Assembly: GCA_963826125.1 (NCBI GenBank)
Contig: CAWGVV010000002.1
Span: 356,613-420,612 of the forward strand
Source of the DNA: an uncultured delta proteobacterium
GTDB lineage: Bacteria > Desulfobacterota > Desulfarculia > JACQYL01 > CAWGVV01
Reading direction: 5' to 3'
Length of the DNA stretch: 64,000 nt
Shown here: one piece after another, positions 1-64,000 of the stretch
Layout of the letters: each line of letters begins with the position of its first letter
Numbering within the stretch: position 1 is the first letter of the stretch
Made by a program: the position numbers and the translations under genes
The notes under the pieces: generated by a model
Databases searched by the model: none
Seen by the model: the letters and a program-made list of their open reading frames with translations, nothing else
Told to the model about the DNA's origin: nothing

Positions 1-507
1 CGGCCGGCCAACTGACCAGTCCAATAGAAAGCGCCACGGTTACCAGCGAGGGAGAAAACATGGTCACTAAAACCATGGCGAACAGGAGCGGAGGCAAAAC
101 CTGAAAGAATTCGGTGACACGCATCAATATCCCATCCACCCAGCCACCGTAAAATCCGGCCGTGGCCCCCAAAACAACTCCGATCAGGACCGTACAGAAG
201 GCCGCCCCCGCGCCGACCAGAAGCGTGGCTTTTCCACCGCAGATAATCCCCGCGAGAATATCCCGGCCCAGATAATCGGTACCCAACAAAAATCCTTCCC
301 GGCCGGGAGGAGAAAGAGGGGCCGAGACCATGTCGAAAGGGTCGGTGGGATACAACAACGGGCCGACCGATGCGGTAAAAATAATGATCGCCAGCAGCCC
401 CAGGCCGAAAAGAGCGGCTTTGTTCCTGACGAACATCCGCCACATCTCTTTCAACGGATGTTCGATTTCAATTTGCACTGCCGTAGCCTTAGATTCGCTT
501 GGATCCA
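1..507 (-). CDS. ABC transporter permease, DppC/OppC-like (3' end truncated by window edge)
   Basis: Reverse-strand translation from the ATG at 507 reads MDPSESKATAVQIEIEHPLKEMWRMFVRNKAALFGLGLLAIIIF...GTDYLGRDILAGIICGGKATLLVG..., an N-terminal architecture typical of dipeptide/oligopeptide permease C subunits. It lies immediately downstream of the DppB-like gene on the same strand. Confidence 0.75.
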
Positions 508-519
508 TGAGATCTTTCT

Positions 520-1500
520 TTAGTTGGCCCCGGTATGAATACGGGGGTCGACCAATCGGTACAACAAGTCGGTCAAAAGGTTGGCAGCGATCACAATGAA
601 CGTGGAGAAAAAGAGAATTCCCAGGATGGTGGGGTAGTCGCGCCGCAAGATGGATTCAAAGGCAAGGCGCCCCAAGCCCGGCCAGTTGAAAACAGTCTCG
701 ACCAGCACGGCACCGGAAAACAAATAGCTTATCTGCAGTCCGGCCATGGTAATGATCGGCAGGACCGCATTTTTCAGGGCATGTTTGTAGACCACCCCAC
801 TTTGCCTGACCCCCTTGGCCCGGGCGGTCCGTATATAGTCCGCCCCCAGGACATCCAGCATGCTGCTTCTGGCGAGTCGGCTGTACTGGGCCAGGTAGAC
901 AATGCCCAAGGTCAGCATGGGCAGGACCAAATGGCGCATAATATCCAGGACCCGCTGAATGCCACCGGTGGCCCGGGCAATGTCGTACATGCCCGAAACG
1001 GGGAAAATGGGTATCACGGAGGCCAGCAGGATCAAAAGCATGATTCCGGTCCAAAAGATCGGTGCCGAGTAACCGACGAGGGAAAAAATCGTAATGAAGT
1101 GACTGAAAAGGCCATTGGGATTCTTCGATGCCAGGACTCCCAAAAAGGTCCCCAGAAAAAGAGCGAGGGTCTGGGCGGAGATAACCAGCAGAATCGTCGC
1201 GGGGACTCGATGCATGATCAATTCGGTTACCGGCCGGTTGAAATAAAATGAGTAGCCCAGATTACCGCGGGCCACTTCCTTGAGATAAACAGCCAGTTGC
1301 ACGGCCACCGGTTTGTCCAACCCATAAGTGGCGCGTATTTCCCGTAATACCTCTTGAGTGGCCCCCCCCATTACCCCGGCGATGACTTCGGCCGGATCTC
1401 CGGGGGCCAGATGAATGAGCAGAAAGTTGAGCACCAGCACGGCGACAAGAAGGACGCAGGCGTAGATGACCCGCTTGGCCAAAAGAGTAAAAAATTTCAT
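520..1500 (-). CDS. ABC transporter permease, DppB/OppB-like
   Basis: The 326-aa ORF has multiple predicted TM segments and the binding-protein-dependent transport (BPD) permease signature region (...GADYIRTARAKGV...), typical of Dpp/Opp inner-membrane subunits. Confidence 0.85.
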   Translation of the reverse strand: MKFFTLLAKRVIYACVLLVAVLVLNFLLIHLAPGDPAEVIAGVMGGATQEVLREIRATYGLDKPVAVQLAVYLKEVARGNLGYSFYFNRPVTELIMHRVPATILLVISAQTLALFLGTFLGVLASKNPNGLFSHFITIFSLVGYSAPIFWTGIMLLILLASVIPIFPVSGMYDIARATGGIQRVLDIMRHLVLPMLTLGIVYLAQYSRLARSSMLDVLGADYIRTARAKGVRQSGVVYKHALKNAVLPIITMAGLQISYLFSGAVLVETVFNWPGLGRLAFESILRRDYPTILGILFFSTFIVIAANLLTDLLYRLVDPRIHTGAN

Positions 1501-1588
1501 GGCGTAAGACCTTCTTCTTCGGCCCCCCGCCAGGAGAGCCCTTCAAAGCTCAACCTGACGGGGGGCGCCGAAAACGTTGCTTCGCTCG

Positions 1589-3169
1589 TTATTTTTCCCA
1601 ATGCATTTCATTTAAAGGCGACATCAGACCCCATATGGTCGTATTCACCTTGCGCAGTTTCTTGTCATAGGCAGTGTAGGCCGGGGTGATATCAACAAAA
1701 GCGATAGGCGCATCGTCAACGACAATCTTCTGAAACTCGGCGTATAAGGCCTTTCGTTTGGCCTGGTCGAGTTCCATACCGGCCTTTTCCAGAAGTTCGT
1801 CCACTTTTGGATTGGAGTATTGGGTGGTGTTCGAGAAGATAACGCCTTTCTTAATATTGCTGCTCAGATAGGTTCGATGGACCCCGATAACCGGATCGCC
1901 CCAGTTATAGACGGTATCCCAGGTCAACTGAAAATCCCAATTGGAAACGAGCTTGGCCCAGGAAGGAAAATCAGGGGATGACCGGATGACAACGTCGATT
2001 CCGATTTTCTTCAACTGAGGTTTCAGGTATTCGGCCAGGTTTTTCTGCTGTTCGAGGACGCCGGGAATATAGTCCACGGTTAAGGAAAATCGCATGCCGT
2101 CGCCTTTTTTGGGATACCCGGCCTCATCCAGCAAACTGTTCGCTTTGGCCAGGTTCAGATCATAGTGTTGGACATCGGCAGTATAAAAGGGACTGGCTGG
2201 ATCGATGGGACCGGTGGCCCGTTTGGAAAAGCCCAGAAGGAGGCTTTTCACGATGAAATCACGGTCGATGGCATAAGAAATCGCTTGACGGACCCGTTTG
2301 TCGTCCAGGGGCTTTTGTTTGACATTGAACTCCAGCCAGTTGATCGGACCTACGGCAGGAGCCGCAGTCTCCACCTTGATGAAGGGCAGCTTTTCATAGG
2401 GTTTGATCTCCTTTGCCTCGGTGACAAAAACGTCTATCTGGCCTTCATTGTTTTTCATGGCCGTAAGCCTGGTTACTGAATCGGGGATGATCTTTACGAT
2501 AAGCTTCTTTATGTGCGGCGCTCCCAGGAAAAATTTGTCGTAGGCCTCCAGGATGTAATATTCACCCGGCTTGTACTCCACGAATTTGAAAGGCCCGGAA
2601 CCTACCGGCGTCATGTTCATGGGATGGGTTTTTATATCCTGGCCGTCTCCGAAGACATGCTTGGGAATAATGGGACACAACGCCTGGGACATGGCCAGGA
2701 GAATGGCCGGATGGGGATGGGACAGATGGATCACCGCCGTGTGCGGATCCGGTGTATCGATCTTCTCCACTGGGGCGAACATCGTCTTGAAGGGATGATT
2801 ATTTTTTATCGTCATGATGGAGAAGGCCACGTCTTCGGAAGTAATGGGCTTTCCGTCATGAAATGTGGCGCCCTTCACCAGATTCAGGGTTACCGTCAAG
2901 CCATCCTCGGAAATCTTCCAGCTCTTGGCCAGGTAGGGATGGGGCTGCCATTTGTCATCGAACATGATGGGGCTGGCGAACAACTGAGCCGAAGGAAACA
3001 TGGTCGCGGCTCCGGATTGAACCGCACCGTTAAAATGCCGGGGGGCTTGATTGACGAGCGCCACTACCGTTGTCGGGTCTGGATCCGCAGCAAAAGCCAT
3101 TGTGGAAATGGACACGAAGGCAGTGATAATCATGACTCCCGCCAGGACCAATAATCCCAATTTTTTCAT
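1589..3169 (-). CDS. ABC transporter substrate-binding protein, family 5 (peptide/nickel type)
   Basis: The ORF has the length (~520 aa) and sequence character of a family-5 solute-binding protein, with a signal peptide (MKKLGLLVLAGVMIITAFVSISTMAFA). I placed the start at the internal Met at 3169, which is preceded by a GGGAGGTG ribosome-binding site. It is the first gene of an SBP-permease-permease operon. Confidence 0.8.
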   Translation of the reverse strand: MKKLGLLVLAGVMIITAFVSISTMAFAADPDPTTVVALVNQAPRHFNGAVQSGAATMFPSAQLFASPIMFDDKWQPHPYLAKSWKISEDGLTVTLNLVKGATFHDGKPITSEDVAFSIMTIKNNHPFKTMFAPVEKIDTPDPHTAVIHLSHPHPAILLAMSQALCPIIPKHVFGDGQDIKTHPMNMTPVGSGPFKFVEYKPGEYYILEAYDKFFLGAPHIKKLIVKIIPDSVTRLTAMKNNEGQIDVFVTEAKEIKPYEKLPFIKVETAAPAVGPINWLEFNVKQKPLDDKRVRQAISYAIDRDFIVKSLLLGFSKRATGPIDPASPFYTADVQHYDLNLAKANSLLDEAGYPKKGDGMRFSLTVDYIPGVLEQQKNLAEYLKPQLKKIGIDVVIRSSPDFPSWAKLVSNWDFQLTWDTVYNWGDPVIGVHRTYLSSNIKKGVIFSNTTQYSNPKVDELLEKAGMELDQAKRKALYAEFQKIVVDDAPIAFVDITPAYTAYDKKLRKVNTTIWGLMSPLNEMHWEK

Positions 3170-3251
3170 CTTCCGGCACCTCCCTTGGTCTTGAGTAATT
3201 GTTGTTTTAACGCTCATCACCTCGGACTGTTCGATAGAAGGGTGCAGACGG

Positions 3252-4862
3252 CTAGTGGATCAGGCCATAGACTTCCCGTCCCCCCATAACCGTGGCCAGC
3301 ACCCGGATATCCTTTATCTTTTCCGGAACACACGTGAGCGGATTATCCGACAGGACAATAAAATCCGCCAATTTGCCCTGTTCGATAGACCCTTTGAGAT
3401 GCTCCTCGAAACTGCACTTCGCCGCCGTAACCGTATAGGCCTTCAGGGCTTCCAAAACCGGAATCCGCTCCTCCGGGCCAAGGACTTTCCCTTGACGGGT
3501 CAGCCGATTCACCGCGGTGTGGATGGAAAAAATGGGGTCCAGCGGCGTTACCGGAAGGTCCGAGTGCAGCACGAACTCAAGGCCGGCGTTCAAGGAAGAA
3601 CCCAAGGGATCGATACGTCGCGCCCGCTGCGGGCCCAAAAAGGTGGATAGGTGACGGTCTCCCCAATAGTAGACGTGATTGACAAAATAGTTGGGAATCA
3701 CTCCCAGCGCCTTCATGCGCCTGATGTGATCGTTTGAAGCGGTCTGGCAGTGAATAATCATATGGCGGGAATCGCTACGCGGACATGATTTTTGTGCTTT
3801 CTCCATGGCCTGCAGAACGGACTCGATGGCCCGGTCTCCATTGGCGTGCACGGCCAATTGAAGGCCGGCGCGGTGATACGTGTCTACCAACCTGTCCAAA
3901 CCCTCTTGAGGAATAATAAGGTCGCCCCTGAACCCGGGTCGGTTATGGTAATCCTCCCCCAGGGCGGCGGTAAGGCCTTGAATGGAGCCGTCCTGAAAAA
4001 GCTTGACGCAGCCCAATTGCAAGGAATCGGAACCAAAACCTCTTCCCAGCCCCAATGCAATGAGCTTGTCGTAGTGGTCGTGCATTATGGTCAAATAAAC
4101 TCGTAAGTTCAGTTCCCCACCTTCATCCAGCTCGCGATAGGTCTGAAAAACTTCACGGGCATCCCCCGCATATCCTATGGCCGAGTCGTGGATACTGGTT
4201 ACCCCGCATTGATGGCAATACCGGACTGCTTCAGGGAATGCCCTTTTAAAATCAGAGAGGGTGGGGGTCGGAATATGTGAGGCGACCAGCTTCATGGCCG
4301 CCGGTTCAAGCAACAAGCCGGTGGGCGCGTCGCGCTCGTCCTTGTGGATTTTGCCGCCGGCGGGTTGGGGAGTTTCGGGTCCGATGCCGGCGATCTCGAG
4401 CGCTTTGGAATTGGCATAGGCAAGGTGGCCGGATATATGATGGACCAGGATCGGATGCTGTGAAGATACCTCGTCCAGGTCGGTCCGGGTCAGATGCCTT
4501 TTTTCGGCGATAAGGGTATCGTCATAACCCCATCCCTTTATCCATTCTCCAGGTTCGGCCTTTCCCACCTTTTCTCCGAGGTGGGCTTTCACATCCTCAA
4601 TCCTGTCATTGGCCTCCGGACGACAGTCTGCCGCCAGTAGAGTCATGGCGTACGAGGACAGGTGATTATGGGTCTCAATAAAACCTGGAGCAACGGTTTT
4701 CCCTTTCAGGTCGACGACTTCTGCCCCATCTTCAGCCCATCTGTTTATTTCGTCGCCGGAACCCACGGCCAGGAATCGGCCCTCGAAAACGACAAAGGCG
4801 GAGGCTTCCGGCATTGCCGGATTCATGGTCACTACTTTTCCATTCCGAAATACCTTCAGCAT
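3252..4862 (-). CDS. Metal-dependent amidohydrolase (amidohydrolase-3 / YtcJ-like)
   Basis: The 536-aa ORF carries an N-terminal HxH metal-binding motif (GFIETHNHL) and distal His/Asp motifs (VHANGD, HCQ, HSD) characteristic of the amidohydrolase superfamily. Confidence 0.75.
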   Translation of the reverse strand: MLKVFRNGKVVTMNPAMPEASAFVVFEGRFLAVGSGDEINRWAEDGAEVVDLKGKTVAPGFIETHNHLSSYAMTLLAADCRPEANDRIEDVKAHLGEKVGKAEPGEWIKGWGYDDTLIAEKRHLTRTDLDEVSSQHPILVHHISGHLAYANSKALEIAGIGPETPQPAGGKIHKDERDAPTGLLLEPAAMKLVASHIPTPTLSDFKRAFPEAVRYCHQCGVTSIHDSAIGYAGDAREVFQTYRELDEGGELNLRVYLTIMHDHYDKLIALGLGRGFGSDSLQLGCVKLFQDGSIQGLTAALGEDYHNRPGFRGDLIIPQEGLDRLVDTYHRAGLQLAVHANGDRAIESVLQAMEKAQKSCPRSDSRHMIIHCQTASNDHIRRMKALGVIPNYFVNHVYYWGDRHLSTFLGPQRARRIDPLGSSLNAGLEFVLHSDLPVTPLDPIFSIHTAVNRLTRQGKVLGPEERIPVLEALKAYTVTAAKCSFEEHLKGSIEQGKLADFIVLSDNPLTCVPEKIKDIRVLATVMGGREVYGLIH

Positions 4863-5231
4863 GGGTATCTTCTTTTGATTGATAGATGTGGATGGATTTT
4901 ATTGCGTCGAGTCTTTAGTCGTTTAGATGTCTAACCTCTAGTTGAACGTTTCTTGCTTGTCAAGGGAAAAGTCTTCCTGAAAAATTTGGCGGCTTTGGAG
5001 CGAGGGTCCGGGCCTGCGTCCGGAAAGAAGTACGAGGCGGATGAAAACAACCACTGACGGCCGAACCACCGCCCAAGCAAGGCCGATTCAGGACTTCTGC
5101 GTAAATTAAGTTCACCGCTAAAAAAAGGGGTAGGGGGGGTATTGCTCTCTTTTCAATAAATTTTCCTTCTCTGGTTGACTCATTCGGTTTGAATGACCGA
5201 TGGCAGCCGGAGGCTCCGTTTTCCTATTGAT

Positions 5232-6008
5232 TTATTCGGAAGATGATGATTTCCGGCGACCGAGGAATGCTTGGAAAGCCTCTCTTGCCTCGGGCGAGGT
5301 CAAGCACTTCCCGAACTCGATCGACTCTTCTTCTATGATCGGTTTCAAAATCTCCTCGCGTCCGCGTTTCATCAAAGCTTTGGTCAGGCATACCGAGGCG
5401 GACGGCTGGGCTGCGAGGTTACGTGCTGTTTCCCAGGCAATGGGAATCAGTTCCTTTTCAGCGCAAACGCGATTGATTAATCCGATCTCATAAGCCTTCT
5501 GCGCATCGAAAGGTTTGCCCAGTAGGAATATCTCAGCTGCACGCTGGTAACCTGCAAGTAAAGGCAGAAGAAAGCTGGAACCCATTTCCGGGCAGAGGCC
5601 GAGATTGACAAAAGGTAGATGAAAGACGGACTTCGTGTCGGCAAAGACCAGATCACAGTGGAGCAACATGGTTGCGCCGATCCCGATTGCCATTCCGGAT
5701 ACCGCGGCGACAATGGGTTTCTTGGCTTGGCTGACGGCCGGTACAAACGGATTCCTCAACCGTTCCTTGCCCTGGGAGATGTTTTTAAAATCGACGAGAT
5801 CGTTTCCGGCGCAAAAGCAATTTTCCGTCCCGGTCAGAAAAACTACCCGTATGCCAGGATCTTGATCGGCCTGAATGAAGGCATCGGCCAATGCCCGGTA
5901 CATCTCAAAGGTGAGGGCATTCTTCTTCTCAGGCCGGTTCATTTGAATACGCATGATGCCGTCCAATGAATCGACGATAATGTGCTTTATGGTTTCCTCG
6001 CCAGCCAT
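5232..6008 (-). CDS. Enoyl-CoA hydratase/isomerase (crotonase family)
   Basis: The sequence has the crotonase fold, including FCAGNDL and an oxyanion-hole region. I placed the start at the internal Met (MAGEET...), which is preceded by an AAGGAAGG ribosome-binding site. Confidence 0.8.
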   Translation of the reverse strand: MAGEETIKHIIVDSLDGIMRIQMNRPEKKNALTFEMYRALADAFIQADQDPGIRVVFLTGTENCFCAGNDLVDFKNISQGKERLRNPFVPAVSQAKKPIVAAVSGMAIGIGATMLLHCDLVFADTKSVFHLPFVNLGLCPEMGSSFLLPLLAGYQRAAEIFLLGKPFDAQKAYEIGLINRVCAEKELIPIAWETARNLAAQPSASVCLTKALMKRGREEILKPIIEEESIEFGKCLTSPEAREAFQAFLGRRKSSSSE

Positions 6009-6112
6009 AATGACGTTTCCTTCCTTTTTCGGCACTGATGTATGCTTCCTTGTTCTGCTCATTTTCTCATGTAAATTCCGTTACCACTGAGAGAAAAACC
6101 GCTACGATCATC

Positions 6113-7642
6113 TCACCCCGCCTTCCTCTCCAGACTCCGGTACTGGATCGCTTCGGCGATATGCGTCGGCGTGATCCGGTCGCCGGCGTCCAGGTCGGCG
6201 ATGGTGCGAGCGATTTTTAAAATACGGTGGTAGGCGCGGGCCGACAATCCCATGGATTCCATGGCCCGTTCCAGCAGGGTGAGGGACGTGTTGTCCAGTT
6301 TGCAGAAGCGGGTGATGTGGCGGTTTTTCATCTGGGCGTTACAGTAGATTCTGTCGTTGCCGAGGCGTTCGCGCTGCACGGCCCGTGCGCGTTCCACCCG
6401 TTCCTTGACCACGGCCGAAGACTCCCCAACCGTGTCGATGGAGAGGTCCCGGTAGTCCACGGCCGGCACTTCGATCTGGATGTCCATCCTGTCCAATAAA
6501 GGCCCGGAAATGCGGGAGCGGTACTGCGCCACCAAACGCGGACTGCACTGGCATTCGTGTTTGCGGTCTCCCAGGTACCCGCAGGGGCAGGGATTCATGG
6601 CGGCCACCAGCATGAACCGCGCGGGATAGGTGATGGACACCACGGCGCGTGAAATGGTCACATGCCCGTCTTCCAGGGGCTGGCGCAGGACCTCCAGCAC
6701 GTTTTTGCGGAATTCGGGAAGTTCGTCCAGAAACAGCACGCCGTTGTGGGCCATGCTCACTTCGCCCGGACGCGGCACCTGCCCGCCCCCGATAAGCCCC
6801 GCGTCGGAAATGGTGTGGTGGGGAGCGCGGAACGGGCGCACGGTGACGAGCCCACGGTCCTTGGGCATCATGCCCACCACGGAATAGATCTTGGAGGTTT
6901 CGAGGGATTCGTCGAAAGTGAGGTCCGGCAGGATGGTGGGCACCCGGCGGGAAAGCATGGTTTTGCCGGACCCCGGGGGGCCGACGAGAAGAACATTATG
7001 CCCGCCCGCGGCCGCCACTTCCAATGCGCGTTTGGCCAGTTCCTGGCCCTTCACTTCGCTGAAGTCCACCATGTCCCGGTCGCCGTCGGAAAACGTGCCG
7101 AAGGGATCGGCGGATACCGGTTCCAGCGGCGCGCTGCCGTTCAGGAACTGCACCGTTCGGCTGAGCGAATCCACGCCGTACACTTCGATCCCCGACACCA
7201 CGGCGGCTTCGGCCGCGTTTTCACGGGGCACGACGATCCCGCGCAGCTTGTTGTCTCGCGCGTGGATGGCCATGGAGAGCACGCCACGGACCGGCTTCAC
7301 TCGTGCGTCGAGGGAGAGTTCCCCCACGATGAGGTAACGGGTGAGCGGCTCCTTCTTCACCGCTCCCTCCGCGGCCAGAATGGCCAGGGCGATAGGCAGA
7401 TCGAAGGCCGCGCCTTCCTTACGCACGTCCGCCGGTGCCAGATTCACCGTGATGCGGTCGTCGGGATAGCTGTAGCCGGAATTCTTGATGGCCGCTTTCA
7501 CGCGGTCCTTGGATTCGCGCACGGCTCCTTCGGGCAACCCCACCGTGGCGAAATAGGGCAGCCCACCCGCGATGTCCAGTTCAACTTCCACCGTGTAGGC
7601 GTCCACGCCCAGCACCGCACTGCTTAATACCTTGGCCAGCAT
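6113..7642 (-). CDS. comM: YifB/ComM family Mg-chelatase-like AAA+ ATPase
   Basis: An N-terminal Lon-protease-like domain (MLAKVLSSAVLGVDAYTVEVE...) is followed by an AAA+ module with Walker A (GPPGSGKT) and an Mg-chelatase C-terminal domain. I placed the start at the internal Met matching canonical ComM N-termini. Confidence 0.85.
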   Translation of the reverse strand: MLAKVLSSAVLGVDAYTVEVELDIAGGLPYFATVGLPEGAVRESKDRVKAAIKNSGYSYPDDRITVNLAPADVRKEGAAFDLPIALAILAAEGAVKKEPLTRYLIVGELSLDARVKPVRGVLSMAIHARDNKLRGIVVPRENAAEAAVVSGIEVYGVDSLSRTVQFLNGSAPLEPVSADPFGTFSDGDRDMVDFSEVKGQELAKRALEVAAAGGHNVLLVGPPGSGKTMLSRRVPTILPDLTFDESLETSKIYSVVGMMPKDRGLVTVRPFRAPHHTISDAGLIGGGQVPRPGEVSMAHNGVLFLDELPEFRKNVLEVLRQPLEDGHVTISRAVVSITYPARFMLVAAMNPCPCGYLGDRKHECQCSPRLVAQYRSRISGPLLDRMDIQIEVPAVDYRDLSIDTVGESSAVVKERVERARAVQRERLGNDRIYCNAQMKNRHITRFCKLDNTSLTLLERAMESMGLSARAYHRILKIARTIADLDAGDRITPTHIAEAIQYRSLERKAG

Positions 7643-7881
7643 GAGATCGTCCGCTCCCGTGTTGCAGGGCTTCACATCCATCGTTTATAGCAGACCGCGC
7701 AAACCGGAAACAACTCTCAAATACGCCACCAAGATCCTTTTGGGACTGCCCTCCTCGAGTATTCCGCGAAGTATTCGTTTCGCTGGGTGATATGTACTTC
7801 GCCTAACTTGGCACACAGGTTTGCCTTTTCCGGTATTAGGTTTTAGACTAGTGTCAGACAGGTTTGAATGGAGGTTGTATT

Positions 7882-8121
7882 ATGCAAACAGTCGGAGCCT
7901 ACGAGGCAAAAACGCATCTCGCCCAACTCCTGGCGCGTGTAGCCAAAGGTGAAAAAATCACTATCACCAGACACGGCGTTCCTGTGGCGGTCCTGCAACC
8001 CGTCGATTCTTCTGAAAAGACGCCCGTGCGTGACGTCATCGATCAGATAAAGCAGTTCCGCAAGGGGCATCGACTTGAAGGGCTTTCCGTTCGTGAAATG
8101 ATCGAGGAAGGAAGGCGCTGA
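7882..8121 (+). CDS. vapB: Type II antitoxin, Phd/YefM family (VapB-like)
   Basis: The 79-aa product (MQTVGAYEAKTHLAQLLARVAKGEKITITRHGVPVAVLQPV...) is a classic Phd/YefM N-terminus. A GGAGG ribosome-binding site sits 8 nt upstream of the ATG at 7882. Its stop overlaps the start of the PIN gene in ATGA fashion. Confidence 0.8.
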   Translation: MQTVGAYEAKTHLAQLLARVAKGEKITITRHGVPVAVLQPVDSSEKTPVRDVIDQIKQFRKGHRLEGLSVREMIEEGRR

Positions 8122-8347
8122 TGTCTGACCGGTTCGTCGTAGACACGTCGGTGGTCATGGCTTGGTGCTTCGAAGACGAGCAGGACGGTTATGCGGAGGC
8201 TGTCATCGAGAGCCTCGAAAATCGGGAAGCCCTTGTCCCCCGCCATTTGTGGCAATGTCCTGATCATAGCGGGAAGAAGAAAGTCTCTCTGCCAGCTGAC
8301 AGGTCCATTTTCTTGCACTCTTGAACGGTTTCGCTCACCACGGTAGA
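8121..8347 (+). pseudogene. vapC: VapC (PIN-domain toxin), frameshifted and 3'-truncated
   Basis: The N-terminus MSDRFVVDTSVVMAWCFEDEQDGYAEAVIESLENREALVP matches PIN/VapC toxins, including the catalytic Asp in VDTS. After ...HLW the reading frame breaks near 8245. The +1 frame continues with VapC-like ...GNVLIIAGRRKSL... and then stops near 8347. Only about half of a ~135-aa PIN domain is present, and AT-rich foreign DNA begins right after it. Confidence 0.55.
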
Positions 8348-8504
8348 ACTGGAATTGTAGAGCGCCAATAGAACTGATTGACAGCTTTTCCTGACTACAT
8401 GTAGAATGCACAGATAAGCCGTAAGAGCACAAACCGTTTCCCTTCGTGATAATAAATCTCGTTCTCTTTAAGTTCGCGCATCATAAGTAGTGAGAATGTT
8501 CGAA

Positions 8505-9938
8505 CTACATTGCACTTCGGAATAAAGGTACCCAAGTAACAGTCCTATTTCTTCGATTCGGTCGACCAGAAACCTTTACAGGTCCTGCAGCCCAGAAAAG
8601 AGGGAGCGAAGCTTTCGGTACCGAGTGAGCAAATGCCAATGATAAACCGAGGCTTCGCATTCCTAACGCACACTCTCGCACCTTGGCATTTGGCCAATCG
8701 CCCCAACTTGCGGTATCTTTCTTCATTTTCAGGTAATTGTAGAAGAGTTGGTACCCGACTTTCTTACAGAACTGAACCGCCTTTTCCCGTTCTTTTTCAC
8801 ACGTACCCCATACTTTAGGGTTGGAGAATGCAGGTAACCTCATGTATTTTTCTGGACAAGCGATGACATCAGTTTCGCCTTCCCTACGCCAAAAATTCTT
8901 ACTAGCGAGAGATTTCTCCCCTTCGAAGGTGAGCACCCTTATTTCTTCGCCCGTATTAGAAACTTCTATGCAGTCTGAGAGACCTTGACTGTCCAAATAT
9001 TCCCGCAACACCGTGGCACCAAACTCAGAATGAACAGCAAATCTGAACTGGATGTTCTTGCCAAGAATGGAGGATGAATCACTAAGAGCGGGTATTTTTT
9101 GATTTCTTCCGGACGGGCACTTATTCAGAAGTGAGTTCAGAAGGCTTCGTGATTCAGTTGCAGAGAGGAGGCAGTCCTCAACGTAAAGAACATTTTGAGT
9201 ATTATTGTCTTCCAAACATGACCGAAGATCACTCAGAGTAGGCAACGGTTGCAACGGTTCGCTGGCTCTGAGTTCTGAGAGCTTCTTCTGAACCAAGTTC
9301 TGAATCACCCCACCGCTCTTGCCAAATTCATGAGAATTGAAGCAGATATACTGGAACCCGGAAATTTCATCTTTTTTGAGCGAAAGAGCTTCAGCAAGTC
9401 TTGGCTCTGTCCAAAAATCTAGCGACCTTAAAAGATTCTCACCAATCCACCTGTAATTGCCGAGATTTTCAAATTGCTGTATCCACTCCTTTAGGGAACC
9501 ATAAGAAATGTTACCATGGCTATATTTACTTAGAGTAGCCTCAATGCTACTAAGCCAATCTAATCTGAACTCTCCTAGAGCCTCCTTTATCCTTTCCTTC
9601 AAGAAAGCAAAATCGCTAGTACAATATTCCAATTGCCAGTTCTCGCCTCTACGCTCAGAATAAGGTATATCTTGCTGTCGGCACACAAAAATTCGAAAGT
9701 TAATGCCTTGATGTTTGGAAGTTAAGCCTTGCCTTATTGCTGTCTTGGAAAGGAGATTGTTATCACGAAGGAAATGGTTTGGAGTTTCAAGTAATATAAA
9801 GTGCTCGTCTTGATCCCATGCTGGCTTGGCATATTTATCTAGCAAATCTCGAAATTTTCGAGATTCCTTGAATGGTGTGATAATTAATATTCCCCCCCGA
9901 CGCATATTGGTATCTTCGTCAGCGACGCAGCAAAGCAT
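8505..9938 (-). CDS. Hypothetical protein (477-aa ORF), distal gene of the islet operon; no recognisable domain
   Basis: Long ORF in AT-rich DNA. Its start at 9938 overlaps the stop of the upstream ORF at 9919-9921 by 20 nt, suggesting translational coupling, although an alternative start MRRGG... lies at 9905. It has no Walker A motif and no obvious nuclease or NTase motifs. The C-terminal ~60 codons run into higher-GC DNA and may be read-through. Confidence 0.55.
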   Translation of the reverse strand: MLCCVADEDTNMRRGGILIITPFKESRKFRDLLDKYAKPAWDQDEHFILLETPNHFLRDNNLLSKTAIRQGLTSKHQGINFRIFVCRQQDIPYSERRGENWQLEYCTSDFAFLKERIKEALGEFRLDWLSSIEATLSKYSHGNISYGSLKEWIQQFENLGNYRWIGENLLRSLDFWTEPRLAEALSLKKDEISGFQYICFNSHEFGKSGGVIQNLVQKKLSELRASEPLQPLPTLSDLRSCLEDNNTQNVLYVEDCLLSATESRSLLNSLLNKCPSGRNQKIPALSDSSSILGKNIQFRFAVHSEFGATVLREYLDSQGLSDCIEVSNTGEEIRVLTFEGEKSLASKNFWRREGETDVIACPEKYMRLPAFSNPKVWGTCEKEREKAVQFCKKVGYQLFYNYLKMKKDTASWGDWPNAKVRECALGMRSLGLSLAFAHSVPKASLPLFWAAGPVKVSGRPNRRNRTVTWVPLFRSAM

Positions 9939-10797
9939 CCAACATAATCCCTAGAGGAAGCCATAGTTGGCGAAGTTCTGCTTCGCTCATGGTATCAACG
10001 CAGGCGCGGACGATTTCTCGGATGCCGGTAGGCATCGGCAAAAGGTGAGTACTGCCAGCAACTCTTTCGGGAGATAATGTTTCTTCCCTTAGTAGCTTCT
10101 TTCGCCTAAAGCCCCTCACATAAGAAGCAAACCCTTCAATCTCATCTTCATCCAATCCCAGAGATTTCAGCCTCTCTTCGAGGAACTTATTTAACATGAT
10201 CATACGCAGTGAAAGCAGGCGAGCATGGGCGGTTTTCCCTCCACGACTTCCAACTTCTTTAGAAAAAGGCAACCAGAAATTGTTTCCTTTCAGTTCAAAT
10301 TCTTCGGCGTTTTGAGGGAACTCGCTCTGTATAAAAAGAGAGGCAATTTTTCGATACTCATCTTCAGTAACCTTCTGTACCTCACAATATCCTTCTGGAA
10401 TTTCCTCCCCCTCTGATAGCACAACCAATTTTTTGTTATCCGGGGAAAAAAACAATCTCTCCCGCAACATCGGATTGCTAAACGCCCTCCAGGGGTTTTT
10501 TCTTTCGCTTTCTTTCTCTCCCGCCCCTTTAGAGACGCCAGCGGGAATGTCCCCAAGCCTTTTTCTATGTGTGTAGACGTTATCCATTCCGGATTTTCCC
10601 GTCGATATTACATTAGTGCATCTCGCTTCGATAAGGCCCCGTATTCCTCCAAACTTTTCTTTGACATCTAAATCCCTTATCTGGTCACTAAAAAATTCCC
10701 CAAGCTCAGTTCCTAAGACTTGGGGGGCAGGGTGCTTCAGGCAAAAATTTTCTATGTCTGTTACTATTCGCCCAATATTTTCATCATAACTGTCCAT
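9919..10797 (-). CDS. Hypothetical protein (~293 aa), proximal gene of the islet operon; no recognisable domain
   Basis: ORF in AT-rich DNA. The first in-frame ATG I can verify is at 10797 (MDSYDENIGRIV...), while the ORF track extends it to 10809. It is charged and helical (many E/K/R) and contains an R-x5-H stretch (RGGKTAH) whose significance is unknown. Confidence 0.55.
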   Translation of the reverse strand: MDSYDENIGRIVTDIENFCLKHPAPQVLGTELGEFFSDQIRDLDVKEKFGGIRGLIEARCTNVISTGKSGMDNVYTHRKRLGDIPAGVSKGAGEKESERKNPWRAFSNPMLRERLFFSPDNKKLVVLSEGEEIPEGYCEVQKVTEDEYRKIASLFIQSEFPQNAEEFELKGNNFWLPFSKEVGSRGGKTAHARLLSLRMIMLNKFLEERLKSLGLDEDEIEGFASYVRGFRRKKLLREETLSPERVAGSTHLLPMPTGIREIVRACVDTMSEAELRQLWLPLGIMLDALLRR

Positions 10798-10823
10798 CAC
10801 TTTCCCCACTTTTACAAAATAAA

Positions 10824-10848
10824 AAACCCACCAATTCAGTGGGTTTTA
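10824..10848. terminator. Bidirectional stem-loop (aaaaccca / tgggtttt arms) flanked by A/T runs
   Basis: An 8-bp perfect stem with a 9-nt loop. On the minus strand it is followed by TTATTTTGT, and on the plus strand it is followed by an A-run. It sits only ~15-25 nt upstream of the islet operon start. Confidence 0.45.
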
Positions 10849-11371
10849 TAAAAAAATACCGACTTTAGCTACATTATGATAAATTACTAAAATAAAATCA
10901 CCGACAAGAACAATTTTTCGTTGTATCATTGCCGTAGCCCCACGCGGAGTCCTGACGAAGGGCTCGCGATGCGAGTCATCCTTTTTTTGGACAACCCCCT
11001 AGAACTCATGCTCTAGGCGCTCCGGGAACATAAATTCCCCATCGCCAAATGTAAAATAACACCCCGACCACTCTTCGTCAAGCATTTTTGATATTGTCAA
11101 ATTTTTAGGTACAATCAAGTCCTAGAACTTAAGAAGCCGTCGATCCACGCATGCCTAAAAGATTACCTTAAGCTTGACGTGTCGTCCACGTGAATTCCTT
11201 TCGTGATGCTTTGAGCGGCTCACGATCGCCAGGTCACGGCCGACTCCTGGATATGTCAAACTTTTCAGCCTCCCCGACGAAGCCGGGGGAACACCCCTTA
11301 CGTTAGCCGCTAAGTAATACATCGACCCAAAGCGCGCTCGGTAAGTTCTTCCAGAAATCAAGGGTTATCAT

Positions 11372-13051
11372 CTACACCCTCTCCGGCACGGAAAACGGCA
11401 GAAACACGTCCACGCGCTTTCCGCCCAGTTGGCCCTGTTTCATGTCGATACGGCCGCCGTGCCAAGCCACGATTTTCCGGGCCGTGGGCAATCCGAGCCC
11501 GGCGCCGAAAGTGCGGGAGGTGAGGATGGGATCGGTGAGCACCGGCAGGACCGAATCGTCAAACGGGGCTCCGTTGTCTTCTATGGACACGGAAACTTCG
11601 TCCCGGGAGCGGTGCGTCTGGATGGTGAGGACCAAGCGGCCGTCGGTATCGTTTATGGAATGGACGGCATTGCCGATGAACTGAGCCAGCACCCGCTTCA
11701 TGCCCGTGGTATCGAGGTAGATGTCGGGAACGTCGTCGGGGTCGTACTGTTTCACCACGGAGACGTTTTTCTCCTTGATGGGCTGGCGGAATTCTTCGAG
11801 CGCCTCCTCGGCGAGCAGCGAAAGGTTCATGGCGTGGAAGTCCGGCTGGTAGTGCCGGCTGAAGTCGCTCAGTTCATGCAGCACGTGATCGATGCGGGAG
11901 GCTTCCTGCAGAATCATGGAGATGTATTCGCTCTTGACCGCTCCGGTTTTGGACAGCCGGTGGACGAACCCGCCCAGGCTGAGCAGCGGATTGCGGATTT
12001 CGTGCGCCACCGCCTGCAGGGCCGACTCGATGGCTTTGTCCCGCGCCTGGGCAATCTGTTCGTAGGAGCAGGAATCCCCCGAGCCGAACTGTGACTCGGC
12101 GCGGTCCAGGAACATTTGGATCTGCCCGGCCATGTGAAAATTGAGCTTCTGCAACGCCTGATTGGCCCGTTCCATGACGGCCAGCAGATCTTTTTCCTTA
12201 TCGGACTCCAGTTCCATGGCCGATGCCGTCTGTTCCATCCGCATGATGGCGTCGATGAGGATGTCGTTTATGGCGTGTGGAGTAACGTGGTAGAGCTTGT
12301 AGCCGTTCTTGTGCAGGGCGTAGAGGCTGTTTCCCTCGGTGAACAGGGTTTCGGACCCCAACCGGGCCAGTTCGCACAGGCGCGCCAAGGGCGACGCCTC
12401 ATCGTGAAAGGCCTTGGTGCCGAAAAACGACTGTACTTCGATGAGCCGTGCGGGAAACCGCCATTTGGTGAGAATTATCCGGCCCGCTTCCCGGTGGTCG
12501 ATGGCCAGCGCGTTTCTTTCCCACTGGAGGAGCTGTTCGGTGGGGGGCCGGCCCCGCGGATAGCTTCCGCGTTCCTCGGGAGAAAGTGCGGTGTAGAGCA
12601 TCAGTTGGCCGATTTCCAGGATGAGGGCGGCCACGAAGGCTTCCTCCGCCGGGATTTCGCCGATTTTCAACGCAAGTTCGTGGGCGATGAGCGCCCGATA
12701 GAGTGATATCTTCCAGAAGCCGTCATAGTCCATGCCCCCCTGCACTCCCAGGGGGAAGGTGTCGCGGAGCGACAATCCAAGCGCAATGCTCCTCACCCGC
12801 TCTATCCCCAGAAGGACCACCGCCCTGGACAGAGTGGACACTTTGGTGCGCTGGGCGTAGAAGACGCTGTTGCACAGTTTCAGCACGCGGGTGGTGAGGG
12901 AAGGGTCCTGGCCGATGAGATCGGAGATGTCCCTGACCGTGCAGGATTCATCGGAGGCCGTTTCGATGAGCCGGACGGTCAAAGGAGAAAGCGAAGGCAG
13001 AGCTTCGCCTTCCTCGATACGCTTGAGTATTTCGACCCGTCTCCCCGGCAT
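11372..13051 (-). CDS. Sensor histidine kinase with N-terminal HDOD domain
   Basis: An N-terminal HDOD-like region (...DISDLIGQDPSLTTRVLKLCNSVFY...) is followed by a HisKA H-box (AHEIRNPLLSLGGF) and a HATPase_c domain with a G-box (GAGLGL). It lies 25 bp downstream of alaS on the same strand. Confidence 0.8.
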   Translation of the reverse strand: MPGRRVEILKRIEEGEALPSLSPLTVRLIETASDESCTVRDISDLIGQDPSLTTRVLKLCNSVFYAQRTKVSTLSRAVVLLGIERVRSIALGLSLRDTFPLGVQGGMDYDGFWKISLYRALIAHELALKIGEIPAEEAFVAALILEIGQLMLYTALSPEERGSYPRGRPPTEQLLQWERNALAIDHREAGRIILTKWRFPARLIEVQSFFGTKAFHDEASPLARLCELARLGSETLFTEGNSLYALHKNGYKLYHVTPHAINDILIDAIMRMEQTASAMELESDKEKDLLAVMERANQALQKLNFHMAGQIQMFLDRAESQFGSGDSCSYEQIAQARDKAIESALQAVAHEIRNPLLSLGGFVHRLSKTGAVKSEYISMILQEASRIDHVLHELSDFSRHYQPDFHAMNLSLLAEEALEEFRQPIKEKNVSVVKQYDPDDVPDIYLDTTGMKRVLAQFIGNAVHSINDTDGRLVLTIQTHRSRDEVSVSIEDNGAPFDDSVLPVLTDPILTSRTFGAGLGLPTARKIVAWHGGRIDMKQGQLGGKRVDVFLPFSVPERV

Positions 13052-13075
13052 ACTGCTACCTTTGGCGCGGCTCGG

Positions 13076-15712
13076 TTAGTGCTCCCGAAGTAGTCGTCGG
13101 ACCTCCTCCAGAGCTTCCGCGATATGTTCCTTGTCCGGCCCCCCGGCCTGGGCCATGGCGGGCTTGCCGCCGCCTTTGCCCCCCACTTTCCGGGCGGCCT
13201 CCCCCACGATGTTTCCGGCATGGAAACGGGCGGTGAGGTCGGGGCTGACCATGGCCAGCAATACCGCCTTGCCGTCGACGGCCGCGCCCAGCACCATGAC
13301 GCCGCTCTTCATGCGGTCGCGGATGCGGTCGCCCAGTTCCCGCAATTGCCGGTGATCGGAGACGGAGACTTCCGTTGCCAGCAGGGGGACGCCGTTGATT
13401 TCCCGCACCTGCTCGAGCAATCCGTCGATCCCCTTGGCCGCATCCTGCACCTTGAGGTCGGCGATCTCCCTTTCCAGCCCCCGTTGCCGGGCCAGCAGCT
13501 TTTCCACCTTGTCCACAACGTCTTCCGGCCCGGCCTTCACCAGGGACGCCACCTGCTTGAGGGCGCGTTCGCCGGCGCGCAGATAGTCCATGGCGCCGGG
13601 GCCGGTGAGGGCTTCGATGCGCCGGATGCCCGCGGCCACGCTCGATTCGGAGAGAATCTTGAACAGCCCGATTTCACCGGTGGTGGAGGTATGGGTGCCG
13701 CCGCACAGTTCCGCGCTGAAGTCCGCGATGGACACCATGCGCACGCGGTCGCCGTAGCGTTCTTCAAAAAGCGCCATGGCGCCGGTTTTGGCGGCCTCCT
13801 CCATGTCCATTTCCGTGGTGCCCACGGTCATGTTCTTCCAGATGGCGCGGTTGACTTCGTCTTCCACGGCCCGGAGCGTTTCGTCGTCAATGGCTTGGAA
13901 ATGGCTGAAGTCGAAGCGCAGCCGATCCGGCGCCACCAGGGACCCGGCCTGTTTCACGTGGGTGCCGAGGATTTTCCGGAGCGCCGCGTGGAGCAGGTGC
14001 GTGGCCGTGTGGTTCCGCGCCGTGTTGCCGCGGATTTCCTCCTCGTAGGCCACTTCCACATCGTCGCCCACGGAAAGTCCGCCCTTTTTCATCACTCCGT
14101 GGTGTACCACGAGTTCGCCGGCATACTTGACCGTATTTCCCACTTCCATGAGCGCTTTCGGGGTGCGGATCACGCCCACGTCGCCCACCTGGCCGCCGGA
14201 CTCCCCGTACAGGGTGGTTCGGTCCAGCACCACTTCGGCCGCATCGCCTTCGCCGATTCCGTTCACCGGCCCCCCGGCGGTCACCAGCGCAAGCACCTTG
14301 GCCGACGTCCGCTGCTGGTGGTATCCAAGGAAGGGCGTCTGCACCCCCTTGGAGAGCAGGTCGCGGTACACTTCGGGGATTTCCTGCTCGCCGCTCCCCT
14401 TCCACGACTTGCGGGACCGTTCGCGCTGCTTCTCCATTTCCCGGGTGAATCCCGCCTGATCGACGGTGAAGCCTTCTTCCCTTCCCACGTCGAAGAGCAC
14501 GTCCAGCGGGAAGCCGAAGGTATCGTAAAGTTTGAAGGCCAGCTCCCCCGGCAGGGCGGTCACGTTCCGTTTCCGGAACGCCTCGATCTGGTCATACAGC
14601 AGCGCCAGCCCGTTCTCCAGGGTCTGGAGGAAACGTTCTTCTTCGTTCAGGATGACTTTGGACACGAAATCGTGGGACCCGGCCAGTTCGGGATAGGCCC
14701 CTTGCATGGTTTCGACCACTTCCTTGGACAAGTCGAACATGAACGGCTTGTCGAGGCCGATGGCCTTGCCGTAACGAACGGCCCGGCGCAGAATGCGCCT
14801 GAGCACGTATCCGCGGCCCTCGTTGGACGGAAAGATGCCGTCGCTGATGAGGAACGTCACGCTGCGGATGTGGTCGGCGATGACGCGCATGGACAGGTCC
14901 GACTTGGTGTCGTCGCCGTACTGCTTGCCCGATATCCCTTCGAGGCGCCGGAAGATGGAACTGAACAGGTCCGTTCCGAAGTTGGTCTTCTTGCCCTGCA
15001 GGACCGCCGTGATGCGTTCCAGCCCCATTCCCGTGTCGATGCTGGGCCTGGGCAGCGGCTTCATGACCCCGGTTTCGTCGCGGTTGTACTGCATGAACAC
15101 CAGGTTCCACAATTCCAGGTAGCGGTCGCAGTCGCAGCCGGGCGCGCAGTCGGGGCGATCGCACCCCATTTCCGGTCCCTGGTCGATGAGGATTTCGGAA
15201 CAGGGGCCGCAAGGGCCCGTATCGCCCATGGCCCAGAAATTATCTTTCTCGCCCAGGCGGATGATACGATCTTCCGGCAGCCCGACGTCCTTGTGCCATA
15301 TATCGTACGCATCGTCGTCATCGCGGAACACCGAGGCGTAGAGCTTGTCCTTGGGCAGGCCGTATCCTTCAGTGAGTAGTTCCCATGCGAAATGGATCGC
15401 TTCCCGCTTGAAGTAATCGCCGAAGGAAAAGTTGCCCAGCATTTCGAAGAACGTATGGTGCCGGGCCGTATAGCCGACGTTCTCCAGATCGTTGTGCTTG
15501 CCGCCGGCGCGGACGCACTTCTGCGAGGTCGATGCGCGGACGTAATCCCGTTTTTCATCGCCGAGGAACACTCGTTTGAACTGCACCATGCCCGCGTTGG
15601 TGAACAGAAGCGATGGGTCGTCCTTGGGCAGGAGAGGCGAACTCTTCACCACCCGGTGGTTCCGCTGCGCAAAGTAGTCGAGAAATCGGGCCCTGATTTC
15701 GTTGGAGGTCAT
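13076..15712 (-). CDS. alaS: Alanine--tRNA ligase
   Basis: The 878-aa ORF has the canonical AlaRS N-terminus ([46 protein letters not shown]...) and the editing and C-Ala domains (HxxxH...CxxxH region). Its length matches bacterial AlaS. Confidence 0.95.
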
Positions 15713-16740
15713 GCAACTTCCTCGTTCCCGGCCGCCTGTTCGTCTCGGGGGAGAAGGCCGAAATGGATTTTAATGCGCCGTTCGATTTCCACGGAAAGAT
15801 CGGGATTCGCTTCCAACAGCGTCTTCACGTTCTCCCGACCCTGCCCGATGCGTTCCTCTCCGTATGAATACCAGGAACCGCTCTTGTCGATGATGCCCGC
15901 GGTAACACCGAGGTCCACCAGATCTCCGCTGCGGGAAATGCCCTTGGCATAGGTGAGGTCGAACTCCGCTTCCTTGAAAGGCGCAGCGATCTTGTTCTTC
16001 ACCACTTTCACTCTTGTCCGGCTGCCCACCATATCCTGGCCGTCCTTGAGAGCCCCCGTCCTTCGAATGTCCAGACGCACCGAGGAATAAAACTTGAGGG
16101 CGTTGCCGCCGGTGGTGGTTTCGGGGTTGCCGAACACCACGCCGATCTTCATACGGATCTGGTTGATGAAGATCACCGACGCCTTGGATTTGCTGATGAT
16201 GGCCGTGAGCTTGCGCAGGGCTTGGGACATGAGGCGGGCCTGCAGCCCCATGTGGGCGTCGCCCATCTCCCCTTCGATTTCCGCCCGGGGAACGAGAGCA
16301 GCCACCGAATCGATAACCAATACGTCGATTGCCCCGCTGCGGACCAGGATTTCGGCGATTTCCAGGGCCTGCTCGCCGTAGTCCGGCTGGGAAACCAGCA
16401 GATCGTCGGTGCTCACCCCGAGCTTGCGGGCGTACCCCACGTCCAGGGCATGCTCGGCATCGATGAAGGCCGCGATTCCCCCGGCCTTCTGCGCTTCCGC
16501 AATAATGTGCAGGGCCAAGGTCGTCTTGCCGGACGATTCCGGACCGAAAATTTCGACAATGCGCCCCCGCGGCACTCCCCCCACGCCGATGGCGATGTCC
16601 AGGGCCAGCGAGCCGGTTGAAATGGCGGCAACGTCCACCACTCGGCCGTCCCGAAGCCGCATAATGGACCCTTTTCCGAACTGACGCTCGATCTGCCCCA
16701 AGGCGACGTCGACCGCCTTTTCTCGTTCACCTTCTGCCAT
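15709..16740 (-). CDS. recA: Recombinase RecA
   Basis: The ORF carries the [31 protein letters not shown] Walker A region and is RecA throughout. Its stop overlaps the alaS start by 4 nt. Confidence 0.95.
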
Positions 16741-16749
16741 ACGGCCTCC

Positions 16750-17334
16750 TTAGCCTTTCCGATTCTCCGTTCCCGTCGTCATTTCCACTTCCGCCAGGGG
16801 CGTGTACCGGGCTCCGTCGGGAAAGAGGTCGCTCTTGAAAAGAATGAGTTTTGTTACCATAAACGGAACGGGGCGTGCAAGTCCGACACGTGCGAAAAGC
16901 TCTTTTAACCCTTGGATATTTTTTTGTATTTTTACCCGTCCCAGGGTGAGGTGCGGCCGGAAGGCTCTCCCCTCCGGCACAAAGCCCAGAGGCGACAGCT
17001 CCCGGTCCAGTTTTTTCTTTATTTCAGCCAGTTCGGCGACATCGCCGTCCAACCCCACCCAGACGACCCGGGGCCTGGACGGATCGGGAAACGCTCCCAC
17101 GTCCGAAAGACGGAGCGACAACGGCCGCGCGCCCTCGGCCGCTTTTCCAACGGCCCCATGGATGTCGGGAACCTGCTCTTCAGGGATGTCTCCCAAGAAG
17201 CTGAGCGTGAGATGTATTCCGGCAGGTTTCACCCACCGCACTCCCGGCACCGAGTCCTTCAATGCGTTCTGAATCGCCGCCAGGGACGTTCTCACCTCGG
17301 TGGGCAGTTCAAAGGCGATGAAAGAACGGATCAT
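16750..17334 (-). CDS. thpR: RNA 2',3'-cyclic phosphodiesterase (2H family, LigT/ThpR)
   Basis: Two HxT/S motifs (HLTLSFLG and HLTLGRV) are spaced as in the 2H phosphoesterase family. Its position between cinA and recA is the conserved arrangement. Confidence 0.8.
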   Translation of the reverse strand: MIRSFIAFELPTEVRTSLAAIQNALKDSVPGVRWVKPAGIHLTLSFLGDIPEEQVPDIHGAVGKAAEGARPLSLRLSDVGAFPDPSRPRVVWVGLDGDVAELAEIKKKLDRELSPLGFVPEGRAFRPHLTLGRVKIQKNIQGLKELFARVGLARPVPFMVTKLILFKSDLFPDGARYTPLAEVEMTTGTENRKG

Positions 17335-18562
17335 GGGCAGCGTATCTCCTTATCCAGTCCAGCGCCGTATGGGCACTGAGCATCTTGATCCGGGAGCGTC
17401 CCCCTTTGAAGTGGTGCAATTTGGACACCACGCCGTGTTCCGTGGCCAGCCCTATGTACACCGTGCCCACCGGTTTTTCCTCCGAGCCCCCGCCGGGTCC
17501 GGCGATTCCCGTCACCGCCAGCCCCAGGTGCGTGGAACTCACCGCGCGCACCCCCGAAGCCATGGCTTCCGCGGTCGGGCCGCTCACGGCCCCATGCCTC
17601 TCCAGCACTTCGGCGGGTACTCCCAGTTCCTCGATTTTAGCGCGGTTGCTGTAGACGATGAATCCGCGCTCGAAGTAATCGGAGCTGCCAGGAACCTCGG
17701 TGACGAGGTGTCCGATGAGGCCTCCGGTGCACGATTCGGCCACGGAAAGGGTTCGGGCTTCGGCTTTCAACAACCGGCCCACCGTTTCGGCGATGGTGTC
17801 TTCGTCGCGGCCGATGATGTACTCGCCGATCCGCTTTTCGGCCTCGTTCTCCGCAGCCGAGAGTCCGGCGTCCACCAATTCCCGATCATCGCCCCGGCAG
17901 GTGAGCACCACGTGTACTTCCGGAAAATTGGGATAGTATCCGATGGAAAGCCCCGGCAGCGTCCTCTCCATTCCCGAGAGGCAATGGCCCACCTGGTGCT
18001 CGGCGACCCCGAAGAGCTTGAGGGTGCGGACCGCGCAATATTCGGCTCCCTCTTTTCCCAGCAGCGCGGGGATGATGAGCCTGTCCAGCAGATAACTCAT
18101 TTCGTCGGGCACGCCCGGCAGAAAAAAAATCGGCACGCCCCGTTCCACCAGGGAAAAACCGCACATGTTTCCATCGGTATCCATCAACGTGGCGTCCCGC
18201 GGCAACCAGGCCAGCTTCTCCAGCGTGTCGTTCCAAGGGATTTTGCTCTTTTCCAAAACCTCTTTGATGCGTGCCAGCAGTCGTTCGTTGAGGACCAGGG
18301 GCCTTCCCAGCACTCCGGCCACGGACTCGGCCGTGACGTCGTCGTCGGTGGGGCCGAGGCCTCCGGTGACGATGATGAAATCCGACCGCGCCAGCGATTC
18401 CTGAAGACAACGGGCGATTTCCCGTCCGTCGTCGCGCACCGTGGAGACGGCGTCGACGCGGAATCCGGCGGCCGAGAGCCTGCTCGCGGCGTACCATCCG
18501 TTCAGGTTCATGACACGTCCGGAAAGCAGTTCGTCCCCGATGGTGATGATTTCACCGTGCAT
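17309..18562 (-). CDS. cinA: CinA family competence/damage-inducible protein (NMN deamidase PncC domain)
   Basis: An N-terminal MoCF-binding-like domain (MHGEIITIGDELLSGRVMNLNGWY...) precedes a C-terminal CinA domain. I placed the start at the internal Met. It is the first gene of the cinA-thpR-recA-alaS block. Confidence 0.8.
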   Translation of the reverse strand: MHGEIITIGDELLSGRVMNLNGWYAASRLSAAGFRVDAVSTVRDDGREIARCLQESLARSDFIIVTGGLGPTDDDVTAESVAGVLGRPLVLNERLLARIKEVLEKSKIPWNDTLEKLAWLPRDATLMDTDGNMCGFSLVERGVPIFFLPGVPDEMSYLLDRLIIPALLGKEGAEYCAVRTLKLFGVAEHQVGHCLSGMERTLPGLSIGYYPNFPEVHVVLTCRGDDRELVDAGLSAAENEAEKRIGEYIIGRDEDTIAETVGRLLKAEARTLSVAESCTGGLIGHLVTEVPGSSDYFERGFIVYSNRAKIEELGVPAEVLERHGAVSGPTAEAMASGVRAVSSTHLGLAVTGIAGPGGGSEEKPVGTVYIGLATEHGVVSKLHHFKGGRSRIKMLSAHTALDWIRRYAAHDPFFHRL

Positions 18563-18588
18563 CGGCCGTGTTGATGTTCTTTCGTTCG

Positions 18589-19071
18589 TCATGTCTTTGC
18601 CAGCAGATAGAGTACGAGGTGAAGCACGCCGCAGCCGTAAATGCCTGCGCCCACGTCGTCGGCCACCACTCCCGCCCCTCCGGGCAGCCGCTCAAGGTAG
18701 CGGATGGGGAACGGTTTGAGCACGTCGAAAAAGCGAAAGAGCAGGAACGCCGCACAAACGGAGAACAAAGTGGGCGTTACCGCGGCCATGGTCGTCAGGA
18801 ACCCGGCCCATTCATCGATGACGATCCTCTGGCAGTCCTTTTGGCCCCACATTCGTTCGGCCCTCCCGGCGACGATGCAGGCCGCAAGGATGAAAATGGC
18901 CACGGCCGCTACATAGGACCAGCCGGAAAACGCCATGTGGAGCAGCAGGTAGAACAGCACCGCCACCACCGTGCCGAACGTACCCGGAGCTTTGGGAAGG
19001 AAGCCGCTGTACAGGCCGCTGGCCAGCAGACCGAACAGGGCATCGCCCAAACCGGGAGATCGTTCACTCAT
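18589..19071 (-). CDS. pgpA: Phosphatidylglycerophosphatase A
   Basis: A 160-aa hydrophobic protein (MSERSPGLGDALFGLLASGLYSGFLPKAPGTFGT...) typical of PgpA. I placed the start at the internal Met, since the upstream portion of the track ORF overlaps larC. Confidence 0.75.
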   Translation of the reverse strand: MSERSPGLGDALFGLLASGLYSGFLPKAPGTFGTVVAVLFYLLLHMAFSGWSYVAAVAIFILAACIVAGRAERMWGQKDCQRIVIDEWAGFLTTMAAVTPTLFSVCAAFLLFRFFDVLKPFPIRYLERLPGGAGVVADDVGAGIYGCGVLHLVLYLLAKT

Positions 19072-20260
19072 GCGTGTGGTGGTGGCCCGTCGATTCCAGG
19101 GCACAGGCCGCCGCTTCCACCAGGCGGTACACCTCACGGATCGTTTTCCCGCTTTCCCGCGCCAGACGCCGAACGTCCTCGAATTCGGGATAATGGGCAA
19201 CCGTTCCGTCGGGTCTGGTCACTTCCTTCACGTTCACCGGCCCCAGGGGAGTCCGCACCGGAACGATACGTCTGGGGAGCACACGCCGTGCAATCGTATG
19301 ATACCGTACTCCTATGGTGGTTGTCTCGTAAAAGAGGGTTTCCGCCACCCGGTCCACGTCCTCGGGCTTGCAGAGGACCTGCACGATGGTCCCCGGCCGG
19401 TTCTTTTTCATGTAGACGGGGATGAAGGCCACGTCCAGCACGCCGAGCCCGAAGAGCGTATCCATCAGGGGACCGTACAGTTCCGGGTTCATGTCGTCCA
19501 CGTTGGTTTCGATTACGCTCACCTCCGCCGTCGCATCGCCGCCGGTGCGCCCCAGCACCGCCCGCAGCAGATTGGGCCGGTCGTCCCACACTCGCGATCC
19601 CGCTCCGTAGCCGATTTTTTCCGGCTTCATTTCGGGAAAATCGCCGTAGGACGCGGCGAAGGAGGTAAGCAGCACCGCTGCAGTGGGGGTAACGAGTTCC
19701 CCTCTGGTGGGCACTCCGTACACCGGCACGCCCTTGAGTAGTTCCAGTGTGGCCGGTGCGGGAAGCGGAAGCATGCCGTGGGCGGCTTTTATCATGCCCG
19801 ACCCCATGGGAAGCGGGGAAACCCGCACTTCGTCCGGGGCGAGTTCGTGAAGGGCCAGCACGGAACCCACGATGTCCACGATGGAATCCACCGCCCCCAC
19901 TTCGTGGAAATGGACCTTTTCCGGCGCAATGCCGTGCACCGCGCCCTCGGCTTCCGCCAGCCGGGTGAATACCGCCGTGCTGCGGTGTTTCACGGGTTCC
20001 GGAAGCTCGCTCTCCGCGATCAGCTTCACGATGTCGGGCAAGGTTCGATGGTGGTGATGGCCGTCCTGATCCACGGCCAGCCGCAGCCCCTGGATGCCGC
20101 TGCGCTCTTCGGGCCATGTCCGGATGGAGTATCCGCTCAGGTGCAGGGTATTCAAGCCTTGTTCAATGTGTGCGAGGGGCACTCCCAGGGAGATGAGGGA
20201 GGCCAGGATCATGTCGCCGCCCGCACCGCCGATACAGTCGAAATAGATAATTCGTTTCAC
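19064..20260 (-). CDS. larC: Nickel-pincer cofactor biosynthesis protein LarC (DUF111 family)
   Basis: The N-terminus MKRIIYFDCIGGAGGDMILASLISLGV... is the canonical LarC/DUF111 start, and the 398-aa length fits the family. Confidence 0.8.
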   Translation of the reverse strand: MKRIIYFDCIGGAGGDMILASLISLGVPLAHIEQGLNTLHLSGYSIRTWPEERSGIQGLRLAVDQDGHHHHRTLPDIVKLIAESELPEPVKHRSTAVFTRLAEAEGAVHGIAPEKVHFHEVGAVDSIVDIVGSVLALHELAPDEVRVSPLPMGSGMIKAAHGMLPLPAPATLELLKGVPVYGVPTRGELVTPTAAVLLTSFAASYGDFPEMKPEKIGYGAGSRVWDDRPNLLRAVLGRTGGDATAEVSVIETNVDDMNPELYGPLMDTLFGLGVLDVAFIPVYMKKNRPGTIVQVLCKPEDVDRVAETLFYETTTIGVRYHTIARRVLPRRIVPVRTPLGPVNVKEVTRPDGTVAHYPEFEDVRRLARESGKTIREVYRLVEAAACALESTGHHHTHE

Positions 20261-20427
20261 GCGATTGTTTCCTCATCAGGCGGATGTGACCGGAAAGACG
20301 CTTCGTGCGTCTTCGAAGCCGAAGGGCGAGGGGGACACGCGATGCATGAGAGGCTCTTTCCGCCGGGAGCCGTTCTCCTCGTCGATACGGGGCCATAGTA
20401 GGTGGTAGAAGGAAAAAAATCAAGAAG

Positions 20428-20449
20428 CCCCGGAACGAACGCACCGGGG
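20428..20449 (-). terminator. Possible rho-independent terminator after the response-regulator gene
   Basis: On the minus strand a GC hairpin (ccccgg...ccgggg) is followed after 8 nt by a T7 run. The spacing is non-canonical, hence the low confidence. Confidence 0.3.
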
Positions 20450-20493
20450 CGAGGAACTCCGTTCCGGCGGAGGCGATGCGACGAATTCAGACC

Positions 20494-21669
20494 CTAGCGC
20501 GCGCCGGCGGCGTTTTCCACATTCATCGCCCGCAAAGCCTTCTGCGCCTCGGCATGCCTGGGATTGATGGCGAGGAGGCGTTCCAGGGACTTCTTGGTTT
20601 CCTGACGCAACCCCTGATGGAAATAGGCGATGCTGATGTTGTACAGGATGACCTCGTTGGCGGGGTCCACCATAAGGGCCTTCTGATAGGCCTTGATGGC
20701 GTCCAGGTACCTCTTCTGCTTCCGGAAAGCGATGCCCAGCCGGTTGTAGGTTTCTATCTCGGCCGGGTTCAGGTTGATGGCCTTCTGAAAGGCTTTGGAC
20801 GCCTGATCGTTCAGGTCCGCCGCCAGGAAGGCTTCTCCGGCCTCCCGTGCCAGGTAAGGGTCTTCGGGCGCCTGCTTCAGGGAGGTTTCCAGCGCCAGGA
20901 TGGCTTGGTCCTTCTTGCCCGTGGCCAGCAACGCTTTCCCGAAATTGAGTTGCCGCCGGGGGGCTTCGGGTGATATTTCCACCGCCCGTTTCAGCAGGTC
21001 GGCCATGCGCTCGACGTCGCCTTCCATGCCCGCCAGCTCGGCCAGCCGGTCCATGGCCTGAGCGTACTGCCTGCTCAGGTTTATGGCTTTTTCGAACATT
21101 TCCTTGGCCTTTTCGCGGTTCTGCTGTTCCAGATACACGTCGCCCAGGGCCACGTATACCTTGGCCGTCTTGGGAGAGAGCAGACGAACCTGTTCGAAAA
21201 GGGAGAAGGCCTGTCCGGGGTCGGCGTTTTTCATGGCTTCGAGACCCTGACGGAAAAGCTGTTCGGCCTCGGACGGTTCGTACCGCCTCTTCAGGGCCTC
21301 TTCCATTTTGTCCATCAGCGTCTTCATGATGAAGGGCTTGATGATGTACGCGTCGATTTCCGTTTCCGCGGCCTGGGCAATGGTGCTTTCGTCTATTTCC
21401 CCGGTAAGCATGAGAAACGGTATGTTCGCGAACTTCGGGTCCTTTCGCATCTTCCGCAGCAATTGGATGCCGTTCATGCGGGGCATGTTCCAGTCGCAGA
21501 TGATGAATTCAACCGGGGAAAATTGCAGCTTCTCCCAGGCTCTTTCACCGTCGTCGGCTTCAATGATCGCCTTTTTCACCCCCATGCGGTTGAGCATATT
21601 GCGGATAGTCCGTCGCATGTTCGGAACATCGTCAACGATGAGAAAGGTGAATTCGGTGACTTTTTTCAA
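20494..21669 (-). CDS. Response regulator: CheY-like receiver fused to TPR repeats
   Basis: An N-terminal REC domain (LIVDDVPNMRR...DWNMPRMNG..., with the phospho-acceptor Asp in ICDWNMP) is followed by ~250 aa of TPR-like repeats. Confidence 0.8.
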   Translation of the reverse strand: MKKVTEFTFLIVDDVPNMRRTIRNMLNRMGVKKAIIEADDGERAWEKLQFSPVEFIICDWNMPRMNGIQLLRKMRKDPKFANIPFLMLTGEIDESTIAQAAETEIDAYIIKPFIMKTLMDKMEEALKRRYEPSEAEQLFRQGLEAMKNADPGQAFSLFEQVRLLSPKTAKVYVALGDVYLEQQNREKAKEMFEKAINLSRQYAQAMDRLAELAGMEGDVERMADLLKRAVEISPEAPRRQLNFGKALLATGKKDQAILALETSLKQAPEDPYLAREAGEAFLAADLNDQASKAFQKAINLNPAEIETYNRLGIAFRKQKRYLDAIKAYQKALMVDPANEVILYNISIAYFHQGLRQETKKSLERLLAINPRHAEAQKALRAMNVENAAGAR

Positions 21670-21759
21670 AAGGGCCTCCCGATCACAAAGAACATGGAAC
21701 GTCCAGCGTCGGGCCGAACCTTCCCCTTGGTAATGAGTATGATTGCAATAACATCCGCT

Positions 21760-23040
21760 TCACTCCGTCTCCTCCGGATACCGCTCGGCGGGTAGATAAA
21801 CACTGAAGGTGCTTCCCCAGCCGAGCTGACTCCTGACGACGATCTTCCCTCCATGGCGCTGAACGGCCATTTTGGCCATGGGCAGCCCCAGACCGAAGCC
21901 CCGGATGGTTCCCTGTGGAGCGGGACCCTGGACGTAACTCTGAAAAATCGATTTCTGAAGGTCCTCGGCAATGCCGGGCCCCTCATCCCGGACGTCGATA
22001 ACGTGAAAACGTCCCTCGGTGCGGCCGGTGATTTCCACGGTACCGCCCTCGGGTGAAAACTTTGTCGCGTTGTCGATCAGATTGATTACCGCTCTTTCAA
22101 TGAGAGATTCATCGATCTCGGCCATCATCGGCTGATCGACCCAATGCTGCTCCAACGTGACGTTGTTGACGGCAGCCAGAGGGCGTATTTTTTCTAGCAA
22201 TTTTTGTACCAGCTCGCAAATATCCTGCTGTCTGCTCTGGAACGCGATCTTATGCGCGCTCATTTTCGCCACGTCGAGCAGGTTGGTGACCATGCGCATG
22301 AGATGATCGCATCCGACCAAAGCCGTATCGAGGCATTCCGCACTGGACGGAGACATGGCCTCGTCGCGGATCATGTCCAGGTTGGCCACTACTTCGTTGA
22401 TGGGCGTTTTCAGGTCGTGGACAATCATCTGCACCACTTCCATTTTCCATTCCAAGAGCTGCTTGAGATCGCGGTTCTTCTGGCTGAGCCGTTTCTGGTC
22501 GTCCTTGATGTGGTGCAGAAGACGGGCATTGTTCAGAAAGATACCGAGGGAATCGGCCAATTCGGAGATTTCCTCCTGGTCCTTTTCCGTAAAATACTTC
22601 CCGTCGGATCGATCGGTGAAATTGATGACGGCGATGGTTTTCCCATGAACGGAAACCGGTATGCAGAGGCAGGAATTGCTCCGGTATTCCCCTATGGATT
22701 CGAAACCGGCACTCGCCTCGAGGTCGTTGATGAGCAGCGGTTTGCCGGAACGGAAGGCAACGGCGGCTACCTGGTTCGAGTGAATCGGGATCTTGGCTCC
22801 GAGAATTTTGGCCTGGGGCGAGTACCGGACCCACAAGCTCTTCCCGCCTCTTCCCAATACCGCTATCGAAACCCGTTCCGCGCCCGCGTGGCGCCGGAGA
22901 ATTTCGAGGCATCTGTCGATTTTCTGAGAAAGCGGCAGCCTGCCTTCAGCCAGAATCCGGGCTGCAGTTTCCTGAACGGACAGCTGAACGCACTCCTGTG
23001 GCACGGAAACGTCCTCCATCATTACCATTTTTGTCGTCAT
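21760..23040 (-). CDS. GAF-domain sensor histidine kinase
   Basis: An N-terminal GAF-like region precedes a HisKA H-box (HDLKTPINEV) and a HATPase_c domain (N-box LIDNATKFS, G-boxes DEGPGI and GFGLGL). Confidence 0.8.
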   Translation of the reverse strand: MTTKMVMMEDVSVPQECVQLSVQETAARILAEGRLPLSQKIDRCLEILRRHAGAERVSIAVLGRGGKSLWVRYSPQAKILGAKIPIHSNQVAAVAFRSGKPLLINDLEASAGFESIGEYRSNSCLCIPVSVHGKTIAVINFTDRSDGKYFTEKDQEEISELADSLGIFLNNARLLHHIKDDQKRLSQKNRDLKQLLEWKMEVVQMIVHDLKTPINEVVANLDMIRDEAMSPSSAECLDTALVGCDHLMRMVTNLLDVAKMSAHKIAFQSRQQDICELVQKLLEKIRPLAAVNNVTLEQHWVDQPMMAEIDESLIERAVINLIDNATKFSPEGGTVEITGRTEGRFHVIDVRDEGPGIAEDLQKSIFQSYVQGPAPQGTIRGFGLGLPMAKMAVQRHGGKIVVRSQLGWGSTFSVYLPAERYPEETE

Positions 23041-23235
23041 GGCGGGCAGCCGAAAAGGAGAATCTCGAAGACGCCGTGCTACCGGACCATGACTGTGCCT
23101 GCAGCGTTCACCGCCTTTTCGCTATCATCGGCGCTTCTTCTATTCATTCGGCATATTTACGCAAGACTTTAGCTTTTGGCCCTTCAACGCCGTGCAATCA
23201 GCCCGGACGAGCCAAAATTCTTCCCCGGGAGGGGG

Positions 23236-24003
23236 TCAGCTCGTCCAGAAACCATGGGGGTCGTAGGAACGGATGATACGCAGTTCCTCGGCCGTCGGGG
23301 GTTCCGTCGGACGAAGTTCCGGATCGATACGCAAATCCCATCCGGTGGCCCGCCGCACCTCGTCCGATTCGACTCCGGGATGTATCCGGTGGAGGAAAGC
23401 CTCCCCCGTCTCCTCATGGAATCGAAGCACCCCAAGGGTGGTGATGACCGCGGCCGGGCCGCCGCGGAGCAACCCCGTTTCCCTCCGCCAGCTTCCGCCC
23501 GTGCCGTATCCCGGCGAGGTGACGTAGTCGACCTTTTCCACAAAACGACGCTTTTCATGGGACATGATGACCAGCAGCCTTTGGGAAAGGCAGGCGATGT
23601 CGGCACCGCCGCCGCTGCCCGGCAGACGGACGGTCCTGGCATGTTCCGGCCCGATCCAGGTGGTGTTCAGATTGCCGAACCGGTCGATCTGGGCTCCCCC
23701 GATGAATCCCACGTCGACCGAGCCCTTCTGCAGCAGCCCCATGATTTCCAGCATGGCGCCGCAGCGCAGGGCTCCGGTGACGTTTGGCGGATCGCCCATG
23801 GTCACGATGGGAGCGGCCGCCGGACGATCGCGAATGATGCCGTTTTCATACAGTCCCACGGCCCCGGGAGCATGGGTTTCCTTGGCTAGGCAGAAGGCGA
23901 GCAGGGGGAGCCGCATTCCCACGAACACCACCTCATTGTCGCGGATTTCCCGCGCCGCCACCGCCACCATGATTTCCGCCGGGGTATAGCCGTTCGAGGG
24001 CAT
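23236..24003 (-). CDS. CoA-transferase subunit B (3-oxoacid / glutaconate CoA-transferase family I)
   Basis: The 255-aa ORF shows family I CoA-transferase beta-subunit features, including the active-site Glu context (...SENGxxG-like region: LYENGII). It is paired with the A subunit upstream. Confidence 0.75.
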   Translation of the reverse strand: MPSNGYTPAEIMVAVAAREIRDNEVVFVGMRLPLLAFCLAKETHAPGAVGLYENGIIRDRPAAAPIVTMGDPPNVTGALRCGAMLEIMGLLQKGSVDVGFIGGAQIDRFGNLNTTWIGPEHARTVRLPGSGGGADIACLSQRLLVIMSHEKRRFVEKVDYVTSPGYGTGGSWRRETGLLRGGPAAVITTLGVLRFHEETGEAFLHRIHPGVESDEVRRATGWDLRIDPELRPTEPPTAEELRIIRSYDPHGFWTS

Positions 24004-24109
24004 GATGTGAGTTCCTTATCGGTAGCCGTATGTTTCCGGATTTTCGTAAGCGGGGTTCCCCCCGTTGCAAGGGGAAAATTTCCTTATGCCGTTCGAGACC
24101 CAACTCCTC

Positions 24110-24150
24110 CCGCCTTAAGTCCCCCCCTTCCAAGGGGGGACTTAAGGCGG
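24110..24150. repeat. Perfect 17-bp-arm inverted repeat (ccgccttaagtcccccc / ggggggacttaaggcgg, 7-nt loop) in the A/B CoA-transferase intergenic region
   Basis: Seen directly in the sequence. A second, smaller hairpin (cccc-gttgcaa-gggg) lies at about 24055-24074. No T-run follows on either strand. Confidence 0.6.
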
Positions 24151-24222
24151 GTTTCCCGCTTCTGTCGAGCACCCTGTTCTGCGGCCCGGCTTTTCGGACC
24201 GTCCGAACACCCTTCCCGGGCG

Positions 24223-25146
24223 TCAGTACCCGAATTCCACTGAGGGACCGGGGGCGCTCACGCGTACTTCCAATGCCTTCAGCTCCGCGGGATCGAACAG
24301 GGTCAGGTATTCCCGCCGCGAACCGACCCCGTAGACGAAGCGCCGGAACCATTGGGCACTGTCCCCTTCCGACCGGGTGTTGTCGGCATAATCGAGGTAG
24401 AACGAATCGTGGTGGCCATAGTAGCCCTGAACGGCGGAAGGATGTGCGCCCCAGGGTTCATGGACCACGGCGCACACCTTGAATCCGGGGATGATGGTCC
24501 GGTTGGGGTCGGCCCGTATCGCGTCCGACGGGACCACCTCTTCCACCACGGCCATGACTTTCTCCGCGGCCATGGCGGCTTCCATGGTGACCCCAAAATT
24601 TCCCCAGCACTGGACGTTGCCCTGTGCGTCGGCTTTCTGGGCGTGCACGATGGTAAGGTCGGGATTGAGCGCTTTCACGGCCAGGAGCTTTTGCCCGGTG
24701 AAGGGACAAGGGAACTCTTTGAAACAATCGGGGTTGCGGCCGATGTCCGAACCGAGGAGCGAGCGGGTCACTCCGAAGGGAATTCCCATGGCCCCGGCAT
24801 TGAGGGCGAGGGCCAGCGAAAAATTGGAATGGTCCAGCATGTCGAGGGGTACGGGGACGGATTTCTCCATCGCCCGACGGAAATGATAGCCCACACCGGA
24901 GCTGACGTTCCCCACCCACGCGGCGATGACGCGCCGCACCGCTCCGCCCCCGATCATCTGGTCGAAAAGCATGTCGGAGATGGGCCCGACGAGGGTGAGG
25001 TTTTTTCGGTTCTGGCGGAGGATCTCGTGGCCGGCGGCGAAAGGAATGAATCCTTCCAGTGCGCAGCCCATGGCGATCGTCATGCCGTCGCGCACGTACG
25101 CGCGCACGGCTTCGGACAGAGAAAGGACCTTGGAGTCACCCTGCAT
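24223..25146 (-). CDS. CoA-transferase subunit A (glutaconate CoA-transferase GctA-like)
   Basis: The 307-aa alpha subunit has a Gly-rich CoA-binding region and lies immediately upstream of the B subunit. Confidence 0.75.
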   Translation of the reverse strand: MQGDSKVLSLSEAVRAYVRDGMTIAMGCALEGFIPFAAGHEILRQNRKNLTLVGPISDMLFDQMIGGGAVRRVIAAWVGNVSSGVGYHFRRAMEKSVPVPLDMLDHSNFSLALALNAGAMGIPFGVTRSLLGSDIGRNPDCFKEFPCPFTGQKLLAVKALNPDLTIVHAQKADAQGNVQCWGNFGVTMEAAMAAEKVMAVVEEVVPSDAIRADPNRTIIPGFKVCAVVHEPWGAHPSAVQGYYGHHDSFYLDYADNTRSEGDSAQWFRRFVYGVGSRREYLTLFDPAELKALEVRVSAPGPSVEFGY

Positions 25147-25285
25147 GCCGATACTCCCGCCGAGGAGCCGGGAAAGGGCGTCACGACCGGCGTCGTTTCC
25201 GAAGGAATGGAACCTCTCGAATTATCCCCACCCGCCCCGTGGAACGGGAGGGGGAAAATCGATCGTCTTCCATCGCCGCAGAGCG

Positions 25286-27523
25286 TCAGTCGTGTTTTTC
25301 CCCTACCCCCGTGCGCTTGAGGACCACTTCGTTGTAGGTGCGCAGAATGTCGCCCCGGCTGATGACCCCGACCACCTTGCGGCTGTGCGGAGTCAGCAGA
25401 ACCGGCAGGATGGCGAAGTCTCCGGCGGCCATCCGCTCGAAGGCCGTGAGCAGATCGTCCTCGACGTTGACGCTCTCCACCTTCCTGGTGGCGATGTCGC
25501 CGGTCCGTGACGAGTCTGCCGATTGCGAAGTTTCCGCCCACTTGCGGAAGTCCGAGGCGGAAACGATGCCGTAGAGGTTGCCCCGGTCATCCACCACGGG
25601 AAACGACTGGAACCTGGAGCGGGCCAGTATCTCCCGCAGCCGGCTCAGTTTGGTGTCCTCGCCCACAGACTCCACCTCGTCCTTCATGGCGTATTTGACC
25701 GATATCTGCTTGAGCAGGCTGATCTCCTGCCCGCCCCGGACGCTCACCGTCTCGGCTCCGGATTTGATGCGTTCCACTTCCCGGTTGTAGAACTGTATCA
25801 CGTCATAGCGTCGCAGCATGCCCAGCAGGGTGGTTGGATCGTCGTCCCGAACCACGGGAATGCTGTCGATGTTGCGCATGGTGAACTTCCTGAGCGCGCC
25901 GGACAAGTCTTCGGACGGCGTCAGAACAATGATGTCGGAGCGTGCGACGTCCTTCATCACCACGAGGTCGCCGATATCCTGATTGAAGAGCACTCCCCGC
26001 ACGTCGTTGATGGAGAAGATGCCGGTGAACCTGCCTTCGCGGTTCGCCACCGGGAAGTACTGCTGTTCGGTGGTGGAAAACAACCGTCTGAATTCGCTGA
26101 ACGGCATGTCCTCGGGAATCAGGGGCACCTTACGCACCAGGGGCAGCAGCTCCCGCACCCGGATGTTTTCCAGGATGTCCACGAAAAAGTCACCCGCGTG
26201 GGCCTTGGAATCGAGCTTGGTGGGCACCTGTTTGTCGTAGATCGTATAGCGCCGCGTGAGGAGAAAGGCCAGGGTGCACACCAGCAGGCTCGGCAGCAGC
26301 AGGTGGTAGGAATTGGTCATTTCGCTCACGAAGATGATGGTCGAAATGGGGGTGTTGGAAACGGCGGTGAAAAACCCGGCCATACCGACGATCACGTAGG
26401 CCCCCGGCGCGGTGACGACGCCGGGAAGCAGCCGGTGCGCCGCTTCACCCACAGCGCCGCCCAGGCAGCCCCCGATCACCACCGAAGGTCCGAACACGCC
26501 GCCGCTCCCGCCCGAAGCAATGGAAAAGGAAGTAGTGAAGATCTTCCCCACGGCGATCCCAAGCAGGAGCCAGAAGGGAATCTGGCTCTGCAGGGCGAGC
26601 TGTACGAACCCGTAGCCGAACCCCAGCGCCTGGGGCAGGAAGAAGCCGATGATTCCGGTGCAGAGGCCGCCGACGGCGGGCTTGAGGTGCAGGGGCATGT
26701 GCAGCCCCTTGAACAGGTCGTGGATCCCGTAGAAGGCCTTCACGTAGAGAATCCCGAAGACCACCACGATCCCGGCCAGGAAGGCGTAGGGACCCAGTTC
26801 CAGCGGATTGGTGAAGGTGAAATCCGGGGACTGGAACAGGCTGCCCCAGCCGAACACCAGACAGAACAGGCAGTAGGCCACAACGGAAGAAATACCGGCG
26901 GGAATGATGATTTCGGACTCGAACTCCATCTCCCTGTACATTACTTCGGCCGCAAACAAGGCGCCCGCCAGGGGCGCCCGGAAAATGCTCCCGATGCCGG
27001 CTCCCATGCCCGCGGCCAGCATGATTCTGCGCTCACGGTCGGACAGCTTCAGCTTGGTTGCCAGGAACGAACCGAAGCCGCCGCCGATCTGTGCGATAGG
27101 GCCTTCCCTTCCCCCGCTGCCGCCGGTGGTGAGGGTGAAGGCGGAGGCGATCGTCTTGATGATGGGCACGCGGCCCCGGATGAAGCCGCCTTTCTGATGA
27201 TAGGCGTCGATGGCCGCGTCGGTTCCGTGGCCCTCGGCTTCGGGACAGAAGGTGTAGACCAGAAAACCGCTGACGATCCCGCCGAGCGAGGGGAGGATGA
27301 GCAGAAGCCACCGTCGCAACGGTGTGGCCGCGGCCGGAAAAAGGTGGTGTTCACCCGCCGGTGCCGGGGGGCGGTAGCCCGCCAGCACGTCCATGAAAAA
27401 GTGCGTGCCCACGGTGGTAAGAAGATTGAAAAGAATGGAGCCCGCACCGGCGATGACACCGATGAGGGCAAAATAGATCATCCACTTCCACATGGAAGTG
27501 GATTTTGTGGTGAGGGTTTTCAT
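25286..27523 (-). CDS. ClC-family voltage-gated chloride channel / H+-Cl- antiporter with C-terminal tandem CBS domains
   Basis: ClC selectivity motifs are present (GSGIP-like GGSGGREGP and GKEGP-like GGSGGVFGP, plus the gating Glu context). Two to four CBS modules fill the C-terminal ~300 aa. Confidence 0.85.
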   Translation of the reverse strand: MKTLTTKSTSMWKWMIYFALIGVIAGAGSILFNLLTTVGTHFFMDVLAGYRPPAPAGEHHLFPAAATPLRRWLLLILPSLGGIVSGFLVYTFCPEAEGHGTDAAIDAYHQKGGFIRGRVPIIKTIASAFTLTTGGSGGREGPIAQIGGGFGSFLATKLKLSDRERRIMLAAGMGAGIGSIFRAPLAGALFAAEVMYREMEFESEIIIPAGISSVVAYCLFCLVFGWGSLFQSPDFTFTNPLELGPYAFLAGIVVVFGILYVKAFYGIHDLFKGLHMPLHLKPAVGGLCTGIIGFFLPQALGFGYGFVQLALQSQIPFWLLLGIAVGKIFTTSFSIASGGSGGVFGPSVVIGGCLGGAVGEAAHRLLPGVVTAPGAYVIVGMAGFFTAVSNTPISTIIFVSEMTNSYHLLLPSLLVCTLAFLLTRRYTIYDKQVPTKLDSKAHAGDFFVDILENIRVRELLPLVRKVPLIPEDMPFSEFRRLFSTTEQQYFPVANREGRFTGIFSINDVRGVLFNQDIGDLVVMKDVARSDIIVLTPSEDLSGALRKFTMRNIDSIPVVRDDDPTTLLGMLRRYDVIQFYNREVERIKSGAETVSVRGGQEISLLKQISVKYAMKDEVESVGEDTKLSRLREILARSRFQSFPVVDDRGNLYGIVSASDFRKWAETSQSADSSRTGDIATRKVESVNVEDDLLTAFERMAAGDFAILPVLLTPHSRKVVGVISRGDILRTYNEVVLKRTGVGEKHD

Positions 27524-27597
27524 CGGTCCGTCCCTGATCCCCGGCTGCAGCCGTGTCGTGTGTTTATCGGAAAGCTACGGTGTCGCCACGGGATCCG

Positions 27598-28623
27598 CTA
27601 AGACTGGGGACGCCCCGCCGACTGAGCCGGAGGGGGCGATTGCAGCAACTCCTTCGCTTTTCCGAACGTTCGCTCGAATACCTGTTGCTCCAGACGAAAC
27701 GTTGCCGATCCGTCCTTCAGTGCAACTGCATATTGTCCGTTCGGGAGAGATGAGAGATTCTCTTCGTATGATGTCCCGTCCTGCAGATGTATAACAACCC
27801 GATAGGGCGCCGAGTCAAGTCCGTATTCCTGTTTTTTTGTCGGATCCAGCACGTCATCGCCCCGCAGGAAGGCGAAACCCGCCACCATGTTGCCGATGTC
27901 CTGCGTCGGAATATCCTTTCTTTCGACGGGTTCGGCCATGATCCATTCGTCTTTGGGCTTGGCGCCGACCTCTTCTTCCTTGATCTTTTTGAACACCGCT
28001 TTTTGGCCGTCGGGGAGAAATACGTCGCATTGGACTACCAAATGCCAGTCTCTGAGATCCTTGAGCCGTAAATCGCACCAACGAACGGGATCGATGACGT
28101 TACCCTTGTCCCAGACCTGAAAGGCGGAATTGAGCCTGATGAGAGCGGAATACACGGTGGGATCTCCCGCCTTGCGTACGAAGGTGGTTTCTCCCGTTTC
28201 GCCTTTTTTTCCGAACAGCAGATGAACCACGGGTTTATTGTCCCCGTCGAGCAGTTCGATGTGGACGGCGTCCCTGTCTTCCAGCCAGAAGGTCGACAGA
28301 TTGTCCTCCGTTTTCGTCCTCACCTCTCCCTTGAGGGAACTCATTTCCTTGAGCAGCGTCTTGACGCGTTCCGGATCGGCCGGCACTCCGTATTTGTTCG
28401 CCACCACCCACGTCTCGCCGTTTTTCACCAACCGCAGTTCGCTCTTTTCGGGAGACAGCTTATACGCGTTGACGGCGCGGACCTTCCCCGTGTCGAACGC
28501 GGGAAGTATTTTCACATAGCCGGTCTCCATTCGCGTAATGCGGGACGACTGCAGTTCCAGTACATAAACGGCAACGAGCGCCGCCAGAATGATTGAGTAG
28601 AAAAGAAAATGGCGATTCTTCAA
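27598..28623 (-). CDS. DUF4340-like protein (accessory protein of GldG-type ABC-2 systems)
   Basis: A 341-aa ORF with an N-terminal TM anchor, located immediately downstream of the GldF/GldG-like fusion. Composition and placement are typical of DUF4340. Confidence 0.55.
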   Translation of the reverse strand: MKNRHFLFYSIILAALVAVYVLELQSSRITRMETGYVKILPAFDTGKVRAVNAYKLSPEKSELRLVKNGETWVVANKYGVPADPERVKTLLKEMSSLKGEVRTKTEDNLSTFWLEDRDAVHIELLDGDNKPVVHLLFGKKGETGETTFVRKAGDPTVYSALIRLNSAFQVWDKGNVIDPVRWCDLRLKDLRDWHLVVQCDVFLPDGQKAVFKKIKEEEVGAKPKDEWIMAEPVERKDIPTQDIGNMVAGFAFLRGDDVLDPTKKQEYGLDSAPYRVVIHLQDGTSYEENLSSLPNGQYAVALKDGSATFRLEQQVFERTFGKAKELLQSPPPAQSAGRPQS

Positions 28624-28644
28624 AGGCGAATCCTCCCTGCAATC

Positions 28645-31110
28645 CTATGACTGGTCGGCAACCTGCCGGATGTACTGATCCCTGCGCCGCCTGCGGATCA
28701 CGAGACGGGTCCCGCCGATGACGAGGAGCAGCAGGGGAGCGAGAATAGTGGTGAAAAAGCGGTAGAAGAGCTTTTCGCCCGCCGTGGTTTCACGAATGAG
28801 CCGCAAGGTCTGGGATTTGGAACGGATGGCGATGAGTTCGTCTCCCAGGGTAAGGGAATCGATGGCGTTGAGCAGGAAGAGCGAATTGTTGCCCACTCCG
28901 ATGGCCTGGTTGCTGAACATGTCCGCGCAAGGGACGAAGATGAGCGAACCGGGCTGTCGGTCGATGGCCGGAGCGATTTCGCTCCGGGGCGCCGAATCTT
29001 CCCGGGATTTCCCTTCCTCCGGCCACTCCGGCACTGCTTTTCCCTCGAAAAAGTCGGGAAACAGTCCGGTCAGCCGCACTGCCAGCGGCTGGGGGCCTAT
29101 GAGGGTATTGGCGTCCTTGTCTATCTGGGCGGGTGCAAGGGCGGCACGAGCGTACGGCACGGTCCAGGTCTGCGGGCTGGAGGTGAAGATGACGTCCTTC
29201 TTCAATCCGAGTTCCCGGATACGCTTGTCGTCCGGGCCGGTGGCCGAACCCCAGATATAGAAGAGCGAGGCGATGCGGTTGTTCAGGGCCAGCTTCCCGT
29301 TCATCTGCTGATCCGGGACGTGGATCTGCATGGGGAACTTGACCTGCGCCTTGACCATGGACTGGAGGACACCGGAAATCTTCTGGGGAATGTTCAATGT
29401 CACCTGTTCCGCGTTGGCATCCATGAGAATTCCGGGCTTGAACGCGAGCCCATACGGCATGAGCAACTCGTTGGCGTTGTTCGGAGCGATCATGGGGACC
29501 ACTGCCAGCATGCCGCCCTGCTGGGGGAGGAACTGGAAACGATACTGCTGCGAAGCCAGGAAAACGCTTCCGCCGCGAGCCAGGAATCTCGTGATTTCAT
29601 ACAGCTGTCGCTTGTCGAACGGGTGGGGGTCCAACAGAAGAAGGGTCTTGGAGTCTTTCAGGATGTGCTCCTTCTCGTTGAACTTCATGCGGGCGACGCC
29701 ATACCCTTCATGCCGCAGCATTTCCATGGCTTGGCTAAAATTGTCGGTTTCCTCGGGGACTTTCTGCCCCATTTTCTGCAGAAACTCCCTCATGCGGGGG
29801 TCCTTGTACTGTTCCGGCACGGGCTCGATAGGCGCCACCATGGTTATCACGGGCTGCTCGGGCAGGGTCATGCGATAAATTTTGGACATGAGTTCGTATT
29901 CGAGGCTGCCGAGCATCTGCGGCATCACCCGATCTATGGTTTCGACCTTTTTATCGAGATAGGAGATGGTAACGGCCGAATAGACGCTCTTGATGTCCAT
30001 CGAGTCCTTTTCGATGCTCTGGGTCTGAAAGGGCGCCACTCCCTTCTTTTCCAGTTCCGCAAGCTTGGATGCGTCCGCCAGGGGGTTGTACACGTTGTAG
30101 TGGAACGATTTGTTGAGACGCGCCAGATCGGACAGTTTGTCCTCCACGTCCTGCTGTATGTTTTTCATGAAGGAGGGGAGTTTTTCCCGTGGCGAAACAT
30201 AATAGTTCACCTCGACGGGAGCCACCAGACGCCCGAGAATGCGTTCCGACTCCTTGGACACCGTGTAGAGGCCGCCTTCGGTGAGGTCCACCCGATCCAG
30301 CCGTGTTTCGCTCGTCACCAGGTTGAGCATGAAGCCGATGCAGAGCAGGAAAACAACGGAAATCGCGAAGCGACCCTTGGGCTTGCGCCGTATGAAACTC
30401 TCCAGCGTGAAGCTGTTGAGGATGAGAAGAATTGCCGTAAAGCCGACGAAATATACCATGCCCTGGATGTCGATGATTCCCCGGGTGAAGGCGTCGTAGT
30501 GCTTCGCCGCGCCCAAGCCGTTCTGTATGAGGCTGCCGAGCCCGTCCACCCATCCGTCCATGAAAGAAGCCACGAATTCGTTGCCCAGCATGTAGGTGGC
30601 GAAGCAGCACAGGATGCTCAGGATGAGTGTGACGATCTGGTCCTTGAAGAAGGCCGAAATGAAGATGCCGATGGCGAGGTAAAACCCGCCCAGCAGGAGG
30701 GCGCCGATGTAAGCCCCGACGATGGCCCCCAAATCGGGGTTACCAACCATGGCGATCATGATGGGTATGGGGAGCGTACCGGCCAAGGCCAGGGCGTAAA
30801 AGGCGAGACAGGCGAAAAACTTCCCCAGCACCGGGGTGGAATTTTTCATGGGGAAGCTGAGGACCAGCGCCATGGTGCCCAGTTTCCGTTCTTCCGACCA
30901 GAGTCTCATGCTCACCGCGGGAATGAAGACGCACAGGAAGAAGGGCAAGGTCCCGAAAAAGGAACGCATGGTGGCGTTGCCGCTCACAAAGAAGTTGGTC
31001 ATGAACATCCCGCTGGTCATGACCAGAAAGATGATGAGATAGATGTAAGCGGTCGGCGTATTGAAGTAGGCCGCAAATTCCCGTTTGAATATGGTCAAGA
31101 AATTCTTCAT
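28645..31110 (-). CDS. ABC-2 family permease fused to a GldG-like auxiliary domain (ABC-type uncharacterised transport system)
   Basis: The N-terminal ~240 aa is a multi-TM ABC-2 permease. A large periplasmic GldG-like domain follows, with a C-terminal TM anchor and an RRRRR stop-transfer. It lies downstream of the ABC ATPase. Confidence 0.7.
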   Translation of the reverse strand: MKNFLTIFKREFAAYFNTPTAYIYLIIFLVMTSGMFMTNFFVSGNATMRSFFGTLPFFLCVFIPAVSMRLWSEERKLGTMALVLSFPMKNSTPVLGKFFACLAFYALALAGTLPIPIMIAMVGNPDLGAIVGAYIGALLLGGFYLAIGIFISAFFKDQIVTLILSILCCFATYMLGNEFVASFMDGWVDGLGSLIQNGLGAAKHYDAFTRGIIDIQGMVYFVGFTAILLILNSFTLESFIRRKPKGRFAISVVFLLCIGFMLNLVTSETRLDRVDLTEGGLYTVSKESERILGRLVAPVEVNYYVSPREKLPSFMKNIQQDVEDKLSDLARLNKSFHYNVYNPLADASKLAELEKKGVAPFQTQSIEKDSMDIKSVYSAVTISYLDKKVETIDRVMPQMLGSLEYELMSKIYRMTLPEQPVITMVAPIEPVPEQYKDPRMREFLQKMGQKVPEETDNFSQAMEMLRHEGYGVARMKFNEKEHILKDSKTLLLLDPHPFDKRQLYEITRFLARGGSVFLASQQYRFQFLPQQGGMLAVVPMIAPNNANELLMPYGLAFKPGILMDANAEQVTLNIPQKISGVLQSMVKAQVKFPMQIHVPDQQMNGKLALNNRIASLFYIWGSATGPDDKRIRELGLKKDVIFTSSPQTWTVPYARAALAPAQIDKDANTLIGPQPLAVRLTGLFPDFFEGKAVPEWPEEGKSREDSAPRSEIAPAIDRQPGSLIFVPCADMFSNQAIGVGNNSLFLLNAIDSLTLGDELIAIRSKSQTLRLIRETTAGEKLFYRFFTTILAPLLLLVIGGTRLVIRRRRRDQYIRQVADQS

Positions 31111-31170
31111 CGCTTCTCCGGTTTCAAAGACGTGAGGCCCCAGGATCGACAGTGGGAAGACGGTCGGTCG

Positions 31171-32124
31171 TCACCAGACCGACTTCCTGGTCGATCGGGT
31201 GAGAGAGATGAATGCTTCCTCCAGCGTCGGCACCACTTCGGTGAATTCCCGGATCAACCAGCCGTTGTCGCGAATCGCGGCCGATATGCGGGAGAGGACG
31301 TCCTTGTTTTCGAAACAGGTGATTTCGAAGCGCACGCAGCCGTCCCCGCCCTGAGCGTAGGAGCGTTCCACCGCGTCCACCCCGTCGATCGAACGGAGCC
31401 CCTTTTCCACCTGATCCGCATCGCCCTTCACCACGATTACGTAGCGGGTGTCTCCGTAGGCGGTGGCGGCCATTTCGGCCAGGGTTCCGTCGAAGATGAT
31501 TTTCCCCTCGTTGATGACCACGGTACGGTCGCTGAGAGCGGATATCTCCTGCAGGATATGTGTGCTGATGACGATGGTCTTGTCCCGGGCCAGACTCACG
31601 ATCAAGTCCCGGATGCCGATGATCTGCAGCGGATCGAGGCCCGAAGTGGGTTCGTCCAGAATAAGGATTTCCGGGTCGTGTATCAGGGCCTGGGCAATGC
31701 CCACTCTCTGGCGGTATCCCTTTGAAAGTTCATGAATCTGCTTGCGCAGCATTTTCCTCAGTCCGCACGCCTCGACCACGAAATCCATCCGTCTTCGGGC
31801 AATGTCACGGTGAAGCTGCCGCCCGGAGGCCACGAAGCGAAGATAATCGATTACTTCCATGTCCGTATAGAGGGGGACCGCCTCAGGCAGATATCCCAGA
31901 CGCCGGCGCACTTCGAGAGGCTGTTCCCTCACATCGAACCCGCCCACTACGGCGGTGCCCGAGGTGGGCGCCATCTGCGTGGTGAGGATGTTCATGATGG
32001 TGGATTTGCCGGCGCCGTTGGGCCCCAGAAGGCCCAGAATGGTACCGCTGCCGACTTCGAAGGACGCCCGGTCCACGGCCAGCGTGGGGCCGTAGAGCAT
32101 GGTAAGTTCCTTTACCTGAATCAT
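31171..32124 (-). CDS. ABC transporter ATP-binding protein (GldA-like, ABC-2 type)
   Basis: Walker A (GPNGAGKST), ABC signature (LSKGYRQR), Walker B (ILILDEP) and an H-loop are all present. I placed the start at MIQVKELTMLYG. Confidence 0.85.
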   Translation of the reverse strand: MIQVKELTMLYGPTLAVDRASFEVGSGTILGLLGPNGAGKSTIMNILTTQMAPTSGTAVVGGFDVREQPLEVRRRLGYLPEAVPLYTDMEVIDYLRFVASGRQLHRDIARRRMDFVVEACGLRKMLRKQIHELSKGYRQRVGIAQALIHDPEILILDEPTSGLDPLQIIGIRDLIVSLARDKTIVISTHILQEISALSDRTVVINEGKIIFDGTLAEMAATAYGDTRYVIVVKGDADQVEKGLRSIDGVDAVERSYAQGGDGCVRFEITCFENKDVLSRISAAIRDNGWLIREFTEVVPTLEEAFISLTRSTRKSVW

Positions 32125-32261
32125 AACCCCCCCAAAGGGTCGTACCGGTTCCCCCTGCCGCGGTCGCAACGTGTCGACGGCGGCCGTCCGGGCGGAAATG
32201 GCCGAGTTTTCCTAATCCTTTGCAACCGTTAGGCGTATTAAAAGAAATGGCGGCCGATGTC

Positions 32262-33400
32262 AACCAGTTCCAACATGAACTATCTGCTGGAAATTTAGGA
32301 TTATAGAGTATACTATTCTTAAAATTTGCTATACGTAAATAGCCACCCGTAACAGGATAGTTAAAATGAACGACGAAATAAATAATTTCCTATCTCAGTT
32401 TCGGATGTTTTTGATAAAAGCTAATGACAGTGACCTATATGTCTATGGTGGCTACAACCCACTTGGATTACTAATGGTTAAAGAAAATCACATCGAAAGT
32501 AGAACTGTCTTCAAGCAATCCGAGTCAATATTGCGAATAGGTTGGTCAAAAATAAGCAAATTCGCTCAAAATAAAATTAAGTTTCGAGGTTGTACTATAA
32601 ATAAATATGTTTTTATTGGAAAAATATTTCGCGAAAATGCAATATTGCATGTTAAACTGACCAACAACATTACTCTTGTAGAACTAGACATTAAAAGTAA
32701 GCGTGTTTCTGTCATAGGATCAGGCAACATGAATGAGCGGTTGTTAGATTTTCTTTTAAAATTCTCCTATAATATGAGATTCACTTGCTCTTATGATTTT
32801 GAAGGAATTTTAAAACAACAAACATCAAGTGGAGGACATCAAAAGATAGATACAGTTAGAAGAAAAGTTGATCCTACGGTATTTATCTCATATTCAATAG
32901 ATTCTGAAGAACATCAAAAATGGGTGGTTAAGCTAGCTGCAGATCTTATTAGGCGAGGTGTAAGGGTGACTATCGACGAATGGGATCTCCGCTATTATAA
33001 CAACAACTTACACTACTTTATGGAGAGAGGAATCGCAAATTCAGACTTTGTCTTGATGGTTTGTACACCGGAATATGCTAAAAAGGCCGATAATAGAACA
33101 GGTGGTGTTGGTATCGAGTGTTCGATTATAACGTCGGAAATTTATAATCCAGAAAAATCAGGTAAATACTTGCCCATAGTTAAGGGGTATTCTTCTGGTA
33201 TCAACGAGTGCTTGCCTTTATTTTTAAAAACAAAAAAAGTGTTAGATTTCAATAACTACAGTAAATATGACAATAACATAGACGCCCTCTTGAGGGAAAT
33301 ATTAGACATTCCTAAATATGAGAGGCCCACATTGGGTAGATTGGTGCCACCTAGGTCGATTCGAGTTTAAACCGAAACAGCAAGCTAACTCCAGAGAATT
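32262..33400. other. AT-rich single-gene islet (putative horizontal insertion)
   Basis: Composition is markedly AT-rich between the ABC ATPase start and the SDR stop. It contains only the TIR-domain ORF. I did not recognise an integrase, a tRNA or clear direct repeats. Confidence 0.55.
32366..33370 (+). CDS. TIR-domain protein: unknown ~165-aa N-terminal domain plus C-terminal TIR domain
   Basis: The C-terminal half (PTVFISYSIDSEEHQKWVVKLAADLIRRGVRVTIDEWDLRYYNNNLHYFMERGIANSDFVLMVCTPEYAKKADNRTGGVGIECSIITSEIY) has the TIR hallmarks. These are a betaA strand F-I-S-Y-S, a W-containing alphaA, and a conserved Glu in GxGIECS. An AGGATAG ribosome-binding site precedes the ATG. Confidence 0.75.
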   Translation: MNDEINNFLSQFRMFLIKANDSDLYVYGGYNPLGLLMVKENHIESRTVFKQSESILRIGWSKISKFAQNKIKFRGCTINKYVFIGKIFRENAILHVKLTNNITLVELDIKSKRVSVIGSGNMNERLLDFLLKFSYNMRFTCSYDFEGILKQQTSSGGHQKIDTVRRKVDPTVFISYSIDSEEHQKWVVKLAADLIRRGVRVTIDEWDLRYYNNNLHYFMERGIANSDFVLMVCTPEYAKKADNRTGGVGIECSIITSEIYNPEKSGKYLPIVKGYSSGINECLPLFLKTKKVLDFNNYSKYDNNIDALLREILDIPKYERPTLGRLVPPRSIRV

Positions 33401-33403
33401 GAT

Positions 33404-34147
33404 TCACATCCCCCAACCACCGCTCACTTCCACGGCCGCGCCCGTCATGAAGGACGCCTCGTCCGAAGCCAGGAAGGCGATGACGTTGGCGATTTCCGCC
33501 GGGGAGGCCGACCTGCCGAGCGGCGTGTCGGCGATGATGGCCCGCTTGTACTCCTCTTTCATGACGTTCAGGATGGTCGGGGTGTCGGTGAGGCCGGGCA
33601 GCACGACGTTCACGCGTACGCCGTGAGGCCCGAGTTCGCGGGCCATGCTCTTGGTGAGGCCGACGAGCCCCGCCTTGGCCGTGCAATAGGCAAGTTCGCC
33701 CTTGGCTCCCGCCTTGCCGTAGATGGAAGAGACGTTGACGATGCTGCCGGCCTTCCGCTCCTTCATCATACCGGCAGCGAGCCGCGACAGGTTGAGGCAC
33801 CCTTTGAGATGCACGTTCATGACCTGGTCCCACTCGTCGTTCGTGATTCTGGACAGGGTGCCCGGCCGGTCGAACCCCGCGTTGTTCACCAGAACGTCGA
33901 CATGGGGAAAGGTCGCCAGGACGCGGGCAAAGCCTTCCTCCACCGACCCTTGGTCGGCCACGTCGGCGGTGACCGCAAGAGACTTTCGTCCCAGGCTCGC
34001 CACCGCCTCGGCGGTCAGCACCGCCGTTTCCCCGTTCCGGTCCAGCACCGCCACGTCAGCTCCCTCTTGCGCGAACTTGACGGCCGCGGCCCGACCGATC
34101 CCCTGCCCCGCTCCGGTGATGAGAGCGACCTTGCCCTCCAGCCTCAC
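33404..34147 (-). CDS. SDR-family oxidoreductase (3-oxoacyl-ACP reductase-like)
   Basis: It has the TGAGQGIG Rossmann motif, NNAG, and a YxxxK catalytic pair (YCTAK). A probable GTG start (VRLEGKVALITG) was chosen over the long GC-rich N-terminal extension of the track ORF. Confidence 0.8.
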   Translation of the reverse strand: MRLEGKVALITGAGQGIGRAAAVKFAQEGADVAVLDRNGETAVLTAEAVASLGRKSLAVTADVADQGSVEEGFARVLATFPHVDVLVNNAGFDRPGTLSRITNDEWDQVMNVHLKGCLNLSRLAAGMMKERKAGSIVNVSSIYGKAGAKGELAYCTAKAGLVGLTKSMARELGPHGVRVNVVLPGLTDTPTILNVMKEEYKRAIIADTPLGRSASPAEIANVIAFLASDEASFMTGAAVEVSGGWGM

Positions 34148-34587
34148 CGGTCGGATTCCATGTGGTGGTGCTCGATCTTCATGCACTTGTTCTGCACGAC
34201 TTTGAGGCCCGCCGCTTCGGCTTTTTTCGCCGCCTCGTTGTGGGCCAGGCCGAGCTGCAACCATACGGTGCCGGCCCCTTTGGCAATGGCGTCGTCCACG
34301 ACCTCGGGAATGAATTCGGGCTTTCGAAAAACGTCCACGATGTCAACATGACCGGGGACGTCCTTGACGCTCGCGTAACTCTTTTCCCCCAACACCTCCT
34401 CATAGGCCGGGTTGACCGGGATGACTCGATAGCCGTGGTCCTGGAGGTACTTGGCCACGCGGTAGCTGTCCTTCTCCGGATTGGAACTCAACCCCACCAC
34501 GGCCACCGTTTTTGCCCTGGTGAGGATGTCGACGATTTCCCCGCTTGTGGGATTGGATTCGGGTACTTCGCACCGACCGTCGCTCAT
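34144..34587 (-). CDS. CoA-binding domain protein (YccU/YneT-like)
   Basis: A ~147-aa product from the internal Met (MSDGR...) contains AVVGLSSNPEKDSYRVAKYLQDHGYRVIPVNP, the hallmark of the small CoA-binding protein family. Confidence 0.7.
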   Translation of the reverse strand: MSDGRCEVPESNPTSGEIVDILTRAKTVAVVGLSSNPEKDSYRVAKYLQDHGYRVIPVNPAYEEVLGEKSYASVKDVPGHVDIVDVFRKPEFIPEVVDDAIAKGAGTVWLQLGLAHNEAAKKAEAAGLKVVQNKCMKIEHHHMESDR

Positions 34588-34717
34588 GGGGAATGCTCCT
34601 TCCTTGTCGGAATTGCCGGTTTCTTGCACTTTCGATATTACTATGCCATATTTCCCCCTTGTCCAGTAGAGGAAACGCCGAAAAAATTCCTCCGGAAAGG
34701 CCGTTCGTTCCACGCCC

Positions 34718-35281
34718 ATGTCCGCCCAAAAGGAAAAACTGCTCCTCCATATCTGCTGCGCGCCGTGCAGCACGTATCCCCTGTCCGTATTGGCGGAGGA
34801 GCCGCTCGAAGTTTTCGGATTTTTCTATAACCCCAACATCCATCCTTATCGGGAATACGAGCTGCGCCGGGACACGGTAGCGGACTACGCCCGTCGCAAG
34901 GGGATACGGCTCATCCTCCGGGATGAGTACGATCTGGTGCAGTTCGTGCGGGAAGTCGTCTTCCGGGAAGACGACCGGTGCCGGTTCTGCTATCATCGCA
35001 GGCTCGAAGCGGCTGCCCGTACGGCGAAAAAAGGCGGCTTCGACTTTTTCACCTCGACGCTTCTCTACAGCAAGCTCCAGAATCACGACCTCATCCGCGA
35101 AATGGGGGAGAGTCTGGGACGCCGGCACGGGGTTCCGTTCCTGTACGTGGATTTCCGCCGGGGCTGGAAAGAGGGGATCGTGATTTCCAAGGAAGAGGGT
35201 CTTTACCGGCAGCAGTACTGCGGCTGTATTTACAGCGAGGCCGAGCGTTTCCACCGACCCCCAAAGGCTCCCGGGCGGTGA
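34718..35281 (+). CDS. queH: Epoxyqueuosine reductase QueH (DUF208)
   Basis: LLLHICCAPCS and the downstream Cys motifs (CRFCY, CGCIY) are the QueH signature. Confidence 0.8.
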   Translation: MSAQKEKLLLHICCAPCSTYPLSVLAEEPLEVFGFFYNPNIHPYREYELRRDTVADYARRKGIRLILRDEYDLVQFVREVVFREDDRCRFCYHRRLEAAARTAKKGGFDFFTSTLLYSKLQNHDLIREMGESLGRRHGVPFLYVDFRRGWKEGIVISKEEGLYRQQYCGCIYSEAERFHRPPKAPGR

Positions 35282-35374
35282 GCGCCGAGGAGGCGCAAAC
35301 GACGCAACGTGAAGGAAGGTGTTCCTGCCGATCGATTTCATGCGATCCCAACGGAAGTTGATGAAAGGTTCTTC

Positions 35375-35860
35375 ATGGCCAAAAGCATAGTGAAAATACA
35401 GCCTCTCTCCGCGCTCAGGGAAGCCAGAAAATTTCTGCGGCGGCAAAAGAAGACCGTGGTGTTCACCAACGGCTGTTTCGACCTGCTGCACGCGGGCCAT
35501 GTGCGCTACCTGGAGGCGGCTTCCGAACTGGGAGATTACCTCATCGTGGCGGTGAATTCCGACCGGTCGGTGCGGGGGATCAAGACGCCCGACCGGCCCG
35601 TCAACCGGGAGCAGTATCGGGCGGAAGTCGTGGCAGCGCTGGGATTCGTCGACGCAGTGATCATCTTCGACGACGAAACGCCCTTCGCCCTCATTCAGGC
35701 GCTGGAACCGGACGTGCTGGTGAAGGGGGCCGATTGGCCGCTCGAGGGCATCGTGGGGCGGGACATCGTGGAGGCCGCGGGAGGCCGCGTGGTGCGCGTG
35801 CCGCTCACCGAGGGCCTTTCCACCACGGCCATCATCGAAAAAATACGGCGGGGTGCCTGA
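35375..35860 (+). CDS. D-glycero-beta-D-manno-heptose 1-phosphate adenylyltransferase (RfaE/HldE domain II-like cytidylyltransferase)
   Basis: TNGCFDLLHAGHVRYLEAA is the nucleotidyltransferase (H/T)xGH motif, and the sequence is family-typical throughout (...LIVAVNSDRSV...). I placed the start at MAKSIVKI. Confidence 0.8.
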   Translation: MAKSIVKIQPLSALREARKFLRRQKKTVVFTNGCFDLLHAGHVRYLEAASELGDYLIVAVNSDRSVRGIKTPDRPVNREQYRAEVVAALGFVDAVIIFDDETPFALIQALEPDVLVKGADWPLEGIVGRDIVEAAGGRVVRVPLTEGLSTTAIIEKIRRGA

Positions 35861-36423
35861 AACGGATTATAAAAACGGTGTGCCGAGTATTTCCCTGAGG
35901 CTGCGGTTCATCTCTTCCTGTTCACCACCTTCCTCGGCAGCGATTGCTTCCGGCGTACCGAGTGTTTTCCTCCCTACGCACAGCAGAGCCTGCCATTTCG
36001 AGCGGTAGCGGAAAATCTCCCATGATACCATGTGATTTCTCGAGATTTCTCTCTCCGCTTCGCTCCGTTCGAAATGGCAAGCCGTCGGCTCACAGCTCCT
36101 GCCCCGTCCAGTGCCGGTTATGGAATACGAAGGAAGCCGAGCCCCCGTGCGGAATGACATGCTACGGTTTGCTCATGGCGTGGATCGCCCATCGCCTCTG
36201 CTTTTCCGTGCCTTTCTTTCCGCCTGGGGGGGTCGATAAAAGAGCGTTTTCCCATGTTCGCCATTTCGGTTGAAGATAAAATACAGTATTTTAAGGTACT
36301 TATTGACAACAGCTTTCGCCGGGTGACGTTTGGAAAGGCTTTATCGACAATCTCCTTGTGAAGGGGGCGATCAGAGCAGAACACTATTACCGGTAGTTCC
36401 CGAAGCAGCGAGTGCGGATGGAG

Positions 36424-36440
36424 TGATAATTGACAATTAT
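36424..36440. promoter_or_regulatory. Palindromic motif copy 1 (TGATAATTGACAATTAT)
   Basis: A 7-1-7 inverted repeat (ATAATTG-N-CAATTAT). It is one of three near-identical copies in a 1.25-kb region that lacks a convincing CDS. Confidence 0.4.
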
Positions 36441-36681
36441 AAATTTTCTTCTCCCGACCGATGGTCGTTCGCACATTTTCAGAAGGAAACCGCTCGTTGC
36501 CTTTACCGAAGATACCGTCGAGGCGGTCAGCAGCTTAGCTGCCGCCCATTCCCATCTTCGAAAGATTTAGAAGCTCATAGCTCTCTGGCGTTCTTTCCGG
36601 AGCATGTTTGATCTCGTTTCGTCGACGTCGACAAGGATGAAAGAAGCTCCGTGGCTCGAATCAGGCTGCATCCAAAACGAT

Positions 36682-36698
36682 TGATAATTGTCAATCAT
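36682..36698. promoter_or_regulatory. Palindromic motif copy 2 (TGATAATTGTCAATCAT)
   Basis: Same motif as at 36424, on the same strand and in the same orientation. Confidence 0.4.
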
Positions 36699-36873
36699 CA
36701 CTCTATCGTTCATGACAAGGAGGATAAAGCCCAGTACTCCCCTCGTTGGAAGCCCATGAGGGAATTGTCCAATCGGTCCGGTGGGTAAAAAACGATGAGA
36801 AAAATCGACTCGGACAGGAAAGATGGAGCACTCTTCGGTTGGTTAGTCGTCTCGACATCTCGTTTCAAATGAT

Positions 36874-36890
36874 TGATGATTGTCAATTAT
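36874..36890. promoter_or_regulatory. Palindromic motif copy 3 (TGATGATTGTCAATTAT)
   Basis: Same motif again. An adjacent GATTGAT direct-repeat half-site precedes it. Confidence 0.4.
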
Positions 36891-37111
36891 AGCTTAATCC
36901 CACTCCGGTGGGAAGAAATGGATATGCTCACGGTTGTCCCCGGAACGAAACCGGTCGCAAGGGAAGGACTCACCGGAAAGTCAAGGCATAGGTAGATTTT
37001 CCGGACGTTATCCCTCCTAGGAAAGGACCGGATCGAAAGATGCTCCATTCCCTCTTCCGGGTTCTCCCGGAACGGCGGGGCACGGTAAAACTTTTCGTGT
37101 GCCAACATTCC

Positions 37112-37759
37112 TCAGTGGCGGTGTTCCGCGGCCGGAACGTCTTCCGTCTCTTCAAAATCCTTGTCGTAGGAAAATACCCCCGGCTTGACCCCCTTCCACT
37201 TCGGGTCGTACAGATGGCGGAACGGTAAAGCCATTGTTTCGCGAAGCACGGTTTGCCAGGTGGTGCATCCGGCGTATGCGTAAGCAAGGGAGGGGTGCGG
37301 AACGGCTCGAACGGCCCCTCCGTTCGGGATGAATTCCGAAACTTCCATGAATTCCCTGTTGCCCGCCTGATCCACCTGCCAGAAAACGAGATCGTGAAAG
37401 TATACGGCCGTGATCAGCCGCTCCCCATCCCGGGTGCTCACCTTGAAGCGGATTCCCGGCCGCCGCTTGCCGGGAATGACGTAGCGGTATTCCGCCAGGG
37501 AAAAGTCGTCGAAGCGAAGCATCATGTCCAGCATCTGTTCGATGCGCTCGTACCGGTTGCGGTCCTCTATCTTTACCGGTTCGATGTTCCGGGAGATTGC
37601 CGCCGCCACCGCGCCCGCTTCCAGGGCAAAATCCGCGAGTAACCGCTTGAGGGGATTTTCTTCAAACGTCGGCGACAAATCCGGGCGCGGAAGCCGTTTC
37701 GTAATGAGTTCGTTGATTCTCCCGGCCCACTGTTCGTATTCGGACGCGGTATCCTTCAT
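37112..37759 (-). CDS. Hypothetical protein (function unknown), downstream of serC
   Basis: A 215-aa ORF from the internal Met (MKDTASEYEQW...). It shares strand and immediate adjacency with serC. I recognised no motif. Confidence 0.45.
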   Translation of the reverse strand: MKDTASEYEQWAGRINELITKRLPRPDLSPTFEENPLKRLLADFALEAGAVAAAISRNIEPVKIEDRNRYERIEQMLDMMLRFDDFSLAEYRYVIPGKRRPGIRFKVSTRDGERLITAVYFHDLVFWQVDQAGNREFMEVSEFIPNGGAVRAVPHPSLAYAYAGCTTWQTVLRETMALPFRHLYDPKWKGVKPGVFSYDKDFEETEDVPAAEHRH

Positions 37760-37876
37760 TCCATTGCCTCCGCTGAAGAAGAAACTGCCGTTGCCGTAAA
37801 AATGCTCACCGAGGGCCGGAGTGTAAAGGCGGGAACGAGGGGAAGGGCGGCGCGCATGCAGCACGCCGCCTCGGGT

Positions 37877-38962
37877 TCAACCGTTCTTGCGGGCGAATTC
37901 CTTCATGAAGTCGGCCAGCGCCTGAACTCCCTGTACCGACATGGCGTTGTAGATGGAAGCGCGGCAACCTCCGACGCTCCGGTGCCCTTTGAGGCCCACC
38001 AGTTCGTTTTTAGTGGCTTCGGCGATGAATTTCTTTTCCAGGTTTTCATCGGGAAGCCTGAAGGTGACGTTCATAAGGGAACGACTATCGCGATCGGCCG
38101 TGCCCCGGTAGAAATCCTGCTCGTCGATAGCATTATAGAGGATGTCCGCCTTCTGCCGGTTGATCCGCTCCATGGCCGCCAATCCACCCACGGTTTCCTC
38201 CAGCCATTTCATCACCAGTTCAACGATATAGATGGCGAACACCGGCGGGGTATTGTAGAGGGAGTTGTTATCCGCGTACGTGGTGTATTTGAGCATCGAC
38301 GGCAAATCGGACGGAGTGCGTTCCAGCAGGTCTTTTCTGATGATGGCCAGACACACTCCCGAGGGACCCGCGTTCTTCTGTGCTCCCGCATAGATGAAGC
38401 CGAAGGGGGCGGGATCGAACGGCCGGCTCAGGAAATCGGAACTCATGTCGCACACCAGCGGGACGTTTCCGGCGTCCGGGAAGGCGGAAAACTGGGTGCC
38501 CTTGATGGTGTTGTTGGACGTGAGGTGGAGGTAGGCCGCGTCCGGGTCCACCGGAATGGAAGCGGGGACGTAACAGAAGTTGCGATCTTCCGAGGAGGCG
38601 ACGACGTTCACCTTCTTCCCCAGAACGCGCGCTTCCTTAATGGCCTTGGTGGACCACGTGCCCGTGTTGACATAGTCCGCCACGGACCCTTCGGGAACCA
38701 TATTCATGGGAATCATGCAGAACTGCATGCTGGCCCCTCCGGGAAGGAACAGCACCTGGAAAGCGTCTCCCAGCCCGAGCATTCGTTTTATGCGTTCAAT
38801 GGCGCTGGTCAGAACGGCTTCGAAGAGCGGCGCCCGATGGCTGATTTCCAGGACCGACATGCCCGACCCCTTGAAGTCGATCAACTCCGCCTGCATTTCC
38901 TCAAGGACCGGAAGCGGCAGGGCCGCGGGGCCCGGATTGAAATTGAACACGCGATGACTCAT
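37877..38962 (-). CDS. serC: Phosphoserine aminotransferase
   Basis: The N-terminus MSHRVFNFNPGPAALPLPVLEEMQAELIDFKGSGMSVLEISHRAP... is the canonical SerC start, and a PLP-binding Lys region is present. The 361-aa length fits. Confidence 0.9.
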   Translation of the reverse strand: MSHRVFNFNPGPAALPLPVLEEMQAELIDFKGSGMSVLEISHRAPLFEAVLTSAIERIKRMLGLGDAFQVLFLPGGASMQFCMIPMNMVPEGSVADYVNTGTWSTKAIKEARVLGKKVNVVASSEDRNFCYVPASIPVDPDAAYLHLTSNNTIKGTQFSAFPDAGNVPLVCDMSSDFLSRPFDPAPFGFIYAGAQKNAGPSGVCLAIIRKDLLERTPSDLPSMLKYTTYADNNSLYNTPPVFAIYIVELVMKWLEETVGGLAAMERINRQKADILYNAIDEQDFYRGTADRDSRSLMNVTFRLPDENLEKKFIAEATKNELVGLKGHRSVGGCRASIYNAMSVQGVQALADFMKEFARKNG

Positions 38963-39172
38963 GGCACTCTCCTCTGGCGAATGAATTTCGGTCCGCCGGT
39001 CTCGTTTTCACCTATCGTGGAGGAGTTAGCGCACAATACCGGAGGATGTCAATAGCGTGCAAAAGCGCGTTAGGGCGAAATAGTCCCCGCCCGGTAAGTG
39101 ACATTTTATTGTCAAATGATGCCCACTATGCTATTTTCCGTGTAATTTCACCGAGTGAGGGTTTGCCGTTTC

Positions 39173-39601
39173 ATGATCGCGTTCGACTTAAAGTGTGTGA
39201 ACGACCACATGTTCGAAGGCTGGTTCGACAGCGGCGCCGCGTTCGACAGCCAGAAGGCGCGTAATCTCATCACCTGCCCCCTGTGCGGCTCCAATCAGGT
39301 GGACAAGGTCCTCTCCTCTTTCACCATCGGGAGCGGACGCCAGGAGCCGGCGGAAAACAGTTCCCCCCCCGCCGAACTTCCCCCGGACGCCGCGCGCAAG
39401 CTGATCAGGCAAATCTATAAATACATCGAGACCAATTTCGAAGACGTCGGCGCGGACTTTTCCAAGGAAGCGCTCAAGATTCACTACGGCGTCACGGAGC
39501 AGCGCAACATCAAGGGCTCGTCCACCACGGAAGAGGAAGAACAACTCCGCGATGAGGGCGTGTCTTTTATGAAAATCCCCGTTCCGCGCTACGACGCCTG
39601 A
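39173..39601 (+). CDS. DUF1178-like protein
   Basis: MIAFDLKCVNDHMFEGWFDSGAAFDSQKARNLITCPLCGS is the characteristic DUF1178 N-terminus with a CxxC zinc-ribbon-like motif. Confidence 0.55.
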   Translation: MIAFDLKCVNDHMFEGWFDSGAAFDSQKARNLITCPLCGSNQVDKVLSSFTIGSGRQEPAENSSPPAELPPDAARKLIRQIYKYIETNFEDVGADFSKEALKIHYGVTEQRNIKGSSTTEEEEQLRDEGVSFMKIPVPRYDA

Positions 39602-39739
39602 CCATCCCCCGTTTTTGTTTCGAAGCGAGTTCCGCGAGGGTGTAATCACCCCATTTCCCCGTTCTCTCCGGTTTTTGACATTCCCCGGTCCCGACACTAT
39701 TTTTATTTATGTATTCTGAAAAATCGGGGAGGTGAGTAT

Positions 39740-40012
39740 ATGAAAGAAGAGGGAATTTATCTGCGCGGCTACGAGCATCTAACTCCCAACGAACGGACTC
39801 GCGCCCGGCGCGCCGATAAAATCTACGGTGCCGTAGCGCGCGAAGTCGGTGTGGAAATGGACGCTTTCTATTCGCTGTGCGGCTGGCTGGAATACCTGGA
39901 AACCGACATGGAAGACGCGCAGCTATGGGAAACCGCCAGGGTCGAACTGACGGATGTAGCATCGGGGAAAATGATTCCCGGCCAAGGGGAGTGTTCCTTC
40001 AGTCTCCATTGA
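39740..40012 (+). CDS. Small hypothetical protein (90 aa)
   Basis: A strong GGGGAGGTG ribosome-binding site lies 7 nt upstream of the ATG. I recognised no motif. Confidence 0.45.
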   Translation: MKEEGIYLRGYEHLTPNERTRARRADKIYGAVAREVGVEMDAFYSLCGWLEYLETDMEDAQLWETARVELTDVASGKMIPGQGECSFSLH

Positions 40013-40164
40013 CGGCAGGCATTTCTCATTGATTGGGCAACGCCCACCTGCCGAAAGGCGTGCTTTCGTTGGTGGCTGCTCATTCAACTCATCAAAATTT
40101 CGAAGGTGTAGTCTTCCCAAAGATCACACTGATTCACTATACTGTTCGCAAAGGAGGAGACCCC

Positions 40165-40386
40165 ATGAAAGCGAAAGTCGATCAGGTGAAATGCGACATT
40201 ACGGGAAGGTGCGTAAAAATTTGTCCCGAAGTTTTTCAATTCCAGGTCGGTTCCAAAAAGGCCAAAGCCCCGGACGACGATATTCCTCTGCGGTTCGAGG
40301 AAAAGTGCCGGGAAGCGGCGGAGCAATGTCCTGTGGGCGCCATTGAAATTCTTGAGGACGAGTGTTCGGATTGCTGCGAGTGCTGA
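40165..40386 (+). CDS. Small ferredoxin (single [3Fe-4S]/[4Fe-4S] cluster type)
   Basis: From the internal Met, MKAKVDQVKCDITGRCVKICPEVF...AEQCPVGAIEI shows a Cys pattern typical of 7-kDa ferredoxins. An AAAGGAGGAG ribosome-binding site sits upstream. Confidence 0.6.
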   Translation: MKAKVDQVKCDITGRCVKICPEVFQFQVGSKKAKAPDDDIPLRFEEKCREAAEQCPVGAIEILEDECSDCCEC

Positions 40387-40426
40387 CCGGGGAGGAGACG
40401 TTCCACGGAGATAGCGGCGGAGTGCC

Positions 40427-40747
40427 TTGTTCGATTCACTGAAAGCGGTGTACGAGCGATTGAAAGAAGGAAAACCCGGCGAGCGGTTCATTCGGTATTA
40501 CGAAAAAACGAAAAACAAAGACAAGGATCATCCGGTCAAAAAATGGTTACTGATCGCCGGCTCCGCCCTCTTGGCGCTTATCGGCATCATCATTTCCCTG
40601 CCCCCGGGGATACCGGGATTCTTTTTGTGGATACCGGCTCTGGGGCTTCTTGCTTCTCGTGTTCGCCCCGTGGCCGTGGTTCTGGACAAGATCGAAGTCG
40701 GCGTTCGCGATGTTCTCCAGAAAATACGGCAGGTGATAAAACAGTAG
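40427..40747 (+). CDS. Small membrane protein with PGPGW-like motif
   Basis: Two TM helices flank the motif LPPGIPGFFLWIP, which resembles the PGPGW family. Confidence 0.45.
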   Translation: MFDSLKAVYERLKEGKPGERFIRYYEKTKNKDKDHPVKKWLLIAGSALLALIGIIISLPPGIPGFFLWIPALGLLASRVRPVAVVLDKIEVGVRDVLQKIRQVIKQ

Positions 40748-40783
40748 CGAGACCTTCCGAAAGGTTCGGTCCATGGAGCGCCC

Positions 40784-42319
40784 ATGCAGGCGAGTGAAGC
40801 ATCGACACCGTTGCCGCGAAACCCGCACCTTTACGAGATCAATACCCGAGTATGGTTGAACGGACTGTCCCGGCGCCTGGGCCGAAGGGTCACGCTGGGC
40901 ACTGTGCCGCGGGAACTATGGGAAGAGTTGAAGGCGTTGGGCACGGACCTCGTCTGGCTCATGGGGGTGTGGATGCCCAGCGGTGCGAGCAGAAGTATCG
41001 CCGCTTCCCTCCCCTTTCTGCGGGATGAGTATCGTGCCGTGCTGCCCGATTTCACCGACGAGGACATCGTGGGCTCGGCGTATTCCGTGGCGGGGTATCG
41101 TCTCAACCCCGCGCTCGGCGACGAGGAAGACCTGGACAGGGTGCGGGACGCGATTCATGCGGCGGGCATGAAAGTGGTCCTCGATTTCGTGCCCAATCAC
41201 ACTTCAATTGACCACGAGTGGACGTCGTCTCACCCGGAACGATACGTGGGGAGCGACGACCCTTCCTTGTTCGGTCCGGGGGAAGTCTTCCCCGTGCGGG
41301 GTGATGACGGGCTGGAGCGGTGGATCGCCCACGGCAGGGACCCGAATTTCCCCCCGTGGACGGATACCGCTCAGCTCAATGCGTTCAGTTCCGAAACGCG
41401 CAGAGCCGTTTCGGAGGAATTGCTGCGGCTGGGGCAGTGGTGCGATGGGCTGCGCTGCGACATGGCCATGTTGATGCTCAACCGGCAATTCGCGAATACG
41501 TGGCAGCGATGGCTCGGCGCCGGTGGGATCGTTCCGGAAACCGAATTCTGGACCGCGGTACTTACCCCCCTGAAACAGCGGTTCCCCGAATTCGTTCTCA
41601 TTGCGGAGGAATACTGGGGCTGTGACGAGCAACTTTTGAACCTTGGGTTCGACTACACCTACGACAAGGAAGGCTACGATCACCTCCGGTCGGGCGACAT
41701 TCCGGGGTTGAAGCGGCATCTCTCCGCGGAAGGTCCGCGTTCCGGGTCCCGGATACGCTTTCTGGAAAATCACGACGAAGATCGAATGGCCGCGGCTTTC
41801 CCGGAGGGAGCATGGCGGAGCGCGGCCGTGATTCATGGGACCACCCCCGGGATGCGGTTGTTTCATGACGGGCAACTGGAGGGGAAGACCGTGCGGGTGC
41901 CCGTCCAGCTGGGCAGGGGACCGCAGGAGCGGGGAAACCGGGAGATCGCGGACTTCTACCGCCGGCTCCTGGCGATCGTCGGAGATCCCCTGCTGAAAGA
42001 AGGGGAAGGAACCGTGCTGGAAATTTCTTCCGCATGGGAAGGCGACTCCGGCTACCGATCACTCCTGGCATTCGGCTATCGTCACGGTCCCCGCCGGGCT
42101 ATTGTGGCCGTGAACCACGGTACGTCGACTGCTTCGGGATATGTGCATTTTCCGCCCGGCTTTCTGCCGGGGGGCACTGGTTGCCTGCTGGCGGACAAAC
42201 TCGCGTCCACCGATTCGCTGTATGAACGCGAAACCGGCGAAATGAACGGTAAGGGACTTTATGTGCGGTTGGAATCTCGCGAAAGCCACGTTTTCTTTGC
42301 GCGTGTCACCGTGGAATGA
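40784..42319 (+). CDS. Glycoside hydrolase family 13 (alpha-amylase-like) protein
   Basis: The GH13 conserved regions are present: VLDFVPNHTS (region I), a GLRCDMA-like region II containing the nucleophile Asp, and FLENHDE (region IV). Confidence 0.75.
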   Translation: MQASEASTPLPRNPHLYEINTRVWLNGLSRRLGRRVTLGTVPRELWEELKALGTDLVWLMGVWMPSGASRSIAASLPFLRDEYRAVLPDFTDEDIVGSAYSVAGYRLNPALGDEEDLDRVRDAIHAAGMKVVLDFVPNHTSIDHEWTSSHPERYVGSDDPSLFGPGEVFPVRGDDGLERWIAHGRDPNFPPWTDTAQLNAFSSETRRAVSEELLRLGQWCDGLRCDMAMLMLNRQFANTWQRWLGAGGIVPETEFWTAVLTPLKQRFPEFVLIAEEYWGCDEQLLNLGFDYTYDKEGYDHLRSGDIPGLKRHLSAEGPRSGSRIRFLENHDEDRMAAAFPEGAWRSAAVIHGTTPGMRLFHDGQLEGKTVRVPVQLGRGPQERGNREIADFYRRLLAIVGDPLLKEGEGTVLEISSAWEGDSGYRSLLAFGYRHGPRRAIVAVNHGTSTASGYVHFPPGFLPGGTGCLLADKLASTDSLYERETGEMNGKGLYVRLESRESHVFFARVTVE

Positions 42320-42553
42320 TGAAATAAAAATAGTAAATGGAACCTTAGATCATAATAATTGTATTAAACAAAAATTTATTGTAAATACCTATAAAGATTT
42401 TTCGTAGAGAGCCGATCCCAAACATACCTTTCCATCTTGTGCCTTTTCTTTTTTAAAAAACAGGTGAAACACGGTTCGGATTCGGAGCCGAATGCAACCG
42501 CCCGCCGAGCCGCCGAGAGACGAAGCAAGGCTTCATCGGGAGGAGGGGCTTCC

Positions 42554-43777
42554 ATGAATATCTTCCTGGCGCGTCAGCCGATTTTCGACCGGAAAATGAA
42601 CGTATTCGGGTATGAGCTTCTCTTCCGTTCAGGAACCAAGAACTACTACGATGGGACGGACGCCAGCGCCGATTCTCTGAACGTTATCAGCAACGCGTTG
42701 CTGATCCTGGGGCTGGAGGAGGTCACCGGGGGGAGAAAGGCATTCATCAATTTCGGAGAAGGGTTACTGAAAAGCTCGGTGGTCCTGAGTCTGCCGAAGG
42801 CGCTCACCGTCATCGAAATCCTGGAAGACGCCAAAGTGGACGACGAACTCGTTACCATCTGCAGAGACTTTCACGATCAGGGGTACTTGATTTGTCTGGA
42901 CGATTTTGCTCTCGAAAACGAGAGCATGCATGCGCTGCTCACCTTCGCCGACATCGTGAAGGTGGATGTTCAGGCCGTCAAAGGGGAAAACAGGAGAAAA
43001 ACCGTAGAACTCCTCCGCAAGAGGGACCTGAAGATGCTGGCCGAAAAGGTGGAAACGAGGGAGGAGTACAAGGAAGCGGTGGATTTGGGCTACACCCTTT
43101 TCCAGGGCTATTTCTTCTGCGAACCCACCATCATGGTGAGCAAGGACATTCCTCACAACAAGATGGCCTACCTGCGTTTCATCCACGAAGTGAACCGGCC
43201 GGAAATGGATTTCGACCGGCTGGAGCAGACCATAAAACAGGACACGGGACTCTGCTTCAAGCTCCTCAAATACATGAATTCCGCCTTCTTCGGTTTTCGC
43301 CAGAAAATCGCTTCCGTCCGTCAGGCGCTCGCGCTGTTGGGTGAGAAAAACATCAAACGGTGGGCCACCCTGGTGGCGTTCGTGAACCTCTGCACCGATT
43401 GTCCGATGGAGGTGCTGCGTACTTCCATCGTGAGGGCGAACCTCTGTTCGCATCTTGCCCTCAAGACGGGCATGGATAAAACGGAACCCGAATTGTACCT
43501 CATCGGCATGTTTTCTCTTATCGACGTCATCCTCGGCCGGGAAATGCGGCAGGTCCTGGACCACATTCCCCTGTCGGATACGGCCAAGCGCACGCTTCTG
43601 GGAGATTCCACCCGGTACCGGGATATTCTCCATCTCGTGGTCACCTATGAAAGGGCGGACTGGCGAAGATACATGGATTGCGCCGCCCGGCTTCAACTGG
43701 ACGAAGCCGACCTCCCCCATCGCTACTTCGACAGCATCAACAGCGTGAACTCCATCATCCGACTGAGTTCCGAATAA
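42554..43777 (+). CDS. EAL-domain c-di-GMP phosphodiesterase-like protein fused to a C-terminal HDOD domain
   Basis: The start MNIFLARQPIFDRKMNVFGYELLFR is the EAL-domain opening, preceded by a GGGAGGAGGGG ribosome-binding site. EIL(E) and DDF motifs are present, and the C-terminal ~200 aa is HDOD-like. Confidence 0.8.
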   Translation: MNIFLARQPIFDRKMNVFGYELLFRSGTKNYYDGTDASADSLNVISNALLILGLEEVTGGRKAFINFGEGLLKSSVVLSLPKALTVIEILEDAKVDDELVTICRDFHDQGYLICLDDFALENESMHALLTFADIVKVDVQAVKGENRRKTVELLRKRDLKMLAEKVETREEYKEAVDLGYTLFQGYFFCEPTIMVSKDIPHNKMAYLRFIHEVNRPEMDFDRLEQTIKQDTGLCFKLLKYMNSAFFGFRQKIASVRQALALLGEKNIKRWATLVAFVNLCTDCPMEVLRTSIVRANLCSHLALKTGMDKTEPELYLIGMFSLIDVILGREMRQVLDHIPLSDTAKRTLLGDSTRYRDILHLVVTYERADWRRYMDCAARLQLDEADLPHRYFDSINSVNSIIRLSSE

Positions 43778-43920
43778 ACGACGGCGGGCAAAAAGAAGGG
43801 CGGCCTTTTCCGGCCGCCCGATTCTGTTGATAAAGCATTGCGAGCCGTCACCCGGGCGAAAGGCTCACCGCGGAATTTCGGGAAGTGCTTTTTCTTTGGC
43901 AGAGTGAAAGTCGCTCTTTT

Positions 43921-43942
43921 TTCGTTTTGTTGCGTTCTCCCT
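43921..43942 (+). terminator. Rho-independent terminator candidate
   Basis: A hairpin (agagtga-aag-tcgctct) is followed by TTTTTTCGTTTTGTTG. A second GC hairpin (gggcggcc-ttttcc-ggccgccc) lies at 43798-43819, immediately after the EAL gene stop. Confidence 0.5.
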
Positions 43943-43960
43943 TCGATACCTCGGGGCGAA

Positions 43961-44034
43961 CGGATCACCTTCGGCCGAGGGCCACCTTGGACCGTTCGGG
44001 CTGAGGTATCGAAGCCCGGATGGTCCGGTTCAAT
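43961..44034. repeat. Long imperfect inverted repeat / ~74-nt hairpin downstream of the REC-PBP-CheW gene
   Basis: A 12-bp perfect outer stem (cttcgatacctc / gaggtatcgaag) pairs with an inner stem (gcgaacgg / ccgttcgg). The ~28-nt internal loop is itself GC-rich. Confidence 0.5.
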
Positions 44035-44105
44035 CCCACGGCAGCAAACTTTTGCGGAATGGCGAGTGCGCCCGGAATCCGCTTATCACCGGTCGGAACT
44101 GCTCT

Positions 44106-46061
44106 TCAGGCCGCCTTCAGCAGGCAGAACGCCGAACCGCCGACCACTTCGTCGATGTCCAGCAGAATCTTCACCTGCCCGCTCACCTTTGCCATGCCCC
44201 GAATGAAATTCACCTTGCCTTCGGACCCGAAGGACGGAGCGTCCTCTATTTCGTCGCCTTTGATGGTCAGGACCTCCGATACGGAATCGACCACCATCCC
44301 GATCATGTGCGACCGTGTTTTCCGCACGATATCGAGCACGATGATGCAGGTGCGTTCGTCATAGGCCCGCTCTTCAAGGCAGAACGCCAACCGCATGTCG
44401 AATACCGGAATCACCTTGCCCCGAAGGTTGATGACCCCCTTGATGCACTCGGGCGTGCGGGGGATGGACGTGATGGCCGTCATACCGATAATCTCTTTGA
44501 CCTTGAGAATTTCGAGGCCGTATTCCTCTTTTCCGATGGCAAAGGTGAGGTACTTGCCCTCCTTGCCCAGCATCGATTTGGCGGCCTGAGTGGACTGTCG
44601 GCGTTTGAATATGTTCGATGAGATGTCCGCCTTGGGAGCGACTCCCTTGACTGCCTGGAGGGTCGGTGTCTTGGCGCACGCTTTCTCGGCGAAGCGCATG
44701 TCGACGAACCCGTCGATGTCGATGATGTCTCCGATCCCCATCTCGTCGTGCATGTACTGTTGAATGCGGTCGAGGTCTTCCTTCACGGGGAAGAGATCGC
44801 CGGTTCTGATCCCCTGGGCTTCGGTGAGGACGTTTTTCAACACCTGGACCTTGAGACCCAGTTCCTTGCGGGGGTCCAGAAACCCTACCGCGATTTCCGC
44901 GGCTCTCGCCGGCTGTTCTTCAACAAACCGGCCGGCTTTCACCAGCAAGTCGGTGAACTCGTGCATGGCCTCGGGGTACGCTTCCAGGAAGGAGTCCCTC
45001 ATGGCCACGACGCAGCAGGGGTGCCCGGGCCACAGTTCGCTCGACAGATACTGCAGCTCCGCCAATCCTCCGGCAATGGCCTTGGTGCCCAGGGGTTCCG
45101 CCACCATAAAGCCGCAGGCGCTGTCTCCGGCTCCCAGCAGTTCAGGCATCTTGATGGGAGGCACCACTTCGAACTGGACGTCGACGGCCTCCTTGCCCAA
45201 CATTCCCGGCCGCAATCCCATTTCCCGGAAAAACATGTGGGACAGCATGTTGTGGACGGACATCTTGTGCGGAATGTAGAACGTCTTGTTCCGAAAGGTT
45301 TCAGCAAACGGCTGCTGCAGCGGAACTTTCCTGTTCCTCACGCAGATGCTGCCGTTCTTGTGCGCCAGCAGAGTCATTTTGATGGGGGTCTTGTTGGCGT
45401 ACAGGTCCATGGCGATGGGAGCCAGAATGAACGCGCCGTCCACTTCTCCCGTTTCCAACGACTGCTGGACGGGATTCCATCCGCCCATGCAGGACGTCTC
45501 CAGGACGAAGTGGTGGGGCGTGACCTGGCCGCTGTCGATCATCTGCCGGGCCACGCCGAGGATGAGATGGTCGGTGATCTGAATGTGAGCCATCCGCATC
45601 CTGACCTTCCCGTCCTCCGTGATGTCCGGCTGCCGCGCTTCGACGGGAGTATCGTCTTCCTTTTCCCCGCTCATGGCGCGCTCGATGGCCGACTTCAGTT
45701 CGTCGGGCGTGAAGGGCTTCGGCACGCACGCGCTCACCCCCGCCTCAACTGCGATTCCCACCTGTTTCTTGTCCGACTGGGCGGTCGCCATGATGAAGGG
45801 GATGTGTCGGAACGGTTCCTCGGCGCGCACCCACTGCAGGAGTTCGTACCCGTCCATGTCGGGCATGTTCCAGTCGCTGATGATGAGGTGGACGCCGTCG
45901 GAAGCCTTGATCTTCTGCACCGCGTCGTTGCCGTCTTTGGCTTCCAGGACCGACGTGAAGCCGAGGTCCTTGAGCGTCTTGGCCTGCATTTTCCGCATTA
46001 CTGCGGAATCTTCCACGAGGAGGATGTTTATGGAAGGATCTACGGGCATGGTGTACTCCAT
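44106..46061 (-). CDS. Signal-transduction fusion protein: CheY-like receiver + NMT1/SsuA-like PBP domain + C-terminal CheW domain
   Basis: The N-terminal REC domain is ILLVEDSAVMRK...ISDWNMPDMDGYEL. The middle ~300 aa resembles periplasmic-binding-protein type 2 (NMT1/THI5/SsuA-like) but has no signal peptide. The C-terminal ~140 aa is CheW-like (...EYGLEILKVKEIIGMTAITSIPRTPECIKGVINLRGKVIPVFDMR...). Confidence 0.7.
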   Translation of the reverse strand: MEYTMPVDPSINILLVEDSAVMRKMQAKTLKDLGFTSVLEAKDGNDAVQKIKASDGVHLIISDWNMPDMDGYELLQWVRAEEPFRHIPFIMATAQSDKKQVGIAVEAGVSACVPKPFTPDELKSAIERAMSGEKEDDTPVEARQPDITEDGKVRMRMAHIQITDHLILGVARQMIDSGQVTPHHFVLETSCMGGWNPVQQSLETGEVDGAFILAPIAMDLYANKTPIKMTLLAHKNGSICVRNRKVPLQQPFAETFRNKTFYIPHKMSVHNMLSHMFFREMGLRPGMLGKEAVDVQFEVVPPIKMPELLGAGDSACGFMVAEPLGTKAIAGGLAELQYLSSELWPGHPCCVVAMRDSFLEAYPEAMHEFTDLLVKAGRFVEEQPARAAEIAVGFLDPRKELGLKVQVLKNVLTEAQGIRTGDLFPVKEDLDRIQQYMHDEMGIGDIIDIDGFVDMRFAEKACAKTPTLQAVKGVAPKADISSNIFKRRQSTQAAKSMLGKEGKYLTFAIGKEEYGLEILKVKEIIGMTAITSIPRTPECIKGVINLRGKVIPVFDMRLAFCLEERAYDERTCIIVLDIVRKTRSHMIGMVVDSVSEVLTIKGDEIEDAPSFGSEGKVNFIRGMAKVSGQVKILLDIDEVVGGSAFCLLKAA

Positions 46062-46275
46062 ATCGTTCGAATCGATCGACGAATTATGTTGATCTCCCCG
46101 GGACATGGGGAGATGCTGAACCAATCATTGCCCATAACATCGGCAACCGCAGCCAAAACATGAGAGGCGGAAATCATCTTTTGGCCCTTTCTCCTCCTGG
46201 AGCTTGACAAGGGAGTGCCGTCCCACGTATGCGGAAATGAATCTTCTTTCTACCTTCGGGAGGCCATGCGGCGAC

Positions 46276-46554
46276 ATGGAAAAGGAACTGTGTTTTATCT
46301 CGGTCATCGGAAACGACCGCAAGGGCATTATCGCCACCATCTCCAACTACCTCTACCTGCATAACGTCAACATCGAAGACCTGAGCCAGAAAATCATGCA
46401 GGGGTATTTCGTCATGACCATGCTGGTGGACGTGGCCGAAGCGGACGTGCCGATCGAAACCATGCGGGACGATCTGCAGGCGGTGGGCGACAAAATGCAC
46501 CTCAAGATCCAGATCCAGCACCAGAACATCTTCAACGCCATGCACAGGATGTAA
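46276..46554 (+). CDS. ACT-domain protein (partner of UPF0210)
   Basis: From the internal Met, MEKELCFISVIGNDRKGIIATISNYLYLHNVNIEDLSQ... is an ACT fold. It is the conserved upstream partner of the DUF711/UPF0210 gene. Confidence 0.7.
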   Translation: MEKELCFISVIGNDRKGIIATISNYLYLHNVNIEDLSQKIMQGYFVMTMLVDVAEADVPIETMRDDLQAVGDKMHLKIQIQHQNIFNAMHRM

Positions 46555-46558
46555 CCCC

Positions 46559-47920
46559 ATGTCCATTACCCTGGAGGAAGTGTTCGAAACAGTCAGCATG
46601 ACCCTGTTTCAAAATCTGGACATTCGCTGCGTGACCCTGGGCGTCAACCTGAAAGACTGCGTCCGTACCGATTTCAACGAGTTCTGCGACCGGGTGTACG
46701 GGAAAATCCGGGCCAAGGCCGTGGACCTCATCCGGCACGCGCACACGCTGGAAGAAAAGTACGGCGTGCCCATCACCAACAAGCGCATCTCCGTGACGCC
46801 GGTGTCCCTCATCATGGAGCCGTTCGCGGACAACCCGGAGCTGTTCGTGCGCATGGCCCAGACCCTCGATCGGGCGGCGGCCGACGCGGGAATCGATTTC
46901 ATCGGCGGCTACGGCGCGCTGGTGCAGAAGGGCATTACCCCCTCGGAGGAGACGCTCATCGAATCGCTGCCCGACGTCATGGTTTCCACTGCTCGGGTGT
47001 GCTCCTTCCTGAACGTGGGGAGCCACGTGTCGGGGCTCAACCTGGACGCCATCCTGAAAATCGGCCGGGTGTTGAAACGGGTGGCCGAACGCACCCCCAA
47101 CGGCGTTGGTTGCGCCCGGTTCGTCATTTTCGTGAACGCGCCCGAGGACAACCCCTTCATGGCCGGAGCGTTCCACGGCGTGGGCGAACCCGATTACTCC
47201 CTCAACATCGGCATCAGCGGACCCGGCGTGGTGCAGACCGTAGTGGACCGCAATCCGGACCTGAACATCAGCGACCTGGCGGACGTCATCAAGAAAACGG
47301 CCTTCAAGATCACCCGGTCCGGCGAACTCATCGGCCGTGAGCTGGCGGCCATGCTGAAGGTGCCCTTCGGCATCGTGGACATCTCTCTTGCTCCCACCAC
47401 CAAGGAAGGGGATTCCGTCGCCCGGATTCTGCAAGGCATGGGCGTGGATCAGGTGGGTGCGCCCGGGACCACCCTGGCGGTCGCCGTACTCGTGGACGCG
47501 GTGAAGAAGGGCGGCGCCATGGCCAGCGCCAGCATCGGGGGATTGAGCGGGACGTTCATTCCGGTGAGCGAGGACCTGGGCATGATCGAGAGCGTTCTGG
47601 CCGGAGCCCTCACCCTGGAAAAGCTGGAAGCCATGACGGCCGTCTGTTCGGTTGGCATGGACATGTTCGCCGTGCCCGGATCGACCCCGGCGGAAGTCAT
47701 CAGCGCCATCATCGCCGACGAACTCGCCATAGGAGTGGTCAACAACAAGACCACCGCCGTGCGCATCATTCCCGTGCCAGGCATGGAGGAAGGCGACGTG
47801 GCCGACTTCGGAGGATTGTTGGGACGCGCGCCGGTCATGCGGGTGAACCCCTTCTCCTCGGCCCGCCTCATGCGCCGCGGCGGCCGCATGCCCGCGCCGA
47901 TCACGAGTTTGAGGAATTGA
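46559..47920 (+). CDS. UPF0210 family protein (DUF711)
   Basis: A 453-aa ORF whose N-terminus (MSITLEEVFETVSMTLFQNLDIRCVTLGVNL) matches the widely conserved UPF0210 family, including its Gly-rich segments. Confidence 0.8.
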   Translation: MSITLEEVFETVSMTLFQNLDIRCVTLGVNLKDCVRTDFNEFCDRVYGKIRAKAVDLIRHAHTLEEKYGVPITNKRISVTPVSLIMEPFADNPELFVRMAQTLDRAAADAGIDFIGGYGALVQKGITPSEETLIESLPDVMVSTARVCSFLNVGSHVSGLNLDAILKIGRVLKRVAERTPNGVGCARFVIFVNAPEDNPFMAGAFHGVGEPDYSLNIGISGPGVVQTVVDRNPDLNISDLADVIKKTAFKITRSGELIGRELAAMLKVPFGIVDISLAPTTKEGDSVARILQGMGVDQVGAPGTTLAVAVLVDAVKKGGAMASASIGGLSGTFIPVSEDLGMIESVLAGALTLEKLEAMTAVCSVGMDMFAVPGSTPAEVISAIIADELAIGVVNNKTTAVRIIPVPGMEEGDVADFGGLLGRAPVMRVNPFSSARLMRRGGRMPAPITSLRN

Positions 47921-48055
47921 AAATGACAACGATATGAAGAGTTTTAACCTTGCGACTTAGGTTCATCTTTTCAGGCATTGAGATCAATGTTTCGCCAAAA
48001 AAGTACAAGAACATGATCATATCCAATGCAGTTGATCATGTTAATGCGTTCGTGA

Positions 48056-49102
48056 TCATGTTTTTTGCCATAAAGCATCACGCCCTGCCTTAACGCATAC
48101 GATTTGGCCGGCCTGGCGGAGGTCCCGAAGGGCACGATTAATCGTAGGACGGCTTATGCCCGGGCAGGCCCGTTCGATGTCTGCTACATGAAAGTTCACC
48201 GGCAAGCGTTCAATGACATCGGTGATCATCTCCCTTTTGGCCCCACGACGCTGCGTCAGGTCCCCCGTTCGTTGTTCGAATTCCCGATATGCCCCAAGGA
48301 GCATTACCCCAAGAAAATATTCCCACCAAGGAACCAGCGAGTGGCGTCCCTCATGCCATCCCTGTGAGGATTTGTAGAGGGCATCGTAATACCCTTCCCG
48401 TTGGGTTTCGATGAGGTGTTCCAGGCTGATATATCGCCCAACCTCGTAACCGGCTTGGTAAATCAGGAGTAATGACAATAAGCGGGCCACGCGACCGTTG
48501 CCATCGGTAAAAGGGTGGATGCAGAGAAAGTCCAGCACGTAGGCTGGAATGAGCAGCAATGCATCTATCTCTTCCTTCTCCCAGCATTCTTTAAAAGAGG
48601 AATGCAATCTTTCCATTGCATCGGGCGTTTGATGGGCCGGTACCGGCCTGAAGCGAATAAATCGAGTTCCATCGGTACGCGTTTCCGTGATCGCGTTATC
48701 CGTCATTTTCCACCGGCCGCCTTGTTGAGAAGCGAATTGATAGATGTCACGATGTAGTTGCAGGACCACTCCCGTAGTCATCGGTATATTGTTGGAATTG
48801 GCGTGAATGGTCGCGATCGCTTCACGGTAGCCGGCTATCTCCTGCTCCGAACGATTCCGAGGGGTGGTCTTGTGCTCGACAAGCTTCCTGATACGCTCGG
48901 GAGGAGCCTCAATTCCCTCGATCCGATTGGACGATTCGGTGCTTTGAATGACTGCCACCTGACGCAGGGTTTCCAGAACCTGCGGGGCTTGCTGCTTAAA
49001 AAGCCCCTCCTTCCCCTTGTATTCGCCCAGCAATCGAATTGTTCGCAGGAGAGAATGTGGGATGATTTGCCTTTCCAAAAACTCATGTTCAAATGACTGC
49101 AT
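48056..49102 (-). CDS. Fic-family protein, class II (N-terminal inhibitory helix) with C-terminal wHTH-like domain
   Basis: The Fic motif HPFTDGNGRVARLL is present, along with an N-terminal (S/T)xxxE(G/N) inhibitory motif in STESSNRIEGIE. The C-terminal ~80 aa looks like a DNA-binding winged helix. Confidence 0.85.
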   Translation of the reverse strand: MQSFEHEFLERQIIPHSLLRTIRLLGEYKGKEGLFKQQAPQVLETLRQVAVIQSTESSNRIEGIEAPPERIRKLVEHKTTPRNRSEQEIAGYREAIATIHANSNNIPMTTGVVLQLHRDIYQFASQQGGRWKMTDNAITETRTDGTRFIRFRPVPAHQTPDAMERLHSSFKECWEKEEIDALLLIPAYVLDFLCIHPFTDGNGRVARLLSLLLIYQAGYEVGRYISLEHLIETQREGYYDALYKSSQGWHEGRHSLVPWWEYFLGVMLLGAYREFEQRTGDLTQRRGAKREMITDVIERLPVNFHVADIERACPGISRPTINRALRDLRQAGQIVCVKAGRDALWQKT

Positions 49103-49531
49103 TCTCTACTCCGATACTATTCGAACTTCAGGGAGTTCTCTACCCTTCATAATACTCACCAGCAATCTATTACCGTATGCTGCCCGTGAATAAAACCCCT
49201 TGTTCCTTCCGTTGAGCGGGCAACGCCGGGTTCATCCCCGGGTGCCATGATATTAATTCGAAGGAAAATTGGAAAACAGTCGACGGTGCCCGATGCAGTA
49301 GGCCACCAAAGCGAACTCACAGGTACCGCCCAATAGCAGGTTCAACCCGTACGATTCTTTCACCGCTCCGACGGGACCAAGGCGTCCGACCGGAAATTCG
49401 AGAAGAAAGGCACCATGTAGACTTTTTCTTCTTTCCATTCATCTTTTTCTGTAGATAATCGTGCCCGAGCGTGATTATCGCTCAGGAATAGAAAGCGACA
49501 GTAACCCTTGTCGCCTCAACCGGAGGATGCA

Positions 49532-50245
49532 ATGAAAAAATTTAGTGCTGCACTCGTTTTTTCCCTCACGCTCTTCGGGTTCGGTTTTGCCGGGCATGGA
49601 TTTGCGGGAGATCAGCTCCAATATGGAGAGATGCCCCCGCCGCCTCCACTGGTTATTCAAGGGTCGCTGGATCTGGTGGTGGTGCCCAGCGAACGATACC
49701 CCAACCAGTATGCCTACATGCTCCCCAACACGGTGGGCGTCTACGTGTATGAAGGCATATGGTACCGTAACTATCGCGGTAACTGGTTCAAATCATTCTC
49801 CTATAACAGCAATTGGATGTCCATCGGCGTATCGATCGTACCGCCGGTAATCCTGGGCATTCCGGTCGAATATCCCCTTTATCTTCCCAAAAAATATCAT
49901 AGGGTTCACTATGTTGAGTATCAGAGCCATTGGAAGGATTGGGAGAGGGATCGACACTGGAATCAAAGCCAGTGGTACAAACATGAGATGAGAGAAGATG
50001 TGAGACGGGACCGAATGAACCACATCGAGCAGTATCGCGCGAAAGAGAATTACAACCATTCCTCGAAACATAATGCGAAGGATGGTTACAATCATCCGCC
50101 GAAATACAAACAGGATAAGGAACACTCCGGGCAAGACAACCATGACCGGCAGAATCAAAAACAGAATAAGGAACATTCCAGGCAAGACAATCATAACCGG
50201 CAGAATCAAAAACAATACCATGAGAAGGACGACGAGAGACGCTAA
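49532..50245 (+). CDS. Secreted protein with His/Asn/Gln/Lys-rich C-terminal tandem repeat
   Basis: A signal peptide (MKKFSAALVFSLTLFGFGFAGHGFA) is followed by an aromatic-rich middle section (W/Y). The C-terminus carries two copies of the 17-aa unit KEHSxQDNHxRQNQKQN. Confidence 0.55.
   Translation: MKKFSAALVFSLTLFGFGFAGHGFAGDQLQYGEMPPPPPLVIQGSLDLVVVPSERYPNQYAYMLPNTVGVYVYEGIWYRNYRGNWFKSFSYNSNWMSIGVSIVPPVILGIPVEYPLYLPKKYHRVHYVEYQSHWKDWERDRHWNQSQWYKHEMREDVRRDRMNHIEQYRAKENYNHSSKHNAKDGYNHPPKYKQDKEHSGQDNHDRQNQKQNKEHSRQDNHNRQNQKQYHEKDDERR
50115..50216 (+). repeat. 51-nt tandem repeat x2 inside the secreted-protein gene
   Basis: Two near-identical 51-nt units with 4 mismatches, starting at about 50115 and 50166. 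Confidence 0.6.
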
Positions 50246-50421
50246 CGGGAGGAACGAGCTGCTCCGGGCCTGCCTTTCGAATGGATGAAACAATGAAGGG
50301 GGGGAACCTTTCTCGAAGGTTTCCCCCCTCGCTGACTACGACTCAACGGCTTCGGCCAATAGTATGGTTCTCTATGGGGACAGCGCGGGACGGGCCGACG
50401 CCGATTTCGCCTCTTCCCCCC

Positions 50422-51672
50422 TCACACCACGCACATGAGGAAGGGGTTTTCCAATACCTTCTTGAGGTCCTGGAGGAAGCCCGCCGCCATGGCGCCGTCC
50501 ACCACCCGGTGATCCGCGGAGAGCCCGAGATACATGGTGGGCCGAACGGCGAGTTCGCCGTTTACCACCACGGCCCGTTCCTTCATCGCGGCCACGGAGA
50601 GGATTCCCGCCTCCGGGGGATTGATGATGGAGGTGAAGAACTCGATGTCGAACTGCCCCAGGTTCGAAACCGTGAACGTGCCGCCGGACAGGTCGTCCAG
50701 CGTCAGCTTGCCGGCCCGGGCCTTGTCGATAATGTTCTTCCGGGCCAGGGCCACTTCCCCCAGCGTCATCTTCTGCACCGCGCGGAGCACCGGCACGATG
50801 AGGCCCTCTTCCAGCGCCACGGCCAGCCCGATATTGACGTCTTCGTGTATCCTGATGCTCCTGCCGTCGAGGGAGCCGTTGAAGAGCGGGTATTTGGCGA
50901 TGGTGTACGCCGAAGCCTGAATGATGATGTCGGTGAACGAGAGCCGGACCCCGCGGGCCGCTTCGATGATGTCCAGGAAGGTTTTCCGGAACTGAATCAT
51001 GGCCGTGCAGTCCACCTCGGCCGCAAAGTACACGTGCGGCACGTCCCGGGAGCCCGCGGTCAGCCGTTGGCCGATGATTTCCCTCATCCTGGTGAGCGGG
51101 ATCACGGAACCGAAGCCGGGCTTGCCGGAATCGCGAGCGGGCGCGGCTTCCGGTTTGGCCGCGGGCTTCGTCGCTTCGGGTGTTTTGGGCGCGGCAGCGG
51201 CCGCGAGAACGTCTTCCTTGGTAATCCGTCCGCCGGGACCGGTGCCGGTAATCGCCGCCAGGTCCACGCCAAGCTCCCCGGCCATTTTTTTGGCCACCGG
51301 AGTGGCCCGCACTCTTTCCCCAGCCTGTTCGGGAACGGCCGGGCGCGAGGCTTGGCCGGCGGCAGGAGGTTGTGTGGCGGGTGCCGCTGCCGTCACAGCG
51401 GCCGACGGGGCAAGGGATTCGTCCAGCGTCTCCCCTTCCCGGGCCAGATAGCCGATGGTTCCCCCCACGGGGGCGGTCCCCCCCTCTCCCACCACGATTC
51501 GGGCGAGAATCCCGGAAGCCATGGCTTCAAGCTGATAGTTGATTTTCTCCGTCTCGATTTCGGCGACCACGTCGCCCTTTTTTACCGTATCCCCTTCATT
51601 GAACCGCCACTTGGCGATCTTGCCTTCCTTCATGGCCATGCCGAGTTTCGGCATAATGATGATTTCCGCCAT
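50422..51672 (-). CDS. Dihydrolipoamide acyltransferase (E2) of a 2-oxoacid/acetoin dehydrogenase complex
   Basis: The lipoyl domain carries the lipoyl-Lys in ETEKINYQ, preceded by MAEIIIMPKLGMAMKEG. A Pro/Ala linker and an E3-binding domain follow. The C-terminal catalytic domain ends in the DHRVVDG motif. Confidence 0.85.
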   Translation of the reverse strand: MAEIIIMPKLGMAMKEGKIAKWRFNEGDTVKKGDVVAEIETEKINYQLEAMASGILARIVVGEGGTAPVGGTIGYLAREGETLDESLAPSAAVTAAAPATQPPAAGQASRPAVPEQAGERVRATPVAKKMAGELGVDLAAITGTGPGGRITKEDVLAAAAAPKTPEATKPAAKPEAAPARDSGKPGFGSVIPLTRMREIIGQRLTAGSRDVPHVYFAAEVDCTAMIQFRKTFLDIIEAARGVRLSFTDIIIQASAYTIAKYPLFNGSLDGRSIRIHEDVNIGLAVALEEGLIVPVLRAVQKMTLGEVALARKNIIDKARAGKLTLDDLSGGTFTVSNLGQFDIEFFTSIINPPEAGILSVAAMKERAVVVNGELAVRPTMYLGLSADHRVVDGAMAAGFLQDLKKVLENPFLMCVV

Positions 51673-51764
51673 AAACTCAACTCCCGTATCCCGTACGCCT
51701 GCGTTGTTCCTTTGAATGGAACGGAGACGTCCGCTATGGTCCACTCATTTCGATCCGAAGAAGA

Positions 51765-52547
51765 TCAATACGGCGTCACTCCGCCGCACAGGTTGATGGA
51801 TTGCCCCTGGATGTAGTCGGCGTCGTCCGAGGCGAGGAATGCCACCAGCGCGCCCACGTCATCGGGAGTGCCCATTCTGCCCAGCGGGACCGACGATTTG
51901 AATTCCTCCCGGTTCTGTTCGGGGGTTTTCCCCAAATATTTGCCGAACCCCTGATCGAGCACAGAAAACATGTCCGTCTCGATGAATCCCGGACACACCG
52001 CATTTACATGGATGTTGAACGGGCCGAGTTCCTTGGCGAACACCTGGGTGAGGCCGATCACTCCGAACTTGGAAGCACAGTAGTGGGCCAGGAGCCGGTC
52101 TCCGCGCTTTCCCGCGTTGGAAGCGATATTAACGATTTTGCCGGTTTTTCTTTCCATCATCCTTCGGGCTACGTGTTTGCTGCACAGAAAGGTGCCTTTC
52201 AGATTGATGCCCAGCACCCGGTCCCATTCCTGTTCGGTGATGTCCACGGCCGGCGTTATGACCAGGATACCGGCATTGTTCACCAGGATGTCGATGGGGC
52301 CGATCTCTTCGGTCACCGTTTCCACCATGCCTTCGACGTCGCTTTCCTTCGATACGTCCACGCGCAGAGCCCGAGTTCTGTTTTCACCGTCGATTCCCTT
52401 TATTTCTTCCACCACTTTTTGGGCGTTCTCCACATTGACGTCGCACACCGCCACGTGCGCACCTTCCCGGGCAAGCCTGAGCGCAATGCCGCGACCTATG
52501 CCGCGCCCCGACCCCGTGACGATGGCTACGCGATCCTTCAATTTCAT
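51765..52547 (-). CDS. SDR-family oxidoreductase (acetoin reductase / 2,3-butanediol dehydrogenase-like)
   Basis: TGSGRGIGRGIA, NNAG and YCASK motifs are present, and the gene sits within the acetoin cluster. Confidence 0.75.
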   Translation of the reverse strand: MKLKDRVAIVTGSGRGIGRGIALRLAREGAHVAVCDVNVENAQKVVEEIKGIDGENRTRALRVDVSKESDVEGMVETVTEEIGPIDILVNNAGILVITPAVDITEQEWDRVLGINLKGTFLCSKHVARRMMERKTGKIVNIASNAGKRGDRLLAHYCASKFGVIGLTQVFAKELGPFNIHVNAVCPGFIETDMFSVLDQGFGKYLGKTPEQNREEFKSSVPLGRMGTPDDVGALVAFLASDDADYIQGQSINLCGGVTPY

Positions 52548-52579
52548 TTTTCACCCCTCCCGCGTTCGGGAATCGATCC

Positions 52580-53374
52580 TCAATAGACGGCCTTACACCA
52601 TCCGCCGGTGACGTCCACGCTGGCCCCGGACATGTAGGAATTCCCTTCGGAACAGAGGAACACGACGACCCGCGCCAGTTCCTCAACGCTGCAGAATCGG
52701 CCGATGGTGGTATTGGCCTTGGCGAAGTTGTCCATGTACTGCTCTCCGGTGATTCCCTGTTCCCTGCCCCAGATATCGGCCCAGTATTCCCAGAGGGGCG
52801 TGCGGATAAGGCCGGGGTTCAGGTTGTTGACGATGATGCCGTATCCGATGACTTCATCGGCCAAACACTTGGAAAACATCATGACGGCGGCTTTGGTCAC
52901 GTCGTACACCGGACAGTAGGCGCCGGGCTGCTTGGCATAAATGGAAGAAACGTTGACGATGCGCCCCCAGCCGTTCTTTTTCATGTGGGGAATCACTTCT
53001 CGGGAGCAGCGGATGGCGCTCAGGGTATTCAGCTCCCAATAGTGCTGCCACTTCTCGTCCGGAGTGGTTTCGATCTTTTCGTCGCTTCCCGTGCCGGCGT
53101 TGTTCATGAGGATGTCGATGCGGCCGAACGTGTCCGCGGCCCGCGCCACGAAATTCCGGACGTCTTCGGCTTTGGTGACGTCGGCTGTCACGGCGAGGAC
53201 TTTGGTTCCGCAGGCCGACCGTATGTCCTGGGCCGTCTTTTCGAGCTTTTCGCTTCCCCGGGCGCAGATGGCCACGTCCACGCCTTCGCACGCAAGGGCC
53301 CACGCGGAACCCCTCCCGATGCCGTCACTACCGCCGGTGACGAGCGCCACGCGACCCTTCAATCCCATATCCAT
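52580..53374 (-). CDS. SDR-family oxidoreductase
   Basis: From the internal Met, MDMGLKGRVALVTGGSDGIGRG is followed by NNAG and a Y-x3-K pair. The upstream 123 codons of the track ORF are Arg/His-rich GC read-through with no coding character. Confidence 0.75.
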   Translation of the reverse strand: MDMGLKGRVALVTGGSDGIGRGSAWALACEGVDVAICARGSEKLEKTAQDIRSACGTKVLAVTADVTKAEDVRNFVARAADTFGRIDILMNNAGTGSDEKIETTPDEKWQHYWELNTLSAIRCSREVIPHMKKNGWGRIVNVSSIYAKQPGAYCPVYDVTKAAVMMFSKCLADEVIGYGIIVNNLNPGLIRTPLWEYWADIWGREQGITGEQYMDNFAKANTTIGRFCSVEELARVVVFLCSEGNSYMSGASVDVTGGWCKAVY

Positions 53375-53424
53375 TCCTGTCCTCCTCTCCTCGAACGGGT
53401 ACTCGCTCCGCCCGCTCCGAAAAG

Positions 53425-54474
53425 TCAGTTGGGCCTTACCAGGATCTTTACGTGCTTTTCCTTGTTGCGAATGAGTTCGTGGAATCCTTGTTCGATGAGT
53501 TCGTCGAGTGTGATCTTTCCGGTGATGAGGCCCCGGTCGGTGAGTCGTCCGTCCGATAATAGTTGCAGGACGGTGGCGAATTCGTCGTAGTAACACAGGG
53601 ACCCGATCACTTCCTTCTCGGTGAAGACGATGTCGTTGAAGTGCAGGGTGGAGGGTTGGGAAAATACCCCCATGATTACCGCCCGCCCGCCTCTTCTGAC
53701 AAGCTTCACGGCGAGCGGCGCGGTTTCGGCCGCCCCGACGCACTCGATCACCACGTCCGGCCCGATCCCTCCCGTGAGATCGTTCACCCGGGTTTCAAAG
53801 GACGCTTCGGAAGGGTCCAGCGACACGGCGCCGTACGACTCCGCCTTTTGGCGGCGAACGGGCGATAATTCCACCGCCAGCACCTTGGCCGCTCCGGAAG
53901 CCCGGGCGGCCTGGACGGCCATGAGCCCGATGGGCCCCGCTCCGATGACGGCCACGGTGTCGCCCACCAGTATCCGCCCCTTGCGCACGGCATGGACCGC
54001 GGCGGCCATGGGTTCCACCAGCGCGGCCGCCTCATCCGTTACGTCGGAGGGGATGACGTAGCATTGGGAAGCTTTCACGTTGACGTATTCGGCAAAGGCG
54101 CCGTGCGAAACGATGCCGATGCCGCCCACGTAGCGGCAGGTCGAGTAGAGCCCCTTCCGGCACCAGTAGCAAGAGCCGCAGGTGTAGAGGGTGTTGGTGA
54201 CGATGCGGTCACCCGGTTTCGGGTCGGTGACGCCGGGTCCGCATTCCACAACCGTTCCGGAAAATTCGTGTCCCAGGATGATGGGCGGCTTCATGCCGGT
54301 GATGGGGTGCGGGTCCATACTGATCATGATGGGCCCCGCTTCATATTCGTGGAGATCGGTTCCACAGATGCCGCACCAGGAGACCTTTGCCTTGACGAAA
54401 CCCTCCCCGGGCGGGGATTCGGGCATGTCCCTAATGCGGACGTCCCTCCTTCCGTACCAAACGGCGGCTTTCAC
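53425..54474 (-). CDS. Zn-dependent medium-chain dehydrogenase (2,3-butanediol / sorbitol dehydrogenase-like)
   Basis: The catalytic Zn ligands are GICGTDLHEY and GHEFSG, and the structural Zn site has four Cys (CGSCYWC...C). The cofactor-binding GAGPIG is present. A GTG start (VKAAVWYG) has a GAGGAG ribosome-binding site 7 nt upstream. Confidence 0.8.
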   Translation of the reverse strand: MKAAVWYGRRDVRIRDMPESPPGEGFVKAKVSWCGICGTDLHEYEAGPIMISMDPHPITGMKPPIILGHEFSGTVVECGPGVTDPKPGDRIVTNTLYTCGSCYWCRKGLYSTCRYVGGIGIVSHGAFAEYVNVKASQCYVIPSDVTDEAAALVEPMAAAVHAVRKGRILVGDTVAVIGAGPIGLMAVQAARASGAAKVLAVELSPVRRQKAESYGAVSLDPSEASFETRVNDLTGGIGPDVVIECVGAAETAPLAVKLVRRGGRAVIMGVFSQPSTLHFNDIVFTEKEVIGSLCYYDEFATVLQLLSDGRLTDRGLITGKITLDELIEQGFHELIRNKEKHVKILVRPN

Positions 54475-54493
54475 AGCGCACTCCTCGGTGGAT

Positions 54494-54505
54494 GTTACCA
54501 GTAAC
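54494..54505. promoter_or_regulatory. Palindromic operator candidate GTTACCAGTAAC (LacI-type) in the 5' leader of the BDH operon
   Basis: A perfect 5-2-5 palindrome lies 20 nt upstream of the BDH GTG start. A near-identical reverse copy sits at 54727-54737, next to the LacI-gene promoter. Confidence 0.45.
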
Positions 54506-54697
54506 AATAGAGAACCCTTAACTTTTGTCAAGAAAAAAAGATTGCACTTCATCATCAAAGCGGAATGTGGATAAATTGCATCTTTTTATAGAATATCCTT
54601 TGTCGTATTGTCGATTTATTTGGATTTGAATTGAAATGTCACCAAAATACCGATTTTTATCTTCCGCGCACTCGACGTTCCTCACGAAGAAAATGGC

Positions 54698-54737
54698 TTG
54701 ACAACCTTCTTCACCATCAAGATAATTTACTGGTAAC
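54698..54737 (+). promoter_or_regulatory. Sigma70-like promoter (TTGACA-17-GATAAT) with overlapping operator TTACTGGTAAC for the LacI-family regulator gene
   Basis: TTGACA lies at 54698-54703, followed by a 17-nt spacer and GATAAT at 54721-54726. The operator copy begins 1 nt after the -10 element. Confidence 0.45.
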
Positions 54738-54768
54738 ATTCCCCTCCCGAGAACGCGTCGGAAAACAA

Positions 54769-55800
54769 ATGAGACAGAAACTCACCATTCGCGACATCGC
54801 GCGGTTGGCCGGGTTTTCTCACACGACCGTGTCCCGCGTCTTGAACCATGACCCATGCGTGCGTCCCCAAACCGCGGAAAAAGTTCTTTCCGTTGTGCGG
54901 GAGTTCAATTATCGGCCCGATCCGTTGGCGCGAAGCTTCGCCCGGCGGCGATCCAATCTCATCGGCCTGATCGTTTCGGACATCAGCAATCCTTTCTATG
55001 CGGAACTCGCCCGCGGCATCGAAGATCGGGCCCTCAAACATGAGTATCATGTGATTTTTTGCAGCACCGACGAGACCCTGGAACGGGAACAACGCTATGC
55101 GGAGATTATGCGGGAGACGGGGGTGGAGGGATTGATCTTCGCATCCGTTCGTCGGGAAGACCCCGTCGTGGAAAAGCTCATCGAGGAACATTTTCCCGTT
55201 GTCATGGTGAACCGAAGGCTGCGGGCCGAGTTGGGAAGCTACGTCGTGCTGGATAACCGAAAAGGCGCCTACCTGCTCACCAGGCACCTCGTAGGCCATG
55301 GCTGGAGCAAGATCGCCATCATTACCGGCCCGTCCCACTTTTCCACCGGGTTCGAACGGCTGGAGGGCTACAAAGAGGCGCTGCTGGAAGCGGCTATCCC
55401 GCTCCACGAAGAGTTCGTCTGCCGTGTGCAGTTCAGCAGAGAGGCAGGCTATCGGTCGGCCAGGGAACTCCTGGCCGGCAGGGAACGTCCCGAGGCGATT
55501 TTCGGGGGCAACGATTACATCGCGCTGGGGGTGATGGATGCGGCCAGGGAACTCGACATACGTATTCCCGAAGACCTGGCGCTGGTGGGATTCGACGACA
55601 CCGATTATGCGCGCCGCATGCAGCTCACCACCGTGAGCCAACGGAAATACGAAATGGGAGAACTCGCCGTACAGCGGCTTGTGGAAATGATAGAGCATGG
55701 CTCGCGCGACGGATACGCTCACAGGATCGTCCTGGAGCCGCGCCTGATCATGGGGCAGTCCTGCGGAAGTCATGATCCTATAACGGAGCCCGAAACATGA
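54769..55800 (+). CDS. LacI-family transcriptional regulator
   Basis: The N-terminal HTH MRQKLTIRDIARLAGFSHTTVSRVLN is followed by a periplasmic-binding-protein-like effector domain. I placed the start at the internal Met. Confidence 0.85.
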   Translation: MRQKLTIRDIARLAGFSHTTVSRVLNHDPCVRPQTAEKVLSVVREFNYRPDPLARSFARRRSNLIGLIVSDISNPFYAELARGIEDRALKHEYHVIFCSTDETLEREQRYAEIMRETGVEGLIFASVRREDPVVEKLIEEHFPVVMVNRRLRAELGSYVVLDNRKGAYLLTRHLVGHGWSKIAIITGPSHFSTGFERLEGYKEALLEAAIPLHEEFVCRVQFSREAGYRSARELLAGRERPEAIFGGNDYIALGVMDAARELDIRIPEDLALVGFDDTDYARRMQLTTVSQRKYEMGELAVQRLVEMIEHGSRDGYAHRIVLEPRLIMGQSCGSHDPITEPET

Positions 55801-55903
55801 GGTGATCGCCGCCGAAGAATTCGGAGTGGATGGTTCATGCGGCGAGCGCAGCCGGCGGACAGCGCGTCGGCCGCGGAGGCGGATGTTCTGACGGGAAAGG
55901 AGA

Positions 55904-56878
55904 ATGAAAGTGGCAATTCAGATCGACAAGGGAAAATACCTCGAAATGTACAGAACCATGGTCCGCATCAGAGGCTTCGAAGAAAATGTGGAGCGGCTGT
56001 TCGCGGGAGGAAGGATCCCCGGGTTCGTCCACCTTTACATCGGACAGGAAGCGGTTGCCACCGGCGTGTGCGCAGCCCTGCGGGAAGACGACTACATCAC
56101 CAGCACTCATCGGGGCCACGGCCACTGTGTGGCGAAAGGCGGACGAGTCAGAGAGATGTTCGCCGAAATTTACGGAAAAAGCACCGGATACTGTAAGGGC
56201 AAAGGCGGTTCCATGCACATTGCCGCCGTTGAAAAAGGCATCCTGGGCGCGAACGGCATCGTGGGCGGAGGCCTCACCCTGGTGAACGGGGTTGCATTCT
56301 CGGCGCAATATCGGGGCACCGATCAGGTGGCCGTCTGCTTCTTCGGCGACGGCGCCAGCAACAATGCCACGTTTCACGAGGGGGTCAATCTGGCGTCAGT
56401 CTGGAACCTGCCCGTGGTGTTCGTCTGTGAGAACAATGGGTTCGGCATGTCGGTGCCGCAAAAGCACCATCAGAAGATCAACGACGTGGCGGAACGGGCG
56501 GGGGCCTACGGAATCCCCGGAGTAGTCATCGACGGCAACGACATCATGTGCGTGTATGAAACGGCACGGGAAGCCGTCTCGAGAGCACGCAGGGGCCTCG
56601 GGCCCACGTTGATCGAGTGCAAGACCTTTCGGCATAAAGGCCATTTCCAGGGCGATGCCGATGTTTACCGGGACCAGGAGGTTGTCCGCCGGTGGATCGA
56701 AGAACGCGATCCCATCAATAGATACCGGCAGTACCTGCTGGGGTCCGATCACTGCACGGCGGGAGAACTGGCAACTATCGACGACGAGGTGCAAAACGAA
56801 ATCGTGGACGCCATCCGCTTCGCGGAGGAGAGCCCTTTTCCGCGGCCCGAGGAAACCCTTGAAGATGTGTACGCGTAA
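55904..56878 (+). CDS. acoA: Acetoin:DCPIP oxidoreductase / 2-oxoacid dehydrogenase E1 alpha subunit (TPP-dependent)
   Basis: It has the TPP-binding motif region (GDGASNNATFHEGVNLA...NNGFGMS) and the typical AcoA N-terminus (YRTMVRIRGFEE). Confidence 0.8.
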   Translation: MKVAIQIDKGKYLEMYRTMVRIRGFEENVERLFAGGRIPGFVHLYIGQEAVATGVCAALREDDYITSTHRGHGHCVAKGGRVREMFAEIYGKSTGYCKGKGGSMHIAAVEKGILGANGIVGGGLTLVNGVAFSAQYRGTDQVAVCFFGDGASNNATFHEGVNLASVWNLPVVFVCENNGFGMSVPQKHHQKINDVAERAGAYGIPGVVIDGNDIMCVYETAREAVSRARRGLGPTLIECKTFRHKGHFQGDADVYRDQEVVRRWIEERDPINRYRQYLLGSDHCTAGELATIDDEVQNEIVDAIRFAEESPFPRPEETLEDVYA

Positions 56879-56913
56879 GACATCCGCCGCCACGAAAGAA
56901 GAGAGGTCCGGTC

Positions 56914-57888
56914 ATGAGGGAAATCAGCTACGTGGACGCCTTGAACGAGGCTTTGCGAGAGGAACTGCAACGGGACGAGATGGTATTCATTGCCGGAGAG
57001 GACGTGGGTCTCTACGGGGGAAACCTCGGTGTCACCAAAGGGCTCCTTAAGGAATTCGGTGAAAAAAGGGTGAAGGACACTCCCATATCGGAAGCAGCCA
57101 TCGCCGGTTTGTCCATAGGGGCGGCCGCCACGGGGCTTCGGCCATGCGTGGAGATCATGTATGTCGATTTCGTGGGTTGCTGCATGGAGCAGATTCTGAA
57201 CCAGATGTCCAAGCTCCGTTACATGTTCGGCGGCAAGATCAAACTCCCCCTGGTGGTCAGGACCCAGGGCGGGGCGGGTTTCAGTGCGGCGGCGCACCAT
57301 TCGCAGAGCCTGGAAGCCTTTTTCACACACATTCCGGGGCTCAAAGTGGTGATGCCCGCCACTCCGTATGATGCCAAAGGGCTGCTCAAGAGTTCCGTCC
57401 GCGACGATAATCCGGTCATCTTTATCGAGCACAAATTCCTCACCGACTTCAAAGGGCCGGTACCGGAGGAGGAATACGTGCTTCCGCTGGGCAAAGCGGA
57501 AGTAAAGCGGGCGGGAAGCGACGTTACTCTCGTGACATGGTCCTACATGGTGCATGTGGCGCTGAAGGCCGCCGAACGTCTGGCGGAAGAGGGGATCGAC
57601 GTTGAGGTCATCGACGTTCGCACCCTCAAGCCTCTGGATGAGGCGACGATCCTCGGCTCGGTGGAGAAGACCAACCGGGTGGTGATCCTTCACGAAGCGG
57701 TACTCACCTCGGGGTTCGGCGGGGAGGTCGCCGCCATCATTGCCGAAAAGGCATTCGATTCGCTCGATGCTCCCATAAAGCGGATCACCGCGCCGGATAC
57801 GCCCGTGCCGTTCAGTCCGGTACTGGAAAAGTTTTTCATGCCGGACGAAGAAAAGGTCGTGCGGGAAGTAAAACTACTGATGAAGTAG
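56914..57888 (+). CDS. acoB: Acetoin/2-oxoacid dehydrogenase E1 beta subunit
   Basis: The transketolase-like pyrimidine-binding and C-terminal domains are present. It lies immediately downstream of E1 alpha, preceded by a GAGAGG ribosome-binding site. Confidence 0.8.
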   Translation: MREISYVDALNEALREELQRDEMVFIAGEDVGLYGGNLGVTKGLLKEFGEKRVKDTPISEAAIAGLSIGAAATGLRPCVEIMYVDFVGCCMEQILNQMSKLRYMFGGKIKLPLVVRTQGGAGFSAAAHHSQSLEAFFTHIPGLKVVMPATPYDAKGLLKSSVRDDNPVIFIEHKFLTDFKGPVPEEEYVLPLGKAEVKRAGSDVTLVTWSYMVHVALKAAERLAEEGIDVEVIDVRTLKPLDEATILGSVEKTNRVVILHEAVLTSGFGGEVAAIIAEKAFDSLDAPIKRITAPDTPVPFSPVLEKFFMPDEEKVVREVKLLMK

Positions 57889-58248
57889 CATCTGACGTTG
57901 CCGTGTTAATCGCCGAAGTGACCGAGCAGCGGATGTCTGTTCATGCTGAACAATTTTCTTGACTGCTCATTAGTATAGACATATATAATGTGTATGTATA
58001 CAGTATTTGCCCGTGCAATGCAAAACAGCCCCACTAACTTCGACGAGAAACGCGGCGCGCGCGAATCGCCCGAAGCCGCAGAGAACTCGTGTCGCCACCC
58101 GTTTGCGTGTAAGCAGGCGGCGAACACCCCAATAGACCGATGAAGAATTGTCAGGAAGGGAAGGAGGTGAAGAGACGCTTTTCCGGTTCATCCACGTACT
58201 TGGCGTCAGTGCTTTTTACCGGAGGCATTTCGAAAGAGGAGAGATGAG

Positions 58249-59706
58249 ATGAAGAAACTGCTTGTGATTTCGTTTTGCGCCCTCCTGGTATTGGGAGTTT
58301 CAGCAAGCTTCTCCCTGGCCGCGGAGGGAAAGTTCAGTCTCAAGGATATTCCCGAAATCAAGAACAAGGCAGCAGTAAACACGCTCTGCGAAACCGGTCA
58401 GGTGTGGGACAAGATTATGCCCTACATCGATAAATTTACTGAAAAGACCGGGGTCAAAGTGAATGTCGAACGAGTCGCTTCTCCCGTCGTTTACTCCAAG
58501 GAAAACGTCGAACTCATGGGCGGTACCGGCCATTACGACGTTGTGTACGTGGAAACTTCCTGGACGACCGAATGGTCACCCTATCTGGACAAGATGAAAG
58601 ATCTTGCCAAAAAATGGGACCCCACCGGTATCGAAGGGTACACGAAGGAACTCAAATATCAGGCCCCCTCTATTCTGATCTGCGGCCAGGCTTACGGTGA
58701 GCAGATGGTTCTTCCCTTTTACACCTATCACATGGGAATGTTCGTCCGCCAGGACGTCTTTGACGATCCCACCGAAAAGGCTGCCTTCAAGGCCAAATAT
58801 GGGTATGAACTGAAGCCGGCGACATCGGACAAGGAACTGAATGCCCAGGGCGAATTTTTCACCCGGAAAAAAGGCGACAAGCTGAAGGGCAAGCCCCTGG
58901 ATCACGACATTTTCGGTTTGGCGATGATGGCGGGCGCCTATCAGGACAACGATGAAATGACGTGCCGTCTATGGGGAAAAGGCGCGGATTACGTGAGCGT
59001 AATTCGGGACAAAGACGGCAAGGTCAAGGAATTCATCATCACCAAAAAAGACAAGGATGTTCTGAAGCAGACCCTCACCGAATACAAACACGAACTCAAG
59101 TGGTGCTCCCCTGGCTGCCTCACCGCGAACTTCGACTTTGTCGTGGCTCAGCAGGGCGAGGGAAACGCCATAATTCAGCCCACTCAATTCTCCAACTGTT
59201 TCGCTTGGACAGCAGGCATCGTCAAGGATAAAGTTCCGGGCGGAAAGCTCGGCATCTACCCGACCGTGGGAAATCAACCCTACACCGGCGCCTGGTCGGT
59301 GGGGGTGTCCAAGGCCAGCAAGAATCCCGAAGCAAGCTACTGGCTGGTACGCTACCTGAGTTCCTTCGATTGCCAGATGGCGGTAATGAAGGAAGGCGGT
59401 CAGCTCAGCACGAGGATGGACGTTCTGCAAGACCCCAGTTGGCATACGCCGGAGAATCAGTATCCTTTCGGCATCCTGTGCGATTATCTTCTGGATATCT
59501 GGCCCAAACAGGCGAAGTACGTCCCCAACTACTGGTACTTCAACACCTCGGCCGGCGGAAAGGTGTATGAGGTGCAGATGCCCATCCTGCAGAAGGCGAT
59601 TTCCGGCGAGTCTTCCGTCGACGCGGTAGTGGCGGACCTGACTGCCAAAACCATTTCACTCACGAAAAAATTCGACAAGAAAGTGCCCATCAAGGAAGAG
59701 AAATAG
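58249..59706 (+). CDS. ABC transporter substrate-binding protein, family 1 (carbohydrate type)
   Basis: A signal peptide (MKKLLVISFCALLVLGVSASFSLA) and a 485-aa SBP fold. It is the first gene of an SBP-permease-permease-ATPase-ATPase operon. Confidence 0.8.
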   Translation: MKKLLVISFCALLVLGVSASFSLAAEGKFSLKDIPEIKNKAAVNTLCETGQVWDKIMPYIDKFTEKTGVKVNVERVASPVVYSKENVELMGGTGHYDVVYVETSWTTEWSPYLDKMKDLAKKWDPTGIEGYTKELKYQAPSILICGQAYGEQMVLPFYTYHMGMFVRQDVFDDPTEKAAFKAKYGYELKPATSDKELNAQGEFFTRKKGDKLKGKPLDHDIFGLAMMAGAYQDNDEMTCRLWGKGADYVSVIRDKDGKVKEFIITKKDKDVLKQTLTEYKHELKWCSPGCLTANFDFVVAQQGEGNAIIQPTQFSNCFAWTAGIVKDKVPGGKLGIYPTVGNQPYTGAWSVGVSKASKNPEASYWLVRYLSSFDCQMAVMKEGGQLSTRMDVLQDPSWHTPENQYPFGILCDYLLDIWPKQAKYVPNYWYFNTSAGGKVYEVQMPILQKAISGESSVDAVVADLTAKTISLTKKFDKKVPIKEEK

Positions 59707-59716
59707 CTGAGCCCTT

Positions 59717-59753
59717 GCCGTGCTGCCCGGGGGTGTTCCCCCCGGGGCACGGC
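59717..59753 (+). other. GC-rich stem-loop immediately after the SBP stop (intra-operon attenuator/mRNA-stabilising hairpin)
   Basis: Stems gccgtgc/gcacggc and cccggggg/cccccggg with a tgtt loop. No T-run follows. Confidence 0.5.
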
Positions 59754-59912
59754 ATACCGCAACCGCCGGATGATGTCTCTGAAGGCGATGAAGATAAAAA
59801 GCATACCGGGGGAAGACGGCCTCCGGGCGAGTGAACATGTCGAAGCCCACTACCGCCGGACAAAGAACATTTCAGGTCCGAAGGGAATGAATCACAGGAA
59901 CATAAGGTTTGG

Positions 59913-60863
59913 ATGACTATGGCATCTGAGACTGCTTACCAAGGTACGATGGGGACTCCGTTTTCTGCTTCAGGCAGGAAGCCGACAATATGGGAAACAT
60001 TGACCAGCGAGAAGTACTTCCGATGGACACTTCTCATCCCTCTCTTGGTCGTATTGATCATTTTCATGCTCTACCCGTTGTTTTACTGCCTGTATTACTC
60101 TTTTCAAGAATGGGGCATGCAGGGAAACGCTCTTTTCGTCGGACTCGAAAATTACCGGGTCATGCTGAACGACCACGACTTCCTGACCGCCTTCGGCCGC
60201 ACCCTGGAGGTCCTGGTGATCTGTATCGTGGTCGAATTGATCGTCGGTCTGGGTTTGGCTCTTCTGTGGAACAGAGACTTTAAGGGTCAGAATATCGTTC
60301 GGGGGCTTTGCCTGTTGCCGTTGCTGATAGCCCCCCTGGTCCTTTCCCTCCTCTGGAATTTTCTGCTCGAGTACGATTTTGGGGCTCTTAACCAGATACT
60401 GGTGGCTGTCGGCTTGGGTAAGATCTACTGGTGGTCTCCCGGTATCGCCCTCTATACCATCTGTCTGATCACCATCTGGCAGTGGTTCCCGTTCTCCGTA
60501 TTTGTTCTGCTTGCCGGGTTGAAGAGTCTGCCGCGCGACGTCTTCGAAGCAGCCAAGGTGGATGGGGCTTCCGGTTGGTACACCTTCCGCAGGTTGACGC
60601 TGCCCATGTTGAGTCCGCTTATCCTCATTATCGTAGTGTTGAGGTCCATGTGGCTCATCCGGTTGTTCGATCCCCTCTATGGTACCACCCGCGGTGGAGT
60701 GAACACCGAACTTCTGGACTGGAACGTTTACCGAACGGCTTTTGTCTTCTTCGACATCGGCTACGGGTCAACGCTGGCCATATTTTCTCTTTTCATCACC
60801 ATTGCGATCTGCGCCGTAATGTATCGGCAGTTGATGAAATCGTTGGGTGTGATCAAAAAGTGA
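59913..60863 (+). CDS. ABC transporter permease (MalF/UgpA-like)
   Basis: Six TM segments and the EAA-like loop (...AAKVDGASGWYTFRRLTLPML). Confidence 0.8.
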   Translation: MTMASETAYQGTMGTPFSASGRKPTIWETLTSEKYFRWTLLIPLLVVLIIFMLYPLFYCLYYSFQEWGMQGNALFVGLENYRVMLNDHDFLTAFGRTLEVLVICIVVELIVGLGLALLWNRDFKGQNIVRGLCLLPLLIAPLVLSLLWNFLLEYDFGALNQILVAVGLGKIYWWSPGIALYTICLITIWQWFPFSVFVLLAGLKSLPRDVFEAAKVDGASGWYTFRRLTLPMLSPLILIIVVLRSMWLIRLFDPLYGTTRGGVNTELLDWNVYRTAFVFFDIGYGSTLAIFSLFITIAICAVMYRQLMKSLGVIKK

Positions 60864-60927
60864 ATCTTGTACCGGCGGGGCAATCACTCGGTACTTTGAG
60901 ACAACATTTTCGCGGAGATGATGTCAA

Positions 60928-61743
60928 ATGATCAAGAAGCTGCTTTTCTGGCTGACGACGTTAGCCGTCATGATCACGGTAGTCGGTCCTCTGATGTGGG
61001 TCTATTTAACCGCCTTCAAGGGCCCCAAGGAAATATTCACCACGAATCTGCAAAGTCTGATCATTTTTTCTCCGACTCTGGAGAATTTCACCCGTCTGTT
61101 CAATGACTTCCCCTTCTGGTCGGATCTGGCCAACACCGCCATCGTCAGCGTTGTGAGCACCCTGTTTGTCGTGCTGATTTCCCTGCCGGCGGCATACAGT
61201 TTCGCTCGCTGGAACACCGGCGGCGGGCAGTTGCTGTTCACCACCATCTCGACCAGAATGTTTCCGGGAGTGGTGGCGGCCGTTCCCTTTTTCATTATCT
61301 TCCGGAAAATCGGCCTGCTCGATACTCACTTCGGCCTGATTGTTCTATACGTGTACTTCAATACGTCATTCGCCACCTTCCTGCTCTACGGCTTCTTCCG
61401 GGAAGTTCCCGTGGAGCTTGAACAGGCGGCCATGATCGACGGCTACGGGCGGATGGAGATTTTCCGCAAGGTGATCTTTCCGTTGATCCTGCCCGGTGTC
61501 GTTGTCACGGCGGTTTTCTGTCTCATCTGGTCCTGGAACGAATTCTTTTACGCCTTCCTCTTTACGAGAATGAACGCGAGGACGGTGAACGTTATGATTT
61601 CCTCCTTTTGGGGGTCCATCGAAGTACAGTATGGCCCCATGGCGGCCGGCGCGGGCATCGCCATCCTGCCGATCCTGGTTACCGCCTGGTTCATGCAGCG
61701 ATACATCATTCGGGGCCTGACGTTCGGGGCGGTCAAAGGATAG
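60928..61743 (+). CDS. ABC transporter permease (MalG/UgpE-like)
   Basis: It has the EAA motif region (EQAAMIDGYGRMEIFRKVIFPL) and six TM segments. Confidence 0.85.
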   Translation: MIKKLLFWLTTLAVMITVVGPLMWVYLTAFKGPKEIFTTNLQSLIIFSPTLENFTRLFNDFPFWSDLANTAIVSVVSTLFVVLISLPAAYSFARWNTGGGQLLFTTISTRMFPGVVAAVPFFIIFRKIGLLDTHFGLIVLYVYFNTSFATFLLYGFFREVPVELEQAAMIDGYGRMEIFRKVIFPLILPGVVVTAVFCLIWSWNEFFYAFLFTRMNARTVNVMISSFWGSIEVQYGPMAAGAGIAILPILVTAWFMQRYIIRGLTFGAVKG

Positions 61744-61780
61744 AGAAACCGGAGCGGCCGCGGTCGGCGAATGCCGAGGC

Positions 61781-62020
61781 TTGAGGCCCACACTAACGGA
61801 ATCGCAAACCAAAAGGTTGATCGATATGTTGCCGCGAATGAACAGGGGAGATTGGATTTTCTGGGCGATTATGACCTGGATCGGCGTTAACCTGCTTTGG
61901 CTCAAGTTTATTGAACAAGCCGTGCCCCAGTGGGTGGGGGCAATTCTCGCCACAATCGCTGCCGTGGCATTGTTCAAGTACGGCCCTCGACCTGTAGAAG
62001 AGGAAGCGGAGGAAGATTAA
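61781..62020 (+). CDS. Small putative membrane protein within the ABC operon
   Basis: A 79-aa ORF (or 64 aa from MLPRMNRGDW) with two hydrophobic helices and an acidic tail EEEAEED. It has no homology anchor I recognise. Confidence 0.35.
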   Translation: MRPTLTESQTKRLIDMLPRMNRGDWIFWAIMTWIGVNLLWLKFIEQAVPQWVGAILATIAAVALFKYGPRPVEEEAEED

Positions 62021-62023
62021 ATC

Positions 62024-63163
62024 ATGGCTAGCGTCAGGCTGGAGAATGTGACCAAGCTCTACGGGCAGAAAAAGGCCATCCGGGACGTAACCATAGAGTG
62101 CAGGGAAGGACAGTTCTACTCGATCGTAGGTCCCACGGGAGCGGGCAAGAGCACTATCCTCAAGATGGTGGCCGGGATCGAACCCGTCACTTCCGGAAAG
62201 ATTTACTTTAACGATACGGTGGTGAACGATCTTTCCCCGCAGGCCCGAAATGTCTCCATGGCTTTTGAAACCTACAATCTTTATCCCAACATGACGGTGT
62301 ACGAAAACGTCGCGTTCCCCTTGAGGGCGTCTCGATGGGGACTGAAACTTTCAAAGCAGGAAGAACAGCGAAGAGTGGAAGAAATCGCCACCTTTCTGGG
62401 CATAGAGGAGCTGTTGGAAAGGCTGCCGCAGCACCTGAGCGGCGGGCAGAAACAGCGCGTGTCCCTGGCCCGGGCGCTGGTGAGGAAACCCGAGGTGTAC
62501 CTGCTCGACGAACCGATCGCCCACCTCGACGCCCGTCTCAAATTCTCCACGCAGACACTGATGAAGGAATTTGCGACCAAGTACCGGAGCACCATCATCT
62601 ATGTGACTCACGACTACCGGGAGGCTCTCGGATTGTCAGATCGCATGGCGGTGCTGCGCAGGGGCGCCATCGAGCAGGACGGAACGCCCGAAGAAATCTA
62701 CTACCAACCTGCGACCGATTTTGTCGGCGGACTCATCGGCGAACCCGGAATGAACCTCGTGGACGGTGAAATCGTCACCCGCGAGGGGAAGACCTTCTTT
62801 CAAACCGGTTCCGACTTCGCTCTCCCGCTTCGGAACAATCTGGTGGGTTCTGCAAAGAAAACCGCTCGTCAGGAGAACGGCAAGGCTATGATTCGGTTGG
62901 GAATCCGCTGCGAGCACGTCCGGGTGAGCCGCGAGAAAAAAACCGAGGATTCGTTTCAGTTGCCGGTGTACGCCATTGCCCACGAAGCGGACAGCAGTAT
63001 CGTTACGTTCGACCTGAAAAAGACATTTCTCTATGTGCGAACAAGGGAGGAAAAAGGCTTCTGCGATTACTGCCTGTCGGAGATGCTTTGGATCGACTTC
63101 GACCAGGAGAACGTCTTCTTCTTCGAAAAGACGACCGAACTCATGAAGGCGAAGGAGTCCTGA
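62024..63163 (+). CDS. ABC transporter ATP-binding protein (MalK/UgpC-like) with C-terminal TOBE-like domain
   Basis: Walker A (GPTGAGKST), Q-loop, signature (LSGGQKQRVSLARAL), Walker B (LLDEP) and H-loop are present. The ~130-aa C-terminal regulatory domain is MalK-like. Confidence 0.9.
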   Translation: MASVRLENVTKLYGQKKAIRDVTIECREGQFYSIVGPTGAGKSTILKMVAGIEPVTSGKIYFNDTVVNDLSPQARNVSMAFETYNLYPNMTVYENVAFPLRASRWGLKLSKQEEQRRVEEIATFLGIEELLERLPQHLSGGQKQRVSLARALVRKPEVYLLDEPIAHLDARLKFSTQTLMKEFATKYRSTIIYVTHDYREALGLSDRMAVLRRGAIEQDGTPEEIYYQPATDFVGGLIGEPGMNLVDGEIVTREGKTFFQTGSDFALPLRNNLVGSAKKTARQENGKAMIRLGIRCEHVRVSREKKTEDSFQLPVYAIAHEADSSIVTFDLKKTFLYVRTREEKGFCDYCLSEMLWIDFDQENVFFFEKTTELMKAKES

Positions 63164-63165
63164 CG

Positions 63166-64000
63166 GTGAGTAGAGTAGACTTCAAAAACGTGTGGAAAAT
63201 CTACCCCCGGGGGAACGTTGTCGGCGTAAAGGACTTGACTTTTACCTGTAATCATCAGGAGTTTCTGGCGATTCTCGGACCGTCCGGAGGCGGAAAGAGT
63301 TCCACGCTGCGCATGTTGGCCGGGCTGGAGGATATCAGTCGGGGGGAAGTACTGTTCGACGATAAAGAAGTAAACCATCTCGGACCCGCCGAACGGAACA
63401 TCGCCCTCGCCTTTGAGTCGTACGCCCTTTACCAGCGGTTGACCGTATATGAGAATATTGCCTTCCCCTTGAAGGCACGCAAAGTGAACGGCGACGAAAT
63501 CCGCAAGAAGGTCACTTCCATCGCCGAACTGATGGACGTCACCTCCCTCCTGGACAAATATCCCTCCTCCCTGGCCGGGGGGCACCAGCAGCGGGTTTCA
63601 CTGGCTCGAGCGTTCATCAGGCAACCTAACGTCACCTTGCTGGACGAACCTATCTCGCACATGGACCAACGGGTGCGCGCGGAATTGCGTGCGCGGATCA
63701 GGAGACTCCATAACGAACTCGGTAACACAACGGTATACGTCACCCACGATCAGGCGGAAGCCATTTCCCTCTGCGACCGACTGATGATCATAAACAAAGC
63801 GGAACGGCAACAGGTCGGTACGATAGACGAGATATACAACCATCCCGCCAATCGTTTCGTAGCCCTGTTTGTCGGCGAACCGGCCATGAACTTTATTCCG
63901 GGGAAAATCGAAACCGAACGGAGCGTAGCTATCCCCACCGTGGAAGGGAAGAAGGTTTTCGAATTTCACGGCGACCTGAATCCTCAGTATGAGGGGAAGG
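63166..64000 (+). CDS. Second ABC transporter ATP-binding protein (MalK-like), 3' end truncated by window edge
   Basis: This ORF is not in the track because it has a GTG start and no stop. From the GTG at 63166 the translation reads VSRVDFKNVWKIYPRGNVVGVKDLTFTCNHQEFLAILGPSGGGKSSTLRMLAGLE...LAGGHQQRVSLARAF...LLDEPISHMD...VYVTHDQAEA, giving Walker A, signature, Walker B and H-loop. Confidence 0.8.
   Translation, partial: MSRVDFKNVWKIYPRGNVVGVKDLTFTCNHQEFLAILGPSGGGKSSTLRMLAGLEDISRGEVLFDDKEVNHLGPAERNIALAFESYALYQRLTVYENIAFPLKARKVNGDEIRKKVTSIAELMDVTSLLDKYPSSLAGGHQQRVSLARAFIRQPNVTLLDEPISHMDQRVRAELRARIRRLHNELGNTTVYVTHDQAEAISLCDRLMIINKAERQQVGTIDEIYNHPANRFVALFVGEPAMNFIPGKIETERSVAIPTVEGKKVFEFHGDLNPQYEGK

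Follow-up and report, generated by a model that had tools for sequence, protein, structure and literature searches.

What is the AT-rich islet that lies beside a broken vapBC locus in the window (the whole 64,000-nt stretch of DNA that was analysed), and could its two genes be a defence system? The low-GC islet extends from ~8,350 to ~11,200 (~2.9 kb) and comprises a leader RNA and two linked minus-strand genes, here called gene A and gene B. In the spacer upstream of gene A, the original prediction overlooked a promoter-like site followed by a leader that folds stably and by an intrinsic terminator. The features of the region are as follows.

7882-8121, plus strand: intact vapB-like antitoxin gene, Phd/YefM family (Pfam PF02604, E 7.6e-13); context, outside the islet
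8121-8370, plus strand: vapC (PIN) pseudogene remnant (sub-threshold Pfam PIN_3/PIN matches; three-frame translation by eye)
8438-8450, no strand: left 13-nt direct repeat TTCC(C/T)TTCGTGAT (repeat search), at the left GC transition; possible islet boundary
8505-9938, minus strand: gene B, PRTase-CE family (Pfam PF24390), 477 aa (466 aa from the ATG at 9905)
9919-10797, minus strand: gene A, 292 aa from its ATG, unannotated family (ORF; 296 aa if read from the GTG at 10809, up to which the frame stays open)
10813-10847, minus strand: intrinsic terminator, 11-bp stem AAAACCCAC-TGAATT-GGTGGGTTTT, then TTATTTTG (terminator scan)
10848-11046, minus strand: predicted structured leader RNA, ~230-234 nt including the terminator (fold prediction), inside the low-GC islet
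11053-11081, minus strand: sigma-70-like promoter TTGACG-17-TATTTT with a TG extended -10 (promoter scan, 9/12 matches plus TG)
11195-11207, no strand: right 13-nt direct repeat, 12/13 identical to 8438-8450; possible islet boundary
11372-13051, minus strand: histidine kinase, HDOD-HisKA-HATPase (Pfam domains)

The islet is a compact, horizontally acquired unit of foreign composition. Its GC content is 43.6%, against a window median of 57% and a 5th percentile of 47% (1-kb windows), and the GC3 of gene A (0.43) and gene B (0.42) contrasts with values close to 0.80 (0.79-0.82) in the flanking comM-like, kinase and alaS genes, so that the atypical composition first proposed for this region is confirmed. 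The GC content is back to 59% at 11200, the right edge of the islet. In three of four other loci compared, the A-B pair is 5-10 percentage points below its surroundings in GC, and in L008 it is about equal to them. The two copies of the 13-nt direct repeat are only suggestive as boundaries, since chance would produce some four pairs of this kind in 3.8 kb; neither a mobility gene nor clear repeat ends were found at the islet.

On its left, the pair does adjoin a decayed toxin-antitoxin locus, as had been described. The vapB gene is intact (Pfam E 8e-13) with a GC3 of 0.55, and its exact 79-aa product is on record with identical neighbours. The vapC gene is broken and retains an N-terminal PIN fragment: 44 N-terminal codons are in frame, the frame changes near 8250, and the reading shifts to the +1 frame (GNVLIIAGRRKSL...), which can be followed as far as 8346, and perhaps to a third frame up to ~8370. 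The Pfam PIN_3/PIN match covers profile positions 1-37 only (E 0.008, below the cut-off), and PIN-like sequence is gone by ~8350-8370, where the GC content begins to fall. The PIN domain has lost its C-terminal half, and the intact PIN toxin of a type II VapBC system is not present. On the right, the histidine kinase was said to be convergent with the pair; it is in fact on the same strand, and a spacer of 574 nt, from 11371 to the ATG at 10797, separates its 3′ end from the 5′ end of gene A.

Both co-directional ORFs were recovered as predicted. The 20-nt overlap reported between them is correct if B starts at the ATG at 9938, but not if it starts at the second ATG (9905, M12), which leaves an 11-nt gap and matches the start of most B homologues; residues 1-12 of B are disordered in the AF2 model. 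Either start fits an operon or translational coupling. The pair is also conserved as a unit, A directly preceding B in 24/24 distinct loci with sufficient downstream DNA, from Acidobacteriota, Alpha- and Betaproteobacteria MAGs and one IMG/VR contig, with a spacing that goes from a 23-nt overlap to a ~35-nt gap. One relative, L005, has B with a leader and no A. The module is patchily distributed and single-copy, and 2.9 million viral contigs yielded only one relative. The footprint of a defence island was not seen: across 20 loci the neighbours are mostly housekeeping genes, with defence and toxin-antitoxin genes scattered among them (TIR-NB-ARC-TPR, NACHT-FGE, HerA, a type I R-M S subunit, SoFic, RelE, ParE, DUF433/PIN). 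No salvage or transport genes travel with the pair at the loci examined.

The claim that neither protein belongs to a known family turned out to be wrong for B, which matches Pfam PF24390 'PRTase-CE' over model positions 2-252 of 253 with 52.7 bits (cut-off 27; E 7e-14); the same precomputed domain is present in 8/8 B homologues. This family was reportedly defined computationally by Nicastro, Burroughs, Iyer and Aravind in NAR in 2023. According to PMC12871103, which cites Nicastro et al. 2023, 'CE' stands for conflict effector and the family is a predicted nucleotide-targeting immune effector. B consists of an N-terminal alpha/beta domain (residues 14-123), a helical linker, a core with a divergent type I PRTase fold and a C-terminal HSVPK motif. 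Its PPi loop is FGKSGG (205-210) and its PRPP loop YVEDCLLSATE (252-262); G206 and K207 in the former and E254, D255 and E262 in the latter are invariant across eight homologues (29-59% identity). Both loops are retained in B, whose PRTase activity is putative.

The PRPP loop departs from the family consensus VEDGLxSGTE at two glycines, reading SATE in the window where the family has SGTE and C in place of the G after ED. Together with the adjacent vapC pseudogene and the want of a mobility gene or clear repeat ends, this could suggest that the islet, like vapC, is decaying and no more than a non-functional relic of some old insertion. However, the same loop variant occurs in the closest relative (~60% identical), which makes it a clade trait, and neither ORF is truncated, each aligning over its whole length with homologues at 24-60% identity and keeping every family-invariant residue, while the promoter, the terminator and the gene spacing are intact. 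We therefore regard a dead remnant as highly improbable.

A belongs to an unannotated family of 715 clusters, mainly from soil Acidobacteriota, for which neither Pfam nor PADLOC 2023, NCBIfam or PHROGs offers a model. Its N-terminus (approximately residues 1-80) models as a LOTUS/OST-HTH-like winged helix, followed by an invariant W103 in a PWxAFSNP motif, a beta/alpha middle and a long hairpin of helices, and the conserved helix at its C-terminus carries an LPLG motif; the modelled fold suggests that A may be a protein of the nucleic-acid-binding type. Neither profile gave a convincing sequence relative in the PDB (best E 0.41 for A and 0.027 for B), in a copy that may lack ShosT and ShosA, and no solved structure for any member of the two families was found in that search. 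The pair resembles other PRTase-CE systems in the whole-model score above the cut-off, the divergent type I fold, the PRPP and PPi loops of B, and the organisation as a small mobile operon with a non-catalytic partner; it differs from them in that the partner A has no model in the databases named above and in a leader RNA that is not in Rfam 15.

The window leader has a minimum free energy of -81.5 kcal/mol (z -3.9 versus 200 dinucleotide shuffles). The terminator hairpin appears in both the MFE and the centroid folds. By the terminator scan it lies 25 nt before gene A, its end being ~15 nt upstream of the ATG, and it provides an expression platform before the start codon; L001, L034 and every main-clade locus have a corresponding hairpin ahead of gene A. 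The promoter occupies the position of a conserved CTTGCA-17-TGTATACT promoter of the main-clade loci. In sequence, the window leader shows no match to the main-clade covariance models R1 and R2, no blocks shared with the leaders of L001, L034 and L038, no Rfam family near threshold, no tandem repeats and no significant pairing with the RBS of A (p ~0.26); no close relative with sequence upstream of the pair was found. Given the lack of detectable homology, shared blocks or RBS pairing, it is the architecture that carries the RNA part of the model as far as the window is concerned.

In the main clade, the leader is structured and pairs with the RBS of gene A. It is ~200 nt long, and nhmmer recovered its 163-nt core from 22 loci (E 1e-17 to 1e-43); this core forms several helices with invariant junctions and is followed by the terminator. 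Compensatory changes were observed in 24/42 pairs, with 96% of cells paired; 0/500 shuffles attained the observed value, and slid controls gave 34-52%. The leader-RBS duplex is predicted at -13.7 to -22.8 kcal/mol in 18/18 main-clade loci (mean z -3.1), shows compensating changes in L019 and L028, and overlaps helix P4. A search of Rfam 15 with this leader matched no known riboswitch.

Such a conserved core, with a terminator and an RBS sequestration that overlaps P4, is reminiscent of a riboswitch, and the pair could then be a nucleotide-salvage or signalling operon in which the leader senses a base, PRPP or an alarmone, the PRTase makes or recycles a nucleotide and A plays an accessory regulatory part. 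That B has the PRPP and PPi loops typical of active PRTases and that its neighbours are mainly housekeeping genes would agree with this, and RNA-controlled PRTase genes have precedents in the PRTase-fold PyrR and in the purine riboswitch/xpt. Translational riboswitches share the RBS sequestration with the main clade, and PyrR-controlled pyr leaders share the intrinsic terminator. However, matches of the leader to the PyrR, Trp and Phe models are terminator-driven and far below threshold. The foreign composition, the patchy, single-copy distribution, the lack of salvage or transport genes alongside, the predicted nucleic-acid-binding rather than metabolic fold of A and the lack of an Rfam riboswitch match all speak against a salvage operon, which we consider rather improbable.

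We somewhat favour, at a little better than even confidence, a tightly repressed, toxin-antitoxin-like abortive-infection module with B as the effector, A as its partner and the leader as a gate. The islet would be a self-contained module of three parts: the promoter with its ~230-nt terminator-ended leader, gene A and gene B. B would bind PRPP and, once unleashed, drain PRPP or nucleotide precursors, so that growth and phage replication stop. A, probably translationally coupled to B, would serve as a regulator, as a sensor or as a partner of antitoxin type, keeping B switched off until a signal comes, its winged helix binding nucleic acid, either its own leader RNA or a phage-derived RNA or DNA. 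The leader would keep the toxic pair nearly silent, most transcripts ending at the terminator and, in the main clade, those that read through having the RBS and start codon of A masked by a conserved leader segment. The toxicity of B, PRPP depletion, the neutralisation of B by A, the binding of nucleic acid by A and an anti-phage role are all what we infer from these features.

A PRPP-depleting immune function of B is predicted by analogy: the PRTase effector of Retron-Eco11 causes PRPP depletion and abortive infection (PMC12746101), and the toxicity of ShosT requires PRPP binding and disturbs purine metabolism (PMC11961720, PMC12961424). ShosTA and PsyrTA, which are mobile and defence-associated, are two-gene systems of toxin-antitoxin type with a PRPP-binding PRTase-fold toxin and a nucleic-acid-binding partner, and the A-B pair would be like them in this. 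It differs from them in that A is not DprA-like, its fold matches being winged helices, in that the partner gene comes first and in the absence of a RecQ-type helicase domain; membership was rejected, since A and B had no match to the PADLOC ShosTA or PsyrTA models at E<=1.

The same evidence for a toxic effector and a coupled partner could also describe a selfish addiction module of toxin-antitoxin type without an immune role, with B as the PRTase toxin and A as the antitoxin. Such an element would persist because its loss kills the cell, which would explain its position at a toxin-antitoxin locus, next to the vapBC remnant; the solitary islet in varied housekeeping contexts and the tight repression by terminator and RBS masking are in line with this too. 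Nevertheless, the tested toxin-antitoxin-like systems with PRTase effectors (ShosTA, PsyrTA, retron III-A and NADR) all protect against phage, and some of the loci adjoin STAND/TIR, HerA or R-M genes. Pure addiction seems unlikely to us, and the two readings are not mutually exclusive. The defence or abortive-infection role first proposed for the pair is the best-supported reading, but a wholly undescribed system it is not, given the PRTase-CE assignment of B and the PRTase-like effectors already validated in retron III-A, ShosTA, PsyrTA and 'NADR' systems. The abortive-infection module is probably a variant of the known anti-phage PRTase toxin systems rather than an entirely new kind; the best reading is that it is analogous to retron III-A and ShosTA, without the RT of the former and without DprA.

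Retron type III-A provides a further parallel: there too, an effector of PRTase type goes with a winged-helix module for nucleic-acid binding and with a structured ncRNA of its own just upstream, and the expected outcome is PRPP depletion. There is also a weak sequence link, as residues 366-473 of B, in its C-terminal part, and only these, match the PADLOC PRTase_III-A model (E 2.3e-6, 24.8 bits; a second model, E 6e-4). The winged helix of the retrons is a downstream protein or a C-terminal fusion, whereas here a gene of its own, upstream of that for the effector, encodes it as a separate protein, and the RNA here ends in a terminator and, in the main clade, masks an RBS. No reverse transcriptase is present in or beside the islet, which means no msDNA in it either. 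Membership in type III-A was therefore rejected, the islet holding only A and B, with no RT and an RNA that ends in a terminator and has no Rfam match. Type III toxin-antitoxin systems (ToxIN-like) are comparable in that a promoter of its own drives the RNA and an intrinsic terminator stands ahead of the protein genes, an arrangement that sets a high RNA:protein ratio or gates read-through; although the terminator is present here, the leader has no tandem repeats and B has no RNase fold, where the toxin of those systems is an endoribonuclease, and this class was rejected as well.

These parallels lead to another explanation, an RT-less, retron-like RNP in which the terminated leader is a stand-alone ncRNA bound by the LOTUS-like domain of A, and an RNA-A-B complex silences B until phage helicases, nucleases or RNA-modifying enzymes remodel or destroy the RNA. 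From its own conserved promoter and strong terminator, the RNA would be made in excess over the A-B mRNA, as in type III systems. The match of the C-terminal part of B to the retron model agrees with such a complex; retron III-A pairs its PRTase effector with a winged-helix module that touches structured nucleic acid and responds to phage helicases, and LOTUS domains are RNA-associated, one LOTUS protein defending against RNA phages. On the other hand, the covariation-supported leader-RBS pairing points to a role in cis (one in trans being also possible), RNA binding by A is hypothetical, conservation of the RNA does not extend to the window's own clade, and L005 combines leader and B with no A. 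We judge this RNP improbable.

A broader proposal is doubtful, yet deserves to be stated: an RNA-gated immune system of a new class, in which a ~200-nt RNA and a LOTUS-like protein would silence a PRPP-consuming PRTase until phage attack, the RNA, absent from Rfam, being either a riboswitch for an infection-related ligand or an RT-less, retron-like scaffold and the window leader a second, unrecognised version of it. If this were true, the module would be without known precedent among defence operons in that a conserved structured RNA of its own, of this type, controls or assembles it. Starving phage of PRPP through PRTase-fold effectors has only recently been recognised as a branch of bacterial immunity, of which the module would be a minimal, RT-free version, with one effector and one partner protein from a widespread unannotated family. 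Most loci add a structured and well-conserved RNA, by which transcription is terminated and the RBS of the partner masked. Should that RNA sense a ligand or be bound by the LOTUS-like protein, it would link RNA-based regulation directly to an immune effector and represent a new RNA family. Even the conservative reading gives a name to one 'hypothetical' protein, a testable partner for it and a candidate regulatory RNA for Rfam.

The leader RNA was the least expected part of the module.

The two genes considered here, A, which encodes a 292-aa partner protein, and B, the PRTase-CE gene, lie between a vapB/vapC locus and a histidine-kinase gene, in a low-GC islet whose features and flanks are as follows (window coordinates).

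7882..8121, vapB, intact antitoxin gene of the Phd/YefM family
8505..9938, minus strand, gene B, 477 aa
9919..10797, minus strand, gene A, 292 aa from its ATG, with the open frame reaching a GTG at 10809
10847..10823, minus strand, 11-bp intrinsic terminator, then a T-tract ending about 15 nt before the A ATG
11081..11053, minus strand, sigma-70-like promoter with an extended -10
11372..13051, same strand as the pair and upstream of it, HDOD-HisKA-HATPase kinase gene

The composition of the islet is clearly foreign. Its GC content is 43.6% against a median of 57% for the 1-kb windows of the whole stretch, dropping between 8300 and 8400 and recovering at about 11200, and GC3 is 0.43 in A and 0.42 in B versus 0.79-0.82 in the comM-like, kinase and alaS genes on both sides. 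Two long co-directional ORFs of AT-rich, foreign-looking composition, as proposed in the original prediction, are present, both on the minus strand. If B uses its first ATG, which in the window and in locus L001 falls within the conserved 'LDA' codons of A, the two genes overlap by 20 nt. Most B homologues use a start equivalent to M12 (ATG 9905), 11 nt past the A stop, and residues 1-12 of B are disordered in the AF2 model. Whether overlapping or nearly abutting, the genes are compatible with an operon with coupled translation.

The claim that a broken vapC stands beside an intact vapB was essentially right. The vapC pseudogene keeps just the first 35-45 PIN residues (sub-threshold Pfam matches), shifts frame near 8250, can be traced in another frame until about 8346-8370, and lacks its C-terminal half. 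Such decay next door would favour a dead remnant, and the two long open frames in the islet itself speak against it; as a description of the pair it is very improbable. The kinase gene, which had been described as convergent, is actually co-directional with the pair. In regards to the insertion ends, a 13-nt direct repeat, TTCC(C/T)TTCGTGAT, occurs at 8438-8450 and 11195-11207 (12/13 identical, 2757 nt apart), coinciding with both GC transitions of the islet, and a third, weaker copy is found at 8085-8097; its position is suggestive, while its length is at chance level, since 3.8 kb of sequence would by chance contain direct repeats of 13 nt. The islet has no tRNA gene, integrase or transposase, the exact-protein look-up yielded no sister strain with an intact vapBC but only an identical metagenome contig (L011), and the VapC N-terminus had no tblastn match in plasmids. 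A 68-codon TTG-started ORF (11155-11361, minus strand), which takes up the stretch of normal GC content separating the kinase stop from the islet edge, is probably spurious.

Neither protein had been assigned to a family in the original prediction, which does not hold for B: residues 150-474 match Pfam PF24390 'PRTase-CE' with 52.7 bits (cut-off 27). Its C-terminal part also matches the PADLOC retron type III-A PRTase models weakly (E 2e-6), and apart from these weak matches nothing was found for B in PADLOC, NCBIfam or PHROGs. The 'CE' in the name means 'conflict effector', the family having been delineated by computation as an immune effector that targets nucleotides (PMC12871103, citing Nicastro et al. 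2023). When B is aligned with eight homologues (29-59% identical), the signature of type I phosphoribosyltransferases emerges: a hydrophobic strand runs into a pair of invariant acidic residues and then a loop that grips phosphate. The PRPP-type loop reads VEDGLxSGTE in the family and YVEDCLLSATE in the window (residues 252-262), a G-K-S loop lies upstream at the position of the PPi loop, and a family-specific motif, HSVPK...PLFW, is found towards the C-terminus. Residues 14-123 form an additional three-layer alpha/beta domain without informative match.

For protein A, searches of Pfam, PADLOC, NCBIfam and PHROGs gave nothing, and profile searches of all PDB sequences with the A and B families returned no convincing relative. 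The A family is nonetheless sizeable: a profile search of 1.84 billion representatives returned 715 clusters at E<=1e-3, 439 of them at E<=1e-10, nearly all 280-320 aa long. The AF2 model of A (pLDDT 80) begins with a winged helix, and one of 60 family members reached Pfam OST-HTH at E 0.003. The N-terminus is a likely LOTUS-like nucleic-acid-binding module. It is followed by an invariant tryptophan (PWxAFSNP motif), a small beta/alpha region, a long helical hairpin and a conserved C-terminal helix.

The pair is a conserved unit, which answers the question of co-occurrence in the affirmative. A PRTase-CE gene directly follows A in 24/24 distinct loci with enough downstream sequence (the window, L001, L003, L006, L008, L010, L012, L014-L017, L019-L025, L027-L029, L033, L034 and L038); in the four A loci without B the sequence simply ends after A, and a single relative, L005, has B without A. 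The hosts are Acidobacteriota (Terriglobia, Bryobacteraceae, Acidobacteriaceae), MAGs of Alpha- and Betaproteobacteria and one IMG/VR contig. Of four other loci compared, three have a pair whose GC content is 5-10 percentage points below that of its surroundings, and in L008 the two are about equal. The surroundings vary between loci and consist mainly of housekeeping genes, among which a few neighbours of other kinds are scattered (TIR-NB-ARC-TPR, NACHT-FGE, HerA, type I R-M S subunit, SoFic, RelE, ParE and DUF433/PIN). The expected defence-island setting was therefore not recovered; the pattern is that of a small mobile module and not of a classic defence island. A purely selfish toxin-antitoxin module is unlikely. 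In L001 the pair adjoins alaS, as in the window, with a different order and orientation. A pattern scan of viral contigs gave a single relative of B and none of A. Within the viral collection, the module is confined to one contig, L038 (IMGVR_UViG_2654588105_000003, 2972-4963). There an A-like gene (25% identity over residues 103-287), its likely start preceded by a perfect 11-bp hairpin without clear T-tract, comes first, and the PRTase-CE gene after it has 78% identity to P0008, another relative of B.

The two-gene account of the original prediction overlooks a third part, a leader with promoter and terminator ahead of A. Every locus has a non-coding stretch of 270-760 nt at this place, ending in a hairpin just before the start codon. 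In the main clade, where the leader is a strongly conserved RNA, the order is a conserved promoter, CTTGCA-17-TGTATACT, a 163-nt core, a C7/G7-T7 terminator, AAGGAT and the ATG. This leader was found by nhmmer in 22 distinct loci (E 1e-17 to 1e-43), and covariance models also picked up divergent copies in the betaproteobacterial L017 (E 4e-10) and in L010 (E 2e-8); all matches are on the A strand, immediately upstream of A. Pairing in the model-fitted alignment extends to 96% of cells, and compensatory changes occur at 24/42 pairs, values reached by 0/500 shuffles, with slid controls at 34-52% pairing; an independent RNAalifold run gave 51 pairs, 14 of them compensatory. A caution is that just 20 related sequences underlie these figures and that, of the two alignments, one had been fitted to the model. 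There are five covarying helices, with invariant junction sequences such as CACCAGAAGCGGG, CCCCGCUGCGCAAGG and AAAUCCUUUAG. No Rfam 15 family came near threshold on the main-clade RNAs or the window leader, the PyrR binding-site model scoring 22 bits on the former (gathering score 54). We propose the main-clade leader, about 200 nt with its own promoter and terminator, as a candidate new RNA family, based on L022:1330-1549 and 21 other loci (alignments A4-A6, models R1/R2).

A conserved single-stranded segment of this leader, CCCUUGGGCUGUUAAAUCCUUUAG, is complementary to the initiation region of A (AAAGGAU-GA-GCCCAA-UGGA). In 18/18 loci it forms a duplex with the RBS, spacer and start codon at -13.7 to -22.8 kcal/mol, with a mean z of -3.1 against composition-matched shuffles of the RBS region, and in L019 and L028 an altered leader is matched by compensating changes in the RBS region. 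Since the 5' part of CCCUUGGGCUGUUAAAUCCUUUAG doubles as the 3' strand of helix P4, P4 and the RBS duplex compete, as do the alternative pairings of translational riboswitches. Together with the terminator, this pairing means that the main-clade pair is held down twice, by predicted termination and by predicted RBS masking. Relief may come from a small-molecule ligand, from protein A binding its own leader, or from the terminated RNA acting also as a free ncRNA. A metabolic operon under riboswitch control is rather improbable. An antiterminator pairing between P2 and the terminator, present in L022, was set aside as, by eye, it is not conserved in L012.

In the window the promoter, leader and terminator all lie within the low-GC islet, and the leader folds far better than shuffles (-81.5 kcal/mol, z -3.9). 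R1 and R2, run with filters off, found no significant match in the window, L001/L002, L034, L038 or L005 (best L034, E 0.3), blastn among the window-clade leaders found no block that the window shares with its nearest relatives, L001, L034 or L038, and RNAduplex pairing of the window leader with the A RBS was no better than shuffles (p 0.26), as in L001. For these reasons the RNA component of the window is inferred from architecture, namely from the promoter, the stable folding and the matching position of the terminator. The contigs that carry the B relative of highest identity (60%) all start inside B, so that the covariation evidence covers the main clade. In L034 a 10-bp pairing of the leader with the start codon (anti-start) was found, with p ~0.003. 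A leader peptide was rejected, as loop indels are not multiples of three and the Trp/Phe leader matches are sub-threshold and terminator-driven. The Rfam Trp_leader matches (window 10818-10909, minus strand, 21 bits; L002:2758-2836, 33.4 bits; gathering score 41) both fall at the terminator-proximal ends of the leaders, and these and the PyrR binding-site match are probably hairpin-plus-U-tract artefacts.

Some relatives show further details upstream. L005 (678-1302) lacks A, yet the gene for P0006, which shares 32% identity with B, is still preceded by a promoter close to consensus (TTGACA-17-TATAAT), about 200 nt of leader and a terminator hairpin; further upstream, a 47-codon ORF is flanked by GGGAAAA repeats and by their inverse. 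In L001 (6780-6850 and 6880-6920) the spacer ahead of the pair has short tandem repeats, GTGAAAAAAA about four times before the putative promoter and GGAATCCAGTTCTC twice inside the leader.

Validated PRTase-fold effectors offer an analogy for the roles of both proteins. In Retron-Eco11 (type III-A3), a PRTase-like effector that has a winged-helix lobe is combined with an RT and a structured nucleic acid; the system is activated by phage helicases, resulting in PRPP depletion and abortive infection (PMC12746101). The toxicity of ShosT requires PRPP binding, disturbs purine metabolism and is countered by the DNA-binding protein ShosA (PMC11961720, PMC12961424); PsyrT and the 'NADR' system are other PRTase-based defences. 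By this analogy B would be a toxic effector that binds, and might deplete, PRPP, and A a nucleic-acid-binding regulator or antitoxin-like partner that may interact with B, with the leader limiting the synthesis of both. We consider this combination, possibly serving against phages, somewhat more probable than not. It builds on what the analysis shows directly: the family, fold and motifs, the linkage of the two genes, their foreign origin and the architecture of the RNA. A more novel variant of this reading, a retron-like RNP that has no RT and uses the RNA as a structural component, appears rather improbable.

The module is not categorically new, since its effector belongs to a known family, with a role predicted for B, and abortive infection by PRTase-based systems is already established. 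Three elements appear undescribed in the libraries searched, the defining PRTase-CE paper lying outside that search: the family of partner protein A, the invariant linkage of A to a PRTase-CE gene, and the conserved structured leader that carries an RBS-masking segment. The RNA, the most surprising element, is demonstrated in relatives rather than in the window.

A second islet of even lower GC content (38-41% in 1-kb windows) occupies 32000-33500 of the window. Its ORF 32366..33370 (plus strand, 34.7% GC, GC3 0.33), bordered by ABC-transporter genes on one side and an SDR gene on the other, codes for a protein of 334 aa that has a TIR_2/SEFIR domain at its C-terminus (Pfam E 5e-17 and 2e-14) and 170 N-terminal residues without assignment, and is probably another acquired defence-type gene.

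Follow-up and report, generated by a model that had tools for sequence, protein, structure and literature searches.

The window (the whole 64-kb stretch of DNA that was analysed) carries a single-gene islet of low GC content, flanked by a divergent ABC ATPase gene and a convergent short-chain dehydrogenase (SDR) gene. The islet gene encodes a 334-aa protein with two domains, a novel N-terminal domain (N-domain in the following) and a C-terminal SEFIR domain. The features of the locus are listed here by their positions in the window.

31171-32124, minus strand: ABC ATPase, flanking gene, from the Pfam annotation of the identical public contig
32207-33410, no strand: AT-rich islet with one gene, GC about 0.35, from likelihood change-points and the composition profile
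32354-32357, plus strand: AGGA, Shine-Dalgarno-like, 8 nt upstream of the ATG, read from the sequence
32366-33370 (stop codon included), plus strand: ORF of the 334-aa two-domain protein, from its translation
32366-32866, plus strand: N-domain, aa 1-167, a family without earlier annotation
32873-33349, plus strand: SEFIR domain, aa 170-328, predicted NAD+ glycohydrolase effector, from PADLOC, Pfam and PDB matches
32975-32977, plus strand: D204, codon GAC, in the motif IDEWDL
33116-33118, plus strand: E251, codon GAG, in the motif GGVGIE, candidate catalytic glutamate
from 33404, minus strand: SDR, flanking gene, from the Pfam annotation of the identical public contig

GC was 35% in the islet (1.2 kb) and 57% in the window. 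Measured over 400 nt, it ranged between 0.32 and 0.38 over 32200-33400 and between 0.55 and 0.65 on both flanks. The lowest-GC 1100-nt segment of all 64 kb was 32219-33318 (GC 0.343, z = -4.9), while the remaining segments of this length had a mean GC of 0.570 ± 0.047 and the second-lowest, near 8790, had 0.42. Third-position GC (GC3) was 0.33 in the SEFIR gene, 0.77 in the ABC ATPase and 0.85 in the SDR. The composition changed at about 32207 and 33410. The right border corresponded to the stop codon of the SDR gene (33404-33406), and the left border was inside the 241-bp spacer between the ORF and the ABC ATPase start (32124). A single, strikingly AT-rich islet between an ABC ATPase and an SDR gene had been claimed by the initial annotation, made from the sequence, and both the composition and the Pfam annotation of the public contig agreed with it. 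The span it gave, 32262-33400, was inside the islet, but the true left change-point was about 55 bp further left.

The ORF was found as first described, with the N-terminus MNDEINNFLSQFRMFLIKANDSDLYVYGGYNPLG, FISYS at aa 173-177 and GVGIECS at aa 247-253. An identical protein is encoded on a 2.67-Mb public contig, and full-length homologues have 325-340 aa and 40-49% identity. A putative promoter should be located within the AT-rich stretch 32207-32353. In the sigma-70 scan, a weak 9/12 site at 32340-32367 was all that was found, and shuffled sequences gave sites as good; the promoter and terminator scan likewise gave nothing beyond the shuffled-sequence level. An Rfam search of the whole 64 kb had no match.

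No tRNA gene as insertion target and no convincing flanking direct repeats were found at the islet, nor was there an integrase in the annotated ~6 kb upstream and ~2 kb downstream of the ORF. A 23-nt inverted repeat (83%, 32181-32203 / 33488-33510) was judged to be due to chance; its arms were in the GC-rich flanks, one of them within the SDR gene. In the host's nearest relatives, the SEFIR gene was absent beside the same ABC operon. A clean empty site was not recovered: the nearest ATPase orthologues were only 67% identical and had Era and radical SAM genes on that side instead, so that the comparison showed a synteny breakpoint. When the neighbouring ABC permease was used to scan GTDB species genomes, nothing was found. 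Every homologue was more AT-rich than its own contig. The full architecture, N-domain followed by SEFIR, was present in only 3 of 185,579 species genomes, from Gammaproteobacteria and two Bacteroidota orders. The foreign GC and GC3, the patchy distribution and the absence from the ABC loci of relatives all support the original proposal of a single-gene islet acquired by horizontal transfer. The islet is thus a clear case of a minimal, 1.2-kb gain of one gene without visible mobility machinery.

The C-terminal half of the protein had been assigned to TIR. Profile searches placed it in the TIR superfamily (Pfam clan STIR), with two clan members above their curated gathering scores: TIR_2 (5.3e-17, 62.9 bits, cut-off 28) and SEFIR (1.9e-14, 54.6 bits, cut-off 23). 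By Pfam hmmscan, TIR_2 was thus the stronger of the two, whereas the solved structures favoured SEFIR; the published rule for SEFIR genes used HHsearch. The B. cereus 'Sefir domain protein' (PDB 5Y8E/5Y8F) matched at 1e-37 over aa 172-323, with about half of the aligned residues identical, versus only 0.05-0.1 for bacterial TIR NADase structures. The PADLOC model bSEFIR (PDLC03957) matched with E = 6.4e-64 and 215 bits, aligning aa 163-328 with model positions 37-195 in one stretch. Judged by its sequence, the C-terminal half is a prokaryotic SEFIR domain rather than a generic or ThsB-type TIR.

The seven positions invariant in 90 of 90 SEFIR domains (F173, S175, Y176, S177, D204, G247 and E251) are all kept in the ORF. 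[quoted passage not shown] 2022). The glutamate of GVGIE, E251, had been noted as conserved, as its invariance confirmed, and by analogy with TIR NADases it is a candidate catalytic residue. A literature search found no paper naming a SEFIR catalytic residue or describing the N-domain-SEFIR architecture.

The gene had also been suggested to be a ThsB-like orphan, and this was rejected in view of the SEFIR matches to bSEFIR and 5Y8E. No ThsB model was among the PADLOC results for the ORF, and the only Thoeris match was to the NCBIfam type III ThcB4 (E = 0.12; 11 bits, where the cut-off is 220). A TIR-superfamily fold, the conserved glutamate and NAD+ as a substrate are common to Thoeris ThsB and, by prediction, the window protein. 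However, Thoeris consists of two genes, with ThsB as sensor and signal generator, whereas the window gene encodes a single two-domain protein. The absence of an adjacent ThsA-like SIR2/SLOG or Macro partner had been correctly stated, and it extends to the whole window: none of its 35 proteins matched ThsA, SIR2, SLOG or Macro models at E <= 1e-5.

SEFIR is a published single-gene anti-phage system, in which NAD+ is depleted through the SEFIR domain, and the phage NAD+-reconstitution pathway NARP1 overcomes this defence. Its genes were selected by the rule that the SEFIR domain stands at the N-terminus and that the SEFIR match exceeds the TIR match, as scored by HHsearch (Millman et al. 2022). 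The window protein has the same enzymatic domain, including the Asp at the D40A position and the GGVGxE glutamate, and likewise lacks an obligatory partner gene in the seven contexts surveyed; by analogy, a similar mechanism would be expected, with NAD+ converted to ADPR and nicotinamide. In contrast to the canonical protein, the order is reversed, with SEFIR at aa 170-328 of 334. Nothing in it corresponds to positions 196-412 of the bSEFIR model, a C-terminal region of roughly 215 residues, and an unrelated N-terminal domain is present instead. A circular permutation of the canonical bSEFIR was rejected, as the N-domain had no PADLOC match (E <= 10) and its HMM matched none of 86 other SEFIR-gene products.

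Of the 93 closest SEFIR genes, 44 had the domain at the N-terminus, 27 at the C-terminus and 11 in the centre. A C-terminal SEFIR, found in 27 of the 93, is therefore a common but uncharacterised layout. Only the N-terminal architecture has been tested to date; in the window gene, SEFIR is C-terminal and follows a compact domain that had not been described. The activity of a C-terminal SEFIR fused to the N-domain would thus be an extrapolation, by analogy, from N-terminal SEFIR genes. What is new here is the C-terminal order together with the N-terminal domain; SEFIR defence itself was already known. The initial claim of a new single-protein abortive-infection module holds for the domain order and the N-domain, but not for single-protein NAD+ depletion by SEFIR, which had been published.

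The N-terminal 165 aa had been reported as unrecognisable, and indeed no match was found in Pfam, NCBIfam, PADLOC, PHROG or PDB sequences. An exhaustive profile search detected the N-domain in only 31 of 1.84 billion protein clusters, and it was N-terminal in every one. Its core has the order alpha-beta-beta-beta-alpha-beta (H2-18, E24-27, E35-40, E45-51, H60-68, E80-85), followed by more alpha/beta elements. Residues conserved in the family are Y27, G34, L36-L37, K39, K/R50, G59, F73, K/R74, D/N79, F88, R89, N91, A92, L104, G118 and D144; they are kept in the window ORF.

In its modelled structure, which was predicted with confidence, the N-domain resembles PD-(D/E)XK nucleases, which points to a degenerate restriction-endonuclease-like alpha/beta fold. 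Nucleases were its top structural neighbours, and these included several defence effectors (Cap4, Can2, Shedu, HamA and Mrr-like). Across 26 family members, neither the catalytic D...(D/E)xK motif nor any conserved acidic residue was found in strands 2 and 3. The (D/E) position of strand 3 was hydrophobic, and the conserved residues of these strands were G34, L36-L37, K39 and K/R50. The N-domain differs from the PD-(D/E)XK defence domains of Cap4, Can2/Card1, Shedu, HamA and Mrr in having neither sequence similarity to them nor a conserved catalytic triad. It also differs in position: the nuclease domain serves as effector in those proteins, but here the domain takes the place of a sensor or regulator.

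SEFIR was one of several fusion types among the architectures of the 31 cluster representatives. The N-domain was fused to a ThsB-like TIR in P0032 and to PIN domains in P0031 and P0035; P0037 was assigned to PIN only by sequence similarity to the latter two, with no Pfam match. P0030 had a Hypoth_Ymh/HEPN-type domain with an RNPRSH motif, which also matched PD-Lambda-3_B and Aga_HEPN, and P0020, P0021 and P0023 had zinc-ribbon and transmembrane tails. The contigs of P0030, P0032, P0020 and P0019 were 1-3 kb long and had no informative neighbours. The C-terminal partners (SEFIR, TIR, PIN, HEPN-type and transmembrane) are recognised effector types of defence systems and not sensors. These varied fusions suggest that the N-domain has a sensing or regulatory part and that the effectors behind it are interchangeable; toxic effectors of at least five kinds have it as their front end. 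It is the architecture that suggests the sensor role.

A survey of homologue synteny, advised at the outset, covered seven contexts, and no neighbour was common to them. Several copies were near HigB, HTH-TIR, Schlafen/AlbA, Prok-E2/JAB, PIN, IS110 or integrase genes. Small separate TIR-like genes were present near three homologues (L001, 1993-2268; L004, 551-1291; L010, 8514-8855). These lacked positional conservation. A missed conserved partner was rejected for the available contexts. Nine SEFIR-only loci were found on viral contigs, none of them with the N-domain.

We consider it probable that the gene encodes a standalone, horizontally acquired SEFIR anti-phage protein of the abortive-infection type, with the N-domain as its sensing or regulatory module. 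In favour of this are the SEFIR identity with its invariant residues kept, the published NAD+ depletion by SEFIR, the reuse of the N-domain with other effector types and its lack of a catalytic signature, the purifying selection on both domains, the signs of mobility and the contexts of the homologues. Its NADase activity, defence function, sensor role and trigger are all what we infer. In the proposed mechanism, the N-domain would keep the SEFIR effector off until an infection cue binds. As the cue, a nucleic acid or a nucleotide-like ligand is conceivable, given the N-domain fold and its conserved basic residues, or else a phage protein. Once activated, probably through self-association as in other SEFIR/TIR enzymes, the effector would hydrolyse NAD+ to ADP-ribose and nicotinamide, and the loss of NAD+ would starve the infected cell and the phage. 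A comparable arrangement is found in DSR1/DSR2, where an N-terminal SIR2 NADase and a separate C-terminal sensor on one chain bring about abortive infection by NAD+ depletion. The window protein differs from these in having SEFIR as the effector, a much smaller size (334 aa), the reversed order and an unrelated sensor domain. Among the points against this reading, the GGVG-E loop (aa 245-263) had a pLDDT below 50 in the full-length model, and the window copy and the Bacteroidales copy are located among housekeeping genes, outside defence islands.

Alternatively, the SEFIR domain could be a signal generator for an unlinked effector, as ThsB is, or an adaptor for homotypic assembly, as in IL-17R/Act1, and not itself deplete NAD+. 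Animal SEFIR domains are adaptors, protein interaction was the role first proposed for the bacterial domain, and TIR-superfamily enzymes are able to make signalling nucleotides; the small TIR-like genes near three homologues would also fit. However, these genes varied in size, position and orientation, and were absent from the window, from L003 and, as far as its neighbours are annotated, from L007. Moreover, no ThsA, SIR2, SLOG or Macro gene was found in the 64-kb window or conserved beside homologues, and NAD+ depletion by bacterial SEFIR itself has been reported. The same N-domain is joined, in sister proteins, to self-sufficient toxic effectors (PIN, HEPN-type, transmembrane), which argues that the C-terminal position is that of the killing module. 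We therefore regard a signalling or adaptor role as unlikely.

Slightly more doubtful still is that the gene is a selfish or decaying passenger without a current role in the host, be it a mobile-island remnant, a functionless toxin or a gene being lost. The islet may be a remnant because it lacks an integrase, repeats and a tRNA target and coincides with a synteny breakpoint; also, no convincing promoter was found upstream of the ORF, and the copy in C. qasimii has a frameshift of 1 nt. This frameshift, however, adjoins a homopolymer and might reflect an error of sequencing. In the window, the ORF is uninterrupted and has its full length, with all invariant SEFIR residues and all family-conserved N-domain residues kept. 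Furthermore, both domains are under strong purifying selection in the only testable pair, the Bacteroidales and Cyclobacterium copies, with dN/dS of 0.06 in the N-domain and of 0.03 in SEFIR, values that are approximate because dS was saturated (1.1-2.0).

Finally, that the N-domain is an active PD-(D/E)XK nuclease and the real effector, with the C-terminal domains as sensors or assembly modules, is very improbable: its structural neighbours and faint Pfam Mrr_cat matches in two of nine members (E = 0.022, below threshold) would favour it, but an active nuclease was rejected because the catalytic and core acidic residues are missing, the C-terminal partners are all effector types, and a PDB sequence search found no nuclease match.

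Extending the preferred reading, a SEFIR defence protein with an N-terminal sensor, to the whole family is more tentative, and we put it forward as a possibility somewhat short of even. The N-domain proteins could form a very rare family of single-polypeptide immune proteins, spread horizontally, in which a degenerate nuclease-fold sensor recognises a phage-derived nucleic-acid or nucleotide cue via a basic pocket and is combined with interchangeable killing modules. If so, these modules would be a NADase (SEFIR or TIR), an RNase (PIN or HEPN) or a tail that spans the membrane; the cue would bind in the conserved pocket of K39, K/R50, K/R74, R89 and N91, and the family would be spread across bacterial phyla and archaeal-type mobile elements. 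As it has only about 140-165 residues, the N-domain, if it is a sensor, would rank with the smallest known phage sensors that are self-contained, and its dissection would be easy. It would then offer a small, tractable family for asking what an immune protein recognises and how the signal reaches unrelated effectors. SEFIR also ties bacterial anti-phage immunity to the signalling domain of the animal IL-17 receptor and Act1. With 215 bits for PADLOC bSEFIR, profile-based annotators will probably call such genes 'SEFIR', despite their breaking the published definition.

The initial annotation had described a single-gene AT-rich stretch between an ABC ATPase and a short-chain dehydrogenase (SDR), and the GC profile, GC3 values and Pfam annotation of the neighbours agreed with it. 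Its 334-aa ORF, with the residues quoted for it, was present and intact. The genes concerned are:

31171..32124, minus strand: left neighbour, ABC-transporter ATPase (Pfam annotation, identical public contig)
32366..33370, plus strand: SEFIR gene, 334-aa ORF (read from the sequence)
33404.., minus strand: right neighbour, SDR (Pfam annotation, identical public contig)

The GC content was 0.32-0.38 over 32200-33400, compared with 0.55-0.65 on either side. The lowest of all 1100-nt windows in the 64 kb was 32219-33318 (0.343), while the remaining windows averaged 0.570 ± 0.047 (z = -4.9). Likelihood change-points placed the islet edges at ~32207 and ~33410. The GC3 of the SEFIR gene was 0.33, versus 0.77 and 0.85 in the flanking genes. 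The islet is a real feature that lies well outside chance variation. At the islet the scans gave no integrase, tRNA or credible repeat, and across the 64 kb (1-64000) no tRNA gene and no Rfam family at gathering threshold. A 23-nt inverted repeat around the islet (32181-32203 / 33488-33510, 83% complementary) was judged to be chance, because both arms are GC-rich host sequence and the right one lies within the SDR gene.

The C-terminal domain (aa 170-328) is assigned to SEFIR by profile comparison. The proposed TIR profile check gave Pfam TIR_2 (5.3e-17, aa 172-309) and Pfam SEFIR (1.9e-14), both above their gathering scores. The PADLOC family model of SEFIR defence, bSEFIR, matched at 6.4e-64 (aa 163-328 against model positions 37-195 of 412). 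The family profile covered the whole domain of the Bacillus cereus SEFIR (BcSEFIR) crystal structures 5Y8E/5Y8F at 1e-37, but reached only 0.03-0.1 with the Act1 SEFIR and bacterial TIR NADases. The earlier label "ThsB-like" was dropped in view of these matches: no PADLOC ThsB model hit the protein, and among the NCBIfam Thoeris models there was only a negligible match (type III ThcB4, E = 0.12).

We aligned 90 SEFIR domains: those of the window protein and BcSEFIR, plus 88 encoded by loci that genome and viral scans had turned up, among them canonical N-terminal-SEFIR genes. Seven residues were invariant and all are kept in the window protein: F173, S175, Y176, S177, D204, G247 and E251. D204 pairs with BcSEFIR D37 (ILDRW motif), and probably corresponds to D40 of the Bacillus sp. 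NIO-1130 SEFIR protein, in which the D40A mutation abolished defence. E251, in GGVGIE, is the conserved glutamate already singled out from the sequence; its invariance fits a role as candidate catalytic residue. A SEFIR domain acting as signal generator or adaptor, as opposed to a NAD+ depleter, is less likely.

Millman et al. found that a SEFIR-domain protein guards B. subtilis against phage phi29, and defined the family by a SEFIR match that is N-terminal and stronger than the TIR match. In later studies, SEFIR is described as a one-protein system in which the N-terminal SEFIR domain depletes NAD+ to ADPR and nicotinamide, and the phage NARP1 pathway was shown to overcome it. Since SEFIR single-gene defence was already known, the initial proposal of a new single-protein module overstated the novelty. 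The window protein shares the effector domain of this system but falls outside the definition, which asks for an N-terminal hit, and nothing in it corresponds to the bSEFIR model's C-terminal half. Of the products of the closest 93 SEFIR loci, 44 carried the domain at the N-terminus, 27 at the C-terminus and 11 in the centre, and in 5 it stood alone. A C-terminal SEFIR is therefore a frequent natural, uncharacterised layout. One relative, P0011 (334 aa, JGI metagenome), is a tandem SEFIR-SEFIR protein (PADLOC bSEFIR 1e-116, in two stretches). Its C-terminal SEFIR is 57% identical to that of the window protein, and a second SEFIR/TIR-like domain stands where the N-terminal domain (N-domain, aa 1-167) would be.

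Novelty lies in the reversed domain order and in a rare N-terminal module common to PIN, HEPN-type, TIR and membrane effectors. As first noted, the N-domain resembled nothing recognised: there was no significant match in Pfam (only a faint Mrr_cat in two of nine members, E = 0.022), PADLOC, PHROGs, NCBIfam or PDB sequences. A word-indexed search of 5.8 billion proteins returned 13 relatives of the whole protein, nine of them full length (40-49% identity). When the N-domain HMM was searched exhaustively against 1.84 billion cluster representatives, 31 proteins were found (26 at E <= 1e-10), with the N-domain at the N-terminus in every one. Most end in SEFIR. Other C-termini were a ThsB-like TIR (P0032), PIN/PIN_3 (P0031 and P0035, with P0037 similar in sequence but without a Pfam match) and Hypoth_Ymh (P0030, with an RNPRSH Rx4H motif and matches to PD-Lambda-3_B and Aga_HEPN). 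In P0020, P0021 and P0023, as read from their sequences, a zinc-ribbon-like CxxC...CxxC and then one hydrophobic helix follow the N-domain, and P0020 has a long Lys-rich, beta-rich tail. None of the three matched Pfam or PADLOC; they may be membrane-acting effectors. PIN, HEPN-type, TIR/SEFIR and membrane segments are standard effector classes in defence systems, and an N-terminal module combined with exchangeable effectors typically marks a sensor or regulator. P0014 (265 aa) joins the N-domain and the first ~45 SEFIR residues to part of a response-regulator receiver domain, its C-terminal half, and probably represents an assembly chimera or a remnant left by rearrangement.

The AlphaFold2 model of the N-domain (9-sequence alignment; pLDDT 81.6, pTM 0.81) has the order H2-18, E24-27, E35-40, E45-51, H60-68, E80-85, H90-96, E102-108, E113-117, H124-136; the beta-meander that comes next is modelled with less confidence. 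Its structural neighbours were VC1899 (7.9) and Can2 (7.6), BsmI, NucS, Cap4 and LlaBIII, then FokI, MspJI, AspBHI and HamA, interspersed with YqgP-NTD (8.0) and Rossmann-like dehydrogenases (6-6.7). Foldseek against PDB and BFVD gave no significant E-value; its highest-probability matches were NucS/EndoMS (0.82-0.92), Cap4, Shedu, "restriction endonuclease", RPB5 and Mrr-like proteins. Conserved in 26 members are Y27, G34, L36-L37, K39, K/R50-P-W, P-x-G59, F73-K/R74, D/N79, F88-R-x-N91-A92, L104, G118-S-x-N121 and D144. PD-(D/E)XK nucleases are expected to carry D and (D/E)xK in strands 2 and 3, where these 26 members have no conserved acidic residue. An active nuclease, to which such neighbours would point, is less likely; on balance, we favour a restriction-endonuclease-like fold that has degenerated and is no longer catalytic. 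The basic residues conserved in it may point to a ligand that contains phosphate.

We propose that the N-domain would act as a sensor, holding the SEFIR domain inactive until an infection cue is bound. Activation, probably by oligomerisation via the conserved SEFIR-SEFIR interface that includes D204, would allow NAD+ hydrolysis at the E251 site, and the NAD+ depletion would abort the infection. The analysis shows the domain assignments as well as conservation, rarity, selection, modularity and mobility; NADase activity, anti-phage defence, a sensing function and the ligand are inferred.

The full two-domain architecture occurred in only 3 of 185,579 GTDB species genomes (a Sedimenticola MAG, a Bacteroidales MAG and Cyclobacterium qasimii), and in none of nine SEFIR-bearing viral contigs. 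Every homologue examined was more AT-rich than its own contig (GC 0.33/0.45, 0.34/0.42, 0.36/0.43, 0.275/0.31 and 0.28/0.37). This patchy occurrence and skewed composition, rather than ubiquitous core homologues of normal GC, bear out the suggested horizontal acquisition. The host lineage is poorly sampled, as the best orthologue of the adjacent ATPase was only 67% identical (best named: a Deltaproteobacteria MAG, 57%, and Desulfoferrobacter suflitae, 56%); no close relative of the source genome was found among GTDB species representatives. The host is tentatively placed as Desulfobacterota-like. In relatives with the ATPase orthologue, the ATPase-permease-DUF4340-ClC-CoA-transferase synteny is preserved, but upstream of the ATPase lie Era and radical-SAM genes and no SEFIR gene, which puts the islet at a synteny breakpoint. 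No clean empty site was seen in the relatives compared.

At the DNA level, the Bacteroidales (L007) and C. qasimii (L010) copies share 83% identity, and their differences cluster at third codon positions. Their dN/dS (Nei-Gojobori) was 0.061 for the N-domain, 0.029 for SEFIR and 0.04 for the pair of copies, values that are approximate because dS (1.1-2.0) is saturated. Purifying selection acts on both domains. That the gene is an inert passenger is less likely. The C. qasimii M12-11B copy, the only one from a cultured isolate, is split within the SEFIR domain by a 1-nt deletion abutting an A-run (10590-10625), either a recent inactivation/pseudogene or a homopolymer sequencing error.

The synteny survey proposed initially found no neighbour gene shared across the homologue contexts. 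These held HigB, HTH-TIR and Schlafen/AlbA (L004); Prok-E2/JAB and DUF932 (L003); a short TIR, amidase, PIN and IS110 (L001); a TIR-like and a membrane ORF (L010); and housekeeping-type genes (L007). The PIN fusion P0031 (L095, 176-10809 of a GCA_044345325.1 contig) lies on an element that carries an integrase and MJECL33/MTBMA_p00010-type genes, the latter typical of extrachromosomal elements of archaea; the N-domain family may thus cross the bacteria/archaea boundary. A second PIN gene directly follows this fusion. Separate small TIR genes lie 0.2-2.6 kb from three homologues, in differing position and orientation: a 91-aa TIR_2 gene (L001, 1993-2268), an HTH+TIR gene (L004, 551-1291) and a 113-aa ORF matching SNC1/bacterial TIR structures at 1e-4 to 1e-3 (L010, 8514-8855). 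None was found at the window, L003 or the partly annotated L007. They probably reflect defence-island clustering, and may have a loose functional link to the homologues. No ThsA, SIR2, SLOG or Macro gene was detected among the 35 window proteins. What is kept of the first reading is a TIR-superfamily effector that stands alone, was acquired horizontally, carries an unrecognised N-domain and has no ThsA partner; the ThsB-like label is dropped and the claim to novelty reduced.

The second lowest-GC stretch of the window (8505-10809, minus strand; 0.42-0.45 versus 0.57) encodes a 477-aa protein (Pfam PRTase-CE 7e-14; weak PADLOC PRTase_III-A) and an overlapping upstream 296-aa ORF without a Pfam match. 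This gene pair may be another horizontally acquired conflict/defence pair. At 48056-49102 (minus strand), a 348-aa Fic-domain protein is encoded (Pfam Fic 2.6e-15). Of the 35 window proteins scanned, one matched PADLOC SoFic at 5.9e-39; this is presumably the same protein, as no other Fic protein was identified in the set. Its gene, ~15 kb away from the SEFIR gene, is a candidate for a single-gene SoFic defence system.

Follow-up and report, generated by a model that had tools for sequence, protein, structure and literature searches.

The 1.25-kb gene-free spacer at positions 35861-37111 of the window (the whole 64-kb stretch of DNA analysed here) is non-coding and lineage-specific, and it carries three copies of a short AT-rich imperfect palindrome, hereafter called the boxes. 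We propose, with a probability of about one in three, that the boxes are three operator/promoter modules for one putative dimeric regulator and that short non-coding or antisense transcripts may start from them; nearly as likely is that the span is the decayed remnant of a mobile or accessory element. The repeat is real, and nothing marks the boxes as a new kind of system. If they are bound, they would define by a clear and strong consensus (TGATAATTG-N-CAATTATCA) the target of a regulator in an uncultured Desulfuromonadales-related lineage, and would illustrate how non-coding DNA acquired where convergent genes meet has come under regulation, which would be useful for annotating the source genome and would not be a new principle. 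If they are relics, the locus only illustrates that small insertions collect at convergent-gene junctions, as is already well known.

The earlier note on this DNA had described a gene-poor span between an hldE-like gene and the serC-operon tail, and its coordinates agree with ours, as the stops of two convergent genes border the spacer on both sides:

35375..35860, plus strand: left flank gene, cytidylyltransferase-like (hldE domain II-like; PF01467, E 1e-17), with its stop at 35860
37112..37759, minus strand: right flank gene, a 215-aa hypothetical downstream of serC, whose stop borders the spacer
35867..36031, minus strand: 54-aa orphan ORF within the spacer, called in the public annotation, whose sole homologue is itself (100% self-match, P0129)

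The GC content of the spacer is ~0.50, compared with ~0.59 in the flanks. Its small ORFs had been considered to lack coding character, and all the data point in this direction: their GC3 is 0.39-0.62 vs 0.72-0.82 in the neighbouring genes, codon bias is absent in every one of them (including a 97-codon ORF at 35867-36160, with a GC3 of 0.59, that encloses the 54-aa orphan), they have no Pfam match, the six-frame translation of the spacer retrieved nothing at E<=1 from 5.8 billion proteins, and an exhaustive phmmer search of 11 ORFs against 1.84 billion representatives returned only the 54-aa self-match. A conserved protein gene was therefore found in none of the Pfam, six-frame and phmmer searches. 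The suggestion that the span encodes one or more sRNAs did not gain support either, since comparison with Rfam 15, at gathering score for the window and at E<=10 for 35700-37300, was without a match, the two terminator-like sites in the region are what is expected (2.1), and no structured RNA stands out downstream of the boxes (fold z-scores of -2.8 to +0.9). No tRNA or tmRNA was found in the search, and when a sigma-54 promoter with upstream activator sites was looked for, the span proved to have no sigma-54 promoter. The boxes can also be read as a coding start, 'MIIDNYQ', similar to the start of an Mth938-like gene of Desulfoferrobacter (L113), and this resemblance is an artefact of the way in which the search pattern was constructed.

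When the window was searched for ATAATTGNCAATTAT with up to two mismatches, only three sites were found (36426, 36684 and 36876), the number expected by chance in 64 kb being 0.07, and none of 100 shuffles gave three matches. The three palindrome copies are thus real and non-random. Together with two partial sites, they occupy the following positions of the spacer:

36299..36310, plus strand: partial site CTTATTGACAAC
36343..36351, plus strand: second partial site ATCGACAAT, from the inverted-repeat and ATTGWCAAT searches
36417..36444, minus strand: box copy 1, the minus strand reading ATTTATAATTGTCAATTATCACTCCATC, with its core palindrome at 36424-36442 (E 0.005)
36675..36707, plus strand: box copy 2, the reference copy, AAACGATTGATAATTGTCAATCATCACTCTATC
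36867..36899, plus strand: box copy 3, AAATGATTGATGATTGTCAATTATAGCTTAATC, with 79% identity to copy 2

Several details differ from the earlier note. The 17-bp palindrome does recur, but the repeat unit is actually 28-33 nt long (consensus AAAyGATTGATrATTGTCAATyATmrCTyyATC), and over this length the copies are 79-89% alike. The copies had been reported to share the same orientation, but copy 1 points the opposite way to the other two: over 28 nt it agrees with copy 2 at 89% of positions on the opposite strand and at only 64% when both are read on one strand. The sequence of copy 3, TGATGATTG, departs at one position from the pattern given in that note, and the half-site that had been placed at 36312 exists as the partial site at 36299-36310. 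By contrast, the claim that the flanking sequence is not repeated and that the sites are discrete was correct, as outside the 28-33 nt the copies resemble each other no more than expected by chance, apart from a faint remaining similarity at most (z 2-3). The core of copy 2, TGATAATTGTCAATCATCA (36682-36700), forms an inverted repeat of the 9-1-9 type in which a single pair is mismatched, and the spacing between boxes is 192 and 258 bp. Six of the 14 window matches to ATTGWCAAT (<=1 mismatch) fall inside 36302-36887. A 17-nt version of the motif, allowing up to three mismatches, yielded only one extra site in the whole window (56763, unrelated), and the remaining 63 kb contains no further copy upstream of any gene. 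A literature search for the motif strings retrieved only primers and unrelated sequences.

Which properties of the boxes argue for an operator function? Only the boxes are intact, which is not what the neutral decay of a duplicated segment would leave, and therefore they are under constraint or came in as separate units. Single-stranded, they fold weakly (-1.5, -4.5 and -2.5 kcal/mol; z -0.7, -2.1 and -0.6), so they would act as duplex sites and not as hairpins. The clustering of partial sites near the boxes also counts in favour of this reading. Furthermore, there are three sigma-70-like matches in the region, vs 0.8 ± 1.0 expected, and all of them fall on boxes 2 and 3, among them the following consensus matches:

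36681..36709, plus strand: sigma-70-like match TTGATA-17-TATCGT, a consensus match only (9/12 positions)
36886..36914, minus strand: sigma-70-like match TTCCCA-17-TATAAT, a consensus match only (10/12 positions)

The first one nearly coincides with the 28-nt block (36680-36707) that is conserved between copies 1 and 2, and the second one, whose TATAAT -10 element lies within box 3, faces it from the minus strand. A sequence of this kind does occur at a regulated promoter, as a metagenomic contig with 66% GC (L210) carries a perfect and near-identical palindrome, AGTGATAATTGTCAATTATCACT, which is located 22 bp upstream of higB in a higB-higA operon, has TTGACA inside it and shares 19 identical bases with copy 1. 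This is the single one with a higBA context among at least 120 metagenomic palindrome matches, mostly irrelevant, and there is no HigBA near the other matches among those listed. Counting against the operator reading, a reasonable -10 element is present in copy 2 only, copies 1 and 3 having no T at position 6, and no regulator gene adjoins the span. The only candidate regulator identified among the window genes is a LacI-family gene ~18 kb away, and the usual LacI-family operators are not known to resemble the box motif.

Protein binding, promoter activity and any transcript at the boxes are what we infer from these features. In the proposed mechanism, one putative dimeric DNA-binding protein would bind the boxes as double-stranded DNA through a half-site TGATRATTG, the ideal site being TGATAATTG-N-CAATTATCA. 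Each site would be contained in a module of ~29 bp, as long as a core promoter from -35 to -10, and the bound protein would cover the -35 element and the promoter spacer, in this way gating the transcription that starts at the boxes. Transcription would proceed to the left from copy 1 and to the right from the other two copies, and the TATAAT within copy 3 might provide a further leftward start. Because the span has no genes, one would expect short non-coding RNAs as products, or antisense transcripts to the 3' ends of both convergent flanking genes. We have also considered, as a rather improbable extension, a lineage-specific regulatory RNA locus, with three promoters under one regulator, in which recently acquired non-coding DNA would have been wired to a regulator of the host. 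There, the face-to-face pair formed by copy 2 (plus strand) and the copy-3 TATAAT (minus strand), ~180 nt apart, would generate sense and antisense RNAs that overlap, while two more transcripts, directed outward, would enter the 3' ends of the convergent flanking genes in antisense. The gene resembling an LPS-sugar nucleotidyltransferase and the serC-operon tail could be tuned in this way.

The comparison with related genomes bears both on the operator reading and on its closest competitor. In the only relatives with the same convergent gene pair the span is replaced or missing: L004-L006 have 42 bp at its position, L002 has unrelated hairpin repeats and a PNPOx gene at the same spot, and the relatives' loci have no comparable motif site. 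Not being shared with relatives, the span is no conserved hub of regulation, a regulatory hub having been among the roles envisaged for it, and the content of the L002 spot indicates that insertions accumulate there. It is therefore possible that the 1.25 kb, missing as a whole next to the same convergent pair, is a decayed insertion of accessory or mobile DNA whose boxes no longer serve the host. It could represent the regulatory DNA of a toxin-antitoxin or prophage cassette that has since been lost, for which the similar palindrome at the higBA promoter of L210 would be a parallel, or a miniature element of ~290 bp that has copies 1 and 2 for its terminal inverted repeats, copy 3 then being a solo end. 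The lower GC of the spacer relative to its flanks agrees with such an origin, as does the fact that copies 1 and 2 form a 28-nt inverted pair, 89% complementary and 235 nt apart, and the same span contains two further repeats:

35986..36082, no strand assigned: long imperfect hairpin, REP- or MITE-like, unrelated to the boxes (DNA z -5.4)
36313..36349, plus strand: 38-nt dispersed repeat, with an inverted second copy at 43825-43862 (82% identity, E 0.005)

However, no pseudogene trace was detected in the six-frame and phmmer searches described above or by tblastn with HigB and HigA; in fact, the tblastn search with the L210 proteins found nothing of a toxin-antitoxin remnant in the span. The spacer DNA has no similarity to plasmids or phages, there is no target-site duplication around 36417 and 36707, and uniform neutral decay does not explain the survival of the boxes alone. 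No other copy exists in the window, a 27-nt version of the motif pattern had no match in the JGI metagenomes, and scans of reference genomes and viral contigs gave 47 and 81 singletons, respectively, which are chance matches in AT-rich DNA. From what defines a MITE, the inverted pair is present, no target-site duplication flanks it, and no sibling copy was found in the window or in the genome, viral and metagenome scans. The boxes do resemble MITEs and REP/BIME sequences in being short imperfect palindromes of alternating orientation, and their place between two convergent genes is one where insertions gather in relatives. They differ in being AT-rich, in having hairpins of only -1.5 to -4.5 kcal/mol, in lying 192-258 bp apart without target-site duplication and in having no other copies in 64 kb. 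REP/BIME sequences form a stable stem-loop, which the boxes do not, and have many intergenic copies in a genome, whereas the boxes have none outside 36300-36900 in the 64-kb window. The palindromes may also have another origin, the boxes being short remnants, without a function, of AT-rich repeats with a 7-nt unit such as CAATTGN or CAATTAT, in which case the palindrome would be a by-product, because AATT is self-complementary and recurs every 7 nt. Each box can be divided into about four such units (GATTGAT, AATTGTC, AATCATC, ACTCTAT), and many of the metagenomic palindrome matches are runs of 7-nt units in intergenic DNA (L165, L186, L174, L233, L225 and L146), some in GC-rich contigs and some between tRNA genes. 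We consider this origin unlikely, as Tandem Repeats Finder reports no repeat in the region even at a score of 30, no such arrays exist elsewhere in the window, and the boxes agree position by position, including the non-repetitive right flank CACTCyATC, which independent microsatellite decay would not produce.

The remaining alternatives assign the span a known function. A replication element, either a chromosomal or integrated origin whose repeats bind an initiator or a fork trap of opposed terminator sites, could be suspected from the gene strands (20 consecutive minus-strand genes up to 34.3 kb, then mostly plus-strand ones), from the cumulative GC skew, with its minimum at ~24-26 kb, from the boxes being present in both orientations, and from the span being the only large non-coding, lower-GC stretch near the strand switch. 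Nevertheless, this function is highly improbable: DnaA boxes (one mismatch) are not enriched, with 1 in the span and 14 in the window vs 8.4 expected, dnaA, dnaN and par genes are missing from the window, the polarity is origin-like and so speaks against a terminus trap, the spacing of 192 and 258 bp is unlike that of iterons, and relatives with the same flanking genes do not have the span. Also quite unlikely is that the boxes are sites of a known metal or redox regulon (Fur, or CRP/FNR of the HcpR type) that drive regulated small RNAs, like the Fur-controlled PrrF1/PrrF2 and the FNR-controlled FnrS. The arrangement of several copies in a gene-free stretch recalls the tandem promoters of PrrF1/PrrF2, but the Rfam, terminator and fold analyses yielded neither an sRNA family nor a convincing terminator or structure, nor any other small-RNA signature. 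The outer half-site TGATAAT is identical to the Fur 7-mer of the 7-1-7 model, and the boxes share with the Fur box (19-bp GATAATGATAATCATTATC, or TGATAAT-N-ATTATCA) its AT-rich palindromic character. However, the half-sites are 5 nt apart in the boxes and 1 nt apart in the Fur box, and the best Fur matches of the window lie elsewhere (13-14/19 for Fur-19, 11/14 for 7-1-7), the boxes being outside the top eight, so the poor fit to the Fur consensus that had been noticed from the sequence was confirmed.

With respect to CRP/FNR-type sites, copies 2 and 3 read TTGAT-N4-GTCAA, which matches at 9/10 positions both the FNR box (TTGAT-N4-ATCAA) and the HcpR motif wyTTGACnnnnGTCAArw, proposed for Geobacter and Desulfuromonas (PMC1274295), and the RecA of this organism places it nearest to Desulfuromonadales-like lineages, close to groups for which this motif has been proposed. 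Against this, 9/10 matches also arise by chance in the coding DNA of the window: for the 5-4-5 dyad TTGAY-N4-RTCAA, the scores of copies 2 and 3 (9/10) and of copy 1 (8/10) are equalled by chance matches elsewhere in the window. Furthermore, this dyad sits 3.5 bp off the stronger 8-1-8 or 9-1-9 dyad of the boxes, no copy has a -10-like hexamer 22-27 nt past it, as needed for a -41.5 site, no target genes (hcp, frdX) follow the boxes, and the hcp clusters of the relatives L002 and L004 do not have the motif. Among other families of regulators, the operators of HTH repressors (HigA/XRE, type II toxin-antitoxin systems) resemble the boxes in being AT-rich inverted repeats of 17-23 bp that overlap promoter elements, but they occur as one or two adjacent copies and the boxes as three dispersed ones, and no toxin, antitoxin or regulator gene adjoins the boxes. 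LysR-type regulators bind T-N11-A sites, for example ATAA-N7-TTAT in the case of CcpC. The box core ATAA-TTGTCAA-TTAT fits both patterns, a resemblance which is generic, and no divergent LysR-type gene or target gene adjoins the boxes. As for the flanking genes, the product of the right one, for which Pfam gave no match, has only 8 homologues, the best non-self ones with 53-54% identity, and the cytidylyltransferase-like left neighbour recurs in the relatives' loci.

The stretch at 35861-37111 lies where the earlier note had placed it, between the end of an hldE-like gene and that of the gene after serC, and it is non-coding. All of its ORFs show GC3 values of 0.39-0.62, compared with 0.72-0.82 in the neighbouring genes; the three that were scanned against Pfam (93-118 codons, including the two longest) gave no match, and a concatenated six-frame translation of the span retrieved none of 5.8 billion proteins at E<=1, in agreement with the absence of coding character proposed from the sequence. 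As to whether any of these small ORFs is a conserved gene, an exhaustive phmmer search with eleven of them against 1.84 billion cluster representatives returned a single match, a 54-aa protein (P0129) whose sequence is that encoded by 35867-36031 on the minus strand (100% identity) and which has no other homologue. As this is an orphan ORF called in the same genome, it is a self-match and not a homologue. The 97-codon ORF that encloses it has no codon bias, and this publicly annotated ORF is probably a false gene call. Furthermore, no Rfam 15 family reached its gathering score in the window or E<=10 within 35700-37300, and no tRNA or tmRNA was found.

The repeat contained in this span is real and non-random, because ATAATTGNCAATTAT, allowing up to two mismatches, matches at 36426, 36684 and 36876 and at no other position of the 64-kb window, while 0.07 matches are expected on average by chance and three were never reached in dinucleotide-preserving shuffles. 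When up to three mismatches were allowed in the 17-nt form, the sole addition was an unrelated site at 56763. However, the unit is longer than the 17 bp first assigned to it, as conservation extends over 28-33 nt (AAAyGATTGATrATTGTCAATyATmrCTyyATC), and its flanks make the copies directional. Copies 1 and 2 share 89% identity over 28 nt on opposite strands and 64% on the same strand, so copy 1 is inverted and the three copies do not have the common orientation that had been described. The half-site, previously located at 36312, is at 36299-36310, and of the 14 sites in the window that match ATTGWCAAT with one mismatch at most, six are inside 36302-36887. The elements and borders are the following:

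end at 35860, plus strand: left gene, cytidylyltransferase-like (PF01467, hldE domain II type), adjoining the span
36299-36310: partial site (half-site)
36343-36351: second partial site
36417-36444, minus strand: box, copy 1
36675-36707, plus strand: box, copy 2
36867-36899, plus strand: box, copy 3
within copy 3, minus strand: -10 element of the sigma-70-like match TTCCCA-17-TATAAT
end at 37112, minus strand: right gene, 215-aa hypothetical protein, after serC, adjoining the span

Between units, similarity beyond the boxes is at chance level, so that the flanks are indeed not repeated, with the exception of a faint signal 3' of copies 1 and 2, CAAGGAG[ATTGTC]GATAAAGCC (z ~3, mononucleotide shuffles). 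Neutral decay of duplications would affect flanks as much as boxes, yet here the boxes alone are conserved; they are thus under constraint, or else they were acquired as discrete units.

Comparison with relatives showed that the region is not conserved. In three metagenomic contigs (L004-L006) the same two genes are convergent neighbours with just 42 bp between them, whereas in a fourth (L002) the gap is ~1.55 kb and is occupied by an additional gene of the PNPOx family together with several hairpin repeats of unrelated sequence; the box was not found in this gap. The junction is thus one that collects insertions, the 1.25 kb being one of them, and the GC content of the span (~0.50 vs ~0.59 around it) fits this interpretation. 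The span is therefore a non-coding insertion specific to one lineage, and no plasmid or phage record resembles it. The 215-aa neighbour is represented in the protein collection by just eight homologues, one identical and the best others at 53-54% identity, and its more distant homologues have other neighbours. According to RecA, the organism belongs to an uncultured lineage, with Desulfuromonadales as the closest of its named relatives (~77% identity).

When the ideal palindrome TGATRATTGNCAATYATCA was scanned in metagenomes, at least 120 matches were obtained, and those listed divide into matches within coding sequences, stretches of 7-nt repeats (CAATTGN type) and a small number of isolated palindromes. 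One contig of 66% GC (L210, Ga0209640_10010337, 212-531) carries AGTGATAATTGTCAATTATCACT, a perfect 23-bp palindrome with TTGACA inside, 22 bp upstream of a higB-higA operon, which shows that a regulated promoter can carry a palindrome of this kind; here it probably serves the toxin-antitoxin promoter as operator. This context is a single case among the matches listed, and the span has no toxin-antitoxin remnant. In six other contigs (L165, L186, L174, L233, L225 and L146), otherwise GC-rich, the matches are short AT-rich intergenic 7-nt runs (CAATTGA, CAATTGT, CAATTAT), some located between tRNA genes, others immediately 5' of genes. No locus with three matches was found in the reference genomes scanned, and the metagenome collection does not contain the 27-nt box pattern.

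Single-strand folds of the boxes are weak (-1.5 to -4.5 kcal/mol), which makes a REP- or IS200-type hairpin role unlikely; the natural reading is that they are duplex sites for a dimeric protein, with a half-site consensus of TGATRATTG from six half-sites. Our tentative interpretation, with a probability of about 0.35, is that they are operator/promoter modules for one dimeric regulator, as the conserved block, asymmetric and of ~29 bp, has the size of a core promoter and the three sigma-70-like matches of the region are all on boxes 2 and 3 (0.8 +/- 1.0 expected). In copy 2 this block coincides with TTGATA-17-TATCGT (36681-36709). A single putative regulator would act on all boxes, and the products may be short non-coding or antisense transcripts, since there are no genes to express. 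This interpretation has its weak points: in copies 1 and 3 a good -10 element is missing, there is no regulator gene near the span nor any further site in the surrounding 63 kb, and neither terminators nor RNA structure were found in support of box transcripts (terminator-like sites occur in the region in chance-level number, and sliding fold analysis revealed nothing outstanding 3' of any box). The probability of a relic is only slightly lower than that of a working regulatory site. In form the boxes are ordinary bacterial operator palindromes, and there is no sign of a novel type of system. Sites for sigma-54 activators were excluded because the span has no sigma-54 promoter.

Nearly as probable is that the span is instead a decayed mobile or accessory remnant, perhaps with a 291-bp miniature element ended by copies 1 and 2; the inverted arrangement of this pair and the proneness of the junction to insertions favour it, but no target-site duplication was found, no sibling copies appeared in the window, reference genomes or metagenomes, and protein searches gave no pseudogene traces. 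Clearly less likely is that the boxes are functionless leftovers of a 7-nt repeat, as their 7-nt internal periodicity and the arrays of such units in metagenomes could suggest, because the three boxes agree position by position and Tandem Repeats Finder was negative.

Membership in a known Fur or FNR/HcpR regulon seems to us slightly less probable still. The outer TGATAAT of the boxes is the Fur 7-mer, but their halves are 5 nt apart instead of 1 and they are not among the best matches of the window to either Fur consensus form, confirming the poor fit already noted. An overlapping offset dyad in copies 2 and 3, TTGAT-N4-GTCAA, has 9/10 positions of the FNR box and is an equally good match to wyTTGACnnnnGTCAArw, the HcpR motif that has been proposed in Geobacter and Desulfuromonas (PMC1274295). 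However, matches of this quality also arise by chance within the window, there is no promoter at the expected distance and the motif is absent from the hcp clusters of relatives, all of which weakens this lead. Finally, a replication element is very improbable: gene strand changes from minus (20/20 genes up to 34.3 kb) to mostly plus, with the switch at 34.3-34.7 kb, and the cumulative GC skew reaches a minimum at ~24-26 kb, an origin-like polarity, but DnaA boxes are neither enriched nor clustered and no origin marker genes (dnaA, dnaN) are in the window.

Other elements were also found. An imperfect hairpin of ~97 nt at 35986-36082 (GCCTGCCATTTCGAGCGG ... CCGTTCGAAATGGCAAGC), unrelated to the boxes, is the sole significantly structured element of the span (sliding fold z ~-4 to -5) and is far more stable than shuffles (DNA z -5.4); its appearance is that of a palindromic element of the REP or MITE type. 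A 38-nt dispersed inverted repeat (36313-36349 / 43825-43862; 82% identity, E 0.005 within the window) has GATAAAGC and a CCCGG(G)CGAAAG segment common to both copies, the second being just past the terminator of an EAL/HDOD gene. At 32366-33370 there is a bSEFIR/TIR-domain anti-phage defence gene (PADLOC bSEFIR, E 6e-64), probably horizontally acquired, in an islet with a GC of 0.33 in a genome of ~59% GC. A second low-GC islet (0.41-0.46) at 8043-11000 encodes a protein with a PRTase-CE domain, besides two ORFs that match no family, and a Fic-domain protein at 48056-49102 matches the SoFic defence model (E 5e-39).
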